Positions 1 to 64,000 of a stretch of 64,000 nucleotides of DNA are shown piece by piece. This DNA is from Deltaproteobacteria bacterium. Its GTDB lineage: Bacteria; Myxococcota_A; Polyangia; Polyangiales; Houyiibacteriaceae. The position numbers and the translations under genes were made by a program. A model generated the notes under the pieces. It saw only the letters and a list, made by a program, of their open reading frames with translations. It did no database searches and had not been told where the DNA came from. Every line of letters starts with the position of its first letter. Position 1 is the first letter of the stretch. The DNA lies in contig JAXMNT010000029.1 in assembly GCA_034670305.1 (NCBI GenBank), forward strand, positions 31,116 through 95,115, read 5' to 3'.

Positions 1-2824
1 TCAGGACGACATCGCCCGGGCCGGCCTCGGTGACCCACTTGCGGCGCTCCTCGGTCGAGGAACCCGCTTCGAGGCGGCGCACCTTGAGGGTGCCAGCGAA
101 CTTCTTGGACTGTTCCGCCCAGCCGGACACGACACTGGTCGGCGCGACGACGAGCGCCGGGCCCGACGACGCGCGCGCGAGGAGCAGCGCGAGGGTTTGC
201 ACGGTCTTGCCGAGACCCATGTCGTCCGCGAGGCACGCGCCGAAGCCGAGTTCGGTGAGCCGGTGAAGCCAGACGAACCCTTCGTCCTGGTAGGTCCGCA
301 GCTCGGCGGTCAGCTCTTCGGGGAGCGTCGGCCGGGTGTTCATCACGTGCAGCATGCGCTCGCGTCGTTCGGCGGCGCGGCCGAGCAGTTCCGGTTCGAG
401 CACACTGCGCTCGAGCGAGAGCAGCAGCGATGGGTGGAGCTTGCCCTCCACCCGATGCGCTTCGATCCGCGTCAGTTCTTCGCGGAGCTGATCGCTCAGC
501 CGGACCAGTCGGCCGTCGTCGAGCGTGATGTACCCGCGGCCATCGCGGGCCGCTTCGAGCAGTTCGCCGAGCGCGACCACGTGGTCCTCGTCGACCTGGA
601 CCTCGCCCTTGATTTCCAGCCAGCCGCCGGCGCCCATCGCGATGCTCGCGCGCACCCCGAGCACGCCGACTTCGCCGGCGACGCGCAGCGGACGATCCTG
701 GCGCCAGTCGACGGCCACCCCGGCTTCGGTGAGTTGCGCGAGCAGCTCGAGTGCCTGTTCGAGGTTCTCGGTCTGGCCGCGGGCGTCGCCCTTCATGGAG
801 AGGCACTGGTCGAGCAGCGCGGCTGCCAACGCCGTCTCTTGGTCGAGGGCACGGCGCACCGCGCGCGGGCCACTCGGCTCCGCGATCATCCAGGAGGTGG
901 AGCCTTCGCCGGGATCGGCGACCGGGCCACCGGGTCCGAAGGGCGAGACGACCATCTCCCACGCGACGCCGGTCTTGCAGCGGCGCAAGCGGACCCGCGG
1001 GGCGGGGTCGCCATCGACTTCGCCGGGGAGCGCGGTGTCCGCGCGCAGGTCGACCGCGCCGACCAAGTTCACGGCGGTGTCGACGAGATCGCGTTCGGCT
1101 TCTTCGGGCACGCTGCGCATGCGGCTGGCCAAGCTGGCGAGGCGCGCGTGGGCGGCATCGAAGGTGGTGACGACGAAGTGATCGCCTTCGTCTTGCACAC
1201 CGGGTTCGGTCGGCTCGAGGGTGAGCGAGAGGCCTTCGTCGGTGCGGCGGATGCGGAGCGCGATCCGTCCACGACGGACCGGCATCGGGCGGGACGGATC
1301 ATCTCGCGAGACAACTCGGGGATGTCCGATCAGCACATCGAGCACGGCCGGGTCGAACTTTGCGGCGTCCTGATCGCCGAGCGCGATGTGGTCGACGATG
1401 GCTCGATCCTCGGGGCCGGCTTTGTCGGCCAACCGATCGCTGGCCATCGCGCGGCCGCGGGTCCACGCGCCGTCGCGGCTGCGGGTCTGCAAGCGCGGAC
1501 GAAGGGAGAAGCCGGGCGCTTCCCGTTCGGTGCGGAGTTCGTAGACGACGCGCTCTTCGACCGTCTCGGTTTCGAGGGACACCGCGAGCGCGCCGAGTTC
1601 GGCGAGCGAGGTGCGCCAGGAAGCGGGCGGACGGAGAATCGACGCCCATCGACCGACGGCTTCGTCGTGCTCCGCGTCGCGAATGATCGCGCGGGCGGCC
1701 GCACACTCTGCCGCCACGCCGAGCCAGCGCGCTTCGGTGGCGCGTTCTTCACACCGACGCAGGGTCGGTTCGAGGTCGGTCTCCCAGACGTCTCCGCGCC
1801 ACACCCGGACCAGCGCGCCCGCGAGGGCGGCCCATCCCGGTTCGGTGACGAGCGGAGAGAGCGGCACGTCTTCGCCGAGACACGCCCGCATCGAGCCAAG
1901 CTCTTCCGGGAAGGCGGAGCCGGCCTGGACCGAAAAGACGCCACGGGCGTCCTCTTCTCGTTCGGCCGCGATCAGAAGCGCGAGGTGCAGCAGACCGTGG
2001 ATGTCCGGCAGCACCGCGCGGCCGCCACTCATCTCACGGACAGCGGCGCTGTAGGCGGTGTCGAAGTTGTCGAGCGCCGCGTCGCGTCCGGCGTGAACCT
2101 GGATCGAACCGCGCAGGGCCATCAGGTCGACGGTGCGCGGGGCGGCCAATCGGAGGGCGGTCTCGTGGCGGCCTTCCACCCACGCGTGGAGCGCGAGGCC
2201 GAGGCGCACGTCGTCCCAGTCCTCGAGCTCTGCGCCTGCTTCGAGGGCGTCGTCGTCGCGGCGCCAATCGTCGAATGCTTCGACGAGCAGAACGCCGACC
2301 GCCCATGCGCGCGAGTCCGCGGGGAGCGTGTCGACGCTGCGGCCATCGAGATCGAACAACGAACGCAGGCGGAAGGTGGACTCTTCGGAGCGCAAGCTGG
2401 CGCGCAGGCGGCGCGCCTCGCGGCGGCGTCCGAGCAAGAGCGCGGCGCGGAGGTGGGCCCGGGCGGACCGCACGTTGTCGGCAGGTTCCCCGAGCGCCTT
2501 CTTCAGCACCGCCGCGCGGGCTTCGAAGTCACCGTCCTCCACGAGCGTGTCGGTGCAGGCTCGGAGGAGGTTCGCTTCGAGTGCGACGTCGCGCCCGTCG
2601 CGGGTCAGCGCGCGTGCGGCCTCGAGCTGTTCCACGATCCGCTTGGCGCGGTCCGCGTTCAGCAGGCTTCCACTGCGGGCACGCACACCGGCGGCCGAGA
2701 GCGCGTCGCCGAGCACGGACAGCGGCACCGGCACACCGATGACTGCGAGCAGCTCGCACACCGAGCGTTGGTCAGGCGAGAGCGCCCGCGTCACGATGGG
2801 CGCGGACTGAAGTTGGTCGCTCAA
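1..2824 (-). CDS. SNF2/SWI2-family helicase/ATPase, 3' part runs off the window edge
   Basis: Not in the ORF track. Minus-strand translation near 190-310 gives ELRTYQDEGFVWL and GACLADDMGLGKTVQTL (SNF2 Q-motif and motif I). An in-frame TTG at 2824 overlaps the cysN stop (TTGA). The + ORF 197..3019 is its in-register antisense shadow. Start is inferred. Confidence 0.85.
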   Translation of the reverse strand, partial: MSDQLQSAPIVTRALSPDQRSVCELLAVIGVPVPLSVLGDALSAAGVRARSGSLLNADRAKRIVEQLEAARALTRDGRDVALEANLLRACTDTLVEDGDFEARAAVLKKALGEPADNVRSARAHLRAALLLGRRREARRLRASLRSEESTFRLRSLFDLDGRSVDTLPADSRAWAVGVLLVEAFDDWRRDDDALEAGAELEDWDDVRLGLALHAWVEGRHETALRLAAPRTVDLMALRGSIQVHAGRDAALDNFDTAYSAAVREMSGGRAVLPDIHGLLHLALLIAAEREEDARGVFSVQAGSAFPEELGSMRACLGEDVPLSPLVTEPGWAALAGALVRVWRGDVWETDLEPTLRRCEERATEARWLGVAAECAAARAIIRDAEHDEAVGRWASILRPPASWRTSLAELGALAVSLETETVEERVVYELRTEREAPGFSLRPRLQTRSRDGAWTRGRAMASDRLADKAGPEDRAIVDHIALGDQDAAKFDPAVLDVLIGHPRVVSRDDPSRPMPVRRGRIALRIRRTDEGLSLTLEPTEPGVQDEGDHFVVTTFDAAHARLASLASRMRSVPEEAERDLVDTAVNLVGAVDLRADTALPGEVDGDPAPRVRLRRCKTGVAWEMVVSPFGPGGPVADPGEGSTSWMIAEPSGPRAVRRALDQETALAAALLDQCLSMKGDARGQTENLEQALELLAQLTEAGVAVDWRQDRPLRVAGEVGVLGVRASIAMGAGGWLEIKGEVQVDEDHVVALGELLEAARDGRGYITLDDGRLVRLSDQLREELTRIEAHRVEGKLHPSLLLSLERSVLEPELLGRAAERRERMLHVMNTRPTLPEELTAELRTYQDEGFVWLHRLTELGFGACLADDMGLGKTVQTLALLLARASSGPALVVAPTSVVSGWAEQSKKFAGTLKVRRLEAGSSTEERRKWVTEAGPGDVVL

Positions 2825-4710
2825 GAACGCCGCCCCTGTCCGTGCGCGAGTTCCAGCTGTCCGCGCTCCTCGAGGAGCTCCACGACCGAGTCGGCGGCCT
2901 TGTCGATGCGTACTCGGTGCAGTGCCAAGGTCAGTTCCGGATGGTGCGGGGGTTCGAATCCGTCGAAGTCGGCGTCGGGCCGGCGTTCGCGACAGAGTTC
3001 GGGGTCGGTGTTCACGTAGATCTCGAAGAGGCGGTCTTCCGCGATGCGGGCGCGGAGCTGGTCGCGCTCCTGTACGGAGCGGCTCGGGAATGCGCAGATG
3101 CACACGAGTCCCGCTTCGCTGCAGGCTTTGGCCGCGGAGATCATGGAGCGAAGGTCTTCGCCCGTGGGATCGAGGACCGTGGCGGTGCGGCCGAGGTCGA
3201 AGAGCCGGCGCTCGAGCGCATAGGCCAGGCTCCATCGGCCGGAGCCGGGAAGTCCCACGAGCCACACGACCGCGCCGCGCTGCCCAGTCCGGTCGAGGCG
3301 CTCGGTCGGGCTGACCTGCGTCTTCGGGGTGAGCCCCGAGCCAGCGCGAAGTTCACGGAGCGCGGAGTCGAGGTCCTGGGCGTCCGCGCCCGAACGACCG
3401 ATCATGCCGGCGGCGACCGTGTCGTTGGTCAACGAGTCGACGAGAATGAACGCGCCGGTCGTCGGATTCTGCGCGTAGGCATCGTAGAACAACGCCCGGT
3501 GGGCGCTGAGCCGCACGAGGCCGATGTCGTTCAGCCCGAGTCGGTCCGTGTCGACCTCTTCGAGCGTGTCCATGTCCTTGCGCCAATGCACAGCGTCGAC
3601 CTGCACCCGGACGGACTGCGTCGTGTGCTTGAGCAGGTAGGTCTTCTGCGGGTCGAGTTCCGTCTCCGCCATCCAGACGACGTGTGCGTCGAACGCACGG
3701 CCGACGCGCGGCAGGTCTTTGGGCGAGACGATCATGTCGCCGCGGCTGCAATCGATCTCGTCCGCCAGGCGGATGCACACGGACTGAGGCGCGAACGCTT
3801 CCTTGAGTGGCCCGTCGAAGGTGTCGATCGAGCGGACCGTGCTCCTCTTGCCACTCGGCAAGACCATGATCTCGTCGCCTTTGCGCACGGCGCCGCTCGC
3901 GACCTGGCCGGCGAAGCCGCGGTAGTCGAGGTTGGGGCGCACGACGTACTGCACCGGGAACCGGAAGTGATCGAGGTTGCGGTCTCCGGCGATCGGGACG
4001 GTCTCCAAGTACTCGAGGACCGAAGGGCCGTCGTACCAGGGGGTCTCGTCCGAGGGGCCGACGATGTTCGCGCCCTTGAGTGCGCTGATCGGGAAGAACG
4101 TCACGTCGTCGATGCCGCCGCCGGCATCGCGCAGGCCCTGCATGAACGCGCGGAAGTTCTCGCGGATGCGTTCGAACACACCCTGGTCGTACCCGACGAG
4201 GTCCATCTTGTTCACGCAGACCGCGAGGTGCTTCAGTCCGAGCAGCGAGGCGATGTAGCCATGCCTGCGGCTCTGCTGGAGCACGCCGAGACGCGCGTCG
4301 ATCAAGATGAGCGCGACGTTCGCGGTCGACGCGCCGGTCACCATGTTGCGGGTGTACTGAACGTGTCCCGGGGTGTCGGCGATGATGAACTTGCGCTTGT
4401 CGGTCGAGAAGTACCGGTACGCGACGTCGATGGTGATGCCCTGCTCGCGTTCGGCGCGCAGACCATCGGTGAAGAGCGAGAAGTCGATCTCTTCGCCCTC
4501 GATGCTGGAGGCGCGCTTCACGGCTTCGAGCTGGTCTTCGTAGACCATGCCGGTGTCGTGCAGCAGCCGACCGATCAACGTGGACTTGCCGTCGTCGACG
4601 CTGCCGACTGCGACGAAGCGCAGCAGCTCTTTGTGCTGGTAGCGGTCGAGGTAGGCGCCGACGTCCTTGCGAAGGAGCGCGTCGTCTTCTTGGGTGAACG
4701 AGGTGCCCAT
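2821..4710 (-). CDS. cysN: Sulfate adenylyltransferase subunit 1 (CysN GTPase) fused to a degenerate APS-kinase-like (CysC) domain
   Basis: GSVDDGKSTLIGRLL, DGLRAEREQGITIDVAYRYF, DTPGH, NKMD, RFPVQYV, TGAFILVD motifs; C-terminal VVWLVGLPGSG CysC-like domain. Confidence 0.97.
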   Translation of the reverse strand: MGTSFTQEDDALLRKDVGAYLDRYQHKELLRFVAVGSVDDGKSTLIGRLLHDTGMVYEDQLEAVKRASSIEGEEIDFSLFTDGLRAEREQGITIDVAYRYFSTDKRKFIIADTPGHVQYTRNMVTGASTANVALILIDARLGVLQQSRRHGYIASLLGLKHLAVCVNKMDLVGYDQGVFERIRENFRAFMQGLRDAGGGIDDVTFFPISALKGANIVGPSDETPWYDGPSVLEYLETVPIAGDRNLDHFRFPVQYVVRPNLDYRGFAGQVASGAVRKGDEIMVLPSGKRSTVRSIDTFDGPLKEAFAPQSVCIRLADEIDCSRGDMIVSPKDLPRVGRAFDAHVVWMAETELDPQKTYLLKHTTQSVRVQVDAVHWRKDMDTLEEVDTDRLGLNDIGLVRLSAHRALFYDAYAQNPTTGAFILVDSLTNDTVAAGMIGRSGADAQDLDSALRELRAGSGLTPKTQVSPTERLDRTGQRGAVVWLVGLPGSGRWSLAYALERRLFDLGRTATVLDPTGEDLRSMISAAKACSEAGLVCICAFPSRSVQERDQLRARIAEDRLFEIYVNTDPELCRERRPDADFDGFEPPHHPELTLALHRVRIDKAADSVVELLEERGQLELAHGQGRRS

Positions 4711-5651
4711 CAGAAGTATCCCTCGCGCTTCTTGCGCTCCATCGAGCCGTCTTCGTCGAAGTCGATGAGCCGACCCTGCCGTTCGGAGAACGTCGTCATC
4801 AGCATCTCTTGGATGACGCCTTCGACTGTGTCGGCTTCAGACTCCACCGCGCCGGAGAGCGGGTAGCAACCGAGGGTCCGGAACCGGACCGATTTCATTT
4901 GCGGCTTCTCGCCGTCCTTCAGCCGCATCCGGTCGTCGTCGACCATGATGAGCGAACCTTCGCGCTCCACCACCGGGCGCTTCTTGGCCAAGTACAGCGG
5001 CACGATCGGAATCTCTTCGCGAAGGATGTAGAGCCACACGTCGAGCTCGGTCCAGTTGCTCAACGGGAACACCCGGACGTTCTCGCCCTTCGTGATGTTG
5101 CTGTTGAACAAGGTCCAGAGCTCGGGGCGCTGGTTCTTCGGATCCCACTGATGGAACCGATCCCGGAACGAGTAGATGCGCTCCTTGGCGCGTGAACGTT
5201 CTTCGTCGCGGCGGGCGCCGCCGAACGCGCAGTCGAAGCCGTGTTTGTCGAGCGCCTGCTTGAGCCCGACGGTCTTCATGATCGTCGTGTACTTGTTCGA
5301 TCCGTGGTCGAACGGGTTCACGTTCTGCGCTTTGCCCTCCTGGTTGGTGTGAACAATCAGGTCCAGGCCATGTTTGCGCGCGGTGTGATCCCGGAAGGTG
5401 ATCATCTCCCGGAACTTCCAGGTCGTGTCGACATGCAACAACGGAAACGGCAGCGGGCCGGGCGCGAACGCCTTCAGGGCCAGCCGGAGCATCACCGAAG
5501 AGTCCTTCCCGATGCTGTACATCATCACCGGGTTGTCGAACTCCGCGGCGGCTTCGCGAAGAATGTGGATGCTTTCCGCCTCGAGTTGCTCGAGGTGGGT
5601 GAGTCGTCGTTGAAGTTCCGTCATCGGGAGGGCCGACGTACGTAGCCTCAT
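4710..5651 (-). CDS. cysD: Sulfate adenylyltransferase subunit 2
   Basis: [49 protein letters not shown]. Stop overlaps the cysN start (TGATG). Alternative start at 5624. Confidence 0.97.
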
Positions 5652-5687
5652 GCCCGGTCCCCGGCAAGTGGGCGGGGCCGGAGTCGC

Positions 5688-7574
5688 TCAGTCGCCCGCG
5701 CCCACAGGCGGATCGTGCTCGGGGCCTGGCTCTGGGTCGGCCACCACAGGCAGCGAGAACCCGAAGGTCGCCCCGGCGCCTGGCGAGCGCGCCCAGACCT
5801 CGCCTCCGTGCCGCTCGACGATCTTCCGGACGATCGCCAGTCCGATGCCGGTGCCCTCGAACTCGGTGAGGTCGTGCAGCCGCTGGAAGGGCTGGAAGAG
5901 CTTGCCGGCGTATGCTTCTTCGAAGCCGGCGCCGGAGTCGCGGACCTCGTACCGCAGCATGTCGCCTTCGCTCCATCCCCGGACGTGAACGACGGGATCC
6001 TCGGCCTGCGCGCTGTACTTCACCGCGTTGCCCACGAGGTTCGCCCAGACCGTGGCCAGCAAGGTGTAGTCGCCCTGTGCCGATGGCAGGGGCTCTTCGA
6101 CGTTCAGGCGCGTGTCGACCCCCTCGGTGGTGGCCAGGTTGAACGCCTCCCGGACGAGGCCGCCCATCTCGATCGGTCGCCTGCGGATGGCGTCGCGCCC
6201 TGCACGCGCGAGCGCCAAGAGGCCGTTGATGAGTTCGCCCATCCGCTGCGCGCCGCCGACGGCCTTCTCCAGGAGGAGGACCGCGCGGGGGTCCAGGTCC
6301 TTGCCGTAGCGCTCGAGCGCCAGGGTGGAGTAGCCCTGCACCGCGCGCAGAGGGGCCCGAAGATCGTGCGAGACCGAGTAGCTGAACTGACGGAGCTCCT
6401 CGTTGACGAGTTCCAGCGCAGCGGTGCGTTCCTCCAGCGCGGCGCTGGTGGCTTCCAGGGTCTTGCGAGCCTCCGCGCGCTCGGTCACGTCTCGGGCCAC
6501 GATCGCGACGCCGCGTTTGCGGTCGAAGTCGAGCGGCGAGAACCCGAAGCTCAGGATGCGGTCCACCACCCGTGCGTCCTCGAGGGTGGTGCGGACGCCA
6601 CTCTGCGCGATGTCGAGCGCGCCGCCGATCGTGAGCGCCGCGGGGGCGGCGAAGAGGGAGGGGAAGGGCCGACCGACGGCTTCTTCCTCCGAGTGGTCGA
6701 ACAGCCGCTCGGCACCGCGGCTCCAGCTGGTCACGAGTCCCGCCGCGTCGACCGATGCGATCCCGTCGTCGGTCGCATCCACCACCGCCGCCACGAGGCG
6801 ACGGGCTTCGTTGGCCTGGGTCTCGGCGGTCACGTCGCGAATGCAGCTGACGAGTCCAGCGGGGCGACCGTTGTCGTCGCGGACCATCGACGTGGACTGG
6901 GCGACTCGAATGCTCGTTCCGTCCTTGCAGGTGTGAATGGCTTCCCCGAACCACTCGCCGCCCATCTCCACGCTCTCCCGGGTGGGCGCATCGCCCGGTC
7001 GCACCGGGGTGGCCTTCAGCACCTCGGACAGGGGCAGTCCGAGGACCTCCACGGCCATCCACCCATAGAGCCGTTCGGCCGCTGGGTTGAAAGTCTCGAT
7101 GACGCCGGTCTCGTTGGTCACGATGATCGCATCGGAGACCTGGCTGACGATGGCGGCATGCCGGCGGAGCGAGGACTCCGCGCTGCGCATGTCTCGGATG
7201 TCGCGCCACACCAGGCGCGTGGAGACGATGTGGCCTTTCGCATCTCGGACCGCGGTCGCGTTGAGCAGCACGGGGATCGGCGGTCCAGAGCCTTTGACCT
7301 TCAGGTCGAGTTCGGCGTTCCGGACCATGCCGCGCGCTCGAAACATCGCGGACAAGTTCTTGGCTTGTGGATGCGTGCTCGGTGGGTACCGCTCGAGCAC
7401 CGATTGTCCGACTACTTCTTCGCGTCGGAACCCTGTGACCCGCAGAAGCGTGCGGTTGCACCGAGTGACGATGCCCGCGGCGTCGACGCTCGCGTACATG
7501 TCCGGTGCGTTCTCATACAGGTCTTCGTAGTCTCGCTCCCCGGCGGGAGCCTTCGCGGCCGATCCCTCACCCAT
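5688..7574 (-). CDS. Cytoplasmic multi-PAS (3x) sensor histidine kinase
   Basis: Three PAS-like repeats, H-box SVSHDLRAPL, NLVGNAVKY, DSGAG, FQPFQRLH, GTGIGLA. Start moved to ATG 7574 (G-rich SD-like stretch upstream; avoids overlap with the upstream gene). Confidence 0.92.
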   Translation of the reverse strand: MGEGSAAKAPAGERDYEDLYENAPDMYASVDAAGIVTRCNRTLLRVTGFRREEVVGQSVLERYPPSTHPQAKNLSAMFRARGMVRNAELDLKVKGSGPPIPVLLNATAVRDAKGHIVSTRLVWRDIRDMRSAESSLRRHAAIVSQVSDAIIVTNETGVIETFNPAAERLYGWMAVEVLGLPLSEVLKATPVRPGDAPTRESVEMGGEWFGEAIHTCKDGTSIRVAQSTSMVRDDNGRPAGLVSCIRDVTAETQANEARRLVAAVVDATDDGIASVDAAGLVTSWSRGAERLFDHSEEEAVGRPFPSLFAAPAALTIGGALDIAQSGVRTTLEDARVVDRILSFGFSPLDFDRKRGVAIVARDVTERAEARKTLEATSAALEERTAALELVNEELRQFSYSVSHDLRAPLRAVQGYSTLALERYGKDLDPRAVLLLEKAVGGAQRMGELINGLLALARAGRDAIRRRPIEMGGLVREAFNLATTEGVDTRLNVEEPLPSAQGDYTLLATVWANLVGNAVKYSAQAEDPVVHVRGWSEGDMLRYEVRDSGAGFEEAYAGKLFQPFQRLHDLTEFEGTGIGLAIVRKIVERHGGEVWARSPGAGATFGFSLPVVADPEPGPEHDPPVGAGD

Positions 7575-7611
7575 CGCTTCCCCCCACCCAACCAGTGCTG
7601 CGAACTCGAAC

Positions 7612-9588
7612 TCAGGCGACCCTGCGGTCCCTCGCCCGCAGAGCGTGCAACACCCCAGAGAGGATGTCTTTGGGCGTGACGGGTTTTTGTACGAACATCG
7701 CCATCTCCCGCTCGAGCGTTTCTGCGATCGGCCCGGTCGGGCGGAACCGCGAAGTGACGACGAACCCCGCGTTGGGACACACCCGCTTGAGTTCCCGGCT
7801 GAGCTGAAGTCCATTGGCGCCGGGCAGCACGACGTCGGTCACGATGACGTCGATCTTCTCGCGGTGTTCGGTCGCGAGCGCACGTGCTTCGTCGGCGGTC
7901 TTCGCGACGAGCACCCGCAACCGACAGTGTTCGAGCGCGCCGAGCGTGATCTCGCGGGCCAACTCGTCCCCGTCGATGATGAGCACGGTCTCTCCCGAGG
8001 GCACCCGCGCAGCGACGATCCCAGACTCTGCCGGCCTGTCGGACCGGCGGGCCACTGGAAGGATCACCCGGAACGTGGAACCCACCTTGGGTTTGGACAC
8101 GATCGACACATAGCCCCCGCTCTGTTTCACGATGCCGTACACCGTGGCGAGGCCCATGCCGGACGCGTCCTTTTTCGTGGAGAAGAACGGGTCGAACACG
8201 CGCGGCAGAATGTCGGCGCGGATCCCGCTGCCGGTGTCGGTCACACTCAGCACGGTGTATTCGCCCGGTGCGATCGTGAACCCGCCGGGATCCACATAGG
8301 CCTCCCGGACCTGCAAATGATCGGTGCCGATCACGATGCGCCCGCCGTAGGGCATCGCGTCGCGTGCGTTCACCAGAAGGTTCATCAGGATCTGCTCGAG
8401 CTGCGTGCGGTCCAGGTGCACGTCGTGCACCAGGGCATTCAGTTCGTGCGCGAGCTCCACGTTCTCCCCGAGCACGCTGCTGAGCAGTCGTTGCGTCTCC
8501 TGCACGACGTCGTTGAGGTCGATGCGTTCCAGCGTTTGTGGTTGGCGCCGGGAGAACGCCATCAGCTGCTGAATCATCGACCGGCCACGGCCCACGGCCT
8601 CAAGGGTCGCGGCGGCGTCGGTCTGGACGTTCTCGTCTTCCACCGCGCTGTGGATGCGGCCGGCGTACGTGCCGATGAGCGACAAGATGTTGCTGAAGTC
8701 GTTGGCCATGCCGCTGATGAGTTGGCCGATCGCCTCCATGCGCTGAGAAGCGTGCAAGGCCCGCTCGAGGTGTCGTTGCTGGGTGACGTCCACCATCGTG
8801 ACCACCACCCGCGCGAGGTCCTCGACCTCGGAGGGCAGCCGCGCCGAGATGGTGAGGTTCGCGCTGCCCTCTGCGGTCATCATCGTCTCGGTGAACTGGA
8901 CTTGGCGCTCGCCTACCATGAAATCGCAGAGCAACCGGGTCCAGATGCGGCGCAGCTGCATGCTGCGAGAGCTTCCGCGCACCATGCCGCGTGCCGCGTC
9001 GTTGGTGTGCACGGTGACCACTCTGCCGGCCGCAGACGCGATCGCTTCCTCCACCCGAACCCCTGCGCTGCGGTCTCGGCACAGCGCCGTCCACGCACCG
9101 CGGGCGTCGATTTCCCACACCCCGACGCTGAGACTCTCGAGGATCTGGCGGTTCCGTTCGGCTTCTTGAGCGAAGGCTGCCTCCGCTTCCCGCACGCGCT
9201 CCCGCCCAGCCTTTTCGCGCAGCGCGCGTCGGACCGCGTCGCACAACCGGCCGGTTCGGTTCTTGTCCACGAAGTCGCTGACGCCCGCGCGGATGGCTTC
9301 GACCGCCCGCTCTTCGCCGATGTGCCCGCTCACCAGAATGAAGGGGACCTCTTGGCCCAGCTCCTCGAGGATCTGAAAGGCCTTCAGACCGTCGAACCGC
9401 GGCATCGAGTAGTCGCTCAGGATCACGTCCCACGGCTGGCGGAGCGCCTGGCGGTAGTCGGTTTCCGTGCAGACCTGGAGGCGGCCGTCGATTCGAAACT
9501 CGGCCTGCAGGCACTGCAGCAGGAGGTCGGCGTCGATGGCCGAATCCTCGACCATCAAGACCCTGAGCGATGTTTGACTCGACTTCAC
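7612..9588 (-). CDS. Hybrid REC-(PAS-like)-HisKA-HATPase-REC protein; phosphoacceptor His replaced by Asn
   Basis: N-terminal REC (VEDS, SDYSMP), H-box GQLISGMANDFSNIL, NLLVNARDAM, DTGSGI, FDPFFSTK, GMGLA, C-terminal REC (TDVVLP, QKP). GTG at 9588 preceded by GGAG. Confidence 0.9.
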   Translation of the reverse strand: MKSSQTSLRVLMVEDSAIDADLLLQCLQAEFRIDGRLQVCTETDYRQALRQPWDVILSDYSMPRFDGLKAFQILEELGQEVPFILVSGHIGEERAVEAIRAGVSDFVDKNRTGRLCDAVRRALREKAGRERVREAEAAFAQEAERNRQILESLSVGVWEIDARGAWTALCRDRSAGVRVEEAIASAAGRVVTVHTNDAARGMVRGSSRSMQLRRIWTRLLCDFMVGERQVQFTETMMTAEGSANLTISARLPSEVEDLARVVVTMVDVTQQRHLERALHASQRMEAIGQLISGMANDFSNILSLIGTYAGRIHSAVEDENVQTDAAATLEAVGRGRSMIQQLMAFSRRQPQTLERIDLNDVVQETQRLLSSVLGENVELAHELNALVHDVHLDRTQLEQILMNLLVNARDAMPYGGRIVIGTDHLQVREAYVDPGGFTIAPGEYTVLSVTDTGSGIRADILPRVFDPFFSTKKDASGMGLATVYGIVKQSGGYVSIVSKPKVGSTFRVILPVARRSDRPAESGIVAARVPSGETVLIIDGDELAREITLGALEHCRLRVLVAKTADEARALATEHREKIDVIVTDVVLPGANGLQLSRELKRVCPNAGFVVTSRFRPTGPIAETLEREMAMFVQKPVTPKDILSGVLHALRARDRRVA

Positions 9589-9647
9589 CTGTATTCTCCG
9601 TCCCCCCAAAGGCAGGTCCAATAGACCACCGGTTGCACTGTGAGCGG

Positions 9648-9676
9648 ATTATAGCGTCATTTGTGTAATATGCAGC
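9648..9676 (-). promoter_or_regulatory. Putative sigma70-type promoter for the hybrid kinase gene
   Basis: Perfect TATAAT on the minus strand (9653-9648) in an AT-richer divergent intergenic region, about 60 nt upstream of the GTG; only a weak -35. Confidence 0.4.
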
Positions 9677-9811
9677 CCAAGGACTGGCGATTCTGGATCT
9701 TTTTTTCACTGACCTCGGAATGTCGACCCTGGGACTGGAATCCATGCGCCCCCGTTTGGGGACACCCACCCGCCGTGAACGCGAACGGCCCAGTTCGCCT
9801 ATGATGGAACG

Positions 9812-12800
9812 ATGTTTCGTGTCGCCGTCTCCCTCAGCCTGCTCTTGATCGCCCAGTACGGGCTTCTCGAAACCCTGTCCGCGTCTGCCCAGACGCAGGT
9901 CAAACCGCGCTTCATGATCCTGTTCGACACGTCGGGCTCGATGGCGGTCGACCTCGACGGCAACCCGACGTTCGGAGACGGGGTGCCCGGCGTGACCGAG
10001 GGACTGGACACGGACTGCGACGGCGAAGCCAACGACAGCCGCATGTTCGTCGCGAAGGAAGCGCTCACGAACATGGTGCTCGCGTTCGGCGACATCGAGT
10101 TCGGACTCACTTCGTTTCCACGGTTCGCCGCCGACCGCGTGGCCTGCACGAACGACCCGGGCCACGGCATGCCCTTCGCGGTCACACACCGCATCCAGGA
10201 CCAGGAGTGCAACATCGCGTCCGGTCCGTTCGTCGGCGGCATCGGCGACCCGACGCTGAACACCGGCACCGCGCTCAACAACGGCAACTGCGGCGCCGAG
10301 TGGAACGGCATGCCCGGCATCGACCTGCCCATCGACGGGATCCCCGCGGCGTGTCGCCCCGGTACGCCTGGCAACCCGGCGGCGCGGCTCTGGGCGGCGG
10401 GATCTCCGAGCTTCTGCACCAACTACCTCGGCGCGTGTCCGGACACGGTCTTCCCCGGGCTCTACACCTTTCCCGACGGCGACGTGCTGGTCGGCTTCAA
10501 CGGCTTCGGTTGGCCGACCACCATCGACAACCGGGTCGGCATCCTGCGGTGGATCGACAACGAAGAGACGCTCTTCGATCCGTCGACGACGACTGGCAAC
10601 TACTGCAACCACGCCACCGGCCGCGACTGCGAACTGCGCAGCACTGGGCCGACGCCGCTCGGCGGCACCCTGCGCGCGGCGCGCGACTACATGCTCCCCA
10701 TCCGCGCCGGCGATTCGGTGGGCAGCTGCCGTCCCTACACCGTCTTGTTGCTCACCGACGGTGCCGAGACCTGCGACGCGGCGACCGCGCCGGTGACCAC
10801 CGCGGGGGAACTCGCGGCGGCCGGCATTCCCGTCTACGTGGTCGGGCTCAGCATCGGACCGGGTGGGCGCACGCTGCTCAACGACATCGCCACCGCGGGC
10901 GGCACCGACGCTGGCGCTGCGGGTGGCGACACGGCGTTCTTCGCAGACGACTCCGTCACCCTGGCGGCCGGCCTCTCGGACATCGTCGCCGACTCGCTCT
11001 TGATCGAAGAGTGCAACGGTGTGGACGACGACTGCGATGTGCTCATCGACGAAGGCTTCGTGAAGTTCTGCAACCGTCCGGCTGGGGTCACCACGCAGAG
11101 CCTCTGCGCCAACCCCGGCGAGACGGTGTGCGATGGCGTCGACGACAACTGCGACGGCCGCATCGACGAGGGGCTGCTCAACGCCTGCGGGGCTTGCGGT
11201 CCGCCGCCGGCCGAGGTGTGCGACGGCGTCGACAACAACTGCAACGGGGTCATCGACGAAGGCGACGTCTGCGCGATGTGTCGTCCCGAAGCGGAGATCT
11301 GCGACAACGACGACAACGACTGCGATGGCTTGATCGACGAGAGCCTCTCCCGCGCATGCGGCGTGGATCTCGGCGAGTGCCGCGCCGGCACCCAGGTGTG
11401 CACGGCGGGCGTGTTCGGCGCGTGCGACGACGTGGGCCCGACCCCCGAGATCTGCGATGGGCTCGACAACGACTGCGACGGGTTGCCCGACAACCTGACG
11501 CGGCCGTGCGGTTCCGACGTCGGCGAGTGCAGCCCAGGCATCCAGCGCTGCATCGCGGGCGACTTCGACACCACCTGCGAAGGCGAAGTCGGACCGGAAC
11601 CGGAGAGCTGCAACGGGCTCGACGACGACTGCGACGGCCGCACCGACGAGATGGTGCCGGGCACCGGCGTCGCGTGCGGCGTCTCCGAAGGCGTGTGCAT
11701 GCCGGGCATGACCGCCTGCGTGGACGGCGCGATCGAATGCGCGGGCGGCACCGGGCCCACCGAAGAGGTGTGCAACGGACTCGACGACGACTGCGACGGC
11801 CTCGTCGACGACGGCATCTTCGTGGGCACGCCCTGCGGCACCGACGTCGGTGAGTGTTCGCCCGGATTGAACCGCTGCGTCGATGGCGCAGTGGAGTGTG
11901 TCGACGCGATCGGTCCCACGAGCGAAGCGTGCGACGGACTCGACAACGACTGCGACGCGGCCGTCGACGAAGGCCTCGGCATCGGAGAGCCGTGCGGCGC
12001 GGACGACGGACTCTGCATGGCGGGATCGCTGCAGTGTGTGGACGGACTCGAGACCTGCGTGGGCGAGGTGCCACCGGGCCGCGAGACCTGCGACTGCGAC
12101 GACAACGACTGCGACGGAGCGATCGACGAGGAACCGGAGCTCGGTTCGCTGTGCCCCGACACCAGCACCTGCGTGGAGTGCCAGTGCGCGCTGCCGTGTC
12201 AGGTCACCGAGTTCGGGTTTGGATGTCCGACCGGCCGCGCGCCGCGCGAAGTCGGCGACGAGTGTTTCTGCGTTGCCGAACGGTGCTCGCCGGAGGTGTG
12301 TGAAGGCGAGACCGTCGAACGCGAAGGCGACGTGCTGTGCGCGCCGGGCGACGACGGCGTGAGCATCTGCGTCTGCAAGAACAACGAGTGCACGTTCCCC
12401 TGCGACGGGGTCGTCTGTCCCGAAGGCACCGTCTGCGACCCGCGCGATCCGGCGGGGCGCTGCGCGGAGGACAGCTGCCGCGGGCTCGGGTGTGCGGCCG
12501 GCGAGGTGTGCAACGTCGTGACCGGGACCTGCGACGAGGACCCGTGTCTGACTGCGGACTGTGAAGCGACCGAGGCCTGCCGCGAAGGCGTGTGCGAACC
12601 GTCATGCGCCGAAGTCGAATGCGCGTCGGGCGAGCGCTGCCGTTCGGGTGTGTGTGAGGTCGACCGCTGCGTGGACGTCTCGTGCGGTGGCCAGGTCTGC
12701 GACCCAGCGACCGGGATGTGCGTCGACGATGCGTGCGATGGCGTCCGTTGTCCGACCGGCTCCTTGTGCGATCCGGTGAGCGGCGACTGCGAGGTGGATC

Positions 12801-15184
12801 CCTGCACGCGGCTGACCTGTCCCGACATGCAAGTGTGTCTGGACGGGGAGTGCACGAGCCCGATGGAGAGCGACGATCCGCCGGACGCTGGGCCGCCGAT
12901 GGAGAACAGCCGTGTGCTCGCGGCGGGCGGCGGCGGCTGCGCCTGTGAGACGGCCGGGACGGGCGCGGGCCACGGGCTGTCGATTCTGTTCCTGCTCGGG
13001 TTCGTCTTCATCCGGCGGACGGGGAGGGGGCGCCGTGGCGCTCGCACCTTTCGCCGGATTGGAGCGGCGGCACGGCGCGTCGGGCCGATCGCCGCGCTGA
13101 CCTTGTCGCTCGGTTTGTCGAGCGGCTGCGACGTGACGCCGTTCTGCCTCGACTGCGTGGACGCCGGCGTCGGGGCGATCGACTCCGGTCCCGACATCGA
13201 CACCGGCGTGCGAGACGCGGGCCCACCGGACAGTGGACCGGCCGACACCAACACGGACACACCATGCGTGGAGGGTGCGACCGAGTTGTGCAACGGCATC
13301 GACGAGGACTGCGACGGTACCGTCGACGAGGACGCCGACACGAGCAGCGACCCGAACAACTGCGGTGGCTGCGGTGTGCTCTGCGCACCGGCCGGCGCGT
13401 TCGGTGTGTGTGAAGACGGGACGTGCAGTCTCGGCCCGTGCGACGTCGGGTTCTTCGATCTCGATGGCGACCCGGACAACGGGTGCGAGTACCGCTGCTT
13501 GCCTTCCGCGGTGGACGATGCGGTGTGCGATCGCCGAGACGACGACTGCGACGGCACAGTCGACGAAGACGTGGATCTCATGACCGACGCGGCGAACTGC
13601 GGCGCGTGTGGCCGCACCTGCCGGTTCGCCCGAGGCATGGCCGCGTGCGTGGATGGCGCGTGCGAGCTGGCGGGCTGCGACGAGAACTTCTTCGATCTGG
13701 ATGGCGCCGATGGGAACGGGTGCGAGTACGCGTGCGTCGTGGCGTCGCCGGCGGTGGAGACGTGCAACGCGCGCGACGACAACTGCGACGGCGTCGTCGA
13801 CGAGGGCAACCCGGACGGTGGCGGCGCCTGTGGTTCGGTGGTCGGCGAGTGCACGAGCGGCACGGAGCGATGCACCGATGGGGTGCTGGTGTGCGTCGGG
13901 TTCGGCGGGCCGACGGCGGAGTCGTGCAATACACGCGACGACGACTGCGATGGCGCCACGGACGAAACCACGAACTTCCAGAGCGACCCGAACAACTGTG
14001 GTTCGTGTGGCACCCGCTGTGCGGAACCCAACGCGGTGACCCGATGTCAGACCGGAAGCTGCGTAAGGCTCGCCTGTTCTCCCGGGTTCGTGGATCTCGA
14101 TCCAGGCGTGGCCGGCTGCGAGTACGCGTGCGACCCGCGCGGCGCCGAAGTGTGCAACGGCGTGGACGACGACTGCGATGGGGACGTGGACGAAGGGCTC
14201 ACGCCGCCGAGCAACTTCTGCAACGCCAACGGCGTGTGCGGCGGGACCTCGCCCACGTGTGACGGGGCCGCGGGCTGGGTGTGCAACTACACCGACGCGA
14301 ACTACGAGGAGAGCGAGACCGCGTGTGATGGACGCGACAACGACTGCGACGGCGGCATCGACGAGACCCACCCGACCAAGGGCGACTCGTGTGCCAATGG
14401 GCTCGGTGCGTGTGCGCGCACGGGCACCGTTCGATGCACCGCCGACGGGCTCGGTGTCGAGTGCTCCGCGTCGATGGCGGGAACCCCGACGGCCGAGGTC
14501 TGCAACGGGGACGACGACGACTGCGACGGCCGCAGCGACGAGGGCATCTTGCCGGGCGTGTCGGGCTCGGGCGTGGTCACCACCCTGGTGAGCGGCGGCG
14601 TGCACGTCATGCGCTACGAAGCTTCGCGCCCCGACGCGACCGCGGGCGCGGCCGGGTCGGGCAACACCGCGGCGTGTTCCCGGAACAACCGCATCCCGTG
14701 GACCACGGTGACCTGGCCCGATGCCCAAGCGGCGTGTTGCGCGCTCAACGACGGCGGCGCGTGTTTGGGGGGCGGGCGCGGCTGGCGGCTCTGTGATGGA
14801 TCGACCTGGCAGGCGGCGTGCGAAGGGCCGGCCGGCACGTGCGACTGGTCGTACGCGAGCTCGTGCTCCACCTCGCAACCGACGGTCTGCAACGGCGCGG
14901 AGTTCGACTCCGATCCGGGCATGAGCGGCGACCAGGACGAACTGCGCGGCACCGGCACCTTCGGCAGCTGTCGAACGGCGTGGGGTGGTGCCGGTTCGGT
15001 GAACGACCTGAGCGGCAACGTGAAGGAGTGGGTGTTCGAAGAGGTCGCGCCGGGCATCCACCCGCTCCGGGGCGGCTCCTACAACAACGTCGAGGACGGG
15101 CGCATGTGCGGCTTCGACTTCACCGTGGGCGACGAATCGTTCGCGTTCCCGAACACCGGCTTCCGCTGCTGCTGGCACCCGTAG
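9812..15184 (+). CDS. Giant Cys-rich surface protein: signal peptide, VWA, MopE-like repeats, internal MYXO-CTERM, internal lipobox, more MopE-like/STIG1-like repeats, C-terminal FGE/SUMF1-like domain
   Basis: VWA MIDAS DTSGS...TPL...LLTDG; 16 C[DN]xxD[DNE][DN]C[DN]xxxD repeats; GGGGCAC-TM-RR at aa ~1039-1075; LSSGC at aa 1102-1106; C-terminal RYEASRPD, DLSGNVKEW, LRGGSY, GFRCC. Confidence 0.88.
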   Translation: MFRVAVSLSLLLIAQYGLLETLSASAQTQVKPRFMILFDTSGSMAVDLDGNPTFGDGVPGVTEGLDTDCDGEANDSRMFVAKEALTNMVLAFGDIEFGLTSFPRFAADRVACTNDPGHGMPFAVTHRIQDQECNIASGPFVGGIGDPTLNTGTALNNGNCGAEWNGMPGIDLPIDGIPAACRPGTPGNPAARLWAAGSPSFCTNYLGACPDTVFPGLYTFPDGDVLVGFNGFGWPTTIDNRVGILRWIDNEETLFDPSTTTGNYCNHATGRDCELRSTGPTPLGGTLRAARDYMLPIRAGDSVGSCRPYTVLLLTDGAETCDAATAPVTTAGELAAAGIPVYVVGLSIGPGGRTLLNDIATAGGTDAGAAGGDTAFFADDSVTLAAGLSDIVADSLLIEECNGVDDDCDVLIDEGFVKFCNRPAGVTTQSLCANPGETVCDGVDDNCDGRIDEGLLNACGACGPPPAEVCDGVDNNCNGVIDEGDVCAMCRPEAEICDNDDNDCDGLIDESLSRACGVDLGECRAGTQVCTAGVFGACDDVGPTPEICDGLDNDCDGLPDNLTRPCGSDVGECSPGIQRCIAGDFDTTCEGEVGPEPESCNGLDDDCDGRTDEMVPGTGVACGVSEGVCMPGMTACVDGAIECAGGTGPTEEVCNGLDDDCDGLVDDGIFVGTPCGTDVGECSPGLNRCVDGAVECVDAIGPTSEACDGLDNDCDAAVDEGLGIGEPCGADDGLCMAGSLQCVDGLETCVGEVPPGRETCDCDDNDCDGAIDEEPELGSLCPDTSTCVECQCALPCQVTEFGFGCPTGRAPREVGDECFCVAERCSPEVCEGETVEREGDVLCAPGDDGVSICVCKNNECTFPCDGVVCPEGTVCDPRDPAGRCAEDSCRGLGCAAGEVCNVVTGTCDEDPCLTADCEATEACREGVCEPSCAEVECASGERCRSGVCEVDRCVDVSCGGQVCDPATGMCVDDACDGVRCPTGSLCDPVSGDCEVDPCTRLTCPDMQVCLDGECTSPMESDDPPDAGPPMENSRVLAAGGGGCACETAGTGAGHGLSILFLLGFVFIRRTGRGRRGARTFRRIGAAARRVGPIAALTLSLGLSSGCDVTPFCLDCVDAGVGAIDSGPDIDTGVRDAGPPDSGPADTNTDTPCVEGATELCNGIDEDCDGTVDEDADTSSDPNNCGGCGVLCAPAGAFGVCEDGTCSLGPCDVGFFDLDGDPDNGCEYRCLPSAVDDAVCDRRDDDCDGTVDEDVDLMTDAANCGACGRTCRFARGMAACVDGACELAGCDENFFDLDGADGNGCEYACVVASPAVETCNARDDNCDGVVDEGNPDGGGACGSVVGECTSGTERCTDGVLVCVGFGGPTAESCNTRDDDCDGATDETTNFQSDPNNCGSCGTRCAEPNAVTRCQTGSCVRLACSPGFVDLDPGVAGCEYACDPRGAEVCNGVDDDCDGDVDEGLTPPSNFCNANGVCGGTSPTCDGAAGWVCNYTDANYEESETACDGRDNDCDGGIDETHPTKGDSCANGLGACARTGTVRCTADGLGVECSASMAGTPTAEVCNGDDDDCDGRSDEGILPGVSGSGVVTTLVSGGVHVMRYEASRPDATAGAAGSGNTAACSRNNRIPWTTVTWPDAQAACCALNDGGACLGGGRGWRLCDGSTWQAACEGPAGTCDWSYASSCSTSQPTVCNGAEFDSDPGMSGDQDELRGTGTFGSCRTAWGGAGSVNDLSGNVKEWVFEEVAPGIHPLRGGSYNNVEDGRMCGFDFTVGDESFAFPNTGFRCCWHP

Positions 15185-15266
15185 CGCCTCGCCGCCTCCC
15201 TACTACATCAAGACCTCGAGGGCATCGGCCCCGCACTGGCTGAACACTTCGACGTGCGCCGGGGAG

Positions 15267-15842
15267 TCAGCCGGTCGCGGGGTGCAGGCGAACGCGTCGC
15301 CGGCGTTTGACGGTGCGTCCGAGCTGGTGGCTCAGCAAGATGAGTCCGAAGAAGAAGAGCGTGTTGCCGAGGAAGGGCAACGGGCGCGGCCGGAGCGGTA
15401 ACGAGTCGATCCATCCGTAGCCGCCGCCCCGTCGGCGCAGGGGTTTGACCGGGGTGATGCGTGGGTCGATGGAGAGGCCCCCGTGGAGGGTGTTGCGCTC
15501 CTGCTGCCAGACCCGGTGCGATTCGACACCGAGGAACGGCAGGCCGCCCTGTTCGACCTTGAGGTTGAGCATGTCCGGATCGTCCAGCCGGGTCGGCGGG
15601 TGCGGTCCGCTTTGGAGATGCCAGCGGGTGTAGCCGATGAACTCCGAGTGATCCCGGACATGAAGCACCTCGCCAGCGGGCGTTTCCACTCGGGCAGCCC
15701 AAAGCGCCTCGGCTCCCGCGCCTGGCGTGCGGCCGTACGAGTAGGCGGGCCCGGGCGGTCGCTCGATGCAGAGCCAGGCGACCGGCCAGTTGAGGAGCAT
15801 GGCGACCAGAAGTCCGCCCACGATGTCCCGTTTGGAAATCAC
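15267..15842 (-). CDS. Hypothetical membrane protein (N- and C-terminal hydrophobic helices)
   Basis: Track ORF 15267..16028 with the repeat-derived N-terminus removed; GTG 15842; hydrophobic IVGGLLVAMLLNWPVAWL and FLGNTLFFFGLILL followed by an Arg-rich tail. Confidence 0.6.
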   Translation of the reverse strand: MISKRDIVGGLLVAMLLNWPVAWLCIERPPGPAYSYGRTPGAGAEALWAARVETPAGEVLHVRDHSEFIGYTRWHLQSGPHPPTRLDDPDMLNLKVEQGGLPFLGVESHRVWQQERNTLHGGLSIDPRITPVKPLRRRGGGYGWIDSLPLRPRPLPFLGNTLFFFGLILLSHQLGRTVKRRRRVRLHPATG

Positions 15843-15884
15843 GCCCCGTGATACGGACAGAACCGAACCCTCTTCCCACACCAA

Positions 15885-16039
15885 TGCCCTTGCCCCTGCC
15901 CTTGCCCCTGCCCCTGCCCTTGAGTGCAGGCCGAAGCCGAATCCGAAGCCGATGCCGATGCCGAAGCCGAATCCGATGCCGAAGCCGATGCCGAAGCCGA
16001 CCCCGTTTGCCGACCCCGTTGCCGACACCGTGGCCGACC
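15885..16039. repeat. Intergenic degenerate hexamer tandem repeats (TGCCCY)n then (GCCGAW)n
   Basis: tgcccttgcccctgcccttgcccctgcccctgccct at 15885-15920 and gccgaagccgaatccgaagccgatgccgatg... from 15930. Confidence 0.9.
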
Positions 16040-16047
16040 TCTTCCGC

Positions 16048-16587
16048 TCAGGCGGGCGGGTCGCGGAAGAAGGCGCTGCGGTAGTAGCGGAGCTCTTCGA
16101 TGCTCTCTTTGATGTCGTCGAGCGCGCGGTGGTTGCCTCGCTTGAGGGGCCGCTTGCCGTAGGCTTCCGGGTACCAGCGTTGGCCGAGTTCCTTCACCGT
16201 CGAGACGTCGACGATGCGGTAGTGCAGGTGGGCGTCGATCTTCGGCATGTACCGCACGAGGAAGCGGCGGTCTTGATGCACCGAGTTGCCCGCGAGCGGG
16301 GCTTCGCGCGGCGGACAATGTTGCTCGAGGAACGCCATGATCTGCGCTTCGGCCTCGGCGTCGGTCAGGGTCGATTGGCGGACCCGCTCGGTCAGGCCGG
16401 AGCCGCCGTGGGTTCGGGTGTTCCACTCGTCCATGCCTGCGAGCACGTCGTCGCTCTGATGCACGACCAGACTCGGGCCTTCGGCGACGATCTCCAATTC
16501 ACTGTCGGTGACCAGGGCCGCAATCTCGAGCACCCGATCCGTTTCGGGATCGAGTCCCGTCATCTCCATGTCGATCCAAACGAGCAT
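16048..16587 (-). CDS. orn: Oligoribonuclease
   Basis: LVWIDMEMTGLD, GNSVHQDRRFL, HYRIVDVSTVKEL, HRALDDIKESIEELRYY; start at ATG 16587. Confidence 0.97.
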   Translation of the reverse strand: MLVWIDMEMTGLDPETDRVLEIAALVTDSELEIVAEGPSLVVHQSDDVLAGMDEWNTRTHGGSGLTERVRQSTLTDAEAEAQIMAFLEQHCPPREAPLAGNSVHQDRRFLVRYMPKIDAHLHYRIVDVSTVKELGQRWYPEAYGKRPLKRGNHRALDDIKESIEELRYYRSAFFRDPPA

Positions 16588-16627
16588 CCGAGACCATACG
16601 ACGTGGCAGGTCGGCTGGCCATCCGGG

Positions 16628-16647
16628 GCCAGGCCCGTAGCGGCAAG
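16628..16647 (+). repeat. Partial copy of REP-like dispersed repeat
   Basis: gccaggcccgtagcggcaag, near-identical to 49929-49948. Confidence 0.6.
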
Positions 16648-16729
16648 AAATGTACAGTGAGTCACGCTGGCTTGCCGGATTGAGGGTCTTGAGCGCGAAC
16701 CACGCAATCAGCTGGGCGCCGCGTCCGTG

Positions 16730-16947
16730 AGGCGGGGGCTTGTTTGCTGGATAGGGCGGCCGGGTTCCGGCGGGCGATGTGCGCTCAAGCGGTGGGTTGC
16801 GCGGCGGCGCGCGGACGGGGCTGCTTTGCCAATGCAGCAGCATGCTGCATTGGCAACACCCCGCATCCGTGCCGCTTGGTCTCCACGGCGTTGGAAGCCC
16901 CCACTCGCCGGAACCCGGCCGCCCTATCCAGCAAACAAGCCCCGCCT
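16730..16947. mobile_element. 218-bp MITE/REPIN-like nested inverted-repeat element
   Basis: Terminal arms 16730-16772 and 16906-16947 are reverse complements apart from one G/C indel; central 14-bp perfect stem ttgccaatgcagca/tgctgcattggcaa (16826-16856). The structure is certain; mobility is inferred. Confidence 0.55.
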
Positions 16948-17046
16948 TCGTAGACACAACGCCCGCAGTCGATCACCCAGGTGGCGCGCGTTCAGTTCTT
17001 GCCCTGTCTCTCGCGCAGGAGACTTTGGGCAGGAGCGAAGCGACGA

Positions 17047-18063
17047 TCAGTTCACCGGGGCGGTGGGGTCGATGATCCAGGCCGGCGGGTTGTTGTTGTT
17101 GCTGCCGGCCCACTCGGTCACGTGCACCAGGTCGCCGTTGCGCCACTCGTACAGATGCACTTCGCCGTGTCCAGCGTCGCCTTCGGCCGGCCGCCGTTCG
17201 GTGAACACCACCAGCACCCCGTTCTCCCCGCGCGGGATGAGCGCGAGGCTCGAGGTGCAACAGGGCGCTTCGAACCGCCGGAGTTCGGCGGGTTGCACGG
17301 TGCGGTTGAGCAGCAGGATGGGGCGGCGGCCATCGCCTTCGGCGTGCTCCACCCGAACGGAGAACAAGAGCGGTGTGCCATCAGGCGCCCGCCAGCGTGC
17401 CTCTCTCAGGGTGCTTCGATCCCAGACCATCACGCGCTCGTGCAGCAACGCCGGTCCACCCGCCGGGATCTCCGGGTCGGCGACCGAGTCGATCATGACG
17501 TTGCCGGTGCTGTTGTTGAAGACCTGCACGGCCATCGGTGTGATCACGACACCGCGCTGGTCGCCCTCCGTCCATTCGGCGCCGAATCGAAACACGACGC
17601 GCAGCTGCATGCGCTGCACCGAGTTTCGGTTGAACCACCGCTGCGCGCGGTCTGGCGGGATCCGGTAGAAGCGCTCGCCGATCGCGTAGCGGGCCAGGAC
17701 GCCGTTCTGCGGCGCGCGGGTCGTCAGCAGACCGCCCTCGGCCGGAAGAATGAGGTCGGCGACCCGCATCAACAGGCCCTCGCGCACGTGTTCGTACGGG
17801 CCGGCTTCGACGTGACCGGCGGCGGGCACCGAGAGAAGCCACCGCCCAGCTTTGAGCGCACGAATGTCTCGGCGCCGGTGCCGCTCGCAGGTCCGGCGCT
17901 CGGCGCCGCTGCCATCGCAGGTCCGAAAGAAGGGCGCGGCGAAGCGGCCGATCTCTCCAGGCACCTCGCTGGCCTCCCGCGCGACGTCGTTGAAGCGCTG
18001 GGCGGACGCCGTCGCGGTCCAACCAAGGGCCATCAGAGAGGTGGTGAGCAGGAGAGATCGCAC
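17047..18063 (-). CDS. Secreted hypothetical protein (N-terminal half resembles myxobacterial DUF6066)
   Basis: Signal-peptide-like RSLLLTTSLMALGWTATASA; GTG 18063; family resemblance recalled by eye only. Confidence 0.65.
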   Translation of the reverse strand: MRSLLLTTSLMALGWTATASAQRFNDVAREASEVPGEIGRFAAPFFRTCDGSGAERRTCERHRRRDIRALKAGRWLLSVPAAGHVEAGPYEHVREGLLMRVADLILPAEGGLLTTRAPQNGVLARYAIGERFYRIPPDRAQRWFNRNSVQRMQLRVVFRFGAEWTEGDQRGVVITPMAVQVFNNSTGNVMIDSVADPEIPAGGPALLHERVMVWDRSTLREARWRAPDGTPLLFSVRVEHAEGDGRRPILLLNRTVQPAELRRFEAPCCTSSLALIPRGENGVLVVFTERRPAEGDAGHGEVHLYEWRNGDLVHVTEWAGSNNNNPPAWIIDPTAPVN

Positions 18064-18127
18064 GGGAACCTTGGACGCAGGAGGCGCGGGAACATTTACC
18101 GCACCGTCCCGCCCTGGTCGAGACCGG

Positions 18128-20170
18128 TCAGAGTCCTTCGTCGATGCGGCGCATGCCTTCGAGCAAGAGCGACTCCGCACCGGCGTGGATCACGCGGGTT
18201 TTCGGCACATAGCTTGGGTCGAGTTGGAACTCGCCGGCATGGATCGAGAGCAGCGCGTACACGGCGACCTCGCCCTTCTTGCCCTCGCAGACCGCGTCCC
18301 AGACCTCTCCGCTGTGGAAATGGATCTCGCCGCTCCGGTTCGTGCCCTTCACCACGAGCTTCCCGCTCCGCCGTCCGTTGCTGAGGATCTGAAGCACGTC
18401 GGGCAACGACATCTCTTCGAGCGAGCCGCTGACCCCGCGCGGTTGCAGCGCGCGCTCGAGCAGCTGGCGCACCTTCGCGACGAGCAGGTCCGGCGAGGCG
18501 GGTTTGACGACGTAGTCCGCGGCCCCGACCTCGAAGCCGCGGTCGACGCTGTCGCGGTTGCCGCGTTTGGTGAGAAAGACCACCGGCTGCTCGTGTCCCC
18601 CCGCCCGCATCTGTGCGACGAGGAGAAAGCCATCGTCGGCGCTGTGCAGGTCGACTTCGGTGACCACGATGTCCGGTTTGGAGTCTTCGGCCTCCAGCAG
18701 CTGGAGCGCGTCGGAGGCGCCTCGCGAGATCTTCACGTCGAAGCCCGCTTCCGCGAACCGGAGGTCCAGCACGGCGGTCTCTTCGGGATCCGGGTCCACC
18801 AGCAGGCACGTGCGCCGACCCGCGAGCTTCCGTCGGAGATCGTCGCCGCCGACCACCTGGCGCAGCGCCGCGCACACGGTGGGGTCGAAGATCGTCGCGC
18901 CGAACTGTCGAATCACATCCACCGCTTCGGCGGGCGTGAGGATCCGTCGGTAAGGGTTCTTGTCGTGGGTCGTGAGATCCAGATAGGTCTCCGAGAGCGC
19001 CAGCACCCGCGCGGGCATCGGAATGTCTTTGCCCGCCAGCCGGTCGGGGAAGCCGGACCCATCCCAACGCTCGTACATGTGTTCGAGCGCCTTGTGCGTG
19101 GCGCTCGGGAGATCGGCGCTCTCGAAGAGGCGCAGCGGCGACGTCACCGACTTCTGCGCTTGGGTGCGGTGGCCTTCGTAGCGCGCGACGTTCAGCGCGG
19201 TCAGGTGGTAGGTGCTGGCTTTGCCAACGTCGTGCAGGTGTCCCGCCAGCGTGACGCCGTACACGTCCAGATCGCCGAGTCCGAGCCGCTCGGCGAGCTG
19301 TTTGCAGAGCCGCGCGACGCGGGCCGAGTGTCCTCGCAGCTCGCCGCGCTCACGTTCCAAGAGCGCGACCAGCACCTGAATCATCTCGAGGTGCCGACCG
19401 CGATCCACCAGCGCGGGGGTCATCGAGCCGGGGGGTTTGGAGAACGGGACCGCGGCGGGACCGGGCAGTTTGGGCGGTGGGTGGACCGACTCTTTGAGGT
19501 CGGCCGCGATCTCGGGCGCGCTGATGACGATCTGTTCGAGCGTCTTGGCGGAGGGTTTCTTGCGGGTCGCCGACGCGCTCGCGATGAACCCCTCGAACGG
19601 ACTGAACCCACCGGACCCGTAGTCGTCGAGGGACATGTCCGGATCGACGGCGGAGGTCGTGCGCTCCATCTGTTTGCGCCGCAGAAGCGACGCGAGCACG
19701 CGGGGGTCGCGGTCGTAGTGTTTGGCGATCAGCGCGTCGACGGCGGCCGGCCGGGCGACGAGTACGTGCACGGTCGGCACCTGCGCGACCATCTGCACCT
19801 GTTTGGCGATGTCGGGTCGACCGGGTTCGGCGGCCACCACCGCGAGGTGCTGGCTCACCCGCTTGTAGCGCACGGGGAACACCCGCAGCCGGAGCGCGAG
19901 CCGGCGGGGGACCAGCTGGGTGAGCACCGAGTCGATGTCGGCCTTCGCAAGCTTCTCGGTGCCGACGAACTGGGTCCGGTACCAGGAGGCCATCTTCTTC
20001 AGCAGGTCGTGTTCGGTCATCACACCGACGGCCAGAAGGGCCTCTTCGATGTGGTCGCCACTGGAGCGCGCACGCACGATGACCGCCTGGTACTGGTCGT
20101 CGGCGATCACCCCTTCTTGGTGCAGCCGGTCCAGCACCGCCATGCCCGGTGGCATCGCAGGGTCTGTCAT
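18128..20170 (-). CDS. MshEN/GSPII-N-like + HD-GYP-like + pseudo-receiver + DUF4388 signalling protein
   Basis: N-terminal EGVI...EEALLAVGVMTE; GHSARVA, HLHDVGK, ERWDGSGFP; REC with VTEVDL and KP; SGSLEEMSLPDVLQIL (DUF4388). Start ATG 20170. Confidence 0.85.
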   Translation of the reverse strand: MTDPAMPPGMAVLDRLHQEGVIADDQYQAVIVRARSSGDHIEEALLAVGVMTEHDLLKKMASWYRTQFVGTEKLAKADIDSVLTQLVPRRLALRLRVFPVRYKRVSQHLAVVAAEPGRPDIAKQVQMVAQVPTVHVLVARPAAVDALIAKHYDRDPRVLASLLRRKQMERTTSAVDPDMSLDDYGSGGFSPFEGFIASASATRKKPSAKTLEQIVISAPEIAADLKESVHPPPKLPGPAAVPFSKPPGSMTPALVDRGRHLEMIQVLVALLERERGELRGHSARVARLCKQLAERLGLGDLDVYGVTLAGHLHDVGKASTYHLTALNVARYEGHRTQAQKSVTSPLRLFESADLPSATHKALEHMYERWDGSGFPDRLAGKDIPMPARVLALSETYLDLTTHDKNPYRRILTPAEAVDVIRQFGATIFDPTVCAALRQVVGGDDLRRKLAGRRTCLLVDPDPEETAVLDLRFAEAGFDVKISRGASDALQLLEAEDSKPDIVVTEVDLHSADDGFLLVAQMRAGGHEQPVVFLTKRGNRDSVDRGFEVGAADYVVKPASPDLLVAKVRQLLERALQPRGVSGSLEEMSLPDVLQILSNGRRSGKLVVKGTNRSGEIHFHSGEVWDAVCEGKKGEVAVYALLSIHAGEFQLDPSYVPKTRVIHAGAESLLLEGMRRIDEGL

Positions 20171-20180
20171 CGGTAGACGC

Positions 20181-21617
20181 TCACGGGCCCAGTTTACCAG
20201 GTCGAGGTCGCACCCAACCCCCAAATGCACGCTCCAGTTCGGCGGCGACAGCGAGCGTGACGTGGTCGTTCCCGTGACGCCCGCACACCTGCACCCCAAG
20301 AGGCAGCCCCCGCGGATCCAGCCCGAGTGGGACCTGGGTGGCGGGCATCTCCATGACGTTCAACAGCGCGGTGTACACCCAGCGGGTGGGCGGCAAGAGC
20401 GGCTGCAGGTGTCGCGGCGCGACGGACGCGTACGAGGGGTAGAGCATGACGCCGTCGCCGATGCGCTCGGCGAGCTCTGTGCGCAGCGCCTCGCCGCGTC
20501 GGATCATCTCGTCGGCCCGCCCGGTCAATCGATGCAGCACACTCTCCGCCACGACCAGCCCAAGCGAGGGCAGGGTGTGGGGCGATCGCCCGAACGCCCA
20601 GCGCAGGAGTTCCGAAGCGCGGACCTCGCCGTCGCCTTCCGCGAGCATGCGGCCGTACGCGACTGGGTTCTCGGCGCCGAGCATCGCGCTCCAGATCTCG
20701 AGTCCATCCCGCAGCCCTGGGATCATGACCTCGACCACGTCCGCGCCGCGCTTGTGCAGGTGGGCCGCGGCGCGGGCTTGGGCTTGCTGGAGATCGCGAC
20801 TGACCGGGGTGACGCCATCGCTGCGCACGTCGAGCACCCGCAGGCCGGCGAGGTCCACCTGGTCGGGATCGCCGAGACGGTCGCTGTCGCCAGCGAGCAC
20901 GCGCAGCAGCACGTGGAGATCCTCCGCGCTTCGAGCGAGTGGGCCCGTGGTCAGGTAGCGCAGCGACTGCGGCGTCTGCGCGATTGGAAACTGCCCAGTG
21001 TTCGGGACGAGTCCGCCCGAAGGTTTGTGACCGAACACCCCGTTGAAGAACGCGGGCATGCGGACCGAACCGCCGACGTCGGATCCGAGACCGAAGGGGC
21101 TCGCCCCGGCACCGATGATCGACCCTTCTCCGCCGGAGCTGCCCCCCACGATTCGCGACGGGTCGTACGGGTTGTTGGTGCGGCCGTAGACGCGGTTGTG
21201 GGTCTCCATCCACATGCACAGCTCGGACACGTTCGTGACGCCGAGCGGGATCGCACCCGCCCCGCGCAACCGCTTCACCGCCACCGCGTCCTCGGTGGCG
21301 CGGGTGCCGATCCGGGAGACGAGTCCGCTCGTCTGCGGCATGCCTTCCAGCCCGAAGCACTCTTTGATCGTGCACGGCACGCCATGCAGCGGACCATTCG
21401 GCTGGCCGTTCGCGCGTGCGGCGTCGGCCGCGTCCGCTTCCAGTCGCGCCACGACGAAACGGTCTTCGACCACCGCGTTCAGCGCACCGTTCACCCGCTC
21501 GATCGCCTCGATGTACGCATCGACCGCCGCGCGCGAAGTGGTGCGTCCTTCTCGAATGGCCCGCGCGAGCTCGACGGCAGACAGGGTGCGCAGGTAGGCG
21601 CCGTTGTCCGCGCGCAT
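20181..21617 (-). CDS. Amidase-signature family amidase (FAAH2-like)
   Basis: LHGVPCTIKE, GRTNNPY, GGSSGGEG, GSDVGGSVRMPA. Confidence 0.93.
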   Translation of the reverse strand: MRADNGAYLRTLSAVELARAIREGRTTSRAAVDAYIEAIERVNGALNAVVEDRFVVARLEADAADAARANGQPNGPLHGVPCTIKECFGLEGMPQTSGLVSRIGTRATEDAVAVKRLRGAGAIPLGVTNVSELCMWMETHNRVYGRTNNPYDPSRIVGGSSGGEGSIIGAGASPFGLGSDVGGSVRMPAFFNGVFGHKPSGGLVPNTGQFPIAQTPQSLRYLTTGPLARSAEDLHVLLRVLAGDSDRLGDPDQVDLAGLRVLDVRSDGVTPVSRDLQQAQARAAAHLHKRGADVVEVMIPGLRDGLEIWSAMLGAENPVAYGRMLAEGDGEVRASELLRWAFGRSPHTLPSLGLVVAESVLHRLTGRADEMIRRGEALRTELAERIGDGVMLYPSYASVAPRHLQPLLPPTRWVYTALLNVMEMPATQVPLGLDPRGLPLGVQVCGRHGNDHVTLAVAAELERAFGGWVRPRPGKLGP

Positions 21618-21621
21618 CGGG

Positions 21622-22224
21622 CTACTGGCCGCGGGGGCCGTAGTCCGGCACGCCGCCGAAGGCTGCCTGGGTGGTCTCTTTGCGGAGGTAGAACGCACCC
21701 CACAAGGAGAAGAGCACCTTGCCGGCCGCCCATCCGCCGCTGATGCAGAGCGTCAGACCGAAGCCCATGCTCGCGATGTTGCCCATGGCTTCGGCGCCGA
21801 TGTCGCTCTGGCCGCCCATCACCCCGCTCAGCTTCTGCATCTGCTGGTACTGCATGACGAGCTCGATGGCGGTCATCACGATCGTGAGCACCGCGATGCC
21901 CCCGAGCAAGGGCGTTCCGATCTTGGGCGTGGCGGGGTTCCAGGTCAGGACCAGGATCGCGAGAACGAACATCATGATGGCCGCGACCACGCCGACGCCC
22001 AGTCCGGCATAGCTCACCGCGAGCATCGTGCTGTCCGGTTGCATCTGCCGCATGAACTCCGTTTGGGCGCCGGGCATCTGTTCCAACTGCGCAGCCGTCT
22101 GCTGTTGTTGAACCACCCCCCACGAACCGAAGGCGCCGCCGCAACAGCCCATCAGGCCGAAGAAGAGCGCGCCGACCGCCAGGGTCCAGAGTCCGCCACC
22201 GCGTTGCCGCTGCTCAGAGGTCAT
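21622..22224 (-). CDS. Hypothetical integral membrane protein (~4 TM)
   Basis: Four hydrophobic segments from ATG 22224; 4-nt gap to the amidase gene. Confidence 0.75.
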   Translation of the reverse strand: MTSEQRQRGGGLWTLAVGALFFGLMGCCGGAFGSWGVVQQQQTAAQLEQMPGAQTEFMRQMQPDSTMLAVSYAGLGVGVVAAIMMFVLAILVLTWNPATPKIGTPLLGGIAVLTIVMTAIELVMQYQQMQKLSGVMGGQSDIGAEAMGNIASMGFGLTLCISGGWAAGKVLFSLWGAFYLRKETTQAAFGGVPDYGPRGQ

Positions 22225-22303
22225 CGCGTGCGTATACCACCGGCTGCGGCTCTGCGACACCGACGTGGCGAAGCGGAGCGAGGCATGTCCCCGGGACGGG
22301 GTT

Positions 22304-22322
22304 TGGGGGCCGTGCCCCCAAG
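22304..22322 (+). repeat. Intergenic hairpin repeat TGGGGGCCGTGCCCCCAAG
   Basis: Identical 19-mer at 39182-39200; both copies lie between divergent genes. Confidence 0.75.
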
Positions 22323-22423
22323 AAGCACCGCGTCGTGTCCGTCGGTGTTGCGCTTGTGGCCGGCGCCCTCGCTCGTGCAGACTCTCTGCGGCTGGCTGCT
22401 TCGGCCCGCCCAAGGAGTCCCGT

Positions 22424-23428
22424 TTGATCTCGCCACTCACCTCGTCCCACAAACACGCGTGCTGCGTTTGCCATCGGTACTTCGCCGACGCGGACCTGCA
22501 GTGGATTGGTGGACGGACGTTCTGTGCGGTGCACCACGAGCGTGCGATCTCCGCCACCGAAGCGAAGTGGTCCCGCGCGGGTCTGCTCGAGGCGGGGCTC
22601 GTCGTGCTCTTCGTGCTCGGTGTCTCGCTCGCGTTCGCGGGCGGCTCGCTCCCCTCCGGGGGCCCGGCCGCTTTGCTTCTCGCGCTCGTGCCCGCCGCCA
22701 TCTGGCTCGTCTACGTCTACCGGCAGGATCGGGTGGAGCCCGAACCGCTGGGTTTGGTGCTCGGGGTGTTCGTGCTCGGCGGCCTGCTCGAACACGCACT
22801 CGGGGACCCGCTGGTCCACACGCTGCTGCAACTCGACACGTGGCAGCACCGCTCGGACCTGTCCGCTTGGGTCGGTGCGGTGACCATCGAAGGCACGGTG
22901 GCTGTGCTCTGTGCGTACCTGGCGGTCCGGTACAGCGTGTACCTCACCTCTGAGTTCGACGAAGCCATCGACGGCGTCATCTACGCGACCGCAGCGAGCC
23001 TCGGTGTGGCGACCTCCCAGAACTTCGACCTCGTGGCACACCACGATCACCTGCTGCCGGTGGCGGGCGCGACTGCGATGGCGTCGACGACGCTCGTGGC
23101 CGTCGCGGCTGGTTCGCTGCTCGGGTACGGACTCGGCCGGCGGCGCTTCGACGCGAAGGAAGGCGGACGCTGGTTGGCGGGCGCGTTCTTGATCGCCGCG
23201 GTGGTGCACGGCGTCTTTCATGAACTCATCGTTGCGGCGGGCACGAGCGCTGGCGAGCACGAGCCGCTCCTCGGCTTCGGGGTCGCGGTGGGGCTGACGG
23301 TGTTCGTTCTGGTCGGCGTGCACGCGATCACGGTCGGCTACGCGCGGAAGATGTTGGCGGACGGTCGAGGCGACGACGTGGACGAAGACGACGCGTTCGA
23401 AGACGAAGAGATGGAGCTTGCATCGTGA
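22424..23428 (+). CDS. PrsW-like intramembrane protein with N-terminal Cys/His zinc-finger-like motif; catalytic motifs degenerate
   Basis: CCVCH...FCAVHH; DRVEPEP; EFDEAIDGVIY; HGVFH; multiple TM segments. TTG 22424 preceded by AAGGAG. Confidence 0.8.
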   Translation: MISPLTSSHKHACCVCHRYFADADLQWIGGRTFCAVHHERAISATEAKWSRAGLLEAGLVVLFVLGVSLAFAGGSLPSGGPAALLLALVPAAIWLVYVYRQDRVEPEPLGLVLGVFVLGGLLEHALGDPLVHTLLQLDTWQHRSDLSAWVGAVTIEGTVAVLCAYLAVRYSVYLTSEFDEAIDGVIYATAASLGVATSQNFDLVAHHDHLLPVAGATAMASTTLVAVAAGSLLGYGLGRRRFDAKEGGRWLAGAFLIAAVVHGVFHELIVAAGTSAGEHEPLLGFGVAVGLTVFVLVGVHAITVGYARKMLADGRGDDVDEDDAFEDEEMELAS

Positions 23429-24102
23429 GTCTCGGCGAAGATCTCAAAGTTCGAAGTGCACCGCTCGACGTGGGCGTGTGGTTGGTCGTCGCCGTGTTGC
23501 TCGGCGGCGGGTACGCCTACGCCCGCGCGATGGCGCCCAAAGCGCGTGTCGTGCGGGCGTTCGACGGCGCGGTGAGTTTCCGGCTGCCTGCCGGATGGTC
23601 CGGCCACGAACAGGGCGCGGCGGTCCGCGACGACGAATCCACGGAGTCGGACGAGTCGTGGCTGGACGCGGTGGACGGACCCGAAGCACACACCTTCGTC
23701 GCCCAGCTGCCCACGCTCGATTCGATCGTGCCGACGGTTTTGGTCGAGCGCGCGAGCGATCCCGCCGAGCCGCTCGGCCCGCTCTTTCACGACCTCGAAG
23801 TGACGCGCATGCAGACCGCGCGGTCCGACAGCGGCACCGCGTACCGCACCCTTCACGTCGATGAGCGTCCCGCGTTCGGGTGCGAGAAGACGACCTGGGT
23901 GTGGTTCGCCATCGTGCGCGATCCGCCCCACGCCGCCCCCGGCGCAGCGGTGCTTCCCATCGTGGTGACCGGCGTCGACGTGCTCGCCGAGACGGCTTCG
24001 GGAGAAGCGTGGCACATCGCGGCGTTCGAACCGGCGCATGCGTCGGAAGACGACGAGGGCGAACTGCGCCGCATCGTGGAAGGGTTGAGGATCACGCCAT
24101 GA
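23425..24102 (+). CDS. Hypothetical single-pass membrane-anchored protein
   Basis: N-terminal TM, FRLPAGW; start/stop overlaps with both neighbours. Confidence 0.75.
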   Translation: MSLGEDLKVRSAPLDVGVWLVVAVLLGGGYAYARAMAPKARVVRAFDGAVSFRLPAGWSGHEQGAAVRDDESTESDESWLDAVDGPEAHTFVAQLPTLDSIVPTVLVERASDPAEPLGPLFHDLEVTRMQTARSDSGTAYRTLHVDERPAFGCEKTTWVWFAIVRDPPHAAPGAAVLPIVVTGVDVLAETASGEAWHIAAFEPAHASEDDEGELRRIVEGLRITP

Positions 24103-25613
24103 AGAAGAGCCTTGTCACGGTCGGCGTCTGTCTGTTGGTGGGTGCACTCCCCTCGTTCGGCAGCGCGCAAGAACTGAGCAACGAGATCACCGACCGCTGC
24201 GTGCGGGCTTCGGTGAAGGTCGTGATGCTGAACGACAGCAACGGTGGCAGCACCGGTTCGGGCAGCATGATCGACACCCGCGGGTACGTGCTCACGAACT
24301 TTCACGTGGTCGGCCACATGCGACCGGAGACTGGCCGACCGGGCCAGCTCTACAACGCGCGCAACCGGGTGCACCTCGCGACCGTCGACAACGCGCGACA
24401 GTCCGCTCGGCCGCGCTGGCTCGGCGTGGTGGTCCGCGGCGACGTGCAGCTCGACCTCGCGCTCGTTCGCATCGTCTCGGACACCGATGGCCACGCCATC
24501 GAGGGCGCGCCCTTTCACGCGGTGCCGATGGCGCCCACCGATCAGCTGCGGCCGGGGTCGCGGGTGTGGGCATTCGGCTATCCGCTCGGGGTGCGCACCA
24601 TCAACGTGACCGAAGGCTCCATCGCCGGTTTTCAGATGAACTCGGCCGATCAGGTGGCGTGGCTTCGCAGCGACGCGGAGTTCAACCCCGGCAACAGCGG
24701 CGGCATGCTGGTCGATCAACGCGGCCGGCTCGTCGGTGTGCCGACACGCGTCTTTCACGGGGAGGGCCGCGCGCTCGAGCCGGTGGAGCTCGCGCGCCCA
24801 GTGGAGCGCATGCCGGCGGAGTGGCTGGCGGCGATGCGGCACGGTCACATCGAGGACGTGCAGATCACCGGGGTCGGGCGGTTGAACGAAAACCACGCCC
24901 TGCACGCCACCGCGAACGGCGACCACGGAACGATCGGTTCTCCCGACCAACACTTCTACGAAGTGCCCGAGGCGCCCCGGCCAGCGCGGGTGACCACGCG
25001 GCGCGCGCTTCCGATCGCGCTGATGCATCGCGACGGCGTCATTCGCGAAGGCCGTGGCTCGGTGGAGGTTCGGGACGGCGACCCCGCGGACCCGATCATC
25101 TCCGTCGTCGTGCCCGGTGCCGCGGAGAACCCCGTGACCTACACGATCGACATCGAGTCCACCGCCCCCGCCACCGAAGCGACGCCGGCCGTCGCGGAAG
25201 CGCCGAATGGCGACGCACGACCGGCCAACCCCGCCGCCGCCTCCGGCGCGGGCGAAGAGGTGCGTCCCGACAACCCGGCTGCAACCTCGGGCATCACGGT
25301 GACGGGCACTGTGGTGGATGCAGCCAGCGGCGCCCCGGTCTCCGGCGCGTACGTGGTGGTCGGTCGGCCCGGGGTCGCGCTCGGGCCCATCGTCGACGGC
25401 TACCTCCAAGGCCGGATCAGCGAATCCGACTTCCACGCCCAAATCCTCGCGCTCGTCCGAACCGACGTGCACGGCGGCTACACCCTCACGGATGCGCGGC
25501 CCGGCGCGTACCCCGGCGCGGCACTCTCGCGCGGTTACCGCCCCGCGAGTTTGACGATCACCATCGCCAACCGCCCCACGATCCACCTGGGCGCCATCCG
25601 CCTCACCCGCTGA
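24099..25613 (+). CDS. Secreted trypsin-like (S1C-like) serine protease with C-terminal carboxypeptidase-regulatory-like domain
   Basis: Signal peptide MKKSLVTVGVCLL; GSG, LTNFHVV, DLAL, NPGNSGG triad motifs; ITVTGTVVDAASGAPVSGA; ATGA overlap at 24099-24102. Confidence 0.9.
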   Translation: MKKSLVTVGVCLLVGALPSFGSAQELSNEITDRCVRASVKVVMLNDSNGGSTGSGSMIDTRGYVLTNFHVVGHMRPETGRPGQLYNARNRVHLATVDNARQSARPRWLGVVVRGDVQLDLALVRIVSDTDGHAIEGAPFHAVPMAPTDQLRPGSRVWAFGYPLGVRTINVTEGSIAGFQMNSADQVAWLRSDAEFNPGNSGGMLVDQRGRLVGVPTRVFHGEGRALEPVELARPVERMPAEWLAAMRHGHIEDVQITGVGRLNENHALHATANGDHGTIGSPDQHFYEVPEAPRPARVTTRRALPIALMHRDGVIREGRGSVEVRDGDPADPIISVVVPGAAENPVTYTIDIESTAPATEATPAVAEAPNGDARPANPAAASGAGEEVRPDNPAATSGITVTGTVVDAASGAPVSGAYVVVGRPGVALGPIVDGYLQGRISESDFHAQILALVRTDVHGGYTLTDARPGAYPGAALSRGYRPASLTITIANRPTIHLGAIRLTR

Positions 25614-25646
25614 GTCGTTCCGCGGAACCCGGGAAGGTCGAACTCT

Positions 25647-26366
25647 TCAGCCGCCGGCGTCGAACTTGGCGACGCCGTACGCGAACGCGGCCTCGGCGCA
25701 GGCGTCGTAGTCGCGGTAGAAGTCGGCTTCGTCGGGATCCCGCGCTGTTTTGCCGGACTGGTAGGCGCGGCGCCACCGGCCGAAGCGGGCGGGGTCGATG
25801 TGGATCGGGTCGAGGATCAGCAAGAGCGCCAGCGCGCCCATGGCCGAGGCTTCGCGCACCGGGTCTTCGAGCACTTCGTGGTCTGCGAAGTCTTCGTCGA
25901 CGAGATGCACGCAGTGGTCGGCGATCCCCTGGAGGAAGCTCCGCGCGGCGGGGTGTTCGAAACACCCATCGGGAGGACGCGCCCAGGTCTTCTGAGTCGC
26001 GAAGGTCGATGGGACAGGGCCATGGAGTGCGCGCTCGAGCCGCGGATCGAAGTTCATCATCGCGTAGGTCGGGGGCACACCCGACACGATGTTCCGGAGC
26101 AGTGTCTCGATCTCTTCCGGGAACGCCAGAGGATCGGGCACATGCGAACGGATCGCCTTGACGAGCGTCGCGTGGAACTCGTTCTCCGGGCTGAGGCTGT
26201 AGGGTGAGAACTGAATCAGGCACCCGATGCACGCGAGCAGCTCACCCGTGGTGCTGTCCTCCGGATGTCCGAGCGCGCGCACCCCGTCTTCGACGGTGTG
26301 TGCGATCGCGACCAACCCGTCCTGCGCGGTGTCGTTCTGAAGAATGCCTCTGCCCCAAGCGCCCAT
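25647..26366 (-). CDS. Hypothetical protein with DUF4259-like N-terminus
   Basis: MGAWGRGILQNDTAQD matches the recalled MGAWGxGxxxNDxAxD start of DUF4259. Confidence 0.7.
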   Translation of the reverse strand: MGAWGRGILQNDTAQDGLVAIAHTVEDGVRALGHPEDSTTGELLACIGCLIQFSPYSLSPENEFHATLVKAIRSHVPDPLAFPEEIETLLRNIVSGVPPTYAMMNFDPRLERALHGPVPSTFATQKTWARPPDGCFEHPAARSFLQGIADHCVHLVDEDFADHEVLEDPVREASAMGALALLLILDPIHIDPARFGRWRRAYQSGKTARDPDEADFYRDYDACAEAAFAYGVAKFDAGG

Positions 26367-26390
26367 CGAGCGACCGTACCAGCTGGGGTC

Positions 26391-26414
26391 GCGAAGCGAG
26401 CCAGGAACGTGGCA
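26391..26414 (+). repeat. Copy of REP-like dispersed repeat
   Basis: gcgaagcgagccaggaacgtggca. Confidence 0.55.
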
Positions 26415-26481
26415 TCGGCGGGCCGCAGTCGGGTGGGTGTTCGGGAGCGGACGACCATCCAGGCTGCATCGGCCAATGGCG

Positions 26482-28050
26482 CTACTGCTGGACGAGGAAG
26501 AACTGAAGGGCCTGGGGCTGGGCCTGCGCGGCCGCCGCGTCGAGCCATTCGCCGAAGTTCTTCCGGGCGGACTTTGACAGCACCCGGCCGGCCGCCTCGC
26601 GGGCCTCCGTGTGGCGGGTGGGGTCGACGCAGATCACCAAGAGCCCCGCGACGGTGCCGCAGAACGAGGGCGCCTTCTGAGGTTCGCCGAGGTGGACGAC
26701 CGCGCGTTTGTCGTCGGGGGTCCAGCCTTTCTGTTTCAGACTGTCGGCGAAGAACGAGCGGCCCAGCATGTCGGCGAGGGACCAGTAAAGCAGCCCGAGA
26801 CCTTCGTGGCCGACGCCCTCGAGGTAGTCCCGCCAGACCCGCTGCGCAGTCCCCTTCGGGAGGTCCAGGTCGCGATCGATGTCGCGGGTGTGGTCTGCGA
26901 AGTACTGGTGGTAGTGGGCCCGTGACGAGGCTTCTTCCTTGGTGCCCTTCGCGAAGTCGAAGAAGCTCGGGAAGAGATCGGCCTTGAGCCGATAGCCGTA
27001 CAGCTTGGGTTTTGGGCCCACGTTGAATCGGCGCGACGAGACGAGCGTTCCGGAACCAGGGATCTCGATGCGCGGTTTCTCGACGTGCGCGGCACCGCGT
27101 GCGGCGGTCTGTGCCCGCAGCTCGCGCAGCACGCCGGTCGGATCGATCGGTTCACGGGCCACCAGAGGGCCGTCGCTGAGCAGATCCCCGAACACGACGC
27201 GTGCGCTGCATCCGGTGTCGGCGGTCCCGAGCGCGCACGCGACGCGGGAGGTCGTGCGGTTGAAGCCCCAGTCGTAGGCGTCCCAGCCACCACGGAGGAT
27301 GCCGTCGCCGTCCCCTTTCACTTGGAAAGGCTGCGCAGACGGGTACCCCGCCACACTGCCGAACGGGTAGGCATCGTCGGCGACCCACTCGCCGAGGTTG
27401 CCGATCATGCCCAGCAGACCGAAGGCGTTCGGGGCCTTCTGCTGCGCACGATCGCGGGTTCGGTACGGGAACTCGGACTTCGAGTTGGCGACCGTCCATG
27501 CGGCTTCGACGTCCGGGTCATCGCCCCAGTAGAAGATCGTGTCGGATCCGGCACGGCAGGCGTACTCCCACTCGACTTCGGTGGGGAGCCGCGCGCCGAT
27601 GCGTTCCGCCCACGCTGCGACATCGGCCCGGTCCACGGCATCGATCGCACACCCATCGGCGAAGTACCGACCGAGCTTCGCCCCCTCGAAACGCGCCCAG
27701 GCGTATTCGGTCACCAAGTACTCGCCGATGAGAAACGGCTCGACCCGCACCACGCAGGTGCCCGCGTCCTCTTCGAGGTCGACTTTGTAGTCGCCCCGGA
27801 TCCGCTCGGTGTGCGGCCCAGAACCCATCGCCACGGCTCCGCCCGGGAGGAGGTGAAACCGCATCTTCGTTGCGACGTGCTCGAACACGGCGACGGTGTG
27901 GCTCTGTTCGCCGCTGTCGAAGGTGTGCAGTCCCTCGTACTCGAAGCAGGCCGCGAGCTTTCGCGCGTGGAGCGCACGGGCAACGGCGTCCTGCTCGGTG
28001 GGTGTGGCAGCGTCCCACTTCGCGCAGTCGGTCAACAGGGCCTCAGTCAT
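26482..28050 (-). CDS. FGE/SUMF1 (formylglycine-generating enzyme fold) domain protein with unknown C-terminal domain
   Basis: LPGGAVAMGS, RLPTEVEWEYACRAG, PNAFGLLGMIGNLGEW, LRGG; start ATG 28050. Confidence 0.88.
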   Translation of the reverse strand: MTEALLTDCAKWDAATPTEQDAVARALHARKLAACFEYEGLHTFDSGEQSHTVAVFEHVATKMRFHLLPGGAVAMGSGPHTERIRGDYKVDLEEDAGTCVVRVEPFLIGEYLVTEYAWARFEGAKLGRYFADGCAIDAVDRADVAAWAERIGARLPTEVEWEYACRAGSDTIFYWGDDPDVEAAWTVANSKSEFPYRTRDRAQQKAPNAFGLLGMIGNLGEWVADDAYPFGSVAGYPSAQPFQVKGDGDGILRGGWDAYDWGFNRTTSRVACALGTADTGCSARVVFGDLLSDGPLVAREPIDPTGVLRELRAQTAARGAAHVEKPRIEIPGSGTLVSSRRFNVGPKPKLYGYRLKADLFPSFFDFAKGTKEEASSRAHYHQYFADHTRDIDRDLDLPKGTAQRVWRDYLEGVGHEGLGLLYWSLADMLGRSFFADSLKQKGWTPDDKRAVVHLGEPQKAPSFCGTVAGLLVICVDPTRHTEAREAAGRVLSKSARKNFGEWLDAAAAQAQPQALQFFLVQQ

Positions 28051-28140
28051 GCGCGGGTGATACGCGGAATGCTCGGATCTGTCCCCACCAGAGATGCGGT
28101 GCGACGCGACGGGACGCGGTTGGCTGCGGTCCGGAACGAG

Positions 28141-28170
28141 AAAAGCCTCGAGGTCCAAGACCTCGAGGCT
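28141..28170 (-). terminator. Rho-independent terminator of rpmF-ykgO
   Basis: Perfect 12-bp stem agcctcgaggtc/gacctcgaggct with 3-nt loop, followed by a short T run on the minus strand. Confidence 0.75.
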
Positions 28171-28192
28171 CATCAGAAACGCGGGCCGAGGC

Positions 28193-28333
28193 CTAGCGCT
28201 TTTTGGCGGAACCCTGGCGCGCCTTGAAGCGCGGGTTCGACTTGCAGATGACGTAGACGCGGCCACGGCGACGCACGATGCGGCAGTCCGGGTGACGCTT
28301 CTTGGCGCTCTTGAGCGAGTTGACGACCTTCAC
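28193..28333 (-). CDS. ykgO: 50S ribosomal protein L36, type B (zinc-independent paralog)
   Basis: Missed by the ORF track; translates [50 protein letters not shown] overlap with the rpmF stop. Confidence 0.95.
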
Positions 28334-28521
28334 AGTTCCACTCCAAGCTTCTCGAGCTCGCGCTCGGTGAGGTAGGGCAAGGCTTTTGCCATGCGACGGG
28401 GAACGACGACGGTCTGTCCGTTGAACTGGACTTCGACGAGCTCCGGCGCGCTCACCTTGTCGTGGTTTGCACGTCGCTGATCACGCTTCATGCGCGACAT
28501 TCTTCGCTTCGGAACGGCCAT
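28330..28521 (-). CDS. rpmF: 50S ribosomal protein L32, Cys-free form
   Basis: [19 protein letters not shown]-terminus; no Cys residues. Confidence 0.92.
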
Positions 28522-28574
28522 GATGATTCTCGGGGTAAGAGGTCCGCAGCCCGATAGGGGTCACGGGGCCGGCG

Positions 28575-28603
28575 TACATACGGTGTCCGGGGGGAGGTTG
28601 CAA
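28575..28603 (-). promoter_or_regulatory. Putative sigma70 promoter of rpmF-ykgO
   Basis: TTGCAA-N17-TATGTA on the minus strand, about 55 nt upstream of the rpmF ATG. Confidence 0.55.
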
Positions 28604-28661
28604 GCAGGGAAGTGATCAGCCGCGACGCGCCCCGAACTGAACGAGTGTTCGGATGGGATGG

Positions 28662-28690
28662 GCGAAGCGAGCCAGGCCCGTATCGGCAGT
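28662..28690 (+). repeat. Copy of REP-like dispersed repeat
   Basis: gcgaagcgagccaggcccgtatcggcagt, immediately after the ferredoxin stop. Confidence 0.7.
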
Positions 28691-28693
28691 AAA

Positions 28694-28990
28694 CTAAGAG
28701 TCGCAGACTCGGAGGACGACGCGCTCGGTCGAGTCCTTGAGCACGAGCTGGCAGCAGAGCCGCACGTGATCGTCGTCGCCGAAGATCTCGAGCACGTCGA
28801 GTTCGTCATCGGTCGGGGGGATGAGTGCACTGGCTCCCTCGATCACCTCGACCCGGCAGGTGCCGCAGGAGGCCGCCCGGCAGGAGAACGGCACATCGCT
28901 CTCAGGATACTCGTCGGTCACATCCACCAGCCGGGTCCCGGTGCGGATTTCGGTCTCGAACCCGCTTGGCTCGAACTTCAGCAAAGTCAT
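28694..28990 (-). CDS. 2Fe-2S ferredoxin
   Basis: FSCRAASCGTC and RLCCQ; start ATG 28990. Confidence 0.92.
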   Translation of the reverse strand: MTLLKFEPSGFETEIRTGTRLVDVTDEYPESDVPFSCRAASCGTCRVEVIEGASALIPPTDDELDVLEIFGDDDHVRLCCQLVLKDSTERVVLRVCDS

Positions 28991-29228
28991 GCGCGGCCGT
29001 GTAGCACAACTGCGGCGGCGTCGCCTTCGCCAACCCGGCTGAGCTTGGCCGGGTGCTCGTGCGGAGGCGCACAGGACGCGACGACGGTCCAACCATCGAG
29101 GTCACGGCGGGAACGGCGTCTTTCCGCGGGGTTGGGGATCTCGCGGGCACTTCCCAAGCGGGCGCCCAGGCCCCGAGTGCCCGGCGCTGCTGGCGAGTGA
29201 GCATGGTTCGCGTCATCGTCGTGACCCG

Positions 29229-31421
29229 ATGGGTGGGGTGGACACGGAGGGGCGACTGGACCCGTCGCTGACGCGGCTCTTGGGCGATGCGTCCATCGAT
29301 CCCCAAGCGACGCGTTTCTTCCAAGGCGCGCGCCTCGTGCTGGCGACGAACGACCCGCTGCGGGCCGATGCGATCGCCGGCCAGCTGCGGGCCCATGGCG
29401 CGTACGTTGGGCTCTGCGATGCGGAGGGCCATGGCATCGAGCGGCTCACGTTCCTCGATCCACACGTCGTGCTCTGCGATGCGCGGCCGGCCGATGGCCA
29501 AGTGCTGGAAGCAAGAACCGCAGTGCTCGAAGCGAAGCTTCGACAGAACCCGCGGCTGGCTGGCGCCCGCATCGCCGAAGTGCGGTGGAGTACGATCTGG
29601 CCGCTGGGGACGACGCCTCGACTGGTGAGTCTGGGACGGCTCGTGCATCCGCACACCGCGGCCGATCGCGAGATCCGATCGCTCGCCACGCGGGGCAAGA
29701 AGTTCGGCACGCCGATCGAGAGCCTGGGGGTGCCGCGGCTTCTGCGCGCGCTCGAAGACACCACCGACCGAGTGATCCGAGTGGAGCTCGAGTCCGCCGG
29801 TCACCTCGCGGTGGTCGAACTGTGCGGCGCCTTGGTGGTGCACGCGACGTTCCGGATGGACGGCGAGATCGTGCCACGCTACTCGGGGCGCCGAGCGCTC
29901 GCGGCCGCAGTGCAGATGCGCACCGGTCGAGCGCGCGTCGATTCCCGCGCGCTCGCGCGGGCGCTGACGATCATGGAGCCGGTGTCGCGGGCGCTCGACG
30001 GGGCGGAACATGGTCCGCACCTGCAGGCGGTGGAGATCTTCGACGCCATTCCGGAAGCGAAGACCGAAGAACACGATCTCGGAGTACTCGCCGCGAAGAT
30101 GGCGCAGGCCCAGTCGATCTCGGGGTTCGAAATCGACCTCCCGGATGCCACCTCGCCCGATGCGCTCGCGGATCCCGACCCCGACCACACGACCCAGAAA
30201 CGCGCGGCCGTCGACACCGGATTTCCGGACGCGCCCCCGTACTTCGAGGACCCGTTCCGCACGGTGAGTGGGCGGCCGGCGCCGCGGTTGCGGCCCCTGC
30301 CGCCGCCGCCGGTGGCGCCTGCAGTCGCGCGCGTTTCGATGCCACCGCCTCCTCCGGTCGGGCACGTGCGGTCGTCGTGGTCGCCGCCCAGACCGAGTCG
30401 GTCGCCGGTTCTTGCGGACCCTGCGAAGTCCCCCGCGCCGCCCGCCGCAGCGGTTGCGCCGGCGTCCGTTCCGGCGCGCCCGCCGGCCGCTCTGTCGGCG
30501 ACGACTCCGAGTCCGCGCTCGATCGCGCCTGCGTCGGTCCCGTTGCCGTCGGTGGCGCCGCCGCCGAAGTACGCGCTGGGCCCCGACGAAGCCGGTGCCC
30601 ACACCGCGCCGCATCTGAAGGCGCGTGGGTCGCGCTCGTGGATCTCGGTGCCGATGATCGCTGCGGCGGTGGGCATGGCGGCGGTGGTCGGGTTGAGTTC
30701 GATGACGATCGATGGACCGGCGGTGGTGGAGGCCGGCGTGTCGGTGGAGGACGTCGCTGTGGCGAACGGGGCGGCGAGTTCGGTGGTTGGAGAGACGGCT
30801 GGGGAGTCGACGCATGTGGCGGTGGCCGTGGGCGTTGCCGAAGGCGATGCCGTTGCCGAAGCCGAAGCCGAAGCCGACGCCGAAGCCGACGCCGAAGCCG
30901 ACGCCGTAGGCGACGCCGATGCCGAAGCCGAAGCCGAAGCCGCTGCCGAAGCCGTAGCCGACGCCGAAGCCGACGCCGACGCCGATGCCGACGCTGACGC
31001 CGTAGCCGATTCCGATTCCGATTCCGATTCCGATTCCGCTTCCGCTACCGCTTCCGCTACCGCTACCGCTACCGCTACCGCTACCGCTTCCGATTCCGAA
31101 ACCGCTTCTTCCGCTACCGCTTCCGCTGTCGAGCGGTTCTTGCCGGGGGAGTTTGGGCGGGAGAGGGATCGGGAGGCGTCGGATCGCATTCTCCGGTCGG
31201 CGGAGGGGCTCGAGGGGGAGGCGCGGATCGCGCGGCTGCACGAGGCGGTTCGGGCGTCGGTGGCGAACCCGCACCCGGCGTACGCGCTCGCGATCGAGTT
31301 GCGGGACCGGGGCGAGATGCGCGGGGCGTTGGCGTGGGCGCGGCAGGCGTTGCGGCTGAGGCGCAACCGCAGCCGGTACCGCACGCTGGTCGAACAACTC
31401 GAGTCGCGCGAGTCGCGCTAG
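29229..31421 (+). CDS. Membrane-spanning protein: degenerate REC-like + DUF4388-like + Pro-rich linker + TM + low-complexity stalk + TPR-like C-terminus
   Basis: RLVLATND/PHVVLCD; IESLGVPRLLRAL...VVHATF; TM MIAAAVGMAAVVGL; AYALAIEL...ALAWARQALRL. Confidence 0.65.
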   Translation: MGGVDTEGRLDPSLTRLLGDASIDPQATRFFQGARLVLATNDPLRADAIAGQLRAHGAYVGLCDAEGHGIERLTFLDPHVVLCDARPADGQVLEARTAVLEAKLRQNPRLAGARIAEVRWSTIWPLGTTPRLVSLGRLVHPHTAADREIRSLATRGKKFGTPIESLGVPRLLRALEDTTDRVIRVELESAGHLAVVELCGALVVHATFRMDGEIVPRYSGRRALAAAVQMRTGRARVDSRALARALTIMEPVSRALDGAEHGPHLQAVEIFDAIPEAKTEEHDLGVLAAKMAQAQSISGFEIDLPDATSPDALADPDPDHTTQKRAAVDTGFPDAPPYFEDPFRTVSGRPAPRLRPLPPPPVAPAVARVSMPPPPPVGHVRSSWSPPRPSRSPVLADPAKSPAPPAAAVAPASVPARPPAALSATTPSPRSIAPASVPLPSVAPPPKYALGPDEAGAHTAPHLKARGSRSWISVPMIAAAVGMAAVVGLSSMTIDGPAVVEAGVSVEDVAVANGAASSVVGETAGESTHVAVAVGVAEGDAVAEAEAEADAEADAEADAVGDADAEAEAEAAAEAVADAEADADADADADAVADSDSDSDSDSASATASATATATATATASDSETASSATASAVERFLPGEFGRERDREASDRILRSAEGLEGEARIARLHEAVRASVANPHPAYALAIELRDRGEMRGALAWARQALRLRRNRSRYRTLVEQLESRESR
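30840..31128 (+). repeat. In-frame hexamer tandem repeats (GCCGAA/GCCGAC/TCCGAT/GCTACC) encoding an AE/AD/SD/AT stalk
   Basis: Directly visible tandem hexamers. Confidence 0.9.
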
Positions 31422-31428
31422 GGCGCAG

Positions 31429-32862
31429 TCACTCGGACTCGAGGGCCTTGCGACGCAGACGTTCGTACTCGAACCGGAGCCCGTCGATCTGTGCTTGGAG
31501 CTGTTCGCGTTCGAGCAGGAGGCGGCGGAGCAGCACGCGCCGGCTTCGAAACAGCGTGCGCAACATGATGCGGTGGCCGTAGCGCCCGAGTCGCTGGCGG
31601 TAGCGCATGAACCACACCCCGCTCAGCGGCAGGCTCACGACGTAGAGCGCCAGGCCGATGGGCGTGGCACCGGCGCCCCACACGCCCGAACTGTGAAAGA
31701 GGTACGCGAGCGTGAAGAAGAGGGCGCCTCCGGTCACGGCGCGCACGCTGCGGATCGCTTCCTCGGGTGCCCGCAGCGCGAACCGGCGCGTGAGTCGGTA
31801 GGGCACGAAGTTGTGGAACAGACCCCACAGCGCGATGGGGGCCAGCGCGATCGCGTAGGTGGTCGCTTTCGCCGCTTCCCAGCGCGCGGAGACCTTGCGC
31901 GCCGCGCTCTCCTCGAAGCCGTGCCGCAATCGGAGCTGTCGAAGGTGGGCTTCGTACCGCTCGAGGTTGCGCGTGAGCCGCGCGAGCTCCTCGGGTTTGG
32001 TTCGTTCGTAGTGGTCGATCGCATCGGCGATCCACTGGCGGACCTGGCGCCGTCCTTCGAGGTCGCCCCGTTCGGTCCCGCGTCCGCTCACCCGCTGAAG
32101 GAACTTCTCGTCCAACGTGCGCAGGTCGATCGAACCGACGAGCTCCGCCTGCAGTTGATCCCCGACGAGCGCGTCGATCGCATGCAGCAGCACGGTGTGT
32201 TCTTCCCGGTGCACGTGGATCGCCTGCGCGCGCATCGCGTGCTGCAGGTCGTCCGTCATCGTGCGCGCGGCCGCCCGCGGATCGGCTTCGAACCGTTCGC
32301 GGTAGTCGACGGCTCGAATCGGTGGCCCGAACCGGATGAGCACGCGGGCGAGGAACTGGTCGCGTTCTTCGTAGTTCAGTCCGATGGGGATCACCTTCAC
32401 GTCGAGCGACCAACCGTTCGCGGCTTCGGCGCCGAGGGCGATCCGCGCCACGCCGGTCTTGATGTCGCGGACGTGGCGTTCGGGCGCGTTCTGTCCTTCG
32501 GGGAAGATGCCGATCACGCCGCCGTCCGTGAGCACATCGAACGCGGCGCGGAACGCATCGTCGTTGCCTCCGGGCTTCGTGGGTGGGCCGTCCTGCCGCC
32601 GGAAGATCGGAATGGCGCCGGCGGCTTTCATCAACCGGCCCATCACGCCGCGGAAGAGTCCGCTGCGGGCGAGAAAGCCGATCGGTCGCCGGACCTGCGA
32701 CCCGAGCACCATGGCATCGAGCACGGAGTTCGGGTGGTTGCTGGCGAGCAGGAGCGGCCCTTCGCTGGTCAGGTGCGCTTCGCCCTCGACCTGGAGGTCG
32801 AGGAAGTAGAACTCGACGCCGCGCCGGAAGATCCGACGGGACATCGTGTACAGCCAAGGCAC
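31429..32862 (-). CDS. PlsC-family glycerolipid acyltransferase with C-terminal TM extension
   Basis: NHPNSVLD (HX4D), FLAR, IFPEG, KTGVAR. Confidence 0.9.
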
Positions 32863-32917
32863 GTCCGCGTTCTCTCACCCGACACCACGCCCGGCAAGTT
32901 GAAGGCACACACGCGGT

Positions 32918-32940
32918 CGAAGCGACCCAGGCCCGTGACG
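32918..32940 (+). repeat. Degenerate copy of REP-like dispersed repeat
   Basis: cgaagcgacccaggcccgtgacg. Confidence 0.5.
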
Positions 32941-32969
32941 AGGCGAAAGATCCCTGCTACGGGCGCGCC

Positions 32970-33998
32970 ATGAGCGACCTTCTCTCGGTGGGGCCGGCGG
33001 GCCCGACGTACTACGGACAGACCCTCGAGCAGCATCTGCTGGACCGTCAGCGGCGCGCGACGAACGCGACCGGCGACTTCACCGGACTCTTCCAGCAGCT
33101 CTCGCTCGCGGCGAAGATCATCAGCAGCCAGGTGAGCCGAGCCGGTCTCGCGAACATTCTCGGTCTCACCGGCGACGTGAACGTCCAGGGAGAAGAAGTT
33201 CAGAAGCTCGACATCTTCGCGAACAACACGATCGTCCGTTGCGTGCAGCAGGGCGGACACGTGTGCGTGATGGGCAGCGAAGAAGTCGAAGATCCGATCA
33301 TGATCCCGCCGCAATATCCGAAGGGGAAGTACGTGCTGCAGTTCGACCCGCTCGACGGGTCCGGCAACATCGACATCAACGCGTCGATCGGCACCATCTT
33401 CAGCGTGCACCGCCGCGTGACGCCCGGCACCGGACCCGGTGGATTGAAAGACTGTCTGCAGCCCGGCACCGACATCGTGGCCGCCGGCTACGTCATCTAC
33501 GGGTCGTCCAACATGTTCGTGTACTCGACCGGTGACGGCGTGCACGGGTTCACGCTCGACCCGGCGATCGGCGAGTTCTTCCTCTCGCACGAGAACATCC
33601 AGATCCCGAAACACGGGGACACCTACTCGATCAACGAGGGCAACTACCACAAGTGGTCGCCCGCGATGCAGGGCTGGGTCGACGCGATCAAGACGCCGAC
33701 CGAAGCGCGCAAGGCGTACCGGCTCCGGTACATCGGCGCGATGGTCGCGGACTTCCACCGGACCCTGCTCTGCGGGGGCATCTTCTGTTACCCGGGCGAC
33801 GCCAAGAACCCGAACGGCAAACTGCGCCTCCTCTACGAGGCGTCCCCACTCGCGTTTGTGGTGGAAGCGGCCGGCGGGCGCGCCAGCCACGGCAGCGGGC
33901 GCATCGTCGAGATCCAGCCGACCGAGTTGCACCAGCGAACGCCGCTGTACATCGGCAGCCCGGAAGACGTCGAAAGCGTCGAACGCGCGCTCTGTTAA
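32970..33998 (+). CDS. fbp: Fructose-1,6-bisphosphatase class I
   Basis: [45 protein letters not shown]; start ATG 32970. Confidence 0.97.
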
Positions 33999-34040
33999 CT
34001 GGCACTACGGACCTGGCTCGCTTCGCGAGACTGGCGGCCC
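33999..34040 (-). repeat. Long copy of REP-like dispersed repeat
   Basis: Reverse complement matches 49906-49946 at 36 of 41 positions; directly follows the fbp stop. Confidence 0.8.
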
Positions 34041-34101
34041 GCGGCGTGTTCGGCGGTCGCTCGTTTTTTGACCGGTGAGATCGGTGCCGGTACCCGTGGG
34101 T

Positions 34102-35151
34102 ATGGACGCGCCCCAGTCGAAGCCACCGAAGTCTCGTCTCCGCTGGATCCAACTGCGGTGGATCAAGCGGGGCGTCACCCTCGCGTTGCTCTCGGTGGTC
34201 GCGGTGGTGATCGGCCAGCAGGAAGGCATCGCCTCGTTGCCCGCGCGCGCCGCGTCTGCGGATCTTGGTTGGCTCGGTCTGGCGCTCCTCCTCCCGCTCG
34301 TGGCGGTCTTCGCGAGCGTGCGCCGGTGGCAGCTCCTGAACGATGCGGAGGCGCGCGTCTCGGGGCATCGGCAGCTTGGGTTCCGCGCTCTGCTCGGTTC
34401 GTTTCTGCGGGGACGTTTCGTCGGGGTGTTCACGCCGTCCACGGTTGGGCTCGATCTCTACCGGCTGGTGGACGTCGCGAAGCGGACCGGCGACCGCGCC
34501 GCCAGCGCACGGGTGATCGTCGCCGAGAAGTTGTATGGCCTCGTGGCGCTCTCGCTGGTGACGTTGGTGCTCTTGCCGTTCGGCATTCACCGCTTCTTCG
34601 GCACCGGCGGCGTCGTCGTTGCAGCCGGGCTCGGCGTCGGTTCGTTGCTCGGTCTGATCGTGCTCGCGCGTCCCACCATGCTCCTGCGTTTCGCGCCGGC
34701 GGTGGTGCGGCCACGGGCGACGAAGTGGTGCAGCGCGTTGCGTTCGGCGCCGGCATCCCCCGCACTCGCGGTGCGGTTGCTCGGCCTCGGCGTCGTGAGC
34801 CATGCCGCGTCGAGCGCCGTCTTCGTGGGTACCGGACTCGCGCTCGGCGTGTCGACGCCGATGGAGCTCTTGATGGTGGGCAACGCGATCGTGATCGCGA
34901 CGCTCGTGCCGATCAGCGTGGGTGGGGTCGGGGTGCGTGAAGGCACTGCGGTCGCCTTGCTGGCGGTGGTCGGCGTACCAGCCGTGGACGCCACCTTGCT
35001 CGCCCTGATGGGCTACCTCGCGATTCAGCCGGCTGCGTTGCTCGGCGGCTTGACCATGCTGCGTGCCCGAGTCTCCGAGCAGCCGACGGGCCGACCATCC
35101 CAGGATGCGGCGTTCGTCACCTCCGGCGGAACGTTGGTGGCTCCGCTGTGA
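34102..35151 (+). CDS. Lysylphosphatidylglycerol-synthase TM / flippase-like (UPF0104) membrane protein
   Basis: RRWQLL, PSTVGLDLYR, AEKLYGL, PISVGGVGVREG. Confidence 0.85.
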   Translation: MDAPQSKPPKSRLRWIQLRWIKRGVTLALLSVVAVVIGQQEGIASLPARAASADLGWLGLALLLPLVAVFASVRRWQLLNDAEARVSGHRQLGFRALLGSFLRGRFVGVFTPSTVGLDLYRLVDVAKRTGDRAASARVIVAEKLYGLVALSLVTLVLLPFGIHRFFGTGGVVVAAGLGVGSLLGLIVLARPTMLLRFAPAVVRPRATKWCSALRSAPASPALAVRLLGLGVVSHAASSAVFVGTGLALGVSTPMELLMVGNAIVIATLVPISVGGVGVREGTAVALLAVVGVPAVDATLLALMGYLAIQPAALLGGLTMLRARVSEQPTGRPSQDAAFVTSGGTLVAPL

Positions 35152-37030
35152 GGTCCGCGAGGATCTGAACCGTCTCCCCCGCGCCGACTTCGATCGGGAT
35201 GCGGAGCGTGCGGCCGAGCGGGTCGTTGGCGAGCACGAGTGTGTGGGCACCCGCGGGGGTCGACACCCGGCGCTGCGGCGTGTTGCCGAGGGCCCGTCCG
35301 TCGAGTCGCACCGCGGCCCATGGGGTCGCGTTGACGCTCACGTAGCCCCGCCCCGACGGTGCCCGCACCTCCATCGTGGCCATGTTCGCCATGCTGGCCA
35401 TGCCCGCGGCTTGCATGGTCTCCGTCTGGGCGGTTTCCATCGTGGGCACCGCCTCCATGGTCTCCATGGTCTCCATGGTCGTCGCGGGCACCATGGTCGC
35501 GACGCGCTCTGTCTCGCCCATCTGGGTCTGCGACATGCCCTCCGCCCGGCGTGGCTCGACGACGGTCGGCTCGGGGTCGGGCGCGCCGAATCCGAAGGCC
35601 CAGATCCCGCCCGAGACCACAACCACCGCTCCAAGAATCCACGGCGCCGCCGCGCCCGTCCGACGTTGGGCACGGGGTGCTTCGGACATCGCGTGCATTT
35701 CCGCCGCAGCGACTTCGGTCGCTGCGGCGTCGGCGGTCGCCGGGTCTTCGGTCGCGGCTTCAGGCGTCGATGCGGCCGCAGGTTTCGGGCCGGTGATCGG
35801 CTGGGTGCGCGGCGCGTCGCTGTCGCGGTCGCGGTCGTGCGCGGCCTTCGATTTCGACTTCGGACCCGACTTCGGACCCGACTTCGGACCGGTCACCGAT
35901 TGGGTTGGAGGCGCTTCGCTGATCGGCGCGGACTTTGGCCCGGTCACCGATTGGGTCGGGGGCGCATCGCTGACCGGATGGGACCCGGAGTCGTCCCGGC
36001 CGCTTCGTCCCGGCATGCGCTCGGTGAAGCTCGGGCCGTCCTCGGCCTCGTCCTCGTCCTCGTCGAGCGCGTCCCGAAGCACGCTCGACGTCGCGATGGT
36101 CCGAACCTCCCCGGCCTTCTTGCTCGTCACCGTCACCGCGCCGCCGCCGTCGCTCCGTACGGTGGCGGCAGCGCGCCGGGCGCGGTCGCCGAGCTCCGGT
36201 CCGACCCCCTCGGGGGAGAACGCGGACGACCACGAGCGCAGTCGCCGCGCCGCGTCCTCGCTCGTAGGGCGGGCATCGGCCGCACGCGCGAGCAAGCTGC
36301 GCAGCAGCGGTGCGAGGTCTCCAGCGAGCTCTTCCGTCACCTCCGGCGGGTCCTCCTCGAGCAGCTGGGTGCGCATCGTGTCGGCGTCGCGCGCGTACAC
36401 CGGCTGGCCAGTCAGACACTGCAGGAGCACCACCCCGAGGGAGAAGAGATCCGAGGCCGGACCGATCGCGCCGCCGCAGAGTTGTTCGGGCGACATGTAG
36501 CCGGGCGATCCGAAGACCTCCCCGTCGGCGCCTTCGGCCGGTGCCGCGATGCCGAAGTCGACCAAGCGCACGTGACCTGCGGCGTCCACGAGCACGTTTC
36601 TCGGGGTGACGTCTCGGTGCACCAGCCCGAACCGGCTGTGCGCGTGGTGCAGCGCTTCGGCCACCTGGGCGCCGACGCGGGCGGTCAGTCCGAGCGGGAT
36701 GGGACCGAGGGTCAACATCTGGGAGAGAGACGCTCCGTCCACCCGCTCCATCGCCAGGAAGTACACCCCATCGACGACCCCGAGTTCGTAGACCGGGACG
36801 ATGTGCGGGTGGCTGAGCTGAACCAGCGTGTTCGCTTCTTGGACGAACATCTCGACGAACTTCGGGTCTTTCGCCAGCTCGGGTTTGACCTGTTTCACCA
36901 CGAGCGGTTTCTCGAACCCACCCACACCGCGCAGGCGCGCATGAAAGACACGCGCCATGCCGCCTTCGGCGATCATCTCGTCGAGCAGGTAGTTGCCGAA
37001 CGGGGTCGGCCCGCGGGCGGGAGATTTCAC
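35117..37030 (-). CDS. Membrane-anchored Ser/Thr protein kinase with C-terminal PEGA-like domain
   Basis: IAEGGMARV, VVK, HRDVTPRN, DFG, GYMSPEQ; TM; VNATPWAAVRLDG...GNTP. Confidence 0.93.
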   Translation of the reverse strand: MKSPARGPTPFGNYLLDEMIAEGGMARVFHARLRGVGGFEKPLVVKQVKPELAKDPKFVEMFVQEANTLVQLSHPHIVPVYELGVVDGVYFLAMERVDGASLSQMLTLGPIPLGLTARVGAQVAEALHHAHSRFGLVHRDVTPRNVLVDAAGHVRLVDFGIAAPAEGADGEVFGSPGYMSPEQLCGGAIGPASDLFSLGVVLLQCLTGQPVYARDADTMRTQLLEEDPPEVTEELAGDLAPLLRSLLARAADARPTSEDAARRLRSWSSAFSPEGVGPELGDRARRAAATVRSDGGGAVTVTSKKAGEVRTIATSSVLRDALDEDEDEAEDGPSFTERMPGRSGRDDSGSHPVSDAPPTQSVTGPKSAPISEAPPTQSVTGPKSGPKSGPKSKSKAAHDRDRDSDAPRTQPITGPKPAAASTPEAATEDPATADAAATEVAAAEMHAMSEAPRAQRRTGAAAPWILGAVVVVSGGIWAFGFGAPDPEPTVVEPRRAEGMSQTQMGETERVATMVPATTMETMETMEAVPTMETAQTETMQAAGMASMANMATMEVRAPSGRGYVSVNATPWAAVRLDGRALGNTPQRRVSTPAGAHTLVLANDPLGRTLRIPIEVGAGETVQILADLTAEPPTFRRR

Positions 37031-37088
37031 TGTCCTACAGTGTGCCGCGGAACGAGGGCGGAGGGGAAACCTGCTTCCAGGCTGGCCC

Positions 37089-39110
37089 TCAAAGCACCGA
37101 ACCGGTCCAGGGGGCCGGGACCTGTTCCATGGGGGTGGTGCGCATGGTGGTGGTCATGCTGCCAGGCGGCGGAATGCTCCAGTCGATCCCATCTTCGGGA
37201 ATCGGCCGTGGCGTCTCCGTCATCGTGTCGTGGGCGGGCATCGTCGGAGGCGCCATTTGCGGCTCCGGGTTCAGGTCGACCGCGGTCGAACGTTCGGACC
37301 GAACGACGGCCGGCGGGGTGTTGCGTCCGCGCCGGCTGACGGTGAACGAAGCCCGGAACTCGACCGGTTCGCGGGACTGGGCACGGAAGCGCACCTCGTG
37401 GCTCCCGAGCGTTCGAAAGACGTACGACGCGGTCCACTGACCTTCGAATGCGCCGGCGGCCGCCGGGATCGTGGCCAGGCGGCGTCGACCGCGCCAGACT
37501 TCGAACCGAGGTTCGGTCGCGGCGACATCCGCTGTGTCGACGACCGACACGAAACTCGTCGCCTCGTTGTAGATCGGGTCGTGCGGCAGCGTCGCGACAC
37601 CGGGGTCCGGCCGGGCCGCACGTGCTTCTGCGTCCTCGATGTCGTGCAGCGCTTGCACGGCGCGCTCGTCGCCCGGGCTGAACACCAACACCCGCTGCCA
37701 GATCGCCCGGGCGTGATCGAAGTGGCCTTCTTCGAACTCTTCAGCGGCGCGTTCGCGAAGCCGAAGCACCGCCTCGCGCCGGACCTCTTGGGCGACCGGG
37801 TGGCCCGGCTCTCGCTCCAGCATGCGCGCGCTCAACTCGAGCACGTTCTCCCCCGGCGGCGCATCCAGATGGTCGGTCGCGAGCGCCGTCCGGGCCCGCG
37901 TGACGAGCATCTCCATGTCGTCCGGGCCGGGGGCGGTCAGGTGTCGGACGAGCTGTACCCCGCCTACGACGCCCGCGGCGCCCAGGACGAACGCGAGCAG
38001 CATCGCGAGCCCTTTGGGTTTGCGTCGGCTCAGGCCGGGCACCCGGAACTCGTCGTCGGGGGGGTGAATGGCACCGACCCCACTGGGGGTGGCGGACGGC
38101 AATCGGGGCGACCAGCTGCCGCGCGAGGTGTTGTTGGGGAGCGTGACGCCGCAGCGTTCGGCGGCGGACACGAGCGCCTCGGCGAACTCGCCGGCATCGG
38201 TCCACCGCGCGCTCGGGTTCTTGGCGAGCGAGCGCATGATCACGTCCGCGATCGGTTGCGGCACCCGATGCCCGTGCGGCCGCGAGCCGAGCGGAGGCGC
38301 GGTCTCGTGGATGTGTTTCATCAACATCGCGACTGGCGTGTTCGCGTCGAACGGGGTCACCCCGCACATCAGCTGGTAGGCGAGGGTGCCGATCGAATAG
38401 ACGTCGCTGCGCGCGTCGGTCGGCTCGCCGCTCGCCCCTTCCGGCGAGATGTACCGCGCGGTGCCGAAGATGACGCCGGACTGGGTCATCGCGGTCTGTT
38501 CGTCCCAGAGCAAGCGGGCGATGCCGAAGTCGAGCACCTTCACGAAGTCTGGATCGTTGTGCTTCGTGACCAGCATGACGTTCTCGGGTTTCACGTCCCG
38601 ATGCACGATGCCCTTCTGGTGGGCCATGCCGATCGCGCCGCAGATCTGGGTGGCGATGTGGATCGCGCGCCCCACGCTCAGCGCCCCGTCGGCCTGGAGC
38701 ACCTGGGTGAGGCTGCGGCCACGCAGGTGCTCCATGACGAGGTACAGACCCGCTCCGTCCGGCAACTCTCCGAAGAGAAACACCCGCACGAGGTTCGGAT
38801 GCTCGAGGCTGGTGGCGACTTTGGCCTCCCGGTGGAAGCGCCGGGTCGCGTCCGGGTTCGAGGCGAGCTCCGGGTGGAGGATCTTCACCGCGACGTCGCG
38901 GTTGAGGTTCGTCTGATGGGCCCGGTACACGGTGCCCATGCCGCCCGATCCGATCGCCTCTTCGATGCGAAACTGACCGAGCAAGATCTTGCCCACGAAG
39001 GGGTCTGGGTGGCCTTGTTCCGTGAGGCGCGCGCCGTCCTTCTGGCAGAACTCGGCCGCCACGTCGTACGGCGTGCCACAGAGGGAACAAACCTTGGCGG
39101 GGGCAACCAT
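37089..39110 (-). CDS. Membrane-anchored Ser/Thr protein kinase with N-terminal zinc-ribbon-like motif
   Basis: CSLC...CQKDG; GSGGMGTVY, VAVK, HRDVKPEN, DFG, YISPE; TM. Start 39110 or 39128. Confidence 0.93.
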   Translation of the reverse strand: MVAPAKVCSLCGTPYDVAAEFCQKDGARLTEQGHPDPFVGKILLGQFRIEEAIGSGGMGTVYRAHQTNLNRDVAVKILHPELASNPDATRRFHREAKVATSLEHPNLVRVFLFGELPDGAGLYLVMEHLRGRSLTQVLQADGALSVGRAIHIATQICGAIGMAHQKGIVHRDVKPENVMLVTKHNDPDFVKVLDFGIARLLWDEQTAMTQSGVIFGTARYISPEGASGEPTDARSDVYSIGTLAYQLMCGVTPFDANTPVAMLMKHIHETAPPLGSRPHGHRVPQPIADVIMRSLAKNPSARWTDAGEFAEALVSAAERCGVTLPNNTSRGSWSPRLPSATPSGVGAIHPPDDEFRVPGLSRRKPKGLAMLLAFVLGAAGVVGGVQLVRHLTAPGPDDMEMLVTRARTALATDHLDAPPGENVLELSARMLEREPGHPVAQEVRREAVLRLRERAAEEFEEGHFDHARAIWQRVLVFSPGDERAVQALHDIEDAEARAARPDPGVATLPHDPIYNEATSFVSVVDTADVAATEPRFEVWRGRRRLATIPAAAGAFEGQWTASYVFRTLGSHEVRFRAQSREPVEFRASFTVSRRGRNTPPAVVRSERSTAVDLNPEPQMAPPTMPAHDTMTETPRPIPEDGIDWSIPPPGSMTTTMRTTPMEQVPAPWTGSVL

Positions 39111-39181
39111 GGCGGAAGCGGGACTCATCTCGGCCAGAGCCGACAATCGAAACGGTGAACACGCGTCACCGGATCCGGGTG

Positions 39182-39200
39182 TGGGGGCCGTGCCCCCAAG
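39182..39200 (+). repeat. Intergenic hairpin repeat TGGGGGCCGTGCCCCCAAG (copy 2)
   Basis: Identical to 22304-22322. Confidence 0.75.
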
Positions 39201-39364
39201 GAAACCTTGTGGGTAACACTGCGGTGCCCCACCGTCGAGTTTGGCACCCATCTCCTCTGGTGCGTGCTGTGGGTCGGGCCCATACCGCCTCTGACGGTCC
39301 AACCCCCCGAAAGATTTGATCCATCCCCGATTCCAGCGATGGCGTGGAGGGTGTTCGGAACCGA

Positions 39365-39394
39365 TTGCACCGCGCGCCAGCCTTCGCATACCCT
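39365..39394 (+). promoter_or_regulatory. Putative sigma70 promoter giving a leaderless mRNA
   Basis: TTGCAC-N18-TACCCT, 6 nt before ATG 39401. Confidence 0.55.
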
Positions 39395-39400
39395 GCCGGC

Positions 39401-40642
39401 ATGGTCCGACCCTCTCGTGCGGCAGGTTCCTTCCTCGCCACGCTCACGCTGCTTTCGGCATTCGCGCCCAACCTCGCGGCTGCCCAGCAGACGTCTGTCA
39501 TCGTCCTCGGGATTCGTTCCGTGGAGGGCGACGACACCGTCGCGAACAACCTATCCGGCGCGCTTCGAAACGCGGCCGGCAACGTCAACGAGTGGGACGT
39601 GGCCGACGCCGAGGTCTCCCTCGCGCAGATGTCCATGGCCCACGGCTGCGACGAACCTGATGCGGCGTGTATGGCCGAGATCAGCGGAGACCTTGGTCAG
39701 CAGCGCACGATCTATGGAACGGTCCGCCGGACCGGTGCCGGCGCCGAGTACGACTTCGCGCTGACCCTCTACTTCTACAACGCCGAGTCTGGTCAGATCG
39801 AAGACTCGCTCACCGACACCATTCCCCGCATCCAGCAGGACATCGACGATCTGCGGGCCCGGGCAACGCGCTACGTCTCGCAGTTCGCAGGTCAGGCGCG
39901 GTTCGGATCCGTCCGGGTCCACGTGAACCAGGCCGCAGCGAACGTCGAGTTGGACGGTGAGTCGGTCGGCATCACCGACAGCGAAGGCGTGCTCCTCGTC
40001 CAGGACGTCACCGAAGGCCAGCACGAGCTGCACGTGTCGGCCGATGGATACGACACCTTCATCGGCACCGTGCGCGTCGTCGCGGACGAGCAGAGCGACT
40101 TCCGCGGCAACCTCGTCGCGGAGAGCAGCGCGAACCTCGGCTGGATCCCCGGCGCGGCGATGATCGTCGTCGGTGGCGCGCTCGCGGGCGTCGGCATCTC
40201 GAGCTGGGCGCAGCGCAACAGCCGCAACAGCGATGGCGACCGAGTTCGCAACCTCTCGACCGACGAACAGATCCGGATCGCCGGAGAGATCGGCGGCGCG
40301 GGCACGGACGTGCAGTTCATGGACGGCACCAGCCTCTCGAACTGGCAGATCATGGTCGCCGCGGGGCAGGGCAGCGATGTCTGTGCCGAAGGTGCCGCGG
40401 GCGCAGCCGAGCGTCGGCTCGGTGCCACCACCATTCGCGACGAGTGCGATCAGACCGACAAATACAAGCGCAACGCGATCATCTTCAACGTGCTCGGTCT
40501 CGCGATCGGCGGCACGGGCATCGCGCTGCTCATGATGGCCCTCACGGGCGGCGGCGACGACGACTCGGAGACCGCGCGGTTGCGACTGACGCCGTCCTTC
40601 GGTCGACGTGGCGGCGGCTTCTCGGCAGCGCTCGACTTCTAG
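39401..40642 (+). CDS. Secreted/membrane PEGA-domain protein
   Basis: Signal peptide; ANVELDGESVG...GQHELHVSADGY; two TM-like helices; C-terminal LTPSFGRRGGGFSAALDF. Confidence 0.8.
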   Translation: MVRPSRAAGSFLATLTLLSAFAPNLAAAQQTSVIVLGIRSVEGDDTVANNLSGALRNAAGNVNEWDVADAEVSLAQMSMAHGCDEPDAACMAEISGDLGQQRTIYGTVRRTGAGAEYDFALTLYFYNAESGQIEDSLTDTIPRIQQDIDDLRARATRYVSQFAGQARFGSVRVHVNQAAANVELDGESVGITDSEGVLLVQDVTEGQHELHVSADGYDTFIGTVRVVADEQSDFRGNLVAESSANLGWIPGAAMIVVGGALAGVGISSWAQRNSRNSDGDRVRNLSTDEQIRIAGEIGGAGTDVQFMDGTSLSNWQIMVAAGQGSDVCAEGAAGAAERRLGATTIRDECDQTDKYKRNAIIFNVLGLAIGGTGIALLMMALTGGGDDDSETARLRLTPSFGRRGGGFSAALDF

Positions 40643-40645
40643 TTC

Positions 40646-41236
40646 GTGCGGATCGTCGGCGGGAGCCTTCGCGGTCGACGGCTCGATGCGCCGAAAGGCG
40701 ACCGCACCCGACCGACCTCGGATCGGGTGCGGGAGTCCCTCTTCAACGCACTGAGCGCCCGCGACCTCGTGCGCGGGCGGGTGCTCGATCTCTACGCGGG
40801 CAGTGGCGCGCTCGGGTTCGAGGCGCTCTCTCGGGGCGCGGATCCACTGGTGTCGGTCGAACGCGACCGGGCGGCGGCCAAGCAGTGGCAGAAGAACGCC
40901 GACGCCTTGGGGCTCGACGCCCGTGCCCAGTTGCTGGTCGCCGATCTCACCGACCGCCAGACGCAGAAGCGGCTGTACGCGCTCGGTCCGTACGACTTGG
41001 TGTTTGCCGACCCGCCCTACGCTCAGCTTCGGGTGGCGATCACGGCGCTGCAGTCGCTCCTCCCCGCCTGCGCGGATCAGGCCACGATCGTCCTCGAACA
41101 CGACGCCTCCGACAGCCCTTTGTGGCCCGTGCAGACTGTGCCCACCGACGCGACGCTCGAATCCCTCGCCACGTACCGGTATGGTGCGACCGCGCTGCAA
41201 CTCTGGCGGGTGCATAGACCCGCCGCGTCCCCCTGA
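40646..41236 (+). CDS. rsmD: 16S rRNA m2G966 methyltransferase
   Basis: MRIVGG, RPTSDRVRESLFN, LDLYAGSGALGFEALSRG, DPPY; adjacent to coaD. Confidence 0.95.
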   Translation: MRIVGGSLRGRRLDAPKGDRTRPTSDRVRESLFNALSARDLVRGRVLDLYAGSGALGFEALSRGADPLVSVERDRAAAKQWQKNADALGLDARAQLLVADLTDRQTQKRLYALGPYDLVFADPPYAQLRVAITALQSLLPACADQATIVLEHDASDSPLWPVQTVPTDATLESLATYRYGATALQLWRVHRPAASP

Positions 41237-41253
41237 TCCGACAGGTCTTCCAG

Positions 41254-41790
41254 ATGAGCGAGTCCATCCCCGCATCGACTTCACCGCGCATCGCGGTGTA
41301 CGCCGGCTCCTTCGATCCCATCACCCACGGGCACACTTCCATTCTTCGAAGCGGGCTCAAAGCGTTCGACAAGATCGTGGTCGCGGTGCTCTACAACGAG
41401 CGCAAGAAGGCCCTCTTCTCGGTGGAAGAACGCATCGAACTCATCAAGGCCGCGGTCGTGGAGATGGGCGAAGACCCAGCGCGCATCACCGTGGACAGCT
41501 TCGACGGGCTGCTCGTCGACTACTGCGAGACGGTGGGCGCGAACATCATCTTGCGCGGACTGCGTGCGGTCGCCGACTTCGAGTACGAGTTGCAGATGGC
41601 CAACATGAACCGCCACCTGCGTCCCCACATCGAGACCGTGTTCATCATGGCGGACGACGCGTACTTCTACGTCTCTTCGAACCTCGTCAAAGAGGCCGCG
41701 AAGCTGGGCGGCGACGTGTATGCGCTGGTGCCCGAGGCGGTGGCCGCGGGACTCAAAGCCAAGCTGCTGACCGGGACCTCCGGACAGTAG
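41254..41790 (+). CDS. coaD: Pantetheine-phosphate adenylyltransferase
   Basis: GSFDPITHGH, RGLRAVADFEYE, VSSNLVKE. Confidence 0.97.
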   Translation: MSESIPASTSPRIAVYAGSFDPITHGHTSILRSGLKAFDKIVVAVLYNERKKALFSVEERIELIKAAVVEMGEDPARITVDSFDGLLVDYCETVGANIILRGLRAVADFEYELQMANMNRHLRPHIETVFIMADDAYFYVSSNLVKEAAKLGGDVYALVPEAVAAGLKAKLLTGTSGQ

Positions 41791-42959
41791 GTGGGCGGCC
41801 TGAGCGCGTTGCTGTCGAGCAAGCGCTGCAGAGCGGGCAACGCACGGACGGAGACCCGGCCAAGTCGGAGTCGATGGAGCGCTTGCATCGGGCCCGCAGG
41901 GTGGGCGCGCACAGCCGTGCGCACGTCCAACCATCCGCGCAGGTAGCTGGCGTCGCGCGTCAGCCCGCCTCCGCGGTAGCTGCGCAAGGCGAGGGCGATG
42001 GCCGCCCCGGGCCGAAACCCGTACTCGCCCACCAGCAACCGGGCGACGTCCTCGAACGCGACATCCTCGTGGACCCGATCGGTGCACCAGACCCGCGCCG
42101 CGAAGGTGCGCACCCGCAAGTCGTCGAGCAGGTCGCTTTCGGCCTCGAGCTGAATCGCGACCCCTTCTTGGTCGGCGAACGCGCCGGCCGTGCCGACCTG
42201 CACCACGGCAAGTGGTTGCGCCCGTGCGTTGGCGGCGGCCGTGAGGTGTCCGAGGACTTCGTGCACCGCGAGTCGACGGGCTTCGCGCGGACCGAACCGG
42301 CGGTCGGCCAGAAAGACGGTGCGCTCCCCAGCCGCCGCATTGGCCACGAGACCCGGTTCGATGCGGATCTCCACATCGAGGCCCGCGCCTCGCGCGATCG
42401 CCTGAACCACTTCGGCGACGTCGGACGCATCGAGGGTGCGCGCTTCCATCTGTGGCTGCAGTTCGTCGAGGAGGGCGCCGGCGACCACGGCGAGGGGTAC
42501 GTCACCGCCGCCCAGCCTCATCGTGGTGGCCCCGGTCGGGTACCGGCGCCGCGCGATGCTTCGCACCTGCCGACCGTTGCCGAGGCACTCCATCAGCTGC
42601 AGCTCCAGCTCGAGCTCGTCGAGTCGGTCCAGGTGCAGCTGGGTTTCCGCCACGTCGGTGGCGAGCCGGCGCGCTTCGGCCAGCGCCGTCCACGCGTGCC
42701 GTGGGACCTGCACCGGCAAAAGCTCGAGTCTCGGGTTGAGGTGACGGCCCGCTTCGAGTCCTGCGACCAGTTCCTTTCGGCTCGCCCTGGTGCCACGGGC
42801 GGTCAGCGCAGGAAGACCACGCGCGACGTCGCCGACCTGGCGAAGCCGTGCATCCAACTCCAGCTGGCTGTTCGACCGAGGCCGCGTGCGACCGGTGGCG
42901 CCGGCGCGAACGCGTCGGTCGCGCACATCCTGGCCACCGCTGGGCGGTTCGGACATCAA
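41667..42959 (-). CDS. DUF1704 / QEGLA-motif (MATCAP-like) metallopeptidase
   Basis: VHEVLGH zinc motif, DQEGVA, RSYRGGG...RDASYLRG. Confidence 0.85.
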   Translation of the reverse strand: MMSEPPSGGQDVRDRRVRAGATGRTRPRSNSQLELDARLRQVGDVARGLPALTARGTRASRKELVAGLEAGRHLNPRLELLPVQVPRHAWTALAEARRLATDVAETQLHLDRLDELELELQLMECLGNGRQVRSIARRRYPTGATTMRLGGGDVPLAVVAGALLDELQPQMEARTLDASDVAEVVQAIARGAGLDVEIRIEPGLVANAAAGERTVFLADRRFGPREARRLAVHEVLGHLTAAANARAQPLAVVQVGTAGAFADQEGVAIQLEAESDLLDDLRVRTFAARVWCTDRVHEDVAFEDVARLLVGEYGFRPGAAIALALRSYRGGGLTRDASYLRGWLDVRTAVRAHPAGPMQALHRLRLGRVSVRALPALQRLLDSNALRPPTYCPEVPVSSLALSPAATASGTSAYTSPPSFAASLTRFEET

Positions 42960-42963
42960 GCGG

Positions 42964-44298
42964 TCACAACAGCTGCGTGGCCCGCTCGGCGAGTTCGCTG
43001 CGCTCGCCCTTTTGCAGCATCACATGCGCGCCGATGGCTTCTTGGCGGAACCGTTCGGCGACGATCGTCAGGCCATTGCTGGCGGAGTCGACGTAAGGGT
43101 TGTCGATCTGGTCCGGGTCGCCGGTCAACACGATCTTCGTGTTGGCGCCTGCACGCGTGATGACGGTCTTCACCTCGTGCGGGGTGAGGTTCTGCGCTTC
43201 GTCGACGATGAGGTACTGGTTCGGAAGCGAGCGGCCACGGATGTACGTGAGCGGCTCGATCTGAATCACGCCGGACGCCAAGAGTTCTTGGTGGTCTCGG
43301 TGGTCGCTCATGCGGCGACGGGCGGCACCGAAGATGTACTCGAGGTTGTCGAAGATCGGCTGCATCCACGGGTTGAGCTTCTCTTCGAGCGTGCCGGGCA
43401 AGTACCCGACGTCTCGACCGAGCGGGAAGATCGGCCGGGAGACCACCAGACGCGCGAAGGCGCCTTCCTCGAGCACGTTCTGAAGCCCGGCCGCGACCGC
43501 GAGCAGGGTCTTTCCGGTGCCCGCTTTGCCCACCAAGGTCACGAGGTGGATGGTCGGGTCGAGCAGCATGTCGAGCGCGAAGTACTGTTCGAGGTTCCGA
43601 GGACGGATGCCCCAGGCACCCTCCCTCGAGACGCGAAGCGGTGCGATGACCTGCTCGCTTTCGCGGTACCGGCCGAGCGCGGTGTGCCGTTCGTGGTTCG
43701 AGTCCCGAAGCACGATGCAGGCGTTGGGGTGAAGTTCTTCGTCCGGAAGGTCGAGCTCCGAGAGTGGAACCGTCTCGCGTTTGCCGAGCAGGTCGACCAG
43801 ATCCTTGGCGACGTCGAGCGTGTAGACGCCCGAGTAGAGTTCGCCCACGCGAAGCCGGCCGCCTTCGTAGTTCTCCGCGATGAGACCCATCGCATCCGCC
43901 CGGATGCGCAGGTTCGAGTCCATCGTGACGAAGACGATCTTGCTCTCCGGTTTGCTGTCCCGGAGCTCGAGCGCGGTCCCCATGATGGCGTGGTCCATCG
44001 CCCGGTTGTCGCGGTTGCGCCAGAGCTTGGGATCTTCAGGCACGAAGACGATGAGTGTGCCGCCCTCATCCAGCTGCACCCCGTCTTGCAGCGACGTGTT
44101 GCTCTCTCGCAGGCGGTCCAGCGTCCGCGCGAGCGAGCGTGCGTTGCGGCCCCGTTCGCTCAGCTCCTTCTTGAACTGATCGACCTCTTCGATGACGTAG
44201 ATCGGAATCACGACGGTGTTCTCTTCGAACTTGAAGATCGCGTGGGGGTCGTGAAGGAGGACGTTGGTGTCGAGAACGAAGATCTTGGGTTGCTGCAT
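42964..44298 (-). CDS. PIN + PhoH ATPase (PhoH2/YlaK-like)
   Basis: FVLDTNVLLHDP, D..LRIRAD, GKAGTGKT, YIRGRS, DEAQN, GDPDQID. Confidence 0.95.
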   Translation of the reverse strand: MQQPKIFVLDTNVLLHDPHAIFKFEENTVVIPIYVIEEVDQFKKELSERGRNARSLARTLDRLRESNTSLQDGVQLDEGGTLIVFVPEDPKLWRNRDNRAMDHAIMGTALELRDSKPESKIVFVTMDSNLRIRADAMGLIAENYEGGRLRVGELYSGVYTLDVAKDLVDLLGKRETVPLSELDLPDEELHPNACIVLRDSNHERHTALGRYRESEQVIAPLRVSREGAWGIRPRNLEQYFALDMLLDPTIHLVTLVGKAGTGKTLLAVAAGLQNVLEEGAFARLVVSRPIFPLGRDVGYLPGTLEEKLNPWMQPIFDNLEYIFGAARRRMSDHRDHQELLASGVIQIEPLTYIRGRSLPNQYLIVDEAQNLTPHEVKTVITRAGANTKIVLTGDPDQIDNPYVDSASNGLTIVAERFRQEAIGAHVMLQKGERSELAERATQLL

Positions 44299-44556
44299 TC
44301 AGTCGTGGGGTAGGGGCCACCGGGTGTTCGGGGCCGCCGACCGTACCCAGGACCGCGATCGGGCGCAAACCCCCGATGCCTCCCAAAACGCACTGGGTTT
44401 CGAAAGGTCTGCCGCACCGTTCGATGCGCCCTCAGAGCGGGCTTCAGAAATACGTGTCAGGCAATGCCGCTGGACCCGGTTTGCGACGGTGCTAGACCGA
44501 AGATTGAGAGAGAGCACGACCGTGGGGACGGCCAGGCTCACCCCAGGAGGCTCGTG

Positions 44557-47500
44557 ATGCGGTTTGGATCGATTGGCGTACTCGTGTGCGCGTTTGCACT
44601 TGTGGCTTGTGGCGACGACGACCGGGCGATGCCCGACGGCGGCGACCCGCTGGATGGCGGCGGCATGGATGGATCCGTGGACACCGGGATGCCTCCCGTG
44701 GACACCGGAACCCGCGACGACGCGCCCGGCATGGATGTCGGAGACGACATGGACGCGCCCCCGCCAGTGGACGGCGGCACCGACGGTGGCACGGCCGACA
44801 CCGGGCCGAGTCATTGCAGCGATGGGGTTCGGAGCGGTGACGAGAGCGACACAGACTGTGGCGGCGTCACCTGCGACATGCGCTGCCCCGCCGGCGACGA
44901 TTGCGGCCTGAGCACGGACTGCGAAAGCCGCGTGTGCATCAGCGGCGAGTGCCAGCCCGCCCGCTGCACCGACGGCATCCAGAACGGCATGGAGACCGGC
45001 TCCGACTGCGGTGGCCCCTGCGCGGGCTGCGAACTCGGCGAAGGCTGCCTCATCATGGGCGACTGCGCCTCCGGCGTGTGCGATGGCGGGTTCTGTCAAG
45101 CCGCCCACTGTTTCGACGACGTGCGCAACGCCGACGAAGCCGACGTGGACTGCGGCGGTTCGGCCTGTGGCCCGTGTCTTGCGGGCGACCGCTGCGTCGT
45201 CCCGGCCGACTGCGCCTCGGGCACCTGCATGGGCGGCTTCTGCCTCACCGAGTCGTGCATCAACGGCACACTCGACACCGGCGAGACCGACGTGGACTGC
45301 GGCGGACCGGAATGCCCCGGCTGTGCCGACGGCGAGATGTGCGGGATGGACGACGACTGCCTGAACGATCGCTGCGAAGTCGACACCTGCTCGAGTTGCC
45401 GAGACGGCATGCTCAACGGCACCGAGTCCGATGTGGACTGTGGCGGCGACGACTGTGGCGGCTGCCCGGGTGGCCGTGCGTGCACGGTCGGAACCGACTG
45501 CGCGTCCGAGGAATGCGTCGACATGCTCTGCACCGGCGTGCCGGTCTTCTACGAAGAGGATTTCGAAGGCGACGACGGCGGCTGGACCACCGGCGGCACC
45601 GCCTCGAGCTGGGCGTGGGGCATGCCGAACGGTCCGTTCATCACGGGCGCGGGCGAAGGCACCCGGGCCTGGGTCACGAACCTCACAGGCGACTACAACA
45701 CCAGCGAGAACTCCTACATCGAGTCCCCGCCCATCAACCTGAGCGGCGCCGCGAGCGATCCGGTGCTGAGCTTCGCGCACATCTTCGAGACCGAGTCCTG
45801 CTGCGACGAAGGCTGGGTGGAGATGTCGACCAATGGCGGCGTCACGTACACCAAGATCACCGGTTCGGGCGCCTCCAACTGGTACAACGACACGAGCTCC
45901 CAGTGGTGGGACGGCACCAGCGGCTCCTCCGGCGTGTGGCGTCGCGCGACGACCCGTCTGCTGGGCGCGTCCCGCCAGATGGACGTTCGGCTCCGGTTCT
46001 ACTTCTCGTCGGACGGTTCGATTCAGAACGATGGCTTCGGCGTCGACGACGTGATCATCCGTTCGCCCTCGCCGCCCAACCTCTCCGTCACGCTGCGCCC
46101 GCAGCCGGAGACCTGTGGGCAGCTCTTGGCCACCATCGAGAACATCGGCGACATGGAAGCCGCCACGTTCACGATCGTGACCGACGTCGACGGCGTGATG
46201 AGCACCGAAACCGTGACGACCCCCCTGATGGGCGGCGGAAGCATCACGCGAAACATCGACGCGGCGTCTGCCACGACCATCTCGGTCCGGGCCACGGTCG
46301 CGCTCGATCCGGATCGGTCGAACGACTTCGCGTCGTTCTCCGGGAGCACGGTCTTCATTCCGATCGGGCCGGCGGGTTACACCACCGACTTCGAGACGGA
46401 CTCCGGCTGGACCTCTGCTGGAACCAACGACAGCTGGGCCCGCGGTCGCCCGACCGGGACGACCATCAACTCGGCGGTCTCCGGCGAGTTCGCCTGGGTG
46501 ACCAACCCCGAAGGCACGCACAACCGAAGCGAAGAGTCGATGCTGATCTCTCCGTGCTTCGACACCACCGGCAGCGCCGACGTCCAGCTCGTGTTCATGC
46601 ACAACTTCGACACGGACAGCTCTTCGGAAGGCTGGATCGAGTACTCGATCAACGCCGGCATGACCTGGACCAAGTTGAACACCATGGGTGCGACCAACTG
46701 GTACAACGACACGTTCAACGATTGGTGGGACGGCAGCTCCTCCGGCTGGCGCATGGCCGCCGCGGTGATCCCCAGCTCCGGCGGGGTGCGTGGACTTCGC
46801 ATTCGACACCGGGTGAGCAGCCCCTCGTTCTCCACGGTGCGCGAAGGCTTCGCCGTGGACGATGTGCGGCTCGTGCCGCTCCAGACCGACTTGGCCGTCT
46901 CGGTGGTGCCCGCGACCACCTGTGGCCAGGGCGAGGTTCGCATCGAGAACGTCGGCGGCAACACGGTGGACGGCACCACGCTGACCGTGCGCCTCGATGG
47001 GGGCGCGCCGTTCATGGAGGTCATCGACGGACCGATCGAGTTCGGCGAGGTCATCACGCGCATCATCGGGCTCGGTTCGACGACGGTGGAGGCACAGATC
47101 ACCACGACCGGAGACGTCGTGGGCGCCAACGACTCCGCCCTCGTCAACATCGGCTCGGTGCCGATCGGCGCGGGCTACGCGGAGGGCTTCGAGACCAGCG
47201 CCGGCGGCTGGACCACCGATGGCACGAACTCGACGTGGGCGCGCGGCATGCCGTCGGGCGACTTCATCGGCAGCGCCGGTGCGGGCGCCTGGGCGTGGGT
47301 CACCAACCCGGCCGGCGATTACCGCAACAGCGAGAACTCCACCCTCACGTCTCCATGCCTCGATGCGTCGGCGCTGGCGACGGACCCGACGTTGAGCTTC
47401 GAGCACATCTTCGAGACCGAGGGTTGTTGCGACGAGGGCTACGTCGAGATCAGCACCAACGGTGGCAACACCTGGCGCCGGCTCGGTGCGATGGGCACCG

Positions 47501-47697
47501 GGACCAACTGGTACAACGACGGCAGCAACGACTGGTGGGACGGCACGAGCGGGGCCGCCAACGCCTGGCGCACCGCGAGTCACCCGATGACGGGTGTGGC
47601 CGGACGTCGAAGCGTGCGCATCCGCTTCGTCTTCTCCACCGACTCATCGGGCGTTCGCGACGGGTTCGGCGTGGACGACATCGCCATCACGCCTTGA
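44557..47697 (+). CDS. Large Cys-rich lipoprotein: 5 ExDxDCGG repeats, 3 MAM/immune-inhibitor-A-like beta domains, 2 CARDB-like Ig domains
   Basis: AGGAGG SD; lipobox LVAC; DGG/DTG linker; three FE..GW...AWVTN...WYND...DGF.VDD domains. Confidence 0.8.
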   Translation: MRFGSIGVLVCAFALVACGDDDRAMPDGGDPLDGGGMDGSVDTGMPPVDTGTRDDAPGMDVGDDMDAPPPVDGGTDGGTADTGPSHCSDGVRSGDESDTDCGGVTCDMRCPAGDDCGLSTDCESRVCISGECQPARCTDGIQNGMETGSDCGGPCAGCELGEGCLIMGDCASGVCDGGFCQAAHCFDDVRNADEADVDCGGSACGPCLAGDRCVVPADCASGTCMGGFCLTESCINGTLDTGETDVDCGGPECPGCADGEMCGMDDDCLNDRCEVDTCSSCRDGMLNGTESDVDCGGDDCGGCPGGRACTVGTDCASEECVDMLCTGVPVFYEEDFEGDDGGWTTGGTASSWAWGMPNGPFITGAGEGTRAWVTNLTGDYNTSENSYIESPPINLSGAASDPVLSFAHIFETESCCDEGWVEMSTNGGVTYTKITGSGASNWYNDTSSQWWDGTSGSSGVWRRATTRLLGASRQMDVRLRFYFSSDGSIQNDGFGVDDVIIRSPSPPNLSVTLRPQPETCGQLLATIENIGDMEAATFTIVTDVDGVMSTETVTTPLMGGGSITRNIDAASATTISVRATVALDPDRSNDFASFSGSTVFIPIGPAGYTTDFETDSGWTSAGTNDSWARGRPTGTTINSAVSGEFAWVTNPEGTHNRSEESMLISPCFDTTGSADVQLVFMHNFDTDSSSEGWIEYSINAGMTWTKLNTMGATNWYNDTFNDWWDGSSSGWRMAAAVIPSSGGVRGLRIRHRVSSPSFSTVREGFAVDDVRLVPLQTDLAVSVVPATTCGQGEVRIENVGGNTVDGTTLTVRLDGGAPFMEVIDGPIEFGEVITRIIGLGSTTVEAQITTTGDVVGANDSALVNIGSVPIGAGYAEGFETSAGGWTTDGTNSTWARGMPSGDFIGSAGAGAWAWVTNPAGDYRNSENSTLTSPCLDASALATDPTLSFEHIFETEGCCDEGYVEISTNGGNTWRRLGAMGTGTNWYNDGSNDWWDGTSGAANAWRTASHPMTGVAGRRSVRIRFVFSTDSSGVRDGFGVDDIAITP

Positions 47698-47726
47698 TCT
47701 GACGTGAAGCAGTGACCGGATGAACG

Positions 47727-47760
47727 ACGGCCTCGGGGGACCACCTCGGGGCCGTTTTTC
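47727..47760 (+). terminator. Rho-independent terminator
   Basis: acggcctcgggg...cctcggggccgt stem (two G-U pairs) followed by a T run. Confidence 0.7.
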
Positions 47761-47834
47761 TGTGTGTTGCCAGCGTATTCTTTTGAACGGTCGAGCATTC
47801 GCCCGCATCCACCCATCCGGCTAGGATGGGCGCG

Positions 47835-49772
47835 ATGTTGGCACTTCGATCGAAACAAGGCTCCTCACTCTTTGCTGGGATCTCCCTGCTCCTGTGTGGC
47901 GCGTGTTCCCAGATCGATGCCGCCGGCGCTCGGAGCGACCAGGTCGTCTATGGCGACGACGACCGCACCGACGTGTACGCGCACTCGAGCGCGGTCTGGC
48001 GGCAGCGCGCGATGGAGTCGATCGTGGCGCTGGTCCCGAGCGGCCGCGTGGACGAAACCGATCCGGACAACGTCCTCATCGAAGGGGACACGTTGGCCGT
48101 GGCGCGCAACCTCTGCGAAGGCGAACGCTTCCGCGACCAGCCGACCGGCGCGAACTGTTCGGGCACGCTGATCGATCTCGATCTCGTGCTCACCGCCGGT
48201 CACTGCATCGATGATCTGAGCGACTGCATGAACCAGCGCTTCATCTTCGACTACTTCTACGAAGCCGACGGAGTCCTCGCGACGATCGACGGTGCCGAAG
48301 ACGTGTACGGATGTTCGGAGCTCGTCGCCCGCGTGAACGATGGCGACACCGACTACGCGGTGGTGCGGCTCGATCGGGTGGTGGACCCCTCGCACGTGCC
48401 GGTTGCGGTCCGCATGGACGACACCGCGCTCCCCATGGACACCCCGCTCGTGGTGATCGGATTCGGCAGCGGCCTGCCGATGAAGATCGACGACGGCGGC
48501 CAGGTCACGAGCCCCGATCCCGCGATGCTCCAGTGGTTCGGCGCGAACCTCGACACCTTCGGCGGCAACTCGGGCTCTGGCGTATTCACCGACGACGGCA
48601 CCGTCGTCGGCATCCTCGTGCGGGGCGAACCGGACTACGTGTCGAGCGGCGACTGCCAGATCGTGAGCGACCTGCCGAACCTGCCCGACGACGGCTCCGA
48701 AGAAGAATGCACCTACGTGGGCCGCGCGCTCGAAGGGCTCTGCGCCACCGGCACCTCGACGGTGTTGTGCGGGGGCGGCGGCGGGGCATGCGACGCGTGC
48801 CGTGTGCCCGCGGACTGTTCGGATGGGTTCTCCTGCGTGGACAGCGCGTGCTTGCCCTCGTGCGGCGCGGCGATGTGTCCGGTCGGCTACGACTGTCTGG
48901 ACGACGGCCTCTGTCATCCACCGACCACCTTCGTCTGTGACGGAGTGGACGTCGTGAGCACCCGCTGCGGCCGAGAGACGGGCGTCGTCGAGACCTGCGA
49001 GGACTTCTGTCTGGCCGGTGCGTGCGTCGCGGGACCTCCCGGCGACACCTGCGAAGATGCGATTGAAATCGAGCCGGTGACCCAGACGCTCCGCGGCACG
49101 AACTCGAACCGGCACTCGAGCGCCGGTCGCGGCGACTGCGTCACCGGCGCCGAAGGCGTGGACACGCTCTACACCTTCACCATCGACCGCACCCACACCC
49201 TCAACGCGTACGCCGACGGTTCGGGTGGCCTGGACCCGGTGCTGCACCTGCGGCGCGTCTGCGACGACGAAGACACCGAGCTGGCCTGCGACGACGACGG
49301 CGGCCGCCGGCGAGACGCACAGTTCGACGTGGAACTCGATGCCGGCAGCTACACGATCTTCATGGACAGCTGGGGCGACACCCTCGGCGACTACCAGCTC
49401 GACCTCACGTTCGTGGCGATCGGGCTGCCCGACGCCGGACCGCCCGATGCCGGCCCTGCCGACGCGGGCCCTGCCGATGCTGGACCGCCCATCGTGGACG
49501 CTGGCCGGGATGGAGACGCGCCCGTGCCGCCACTGCTCGACGCAGGACCGGACAGCGGCGGACGCGACGCGGGACCGGCACGGCGAGACGCCGGCATCGA
49601 CGCGGGCCTCGACATGCGCTTCGACGCCGGGTTCGACGCGGGCGATCGGGAGTTCCGGACGGTCGAGTACGCCTGGTGCAACTGCCGTGTGCCCGGACCC
49701 GGCCAGGACGGTCCCTGGCCTGCGCTCACCGCAGGATTCTTGGCACTCGTCGCCCTCCGCCGCCGCACCTGA
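47835..49772 (+). CDS. V8/trypsin-like serine protease with Cys-rich region, PPC-like domain, DAG linker and C-terminal MYXO-CTERM
   Basis: VVYGDDDR, CSGTLI, TAGHC, DYA, DTFGGNSGS; LDPVLHL...LDAGSY; CNCRV...LVALRRRT. Alternative ATG at 47826. Confidence 0.9.
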   Translation: MLALRSKQGSSLFAGISLLLCGACSQIDAAGARSDQVVYGDDDRTDVYAHSSAVWRQRAMESIVALVPSGRVDETDPDNVLIEGDTLAVARNLCEGERFRDQPTGANCSGTLIDLDLVLTAGHCIDDLSDCMNQRFIFDYFYEADGVLATIDGAEDVYGCSELVARVNDGDTDYAVVRLDRVVDPSHVPVAVRMDDTALPMDTPLVVIGFGSGLPMKIDDGGQVTSPDPAMLQWFGANLDTFGGNSGSGVFTDDGTVVGILVRGEPDYVSSGDCQIVSDLPNLPDDGSEEECTYVGRALEGLCATGTSTVLCGGGGGACDACRVPADCSDGFSCVDSACLPSCGAAMCPVGYDCLDDGLCHPPTTFVCDGVDVVSTRCGRETGVVETCEDFCLAGACVAGPPGDTCEDAIEIEPVTQTLRGTNSNRHSSAGRGDCVTGAEGVDTLYTFTIDRTHTLNAYADGSGGLDPVLHLRRVCDDEDTELACDDDGGRRRDAQFDVELDAGSYTIFMDSWGDTLGDYQLDLTFVAIGLPDAGPPDAGPADAGPADAGPPIVDAGRDGDAPVPPLLDAGPDSGGRDAGPARRDAGIDAGLDMRFDAGFDAGDREFRTVEYAWCNCRVPGPGQDGPWPALTAGFLALVALRRRT

Positions 49773-49863
49773 CCCCAGCCACCCCAGATGCCGTTCATTC
49801 CATCAAGTGCAGTGGCGGCGAGCACGTGCAGGAGCCTAGGTGGGGAGCACAGGCGGAAGGCCG

Positions 49864-49948
49864 GAGGGGGAACCTCTCCCCCTCAGAAAAGACGGGCGCG
49901 AACTAGGGTCGCCAGTCTCGCGAAGCGAGCGAGGCCCGTAGCGGCAAG
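49864..49948 (+). repeat. Composite intergenic repeat: G/C hairpin plus long REP-like copy
   Basis: gaggggga-acctc-tccccctc hairpin, then gggtcgccagtctcgcgaagcgagcgaggcccgtagcggcaag. Confidence 0.75.
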
Positions 49949-50002
49949 CAGGGAGAACCCGCGCCGTCTTGCTGCTACGGTGAATTCTGGGAAGAGGGGT
50001 TC

Positions 50003-53000
50003 ATGGGTAGCTTTCAAGGGTCTCGGCGCCGGGTGGTGTCGAGCAAACGCGCGTGGTTCTGGGTGGTTTGTCTCGCGGTGGGGGTCGCTGCGTGCGGCGA
50101 CGACGACCGGGCTGGCAGCGACGCCAGCGTGGATGCGAACGTCGATGGCGGCGGTACAGCCGACGTTCTCATCTTGGACGACGGAGACCTGCCCCGCGAC
50201 ACCTCGGGAGACACCGGCACCGACGCGCCGGTGGACGGTGGCCCGATGCACTGCACCGACGGCGTGCGGAGCGGTGACGAAGCCGACACGGATTGCGGCG
50301 GCCCCACCTGCGTGATGCGCTGCCCCGCGATGGGCAGCTGCTTCTTGAACGGCGACTGCGAGTCGGGCGTGTGCATCGGCGGACGCTGCGAACCGGCCCG
50401 CTGCACCGACGGCATCCAGAACGGCGACGAGACCGGCCGCGACTGCGGCGGACCCTGCGAAGGCTGCGGGCTCGGCGAGGGCTGCCTGGTCATGGACGAC
50501 TGCGCGGTCGGCGTCTGTTCCGGCGGCTTCTGTCAGGACATGCACTGCTTCGACACCGTGGTCAGCGCCGACGAGACCGACGTCGACTGCGGCGGCAACG
50601 ACTGCGCCCCCTGCGGCGGCGGCGCGGGGTGCGACCTGCCCCGCGACTGCGCCTCCATGATGTGCATCGACGCGGTGTGTCTGACCGCCGCTTGCACCAA
50701 CGGAATCATGGACGGCGGCGAGGTCGGCGTCGATTGCGGCGGGCCCGACTGCCGCGCCTGCGAGGACGGCACCTCCTGCACCATGGACGTCGACTGTCTG
50801 TCGCGCCGCTGCGACGTGGATACCTGCACGAGCTGCACCGACGGAGTGCTCAACGGCGACGAAGCCGCGATCGATTGCGGCGGCGACTGCCGCGGGTGTC
50901 CGTCCGGCACCGCGTGCGACGCGCCCGAAGACTGCGCGTCCCGATCGTGCGTCGACGACGTGTGCGAAGCAGGCTCGACGAGCTGCCTCGAGCTGCTTCA
51001 AGCCGACCCCGAACTTCCGAGCGGCGTCTACGAGATCCAGCCGGACCCGGCCGGGGTCGGCTTCGAGGTCTACTGCGACATGGACACCGACGGTGGCGGC
51101 TGGACGCTCGTCGCATCGACCCGCGGCAGTACCCTCAACGACGCGGCGATCCCCTACCACGCGGAGCTCGCGACCCTGAACCCGACCCTCGGCCACGAAG
51201 GTGTGTGGGATGGCATGCGGGACCTGATGCTCGACCGCTCCGACATCCGTTTCGCGTGCAAACGAGACACCGGCGCGGCCATGCAGGTCGACATGTCGTT
51301 CTACGCGAACAACTGGTACGACGTGCTCACCGCGTCGGCCGACGACGCGACGGTGTGCTTCCACCCCGGCTTCGGCGACAACCTCGCGGATCTCACACCC
51401 GCGCGCCGGAACAACCTCACCGGCATGTCGCTCCCGATGGGGGACCCCTGGACCCGGTCCGGCGGCCTCGAAGGCGAAGACGGATGCGCGTCGACCGACG
51501 ACTTCACCATCGACTTCGACGAAGGCGGCATGGACACCACCTCGACGACCGATTGGGGCGAGGACGACAACGTACCGCTCTGTGGCACGACCGCCGCCGG
51601 CGGCGCGTGGTTCGTCTTCATGCGCGAGGCGACCTGCTTCAACGGAGAGCTCGATCCCGGCGAGACCAACATCGACTGCGGCGGCGTCTGTCCCGGCTGC
51701 GCCGATGGCATGGCGTGCATGGACGCGGACGATTGCGCGTCGACGTTCTGTGACGACGACGTCTGCACCTCGTGCAGCGATGGGTTGCTCAACGGCGACG
51801 AGGTCGGTGTCGACTGCGGTGGGCGTTGCCCGGGTTGCCTTGGCGGCACGCCCTGCACCATCGACGAAGACTGCGCGTCGTTCGAGTGCGACGCGCTCGT
51901 CTGCACCGACGCACCCCGCACCTGCGTCGAGATCCTCCAGGCGAACCCCTCGGCCGCGAGCGGCCCGTACACCATCCTCCCGGACCCGGCGCTCGGGCCG
52001 CTCGAGGTCTACTGCGACATGGACACCGACGGCGGTGGTTGGACGCTGGTCGCGAGCACCTCCGTGACCACCCTCAACGACCAGGGCAGCCCCTACTACG
52101 CGGACCTCGCCACGCTCTCGCCGACCGAAGGCCACGAAGGCGTGTTCGAAGGCATGCGCGCGGTCGGGCTGACCAACAGCGACTTCCGGGTCGCGTGCCG
52201 CCGGTCGGGCGCCGGGACGATGGGCGTCGACATGTCGTTCTACGACAACAACTGGTACGACGTGATCACCGCCACCCGCGTCGACTCGAGCAACTGTTTT
52301 CACCCGGGCAGCGGTCTGAACGCCGCCTCGGTGAACCCGGAGCGGCGGAACAACATCTCCGGCGCCTACCTGCCCGCCGGCGATCCCTGGACCCGCGCGC
52401 TCGGACTCGAAGGCGAAGACAGCTGCGGTGACAACGGCGACTTCACGCTCGACTTCGACGAAGGCGGCATGGACACGACCTCGGACACCGACTGGGGCGA
52501 AGACGACTCGTCGGCCCAGTGCGGCGGGTTCGCGTCGGGCGGCACCTGGTACGTGTTCTGGCGCGAAGCGCTGTGCAGCAACGGCGAACTCGATCCGGGC
52601 GAAGTGGCCATCGACTGTGGCGGCGCGTGCCGCGGGTGCCCCGACGGAACGATGTGCACCATCGACGTGGACTGCGCGTCCGACCGCTGCGAGGTCGACA
52701 CGTGCACCTCCTGCGAAGACGGTGTGCGCAATGGCGACGAAGCCGACGTGGACTGCGGCGGCGATTGTGTGGGCTGCCCCGGCGGCACCATCTGCACCGT
52801 GCCGGCGGACTGCGCGTCGCGGGCGTGCACCGGCGGAACCTGCGAACCGGTGGCCGCCACCTGCCGCGCGATCCTACTCAACGATCCCTCCGCGCCCGAC
52901 GGCGTCTACACCATCCAGCCGGACAGCCGCGCGGGGCCCGTCGATGTGTACTGCGACATGACCACCGACGGTGGCGGTTGGACCATGGTCGCCTCGACCG

Positions 53001-54325
53001 CCGGCACGACCCTCAACGATCAAGGGAGCGCCTACTACGACGATCTCGCGACCCTTACCCCGCGCGCTGGACACGAAGGGATCTGGAACGGCATGCGCAG
53101 TGCCACGCTCGGCACCGCGGATGTGCGCTTCAGTTGCCGCGTCGGTGCGGGGACCGGCATGGACGTGGATCTCTCGTTCTACGAAGTGAACTGGTACGAC
53201 GAGTTCACCGCCTCGACGCGCGACGCGGACGTCTGCTTCCACACGATCCGAGACGCGCACACCTCGACTTCGAACCCGCGACGTCGCGACAATGTCGCGG
53301 GCGTCGAACTCTCGGTCGGCACGCCCTTCACCCGCGAAGCCGGCTTCGAAGGGGAGAACAGCTGTACCGACATCAGCGACTTCACGGTCGACTTCGACGC
53401 GGGCGGCATGGACGTCACTTCGCCCACCGACTGGGGCGAGGACGATGGCAGCCGACTCTGTGGTGTGTTCACCACCACCGGCTCCTGGTTCGTCTGGGCC
53501 CGCGAGCAGGTGCCCGACCTGCGGGTCCGGGTGATCCCTGACCCGTCGAACTGCGGCGCCGCGTTCCTCGAGGTCCGCAACGTCGGCGGTTCGAGGTTCG
53601 ACTCCTTCGACCTGACCCTCCGCGTAGACGGCGGCAGCGCGACCACCGAGACGATCAGCATGCCGCTCGAACCGGGCGAAGCGTACACGCGCTCGGTGCC
53701 GGGTTCGGTCTCGGTCGAAGCGAGCATCGCGTCGCCGATGGACGTGGACGCGAGCAACGACATGGACGGCACGATGCTCGCCATCATTCCGCTCGGCACC
53801 GGCTACCTGGAAGGTTTCGAGACGAGCGACGGCGGCTGGTCCGTCGATGGAACGAACGCGAGCTGGGAGCACGGCACCCCAGCCAACATGTTCATTCCGA
53901 TGGCCGCTTCCGGCAGCGCTGCGTGGGTGACCAACCTCGACGGGCCCTACAACCTGAACGAGAACTCCCGGCTGATGTCGCCGTGTTTCGACTTCGGCAG
54001 CGCCGCGGTCGATCCGACCTTGAGCTTTTCGCACATCTACCGAACCGAAGCGTGTTGCGACGAGGGCTACATGGAGATCAGCCTCAACGGCGGCATGACC
54101 TGGTCGCGCCTCGGCGCGGCCGGCACCGGCACGAACTGGTACAACGACGCCCCCAACCAGTGGTGGGATGGTTCGAGTGGCACGGCCGGGTCCTGGCGCA
54201 CCGCATCGCACGTGTTGACCGGCACGGCTGGGCTTCGACAGGTGCGGCTCCGGTACGTGTTCTCGAGCGACGACATCGTCGCGCAAGAGGGCTTCGGCGT
54301 CGACGACATCGTGATCAGCGAGTAG
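50003..54325 (+). CDS. Large Cys-rich lipoprotein with 9 ExDxDCGG repeats, 3 fibrinogen-like YCDxxxxGGGW domains, a CARDB-like domain and a C-terminal MAM-like domain
   Basis: Lipobox VAAC; VYCDMDTDGGGWTLV x2 and VYCDMTTDGGGWTMV; C-terminal domain homologous to those of 44557..47697. Confidence 0.85.
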   Translation: MGSFQGSRRRVVSSKRAWFWVVCLAVGVAACGDDDRAGSDASVDANVDGGGTADVLILDDGDLPRDTSGDTGTDAPVDGGPMHCTDGVRSGDEADTDCGGPTCVMRCPAMGSCFLNGDCESGVCIGGRCEPARCTDGIQNGDETGRDCGGPCEGCGLGEGCLVMDDCAVGVCSGGFCQDMHCFDTVVSADETDVDCGGNDCAPCGGGAGCDLPRDCASMMCIDAVCLTAACTNGIMDGGEVGVDCGGPDCRACEDGTSCTMDVDCLSRRCDVDTCTSCTDGVLNGDEAAIDCGGDCRGCPSGTACDAPEDCASRSCVDDVCEAGSTSCLELLQADPELPSGVYEIQPDPAGVGFEVYCDMDTDGGGWTLVASTRGSTLNDAAIPYHAELATLNPTLGHEGVWDGMRDLMLDRSDIRFACKRDTGAAMQVDMSFYANNWYDVLTASADDATVCFHPGFGDNLADLTPARRNNLTGMSLPMGDPWTRSGGLEGEDGCASTDDFTIDFDEGGMDTTSTTDWGEDDNVPLCGTTAAGGAWFVFMREATCFNGELDPGETNIDCGGVCPGCADGMACMDADDCASTFCDDDVCTSCSDGLLNGDEVGVDCGGRCPGCLGGTPCTIDEDCASFECDALVCTDAPRTCVEILQANPSAASGPYTILPDPALGPLEVYCDMDTDGGGWTLVASTSVTTLNDQGSPYYADLATLSPTEGHEGVFEGMRAVGLTNSDFRVACRRSGAGTMGVDMSFYDNNWYDVITATRVDSSNCFHPGSGLNAASVNPERRNNISGAYLPAGDPWTRALGLEGEDSCGDNGDFTLDFDEGGMDTTSDTDWGEDDSSAQCGGFASGGTWYVFWREALCSNGELDPGEVAIDCGGACRGCPDGTMCTIDVDCASDRCEVDTCTSCEDGVRNGDEADVDCGGDCVGCPGGTICTVPADCASRACTGGTCEPVAATCRAILLNDPSAPDGVYTIQPDSRAGPVDVYCDMTTDGGGWTMVASTAGTTLNDQGSAYYDDLATLTPRAGHEGIWNGMRSATLGTADVRFSCRVGAGTGMDVDLSFYEVNWYDEFTASTRDADVCFHTIRDAHTSTSNPRRRDNVAGVELSVGTPFTREAGFEGENSCTDISDFTVDFDAGGMDVTSPTDWGEDDGSRLCGVFTTTGSWFVWAREQVPDLRVRVIPDPSNCGAAFLEVRNVGGSRFDSFDLTLRVDGGSATTETISMPLEPGEAYTRSVPGSVSVEASIASPMDVDASNDMDGTMLAIIPLGTGYLEGFETSDGGWSVDGTNASWEHGTPANMFIPMAASGSAAWVTNLDGPYNLNENSRLMSPCFDFGSAAVDPTLSFSHIYRTEACCDEGYMEISLNGGMTWSRLGAAGTGTNWYNDAPNQWWDGSSGTAGSWRTASHVLTGTAGLRQVRLRYVFSSDDIVAQEGFGVDDIVISE

Positions 54326-54334
54326 TCTCGCGCC

Positions 54335-55072
54335 ATGTCCACCCTCGCCACCATCCGTGAGCACGGCCTGATCGCCGTGATCGACACGCCGATCCAGGAG
54401 TGCGTGGTGGCCTGGGGCATCGCGGTCTCGAAGGGCGGCATCGAACTGCTCGGCATCCCCGCGTCGCTCGAGAACGTCACCGAAGTCGTCAGCGATCTGG
54501 ACGACGCGAACCTGACCGTCGGTCTCACCAACGTCACCGATCCCGCGCAGGTGTCGATCGCCGTCGCGGCCGGCGGCGAGTTCCTGATCTCGCCGATCAC
54601 GGATCGGGAGATCATCGAGACCGCGAAGAGCCGTGGGCTCATCGTGGTCGCTGGCGCCACGACCCCGACCGAGATCCACACCGCGCTTTCGAGTGGCGCG
54701 GACTTGGTGGCGGTCCACCCCGTCGGCAGCATGAGCGGTGGCGAAAACTACTTTCGGGCGCTGCTTCGCACCTTCCGCGACGCCCCGCTTCTGGTGTCTG
54801 GCGGCATCGACGTCGAGAACGCGCCTGCGTTTCTCGAGCTCGGCGCAGCTGGCGCGATCGTCGACACGGGCGTGTTCCCTTCGTCCAACGAAGCATCCGC
54901 CACCGACGTGATCACGATGCGCGCGGTGGCGCTGGTCGAAGTCTGCGCCGATGCGATGGGCATCACGAAGCGCGCTTCGTTCAGCGAAATCCGTGCGAGC
55001 TCGATGCCGCCCGCCGGCCGCCTCACGATGGATCTTGTCGACGACGATTTCGAGGTCGTCGAGCCGAGCTAG
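54335..55072 (+). CDS. KDPG/KHG aldolase (Eda)-fold protein lacking the Schiff-base Lys
   Basis: GGIE, AGGEFLISP, GATTPTEI, GGIDVENA...GA; ADLVAVHP in place of ADxVKxFP. Confidence 0.8.
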   Translation: MSTLATIREHGLIAVIDTPIQECVVAWGIAVSKGGIELLGIPASLENVTEVVSDLDDANLTVGLTNVTDPAQVSIAVAAGGEFLISPITDREIIETAKSRGLIVVAGATTPTEIHTALSSGADLVAVHPVGSMSGGENYFRALLRTFRDAPLLVSGGIDVENAPAFLELGAAGAIVDTGVFPSSNEASATDVITMRAVALVEVCADAMGITKRASFSEIRASSMPPAGRLTMDLVDDDFEVVEPS

Positions 55073-55075
55073 CAC

Positions 55076-55831
55076 TTGGACCTCGAGCCCTGGTCGCTCG
55101 TGGTGATGATCGTCGCGGGTGTGATCGCGGGCTTCGTGAACACGTTCGCAGGCGGCGGTTCGCTGCTGACGTTGCCCGCGTTGATGCTCGCGGGGCTTCC
55201 TGCCGACGTGGCGAACGGCACCAACCGGGTCTGCATCGTCGCGCAGTCGGCGAGCGGGGTGCTCGGGTTCAAGGCCAAGGGCAAGCTGCCGAACCCGGTG
55301 GGGCTCGTGCTCCCGACCTTTGCCGGCGCGCTCGTCGGAGCGTGGCTCGCCGCCGCGGTGTTGCCGCGCAGCTGGGCGAAGCCGGTGCTGCTCACGCTGA
55401 TGATCACCATGGCGCTCGTGATGGTGTTCAAGCCGAAGGCGATCGCTCGGCCGGACAGCGACCCGGTCCGCGTGCGCGACAGCGCTTGGGCCGCGCTTGG
55501 ACTCTTCGGCGCGGGTCTGTACGGCGGCTTCGTCCAGGCCGGGGTGGGGTTCGCGCTCCTCGCCGTCCTCGGCGGGCTGCTCCGCTACGATCTGGTCCGC
55601 GCGAACGCGTTGAAGCTCGTCTGCACGCTGGTCTTTGGCGTCGTGGCGCTCGCCGTGTTCGCCTACCACGACCAGGTGCGGTGGGGCGTCGGCACCATCG
55701 TTGCGGTGGCCACGGTGGTGGGCTCGCTGCTCGGCGTGAGGTTCGCCTCGAGCGTCAAACCAGCCACTTTGCGGGTGGCCCTGGCGGTGATGGTGGTCGG
55801 CGCCTGCGCCGCGGCGCTGTTTCGGTCATGA
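55076..55831 (+). CDS. TauE/SafE (TSUP) family membrane transporter
   Basis: AGFVNTFAGGGSL, ANGTNR, GLYGGFVQAGVG, ANALK; TTG start. Confidence 0.92.
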   Translation: MDLEPWSLVVMIVAGVIAGFVNTFAGGGSLLTLPALMLAGLPADVANGTNRVCIVAQSASGVLGFKAKGKLPNPVGLVLPTFAGALVGAWLAAAVLPRSWAKPVLLTLMITMALVMVFKPKAIARPDSDPVRVRDSAWAALGLFGAGLYGGFVQAGVGFALLAVLGGLLRYDLVRANALKLVCTLVFGVVALAVFAYHDQVRWGVGTIVAVATVVGSLLGVRFASSVKPATLRVALAVMVVGACAAALFRS

Positions 55832-55841
55832 TGTTCTCGAG

Positions 55842-56987
55842 ATGGTGGGATCAACGAAGTGGCTGGTGTGCGGTGTGGTGTTCGCGTGCGCGTACGGATG
55901 TGCGTCCGGCGCGACCGATCGGCGCCGCCCGTTCGACGCCGGACCCCGCGCCGACGTACCGAGCGGCTTCGACGTCGGGCCCGGCGTCGATGCGCCGGGT
56001 CAGGACAGCGCGCCCGGACTCGACACCGGACCGGGCGTCGATGTCGGACCGGGCGTAGACACGGGCCCGGGCGGAACCGACGCAGGCACCGACAGCGGCC
56101 CGCCCGCGGATTGCACCGTGCCCGCCGACTGCGACGACGGCCTCGCGTGCAACGGCAGCGAGACCTGCGTCGGCGGCTTCTGCCAGCCCGGCACCGCGGT
56201 CGTCTGCAACGACAGCGTCGCGTGCACCACCGACTCGTGCACCGAACCCGGCGGCCTCTGCACCTTCACGCCCGTCGACGCGATGTGCGCGCCCGGCGAG
56301 ACCTGCTCCGCGACCGGCTGCTCGAGCGCTTGTTCCGAGTCGCCGTGCCGCTTGGTCTCACCCCAGTGCGGCTGCGCCGCCGGCACCGGTTGCTACATGG
56401 ACGTCGACGGCGTGCGCAGCTGCAGCGCCGCCGGCACCGCCCCGGTCGGCGGCACCTGCACCGGCACCACCAGTTGTGTACCGGGCGCCACCTGCGCCGG
56501 ACTCGGCGGCACCGCCTCGGGCTGCCAGCGCTTCTGCGAGAACGACGCGCAATGCACCGGCGCCGGCGCGCTCTGCATCCTCGACTACACGGACACGATG
56601 ATGCGCCCCATCCCGGCTGTGAACGCCTGCACCATCCACTGCGACCCGGCTCGGCCCACCGGCTCCGGCTGCCCGAGCGGCTCGACGTGTTTCCTCGGAC
56701 AAGAACCCGACGGCCTGATGCGCGACCTGACCCACTGCACCGGCAACCCGTCGGGCAGCTCGGGCCAGGGATCGTTCTGCACCTCCAACGCCCAATGCCA
56801 GGCCGGCTTCATCTGCCTCGACCCCGACGGCTTCGGCGGCCAGTGCCTCCACTGGTGCAAGAACCCACCGCCGATGGGCTCCGGCATCAGCGCCGACTGC
56901 CCCGGCTTCTGGGAAGACTGCTACGACCTCGAACCCGCGATCTTCATCGGCACCACCCGCTACGGCGTCTGCTGGGACGGCTTCTAG
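55842..56987 (+). CDS. Cys-rich putative lipoprotein
   Basis: Lipobox-like AYGC, DxGP repeats, CDDGLACNGSETC, CNDSVACTTDSC. Confidence 0.75.
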   Translation: MVGSTKWLVCGVVFACAYGCASGATDRRRPFDAGPRADVPSGFDVGPGVDAPGQDSAPGLDTGPGVDVGPGVDTGPGGTDAGTDSGPPADCTVPADCDDGLACNGSETCVGGFCQPGTAVVCNDSVACTTDSCTEPGGLCTFTPVDAMCAPGETCSATGCSSACSESPCRLVSPQCGCAAGTGCYMDVDGVRSCSAAGTAPVGGTCTGTTSCVPGATCAGLGGTASGCQRFCENDAQCTGAGALCILDYTDTMMRPIPAVNACTIHCDPARPTGSGCPSGSTCFLGQEPDGLMRDLTHCTGNPSGSSGQGSFCTSNAQCQAGFICLDPDGFGGQCLHWCKNPPPMGSGISADCPGFWEDCYDLEPAIFIGTTRYGVCWDGF

Positions 56988-57032
56988 GAGCGCCGCAACG
57001 CGCGCTCCCCCTTGCCAGCGCCCAAGGCGCGA

Positions 57033-57056
57033 TGCCCTTGCCCGTGCCCTTGCCCT
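57033..57056. repeat. Short (TGCCCN)4 hexamer repeat
   Basis: tgcccttgcccgtgcccttgccct between convergent genes. Confidence 0.7.
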
Positions 57057-57124
57057 CGGGGTCTCGGCGCTCGTGCTGCCCGCCAGCAGCCACAGTTGAG
57101 TTCGCCGGACATCCGCCACGGCTT

Positions 57125-57979
57125 CTAGCCGAAGCTGCTGACTTCGTGGCGGCGACGGCGGATCAAGGCGCGCAGCTGTTCCCGGTAGTGGCGGTACATC
57201 TCGCTCGTCATGTTGTGGGCGTCGTTGGGGAAGACGTCCATGCGCACGTCGAGCCCGCGCTCTTGCATGTAGCGAACTGAGGCCAGGGTCTCTTCGGTCG
57301 GGACAACGGGGTCTTCGTCGCCGTTGACGATCCGCACCGGTGGGTAGATGGCGACGTCTGGGTGGCGCGCGAGTCCTTCGTCGATCAGGTGTCTCGGCAG
57401 CCAGCCGGCGAGTGGGAACGCGCCGTCGATGAGCTCGGGGTGAAGCATCGCGAGGCCCATGCTCATCATGCCGCCCTGGGAGAAGCCGGTGATGATCGGC
57501 CGGCCTTCGGTCGGGCGGCGGTCCGCGAACGTCTTGATGATCGTCGCGAGTTGGTCGACGCGCTCTCGGATGTAGTGGCCGAGGACTTTGTCTTCCTTCG
57601 GCTCGGTCACGCTGAGCGGGAACCACGTGAACCCGTCGCCGAGGACCTCGGGCGCCCAGGGCAACATGAGCCGCATCGGTGGCGTGCGGCGTTGGTCGCC
57701 GCCGGGCACCGTGGGGCGGCTCGAGCGGCCGTGGAACTGCACGAGGAGCGGCAGCTCGTCGTCGATGCCGGCTTCGCCGACCACGACTTCGGTGACGTGT
57801 AGGCCTCCGATCTCGTGTTCGCGGACCTGCACCGCCTGGGAGTTCTCGGGCGGCGAACCGATCTTCGACACGGGACTCTTTTCTCCCTCGAAGCGAAACA
57901 CCTCGGCGACGTTCATCGACCCGGTCGTCATCCAGAGGAGCAACGAGAGGGCGAGGGAGGTGAACGCGCGGGTGGTCAT
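57125..57979 (-). CDS. Phospholipase/carboxylesterase (alpha/beta hydrolase), probably exported
   Basis: FHGR, TWF, GFSQGG, GDEDPVV, AH; start ATG 57979 (the track N-terminus is repeat-derived). Confidence 0.88.
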   Translation of the reverse strand: MTTRAFTSLALSLLLWMTTGSMNVAEVFRFEGEKSPVSKIGSPPENSQAVQVREHEIGGLHVTEVVVGEAGIDDELPLLVQFHGRSSRPTVPGGDQRRTPPMRLMLPWAPEVLGDGFTWFPLSVTEPKEDKVLGHYIRERVDQLATIIKTFADRRPTEGRPIITGFSQGGMMSMGLAMLHPELIDGAFPLAGWLPRHLIDEGLARHPDVAIYPPVRIVNGDEDPVVPTEETLASVRYMQERGLDVRMDVFPNDAHNMTSEMYRHYREQLRALIRRRRHEVSSFG

Positions 57980-58060
57980 GAAAGGAACGGGTGAGTTACA
58001 GCATGCGCACTCTTGGTCATTCCGCAAACAATGAGACTCAGCAGCGGGTGAGGCGGCCCG

Positions 58061-58290
<230 letters not shown>

Positions 58291-58369
58291 CCGAACTCCG
58301 CGCTTGGCTTCGATCCATCTGTTATCGTGGTCGCGTGTCGGGCATCGACGCAGAACGGGGCAGCGGATC

Positions 58370-60418
<2,049 letters not shown>

Positions 60419-60496
60419 GGCGCCGCTCCGATGCGGAGCGACGCCCTAGCGAACGAGTGCTTCGCGCCCTGCTGGGGGGAACCCTCGTCGGCGGGG

Positions 60497-60970
60497 TCAG
60501 GCGCCTGGCCCGCGCACCCGCTGCATGAACCACCAGTGATGCCCCTCAGGATCGATCGCGCGGTAGGAACGATCGGCCCAGTGGTCGTCGCCGTAGTCGT
60601 GGGTCGTGGGTTCGTCTGCGATCGTCGCGCCCGAGGCGCGCGCGTGTTCGCAGTGCGCGTCGGCGTCGTCGACGAAGAGGCAGAGCGCTTGGGTCACTGC
60701 GCCGTCGATCGACTGTGGGCTGCGGCATGGCATCGGCGCTCGACCCTCGCGTTTCGTGTTCGCGCCGCCGACCATGATCAAGCCATCCCCGAACGACAGT
60801 TCGGAGTGCACGATCTCGCCTGCGTCGCCTTCGACCTTGAGCACGATCTCGAACCCGAACGCTTCGCAGATCCAATCGATCGCGGTCGCTGGGTCGTCGT
60901 AGAAGATCGCGCTGGAAATCCGGGGCCAACCCGGCGGGGTGGCCTTCTTCGCTTGCGTTTCGTTGCCCAT
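60497..60970 (-). CDS. VOC/glyoxalase (bleomycin-resistance) family protein
   Basis: YDDPATAIDWICEAFGF, HSELSFGDG, DPEGHHWWF; GGAGG SD before ATG 60970. Confidence 0.9.
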   Translation of the reverse strand: MGNETQAKKATPPGWPRISSAIFYDDPATAIDWICEAFGFEIVLKVEGDAGEIVHSELSFGDGLIMVGGANTKREGRAPMPCRSPQSIDGAVTQALCLFVDDADAHCEHARASGATIADEPTTHDYGDDHWADRSYRAIDPEGHHWWFMQRVRGPGA

Positions 60971-61111
60971 GGTCGGCACCTCCCGTGCGTGTGTCATCGT
61001 ACACGGGCACGCAGTCGACTTGCAGAACTGCGTCTCGGATTCGCAGCGTTGGAGGCGGTGCTGGGTGCGGGCGGCGTCGCGGGCGGCCACCTGCTGTGCT
61101 AGACGGTGGCC

Positions 61112-62086
61112 ATGACTTCTTCGCGGTGGCTCTTGGTGGGTGCGCTCTCGGCCGGTCTCTTCACGACCGGATGCGGTGACGACGACAGCGGCGTAGAGGA
61201 CGACGCGGGCATGCTCGAAGACGCGTTCGTGGTGGGCGACGTGGGCGAGACGCCCGACGCACCCACCGCCGAGGACGCGCCGATGGGCGTGGACGCGCCC
61301 ACCGCTGGACCGACGACGGTGGGCGGCGATCGCCCCACGCGGGTGTTCACGCCAACCGGCTACGACCCGGCCGTTCCCGCGCCGCTCGTGATCCTGCTCC
61401 ACGGCTACGGCGCCGATGGTGCGACCCAGGACCTCTACTTCCAGGTCACGCGCAACGCGTCGGTTCGCGGCATGTTCGCGCTCCGCCCCGACGGCATCGT
61501 CGATGGCTCCGGCAGCCGGTTCTGGAACGCGGCGTGGTGTTGCGACTTCGCGGACGTGGGCGTTGACGACGTCGCGTACCTGGTCGGTCTCGTGGACGAG
61601 ATGAAGGAGCACTACAACATCGATCCGAACCGCGTGTACGCGATGGGGCACAGCAACGGCCACTTCATGTCCTACCGGCTCGCGTGCGATGCGGCGGACA
61701 CGTTCACGGCGATCGCTGGGCTCGCCGGGTCGACCTTCCTCGACGACGCGGACTGCACCCCGACACGGCCGGTCTCCACGCTTCATCTCCACGGCACCGC
61801 GGACACGACGATTCCGTACACGGGCTACCCAGGCCGTTACCCGAGCGCCATGGACACCGTCGAGCGGTTCGCCACCCGCGCCGGGTGCACCGGGACCGAG
61901 ATGGGCGACGACATCGACGTGGAAGGCTCCATCGTCGGCAACGAGACCGAGGTGCTTCGGCACACCGGCTGCGACGCAGGGCTGAGCGCGGAGCTGTGGT
62001 CGATCCAAGGCGGGTCGCACATTCCGAACCTCGACCGCGAGACGATCCCGAACGTGCTCGACTGGCTCCTGACGCACTCGATGTAG
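61112..62086 (+). CDS. LpqC/PHB-depolymerase-family esterase lipoprotein
   Basis: Lipobox TTGC, PLVILLHG, WNA, DDVAYL, GHSNG, HGTAD, GGSH. Confidence 0.9.
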   Translation: MTSSRWLLVGALSAGLFTTGCGDDDSGVEDDAGMLEDAFVVGDVGETPDAPTAEDAPMGVDAPTAGPTTVGGDRPTRVFTPTGYDPAVPAPLVILLHGYGADGATQDLYFQVTRNASVRGMFALRPDGIVDGSGSRFWNAAWCCDFADVGVDDVAYLVGLVDEMKEHYNIDPNRVYAMGHSNGHFMSYRLACDAADTFTAIAGLAGSTFLDDADCTPTRPVSTLHLHGTADTTIPYTGYPGRYPSAMDTVERFATRAGCTGTEMGDDIDVEGSIVGNETEVLRHTGCDAGLSAELWSIQGGSHIPNLDRETIPNVLDWLLTHSM

Positions 62087-62117
62087 TCGCAGGTGCGGGT
62101 ACACGGAGGACGGTTTT

Positions 62118-62141
62118 CCGAAGCGAGCCAGGCCCGCAGTG
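62118..62141 (+). repeat. Copy of REP-like dispersed repeat
   Basis: ccgaagcgagccaggcccgcagtg. Confidence 0.6.
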
Positions 62142-62158
62142 TGTGCTAGGAACCCGCG

Positions 62159-63331
62159 ATGCGTGACCTGGTTCTTCTGCCTTCGCTGACCGCGGAACTC
62201 GACGACTCGGGCCGCATCGGCATCACGGGGAAGTTTCTCAGTGGCGTGCATGCGTACGTCGAGGGCTGGGACGGACGGGTCCGCGTGCTCATCGAGGGGC
62301 GGCAGGGCGCGAGCGGCAACCTCGACGACGCGGCGGTGGACCCGGCGACGCTCCCCTTCGAGTTGAAGGTCGTCGACTACACCGATCCAGATTTCGGCAA
62401 AGCGCTCGAGGGCGCGGGCGTCGTGCACGGAGGCCTCGGCCACCGACAGAACGCGCTGCCGCAGTTGTGCGCAGGGCTCGGACTCCCGTTCGTGACGGCG
62501 AGCGAGTACACGCTGCGGACCCGGCGACAGATCGTGCGCGCCAACACCCGCAACCCGTTGCTCCGCGTGCGCCGCGAACTCTGGGAGTACGGGCAGGAGA
62601 AGAAGAACGTCGCGGCGATCTCCGCGGCGGCGGGCATCCAGTGCAACGGCACGCCGACCTACGATGCGTATCGGTCGCTGACCGACTCGATGCTGTACTT
62701 CGATACCCGCACGAAGACCGAGGAGGTCGTCGAGGAAGCCGCGCTCGAACGGCGACTCGCCGAACGTGTTCTCTCCGGCAAGCCACTCCGGCTCGCGTTC
62801 AGTGGCCGGCTCGATCCGATGAAGGGCGCCCACCATCTGCCGCCCCTGGCCGCTGCGCTCAAGCGGCGCGGCGTCGCGTTCGAGATGTCGATCTGCGGCG
62901 GCGGCACGGTTGTCGAGCAGATGAAGCGGGACATCGATCGGCTTCAAGTCGGCGACGTCGTGACCATGCGCGGCGTGCTCGACTTCCGCGCCGAGCTCGT
63001 GCCCTTCGTGCGCGAAGAAGTCGATGTGTTCGTCTGCCCGCACGTGCAGGGCGACCCGAGCTGCACCTACATGGAGACGTTCGCGCTCGGGGTGCCGATC
63101 GTCGGTTACGACAACGAAGCATTCCAAGGACTCGTCGAGCTCGGGCCCGTCGGTTGGCTCAGCCCGCTCGGCGATGTGGAGCGGCTCGCGGACCGGATCA
63201 CCTGGCTCGACTGCAACCGCGAGAGCGTCGTCGAGCGCTCCCGCTTCGCCCGAACGCTCGCCCAGGACCACACCATGGAGCGCACCTTCACCCGCCGCCT
63301 CGACCACCTGCGCGCGCTCGTGCGTGCCTGA
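62159..63331 (+). CDS. GT4-family glycosyltransferase
   Basis: FSGRLDPMKG, DVFVCP, METFALGVPIV. Confidence 0.9.
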   Translation: MRDLVLLPSLTAELDDSGRIGITGKFLSGVHAYVEGWDGRVRVLIEGRQGASGNLDDAAVDPATLPFELKVVDYTDPDFGKALEGAGVVHGGLGHRQNALPQLCAGLGLPFVTASEYTLRTRRQIVRANTRNPLLRVRRELWEYGQEKKNVAAISAAAGIQCNGTPTYDAYRSLTDSMLYFDTRTKTEEVVEEAALERRLAERVLSGKPLRLAFSGRLDPMKGAHHLPPLAAALKRRGVAFEMSICGGGTVVEQMKRDIDRLQVGDVVTMRGVLDFRAELVPFVREEVDVFVCPHVQGDPSCTYMETFALGVPIVGYDNEAFQGLVELGPVGWLSPLGDVERLADRITWLDCNRESVVERSRFARTLAQDHTMERTFTRRLDHLRALVRA

Positions 63332-63880
63332 GGGTCCCGAGGTTCGGCGCGCCGCGGATCGGTTGACGCGCACACTCGGCGGGCGGGTGATCGACGACGT
63401 GGGCTTCGGTCACACCCGGCTGCACGCGAAGGCGGGCCGCGTCGCCGGTCGGGTGCTCGACCGGATCGAGACAAGGGGCAAGTCGACCTTGTTGTGGTTC
63501 GTCTCCCGCGCCGATGCGGGCGCGGTGCGCCGCCCCCTGGTGGTTCATGTCCACCTCGGCATGGATGGGCGCTGGTCTCTGGGCGAAGGAGGACGGGGTC
63601 CTGCCGAGCAGCGTGCGGGCGGGCGGCAGAGCCCATCGACGTCCCTCGGCTGGCCGAGTCGACCGAGCGCCTGTGCCGCCGAGCGTACGAACTCGCGGGC
63701 GTGACCCTCGAGCCCCGGCTCGAACGGCGCCTCTCCCGCGGACGGGCGCCGCTGCGTGATCGACGCCACTACGTGTACGACCGCGCCGACCGCCCGTGCC
63801 ACACCTGCCGCACGTACATCGATCGATCGCAGCACGCCGACCGGGTGTTCTTCCACTGTCCGACCTGCCAGCCGGTCTAG
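63324..63880 (+). pseudogene. nei: Fpg/Nei DNA glycosylase (endonuclease VIII-like), internally deleted and frameshifted
   Basis: Frame A from GTG 63324: PEGPEV...RGK...HLGMDGRW. Frame B: VYDRADRPCHTC...FFHCPTCQ zinc finger. No H2TH (GxGN) segment; total span only 557 bp. Confidence 0.8.
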
Positions 63881-63904
63881 CAGGTCGCTGAAAAGCGACC
63901 TGCT
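63879..63904 (+). terminator. GAAA-tetraloop hairpin after nei (possible terminator, no U tract)
   Basis: agcaggtcgct-gaaa-agcgacctgct, perfect 11-bp stem. Confidence 0.5.
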
Positions 63905-63938
63905 CCCTTGCCGTTGCCCTTGCCCGTGCCCTTGCCCG
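63905..63938. repeat. Short (TGCCCN)n hexamer repeat
   Basis: cccttgccgttgcccttgcccgtgcccttgcccg. Confidence 0.7.
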
Positions 63939-64000
63939 CGTCGTGGACGCCGTGTGTTTCGCGACGGCGAGGCGCGAATCGGAGCGCGATGCCCAGCGGA

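Follow-up and report, generated by a model that had tools for sequence, protein, structure and literature searches.

The window, i.e., the whole stretch of 64,000 nucleotides that was analysed, carries at positions 9812 to 15184 of its plus strand an open reading frame of 1790 codons plus a stop (GC3 0.87), which starts with ATG, contains no internal stop and lies as a single gene between genes on the minus strand. All features described below are on the plus strand. The first 26 residues of the 1790-amino-acid product (9812 to 9889; MFRVAVSLSLLLIAQYGLLETLSASA) read as a signal peptide, which would be cleaved after ASA; among all 13-residue windows of the protein, one within this peptide ranks second in hydrophobicity. 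It is followed by a VWA-like region (9908 to 10996), assigned on the basis of a MIDAS-like DTSGS sequence at residues 39–43, which forms a DxSxS motif (D39-T-S-G-S43), and of a PF00092 (VWA) match of 17.6 bits, below the cut-off of 23.8. Among the relatives, a split paralogue reaches 30.3 bits; precomputed matches to PF00092 or PF13519 are on record for homologues, one of which bears the name “vWA domain-containing protein.” The first half continues with nine MopE-like Cys/Asp repeats (residues 401–768; 11012 to 12115) and a Cys-rich stalk that aligns among homologues and leads into a PPDAGPP linker (12116 to 12928). Comparison of the relatives places a conserved start, C-D-V-x-P-F-C-x-D-C, at the beginning of the presumed mature second half (13127 to 13156), and this is followed by seven further MopE-like repeats (residues 1160–1572; 13289 to 14527) and an FGE-sulfatase-fold domain (residues 1620–1786; 14669 to 15169). 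The nine and seven repeats that the original prediction placed on either side of the junction agree with our count of the pattern C-x3-D-x-[DN]-C-[DN], and PF11617 matches the protein in 12 stretches with 148.8 bits. The C-terminal FGE-fold domain, likewise claimed earlier, is recovered by PF03781, albeit marginally (23.4 bits versus a cut-off of 23.3); paralogues score 37.3 and 29.6 bits.

At the junction between the two halves the order of elements is GGGGC1043-A-C1045, a helix, an Arg cluster (RRTGRGRRG...RR), the uncharged run VGPIAALTLSLGLSSG, C1106 and DVTPFCLDC. The upstream elements form a MYXO-CTERM-type tag (12929 to 13024), assigned from TIGR03901 and hydropathy, which comprises GGGC1043AC1045, a spacer, the membrane helix at residues 1056–1067 and the first part of the Arg cluster. 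The hydropathy maximum of the entire protein (2.71; Kyte-Doolittle, 13 residues) falls at residues 1055–1067 and is immediately followed by RRTGRGRR. TIGR03901 gave 22.9 bits for this tag in a six-frame search of the genome, above its cut-off of 20, versus 17.1 and 17.6 bits, under the cut-off, for the excised tag. The tag is not C-terminal, with 719 residues downstream of it. The Arg-rich loop (residues 1068–1089; 13013 to 13078), predicted to be cytoplasmic, doubles as the tail of the tag and as the n-region of a second signal, in which the positively charged RRIGAAARR precedes the uncharged h-region VGPIAALTLSLGL and SSG-C1106, a lipobox with its Cys that matches a PROSITE-type pattern (h-region to C1106, 13079 to 13129). 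This second signal is not N-terminal either, since it comes after 1089 in-frame residues; in split relatives (see below) it is N-terminal. The GC3 in the frame of the gene remains steady at 0.86–0.88 before, across and after the junction. The open frame, the tag, the Arg loop and C1106 together confirm the central claim of the original prediction, i.e., an internal MYXO-CTERM-type tag followed by a lipoprotein-type signal within one open reading frame.

TIGR03901 tags above the cut-off occur 60 times in the same genome, and 56 of these end 0–18 residues before a stop. The tag at approximately 49670 to 49772 of the window, with which the junction had been compared, is indeed a true terminal tag (C29:80792-80881; 26.3 bits), which ends one residue short of the stop. 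The other four of the 60 are internal, and in every case a hydrophobic run and then a lipobox Cys come next; one of the four resides in an unrelated Amidase_3 protein. The genome also encodes a myxosortase (NF040914 Mrt_core, 121.5 bits versus a cut-off of 100; C2:147073-147381) as well as LspA (PF01252, 111 bits) and Lgt (PF01790, at three loci).

The junction is widely conserved. The two halves are fused in frame at 42 out of 55 related junction loci, which are distributed over 21 of the 41 genomes searched and eight families of one order, with four fused loci in a single one-contig genome of 9.07 Mb. In the database at least 81 protein clusters carry the same seam: 81 out of 88 proteins whose alignment spans the junction do so, and the remaining seven were dropped as misalignments of MopE repeats. 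For a detailed comparison, 71 proteins were anchored on a motif that contains the Cys, so that the Cys at +1 is true by construction. All 71 possess the upstream G..C motif, helix and Arg pair, a Gly at −1 and a loop with a net charge of at least +3, and the uncharged run ahead of the Cys measures 12–22 residues. The PROSITE-type lipobox pattern matches at 65 of these 71 junctions versus 433 of 13,906 other Cys (3.1%). In 11 more proteins, which have other mature N-termini, [GA]-C still follows an uncharged run. As judged from these alignments, conservation extends to the signal features (the two lipid-attachment Cys, the two hydrophobic segments and the positive charge of the loop), whereas the loop drifts freely in sequence. 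The fused state is, on these counts, the common form in the seam family and persists across at least eight families of one order.

The original prediction had asked whether homologues would be split into adjacent genes or fused in several genomes, and both situations are encountered: besides the 42 fused loci there are 11 related loci with split gene pairs. In 10 of these 11 the stop and start codons overlap by four bases (ATGA or GTGA), and the remaining one has an in-frame TGA with an ATG 6 bases downstream. Consequently, a small indel at such an overlap can interconvert the split and fused forms. One split pair is present in the same genome as the window and has the same domain content as the window's fusion. 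The best tree, from a quick search, unrooted and without bootstraps, contains six changes between the fused and split states, and its well-supported branches force at least two. This topology indicates that fusion and splitting have both taken place, one form giving rise to the other, in the course of evolution.

The most plausible explanation, to which we assign a probability of roughly 0.6, is that the gene represents an in-frame fusion of two neighbors, one for a MYXO-CTERM VWA/MopE adhesin and one for a MopE/FGE-fold lipoprotein, and that its product is a hairpin precursor which would be cut by the myxosortase and by Lgt/LspA into two proteins. This reading is based on the combination of the conserved architecture, the lack of a general internal start (see below), the interconversion of fused and split forms, and the presence of the enzymes in the genome. 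Since the seam is intact in dozens of relatives, cleavage in the cell probably restores two separate proteins, each with its own lipid anchor. The N-terminal signal would initiate Sec export of the first half, and the tag helix (1056–1067) would act as a stop-transfer segment. The Arg-rich loop would then remain in the cytoplasm and the hydrophobic run at residues 1090–1102 would restart export, now of the second half, so that the chain would form a hairpin in the inner membrane. Lgt would lipidate C1106 and LspA would cut before it, which would free the second half as a lipoprotein; the first half would receive its lipid at C1043 or C1045, and the myxosortase of the genome would cut it. A hairpin peptide of approximately 60 residues would be left over. 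From these signals we infer how the chain is inserted, that it is cleaved at both sites and in which order, and where the products end up. With Asp at +2 in 52 of 71 relatives, the lipoprotein derived from the second half may reside in either the inner or the outer membrane. Two features of the window's lipobox do not fit this explanation well: its −3 residue is Ser instead of Leu, and signal peptidase I, too, could accept a site with such small residues at −1 and −3.

An alternative is that only one of the two cuts takes place. LspA would then free the lipoprotein while the first half stays on the inner-membrane hairpin because the myxosortase refuses a non-terminal tag, or the reverse would apply. 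In the abstract of PMC11980579, myxosortase activity is documented for terminal tags only. Internal tags have reduced TIGR03901 scores: of 40 fused junction segments, 19 attain 20 bits or more and 11 yield no match at E ≤ 0.1. However, the G..C signature found in all 71 fused proteins would be needless for a plain anchor, the two forms, fused and split, have been exchanged for one another during evolution, and an archaeal fusion protein does undergo cleavage at a sorting site in its centre, according to the part of PMC7157517 that describes it. We regard a single cut as unlikely. An improbable scenario is that no cutting occurs and that the product stays whole in the inner membrane, its two arms in the periplasm being held by a helical hairpin. 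Such a topology requires just two hydrophobic segments and a positive loop, whereas both Cys, the Gly at −1 (71 of 71) and the GGGGC signature have been conserved despite the free drift of the loop, and the split relatives yield two separate proteins from the same parts.

Separate translation of the second half could also begin at an internal start codon, which might be a non-canonical one, and the long frame would then be incidental. Four fused loci (L005, L006, L007, and L017) do possess an ATG 16–21 codons before the Cys, and an ATT lies at 13058 of the window, with a GGAGG at 13024. However, the first gene would be read through anyway, for want of a stop, and the loop in the window lacks ATG, GTG and TTG; our codon scan bears out the earlier observation that no in-frame ATG or GTG lies there, and between the Arg cluster and C1106 the only in-frame start codon of these three types is one TTG, 8 codons before the Cys. 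Approximately 28 bases separate the GGAGG from the ATT. The GGAGG is followed by a GTG at 13035, which is out of frame, as had been noted, and whose frame stops at 13097; the GGAGG-GTG pair at 13024 to 13037 was considered as a relic start and rejected, its frame ending after 21 codons. Among the relatives, Met occurs in the corresponding stretch before the Cys in only 7 of 71 proteins, and 21 out of 39 fused loci have no in-frame ATG, GTG or TTG at least 12 codons before the Cys, so at these loci the second half must arise within the long chain. Judged by this codon survey, internal initiation cannot in general account for the second half as a separate product, and we consider it very improbable as an explanation. 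An artefact of assembly or sequencing that joined two genes is hardly credible, even though the genome is a metagenome assembly of 105 contigs and two relatives (L043 and L051) show frameshifts within the tag, given that the junction is identical in four out of four contig sets and that the fused form recurs at 42 loci in 21 genomes, one of them closed. These contig sets, compared as contigs, stem from four samples of one study, which may be the same samples as the source of the assembly and hence not independent; over positions 12600 to 13500 they show no differences and no gaps at depths of 12–33, and the indel or stop at the junction that had been proposed as a refutation is absent from all four. 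With an unchanged junction in these sets and the same in-frame seam in the relatives, the junction is not an assembly error.

A precursor cut at two sites by two pathways has partial counterparts among known systems. The original prediction stated that no example had been described, which goes too far: in the passage concerned, Guo, Haft and Wall (mBio, 2025; PMC11980579) report that MYXO-CTERM motifs are, in rare cases, internal, and for one Myxococcus xanthus protein they propose that it was fused and is processed. Like the protein in the window, it has an adhesin-like N-terminal part ending in a MYXO-CTERM motif within the open reading frame. It is a single protein with an outer-membrane barrel/OmpA C-terminal part, and that passage mentions no lipoprotein signal following the motif (PMC11980579), whereas the family described here comprises at least 81 protein clusters, always has a lipobox signal after the tag and includes split relatives. 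The tripartite tag with its invariant Cys is also a feature of canonical MYXO-CTERM proteins, TraA among them, which, as stated in the section on them, are cleaved by the myxosortase, and the traA and traB open reading frames overlap, as those of the split relatives of the window do via ATGA; in the TraA type, however, the tag stands at the end of the protein and each of the two partners is synthesised on its own (PMC11980579). In the archaeon Haloferax volcanii, the ArtA substrate HVO_0405 carries a central tripartite signal, at which cleavage was demonstrated by Western blot, and is likewise a fusion of two once-separate genes that has made a sorting signal internal (PMC7157517). The window's family also combines an internal tripartite signal with relatives in which both parts exist as adjacent separate genes. 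HVO_0405 differs in its PGF-type signal and in its processing by an archaeosortase, and the part of PMC7157517 devoted to it does not describe a second export signal or lipid anchor. The curated NCBIfam family NF033207 (midcut-by-XrtH) also denotes, by name, a mid-protein sorting signal cut by a sorting enzyme, here of an exosortase system; membership of the seam proteins was rejected, with scores of 19.3 and 14.6 bits far below the cut-off of 45. A text search of the literature for an internal or second lipobox, an internal lipoprotein signal or a lipoprotein polyprotein found none of these, and the matches to “internal lipoprotein” were unrelated papers.

If both cuts occur, the product of this gene would be a natural bacterial polyprotein that is resolved at the membrane by two lipid-anchoring systems. 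More tentatively, and with some doubt, we suggest that, in these myxobacteria, a MYXO-CTERM tail joined to a lipoprotein signal may constitute a “cut-here” seam that is portable. As both signals would share the Arg cluster, any tagged gene could be fused to a downstream lipoprotein gene with its function preserved, and the products would be true bacterial envelope polyproteins, exported through a single translocon and resolved by the two lipid-anchoring pathways into a fixed 1:1 pair, with fusion possibly favored for the ratio and the co-location of the partners. Proteins of this kind would, if doubly cut, also offer a test substrate for MYXO-CTERM processing, i.e., for whether a terminal tag is needed, which enzyme lipidates the Cys and in what order the cuts are made; both products would be far from the precursor in size and easily told apart. 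In current annotation, the seam proteins are named MopE-related, vWA domain-containing or SUMF1/EgtB/PvdO family proteins, and each of them is treated as one protein with one location.

The ORF at window positions 9812-15184 on the plus strand starts with ATG and runs unbroken through 1790 codons, as a lone plus-strand gene with minus-strand genes on both sides in a window (G000:C29:31116-95115) taken from a 7.9-Mb, 105-contig assembly. Its anatomy was found as originally predicted, i.e., a signal-like N-terminus, a MIDAS-like DTSGS at residues 39-43 (Pfam VWA match sub-threshold, 17.6 bits vs 23.8), nine MopE-type Cys/Asp repeats upstream of the junction and seven downstream (PF11617, 148.8 bits over 12 stretches), and a marginal FGE-fold domain at residues 1620-1786 (23.4 bits vs 23.3). 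Upstream, at 2821-9621 on the minus strand, lie a CysN/APS-kinase-like fusion (GTP_EFTU + APS_kinase), a gene with a PAPS-reductase domain, a PAS histidine kinase gene and a hybrid histidine kinase/receiver gene, the last divergent from the studied ORF.

At the junction, the Cys signature GGGGC1043-A-C1045, starting at residue 1039, is followed by a 10-residue spacer and the tag helix LSILFLLGFVFI, the highest hydrophobicity window of the entire protein. The loop RRTGRGRRGARTFRRIGAAARR and the h-region VGPIAALTLSLGLSSG then lead to the lipobox Cys, C1106, directly after which the mature second half reads DVTPFCLDC. The stretch preceding C1106 matches a PROSITE-type lipobox pattern. With the MYXO-CTERM model TIGR03901 (cut-off 20 bits), excised pieces of the tag scored 17.1 and 17.6 bits, below the cut-off, and the tag scored 22.9 bits, above it, in a six-frame search of the genome.

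The junction is not an artefact. GC3 across it is 0.86-0.88, in a single frame throughout, and window positions 12600-13500 recur with 0 differences and 0 gaps (depth 12-33) in four sets of contigs, from four runs on four samples of a single study; the DNA studied here may derive from these samples, and their contigs would mask minority variants. The evidence from relatives weighs more than this contig identity. Searching 41 related genomes with residues 901-1300 yielded many matches that run through the junction stop-free. Homologues occur both with the two halves in one frame (fused) and as two adjacent genes (split), the alternatives the original prediction had proposed to compare: the 55 junction loci, 52 fetched and three more from the window's own genome, comprise 42 in-frame fused, 11 split and two (L043, G036:C25; L051, G037:C1:358245-359452) with the frame shifted between Cys signature and tag helix, which may be pseudogenes or assembly errors. 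Fused loci occur in 21 of the 41 genomes, across eight families of one order, and one genome, a single 9.07-Mb contig, carries four of them. In the protein database, the best 120 of 560 matches to the junction region included 88 whose alignment crosses it; the seam is present in 81, 70 with the same mature N-terminus and 11 with others. These 81 include a “vWA domain-containing protein” of Sandaracinus amylolyticus on a 10.75-Mb contig. The other seven of the 88 were rejected as repeat misalignments. The layout first noted, with an internal MYXO-CTERM-like tag and a lipoprotein-type signal in one ORF, is confirmed.

What the seam conserves was examined in 71 proteins anchored on the motif after the Cys, so that the Cys at +1 is built into the set. 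All 71 carry the upstream G..C signature, hydrophobic helix and Arg pair, Gly at -1 of the lipobox Cys and, between Arg cluster and Cys, a net charge of +3 or more. This stretch of 20-52 residues contains at least five basic and at most three acidic residues and closes with an uncharged run of 12-22 residues; the two Cys are 39-82 residues apart (median 60). The lipobox pattern was matched at this position in 65 of the 71, vs 433 of 13,906 other Cys of the same proteins. [GA]-C also follows the uncharged run in the 11 proteins whose mature ends differ and which fall outside the construction of this set. Asp at +2 (52/71) may or may not be a retention signal in this group. The loop sequence between the two signals is not conserved, and in the shortest relatives the RRRR of the tag doubles directly as the n-region of the second signal. 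On 40 fused junction segments, TIGR03901 found 29 at E<=0.1, 19 of them at 20 bits or more, and left 11 without a match. In four database proteins (P0086, P0105, P0115, and P0118) the first half and seam are the same and the mature start of the second half differs (e.g., C-Q-Q-D-P-F, C-R-L-N-P-Y), which suggests fusions of this first half to further lipoproteins too.

The split relatives include a paralogous pair on contig C20 of the window's own genome, in which a 2057-residue VWA/MopE protein ends in ...ARRRRGVR-TGA and its stop overlaps, as ATGA, with the ATG that starts a 930-residue MopE lipoprotein (MNRMLLALVAVGGLLVLSSC-DTDPYC). Such an ATGA occurs in nine of the 11 split loci and GTGA in one; in the remaining locus, L018 (G028:C163:13381-14616), the halves are in frame, separated by a single TGA with an ATG 6 bases on. 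Because of these overlaps and this in-frame TGA, a small indel or single substitution would suffice to convert fused into split forms and vice versa. A quick maximum-likelihood tree (54 rows, without L043; no bootstraps; rooted at the midpoint) requires six changes of the fused/split label, at least two of them forced by well-supported branches. One clade (support 96) is made up of six split loci. L018 is nested in a supported clade of fused forms and may represent a recent fission, a site of read-through or an error in sequencing.

Independent translation of the second half from an internal start was considered in a DNA-level parse of 39 fused loci. No in-frame ATG, GTG or TTG lies 12 or more codons upstream of the lipobox Cys in 21 of them, and 11 of these 21 lack any such codon; four fused loci retain an ATG 16-21 codons upstream. 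Since a usable start is absent from 21 of 39 loci and only seven of the 71 anchored proteins have a Met in the pre-Cys stretch, in most members the second half can be produced solely within the long chain. In the studied loop the sole canonical in-frame start is a TTG 8 codons upstream of the Cys. The GTG at 13035, with GGAGG 6 bases upstream, is indeed out of frame, as had been noted; it opens a 21-codon frame closing at the TGA at 13097, inside the loop-coding region (window 13024-13099 from GGAGG to TGA), and no signs of its use were found.

At a lipobox, Lgt lipidates and LspA cuts. MYXO-CTERM consists of a Cys motif, helix and cytoplasmic Arg tail, and its cleavage by MrtX is reported to be Cys-dependent, with surface display via the type II secretion system (PMC11980579). 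We consider the product most likely a hairpin precursor yielding two proteins by two cuts: the chain would insert with the Arg loop inside and the two large parts outside, LspA would release the second half at C1106 and myxosortase the first near C1043, leaving a hairpin of ~60 residues. This two-pathway interpretation appears well supported by comparison, mainly because fused and split forms have repeatedly swapped and the fused forms keep precisely the residues relevant solely to lipidation and cleavage. The original prediction knew of no described example, which was too strong, as internal tags arising via fusion have been described in the parts of the literature consulted. Guo, Haft and Wall (mBio 2025, PMC11980579) describe internal MYXO-CTERM motifs as rare in ORFs and present a case from M. 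xanthus, an adhesin joined to an outer-membrane barrel/OmpA part, which they regard as probably the product of gene fusion, with a processed N-terminal part; in support they cite LPXTG work and an archaeal ArtA substrate. For this archaeal fusion protein, cleavage at the central site was shown (PMC7157517). The words internal, fusion and lipobox are absent from Haft's preprint on myxosortases, and a full-text search for an internal lipobox or the like returned nothing relevant. Within the searchable literature, nothing in print covers how constantly the tag is paired with a lipoprotein signal, how large and how old the studied family is, or the ATGA route between fused and split forms. Junction segments of L009, L020 and other loci gave weak sub-threshold matches to the curated NCBIfam families NF033207 (midcut-by-XrtH protein) and NF058595 (lipo-invert putative C-terminal anchoring domain); both names hint at further anchoring signals of a mid-protein or inverted kind.

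Genes for a myxosortase core (NF040914, 121.5 bits vs cut-off 100) and for one LspA are present in the window's genome, as are three Lgt-like loci. TIGR03901 exceeds its cut-off at 60 places in this genome: 56 of these matches end within 0-18 residues of a stop, and the other four are followed by 298-1320 residues, each with a hydrophobic run and lipobox Cys after the tag (4/4). Three of these four belong to paralogues of the studied family. The fourth, L054 (G000:C33:13639-16314, outside the window), is an unrelated 891-codon frame with Amidase_3, carboxypeptidase-regulatory-like repeats (three Pfam stretches), MYXO-CTERM, the lipobox signal RGRTFGLLVAGLAVLGC and 298 final residues without a Pfam match. 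It is a cell-wall amidase with the same seam as the studied ORF, and its GC3 on either side of this seam is 0.84-0.86.
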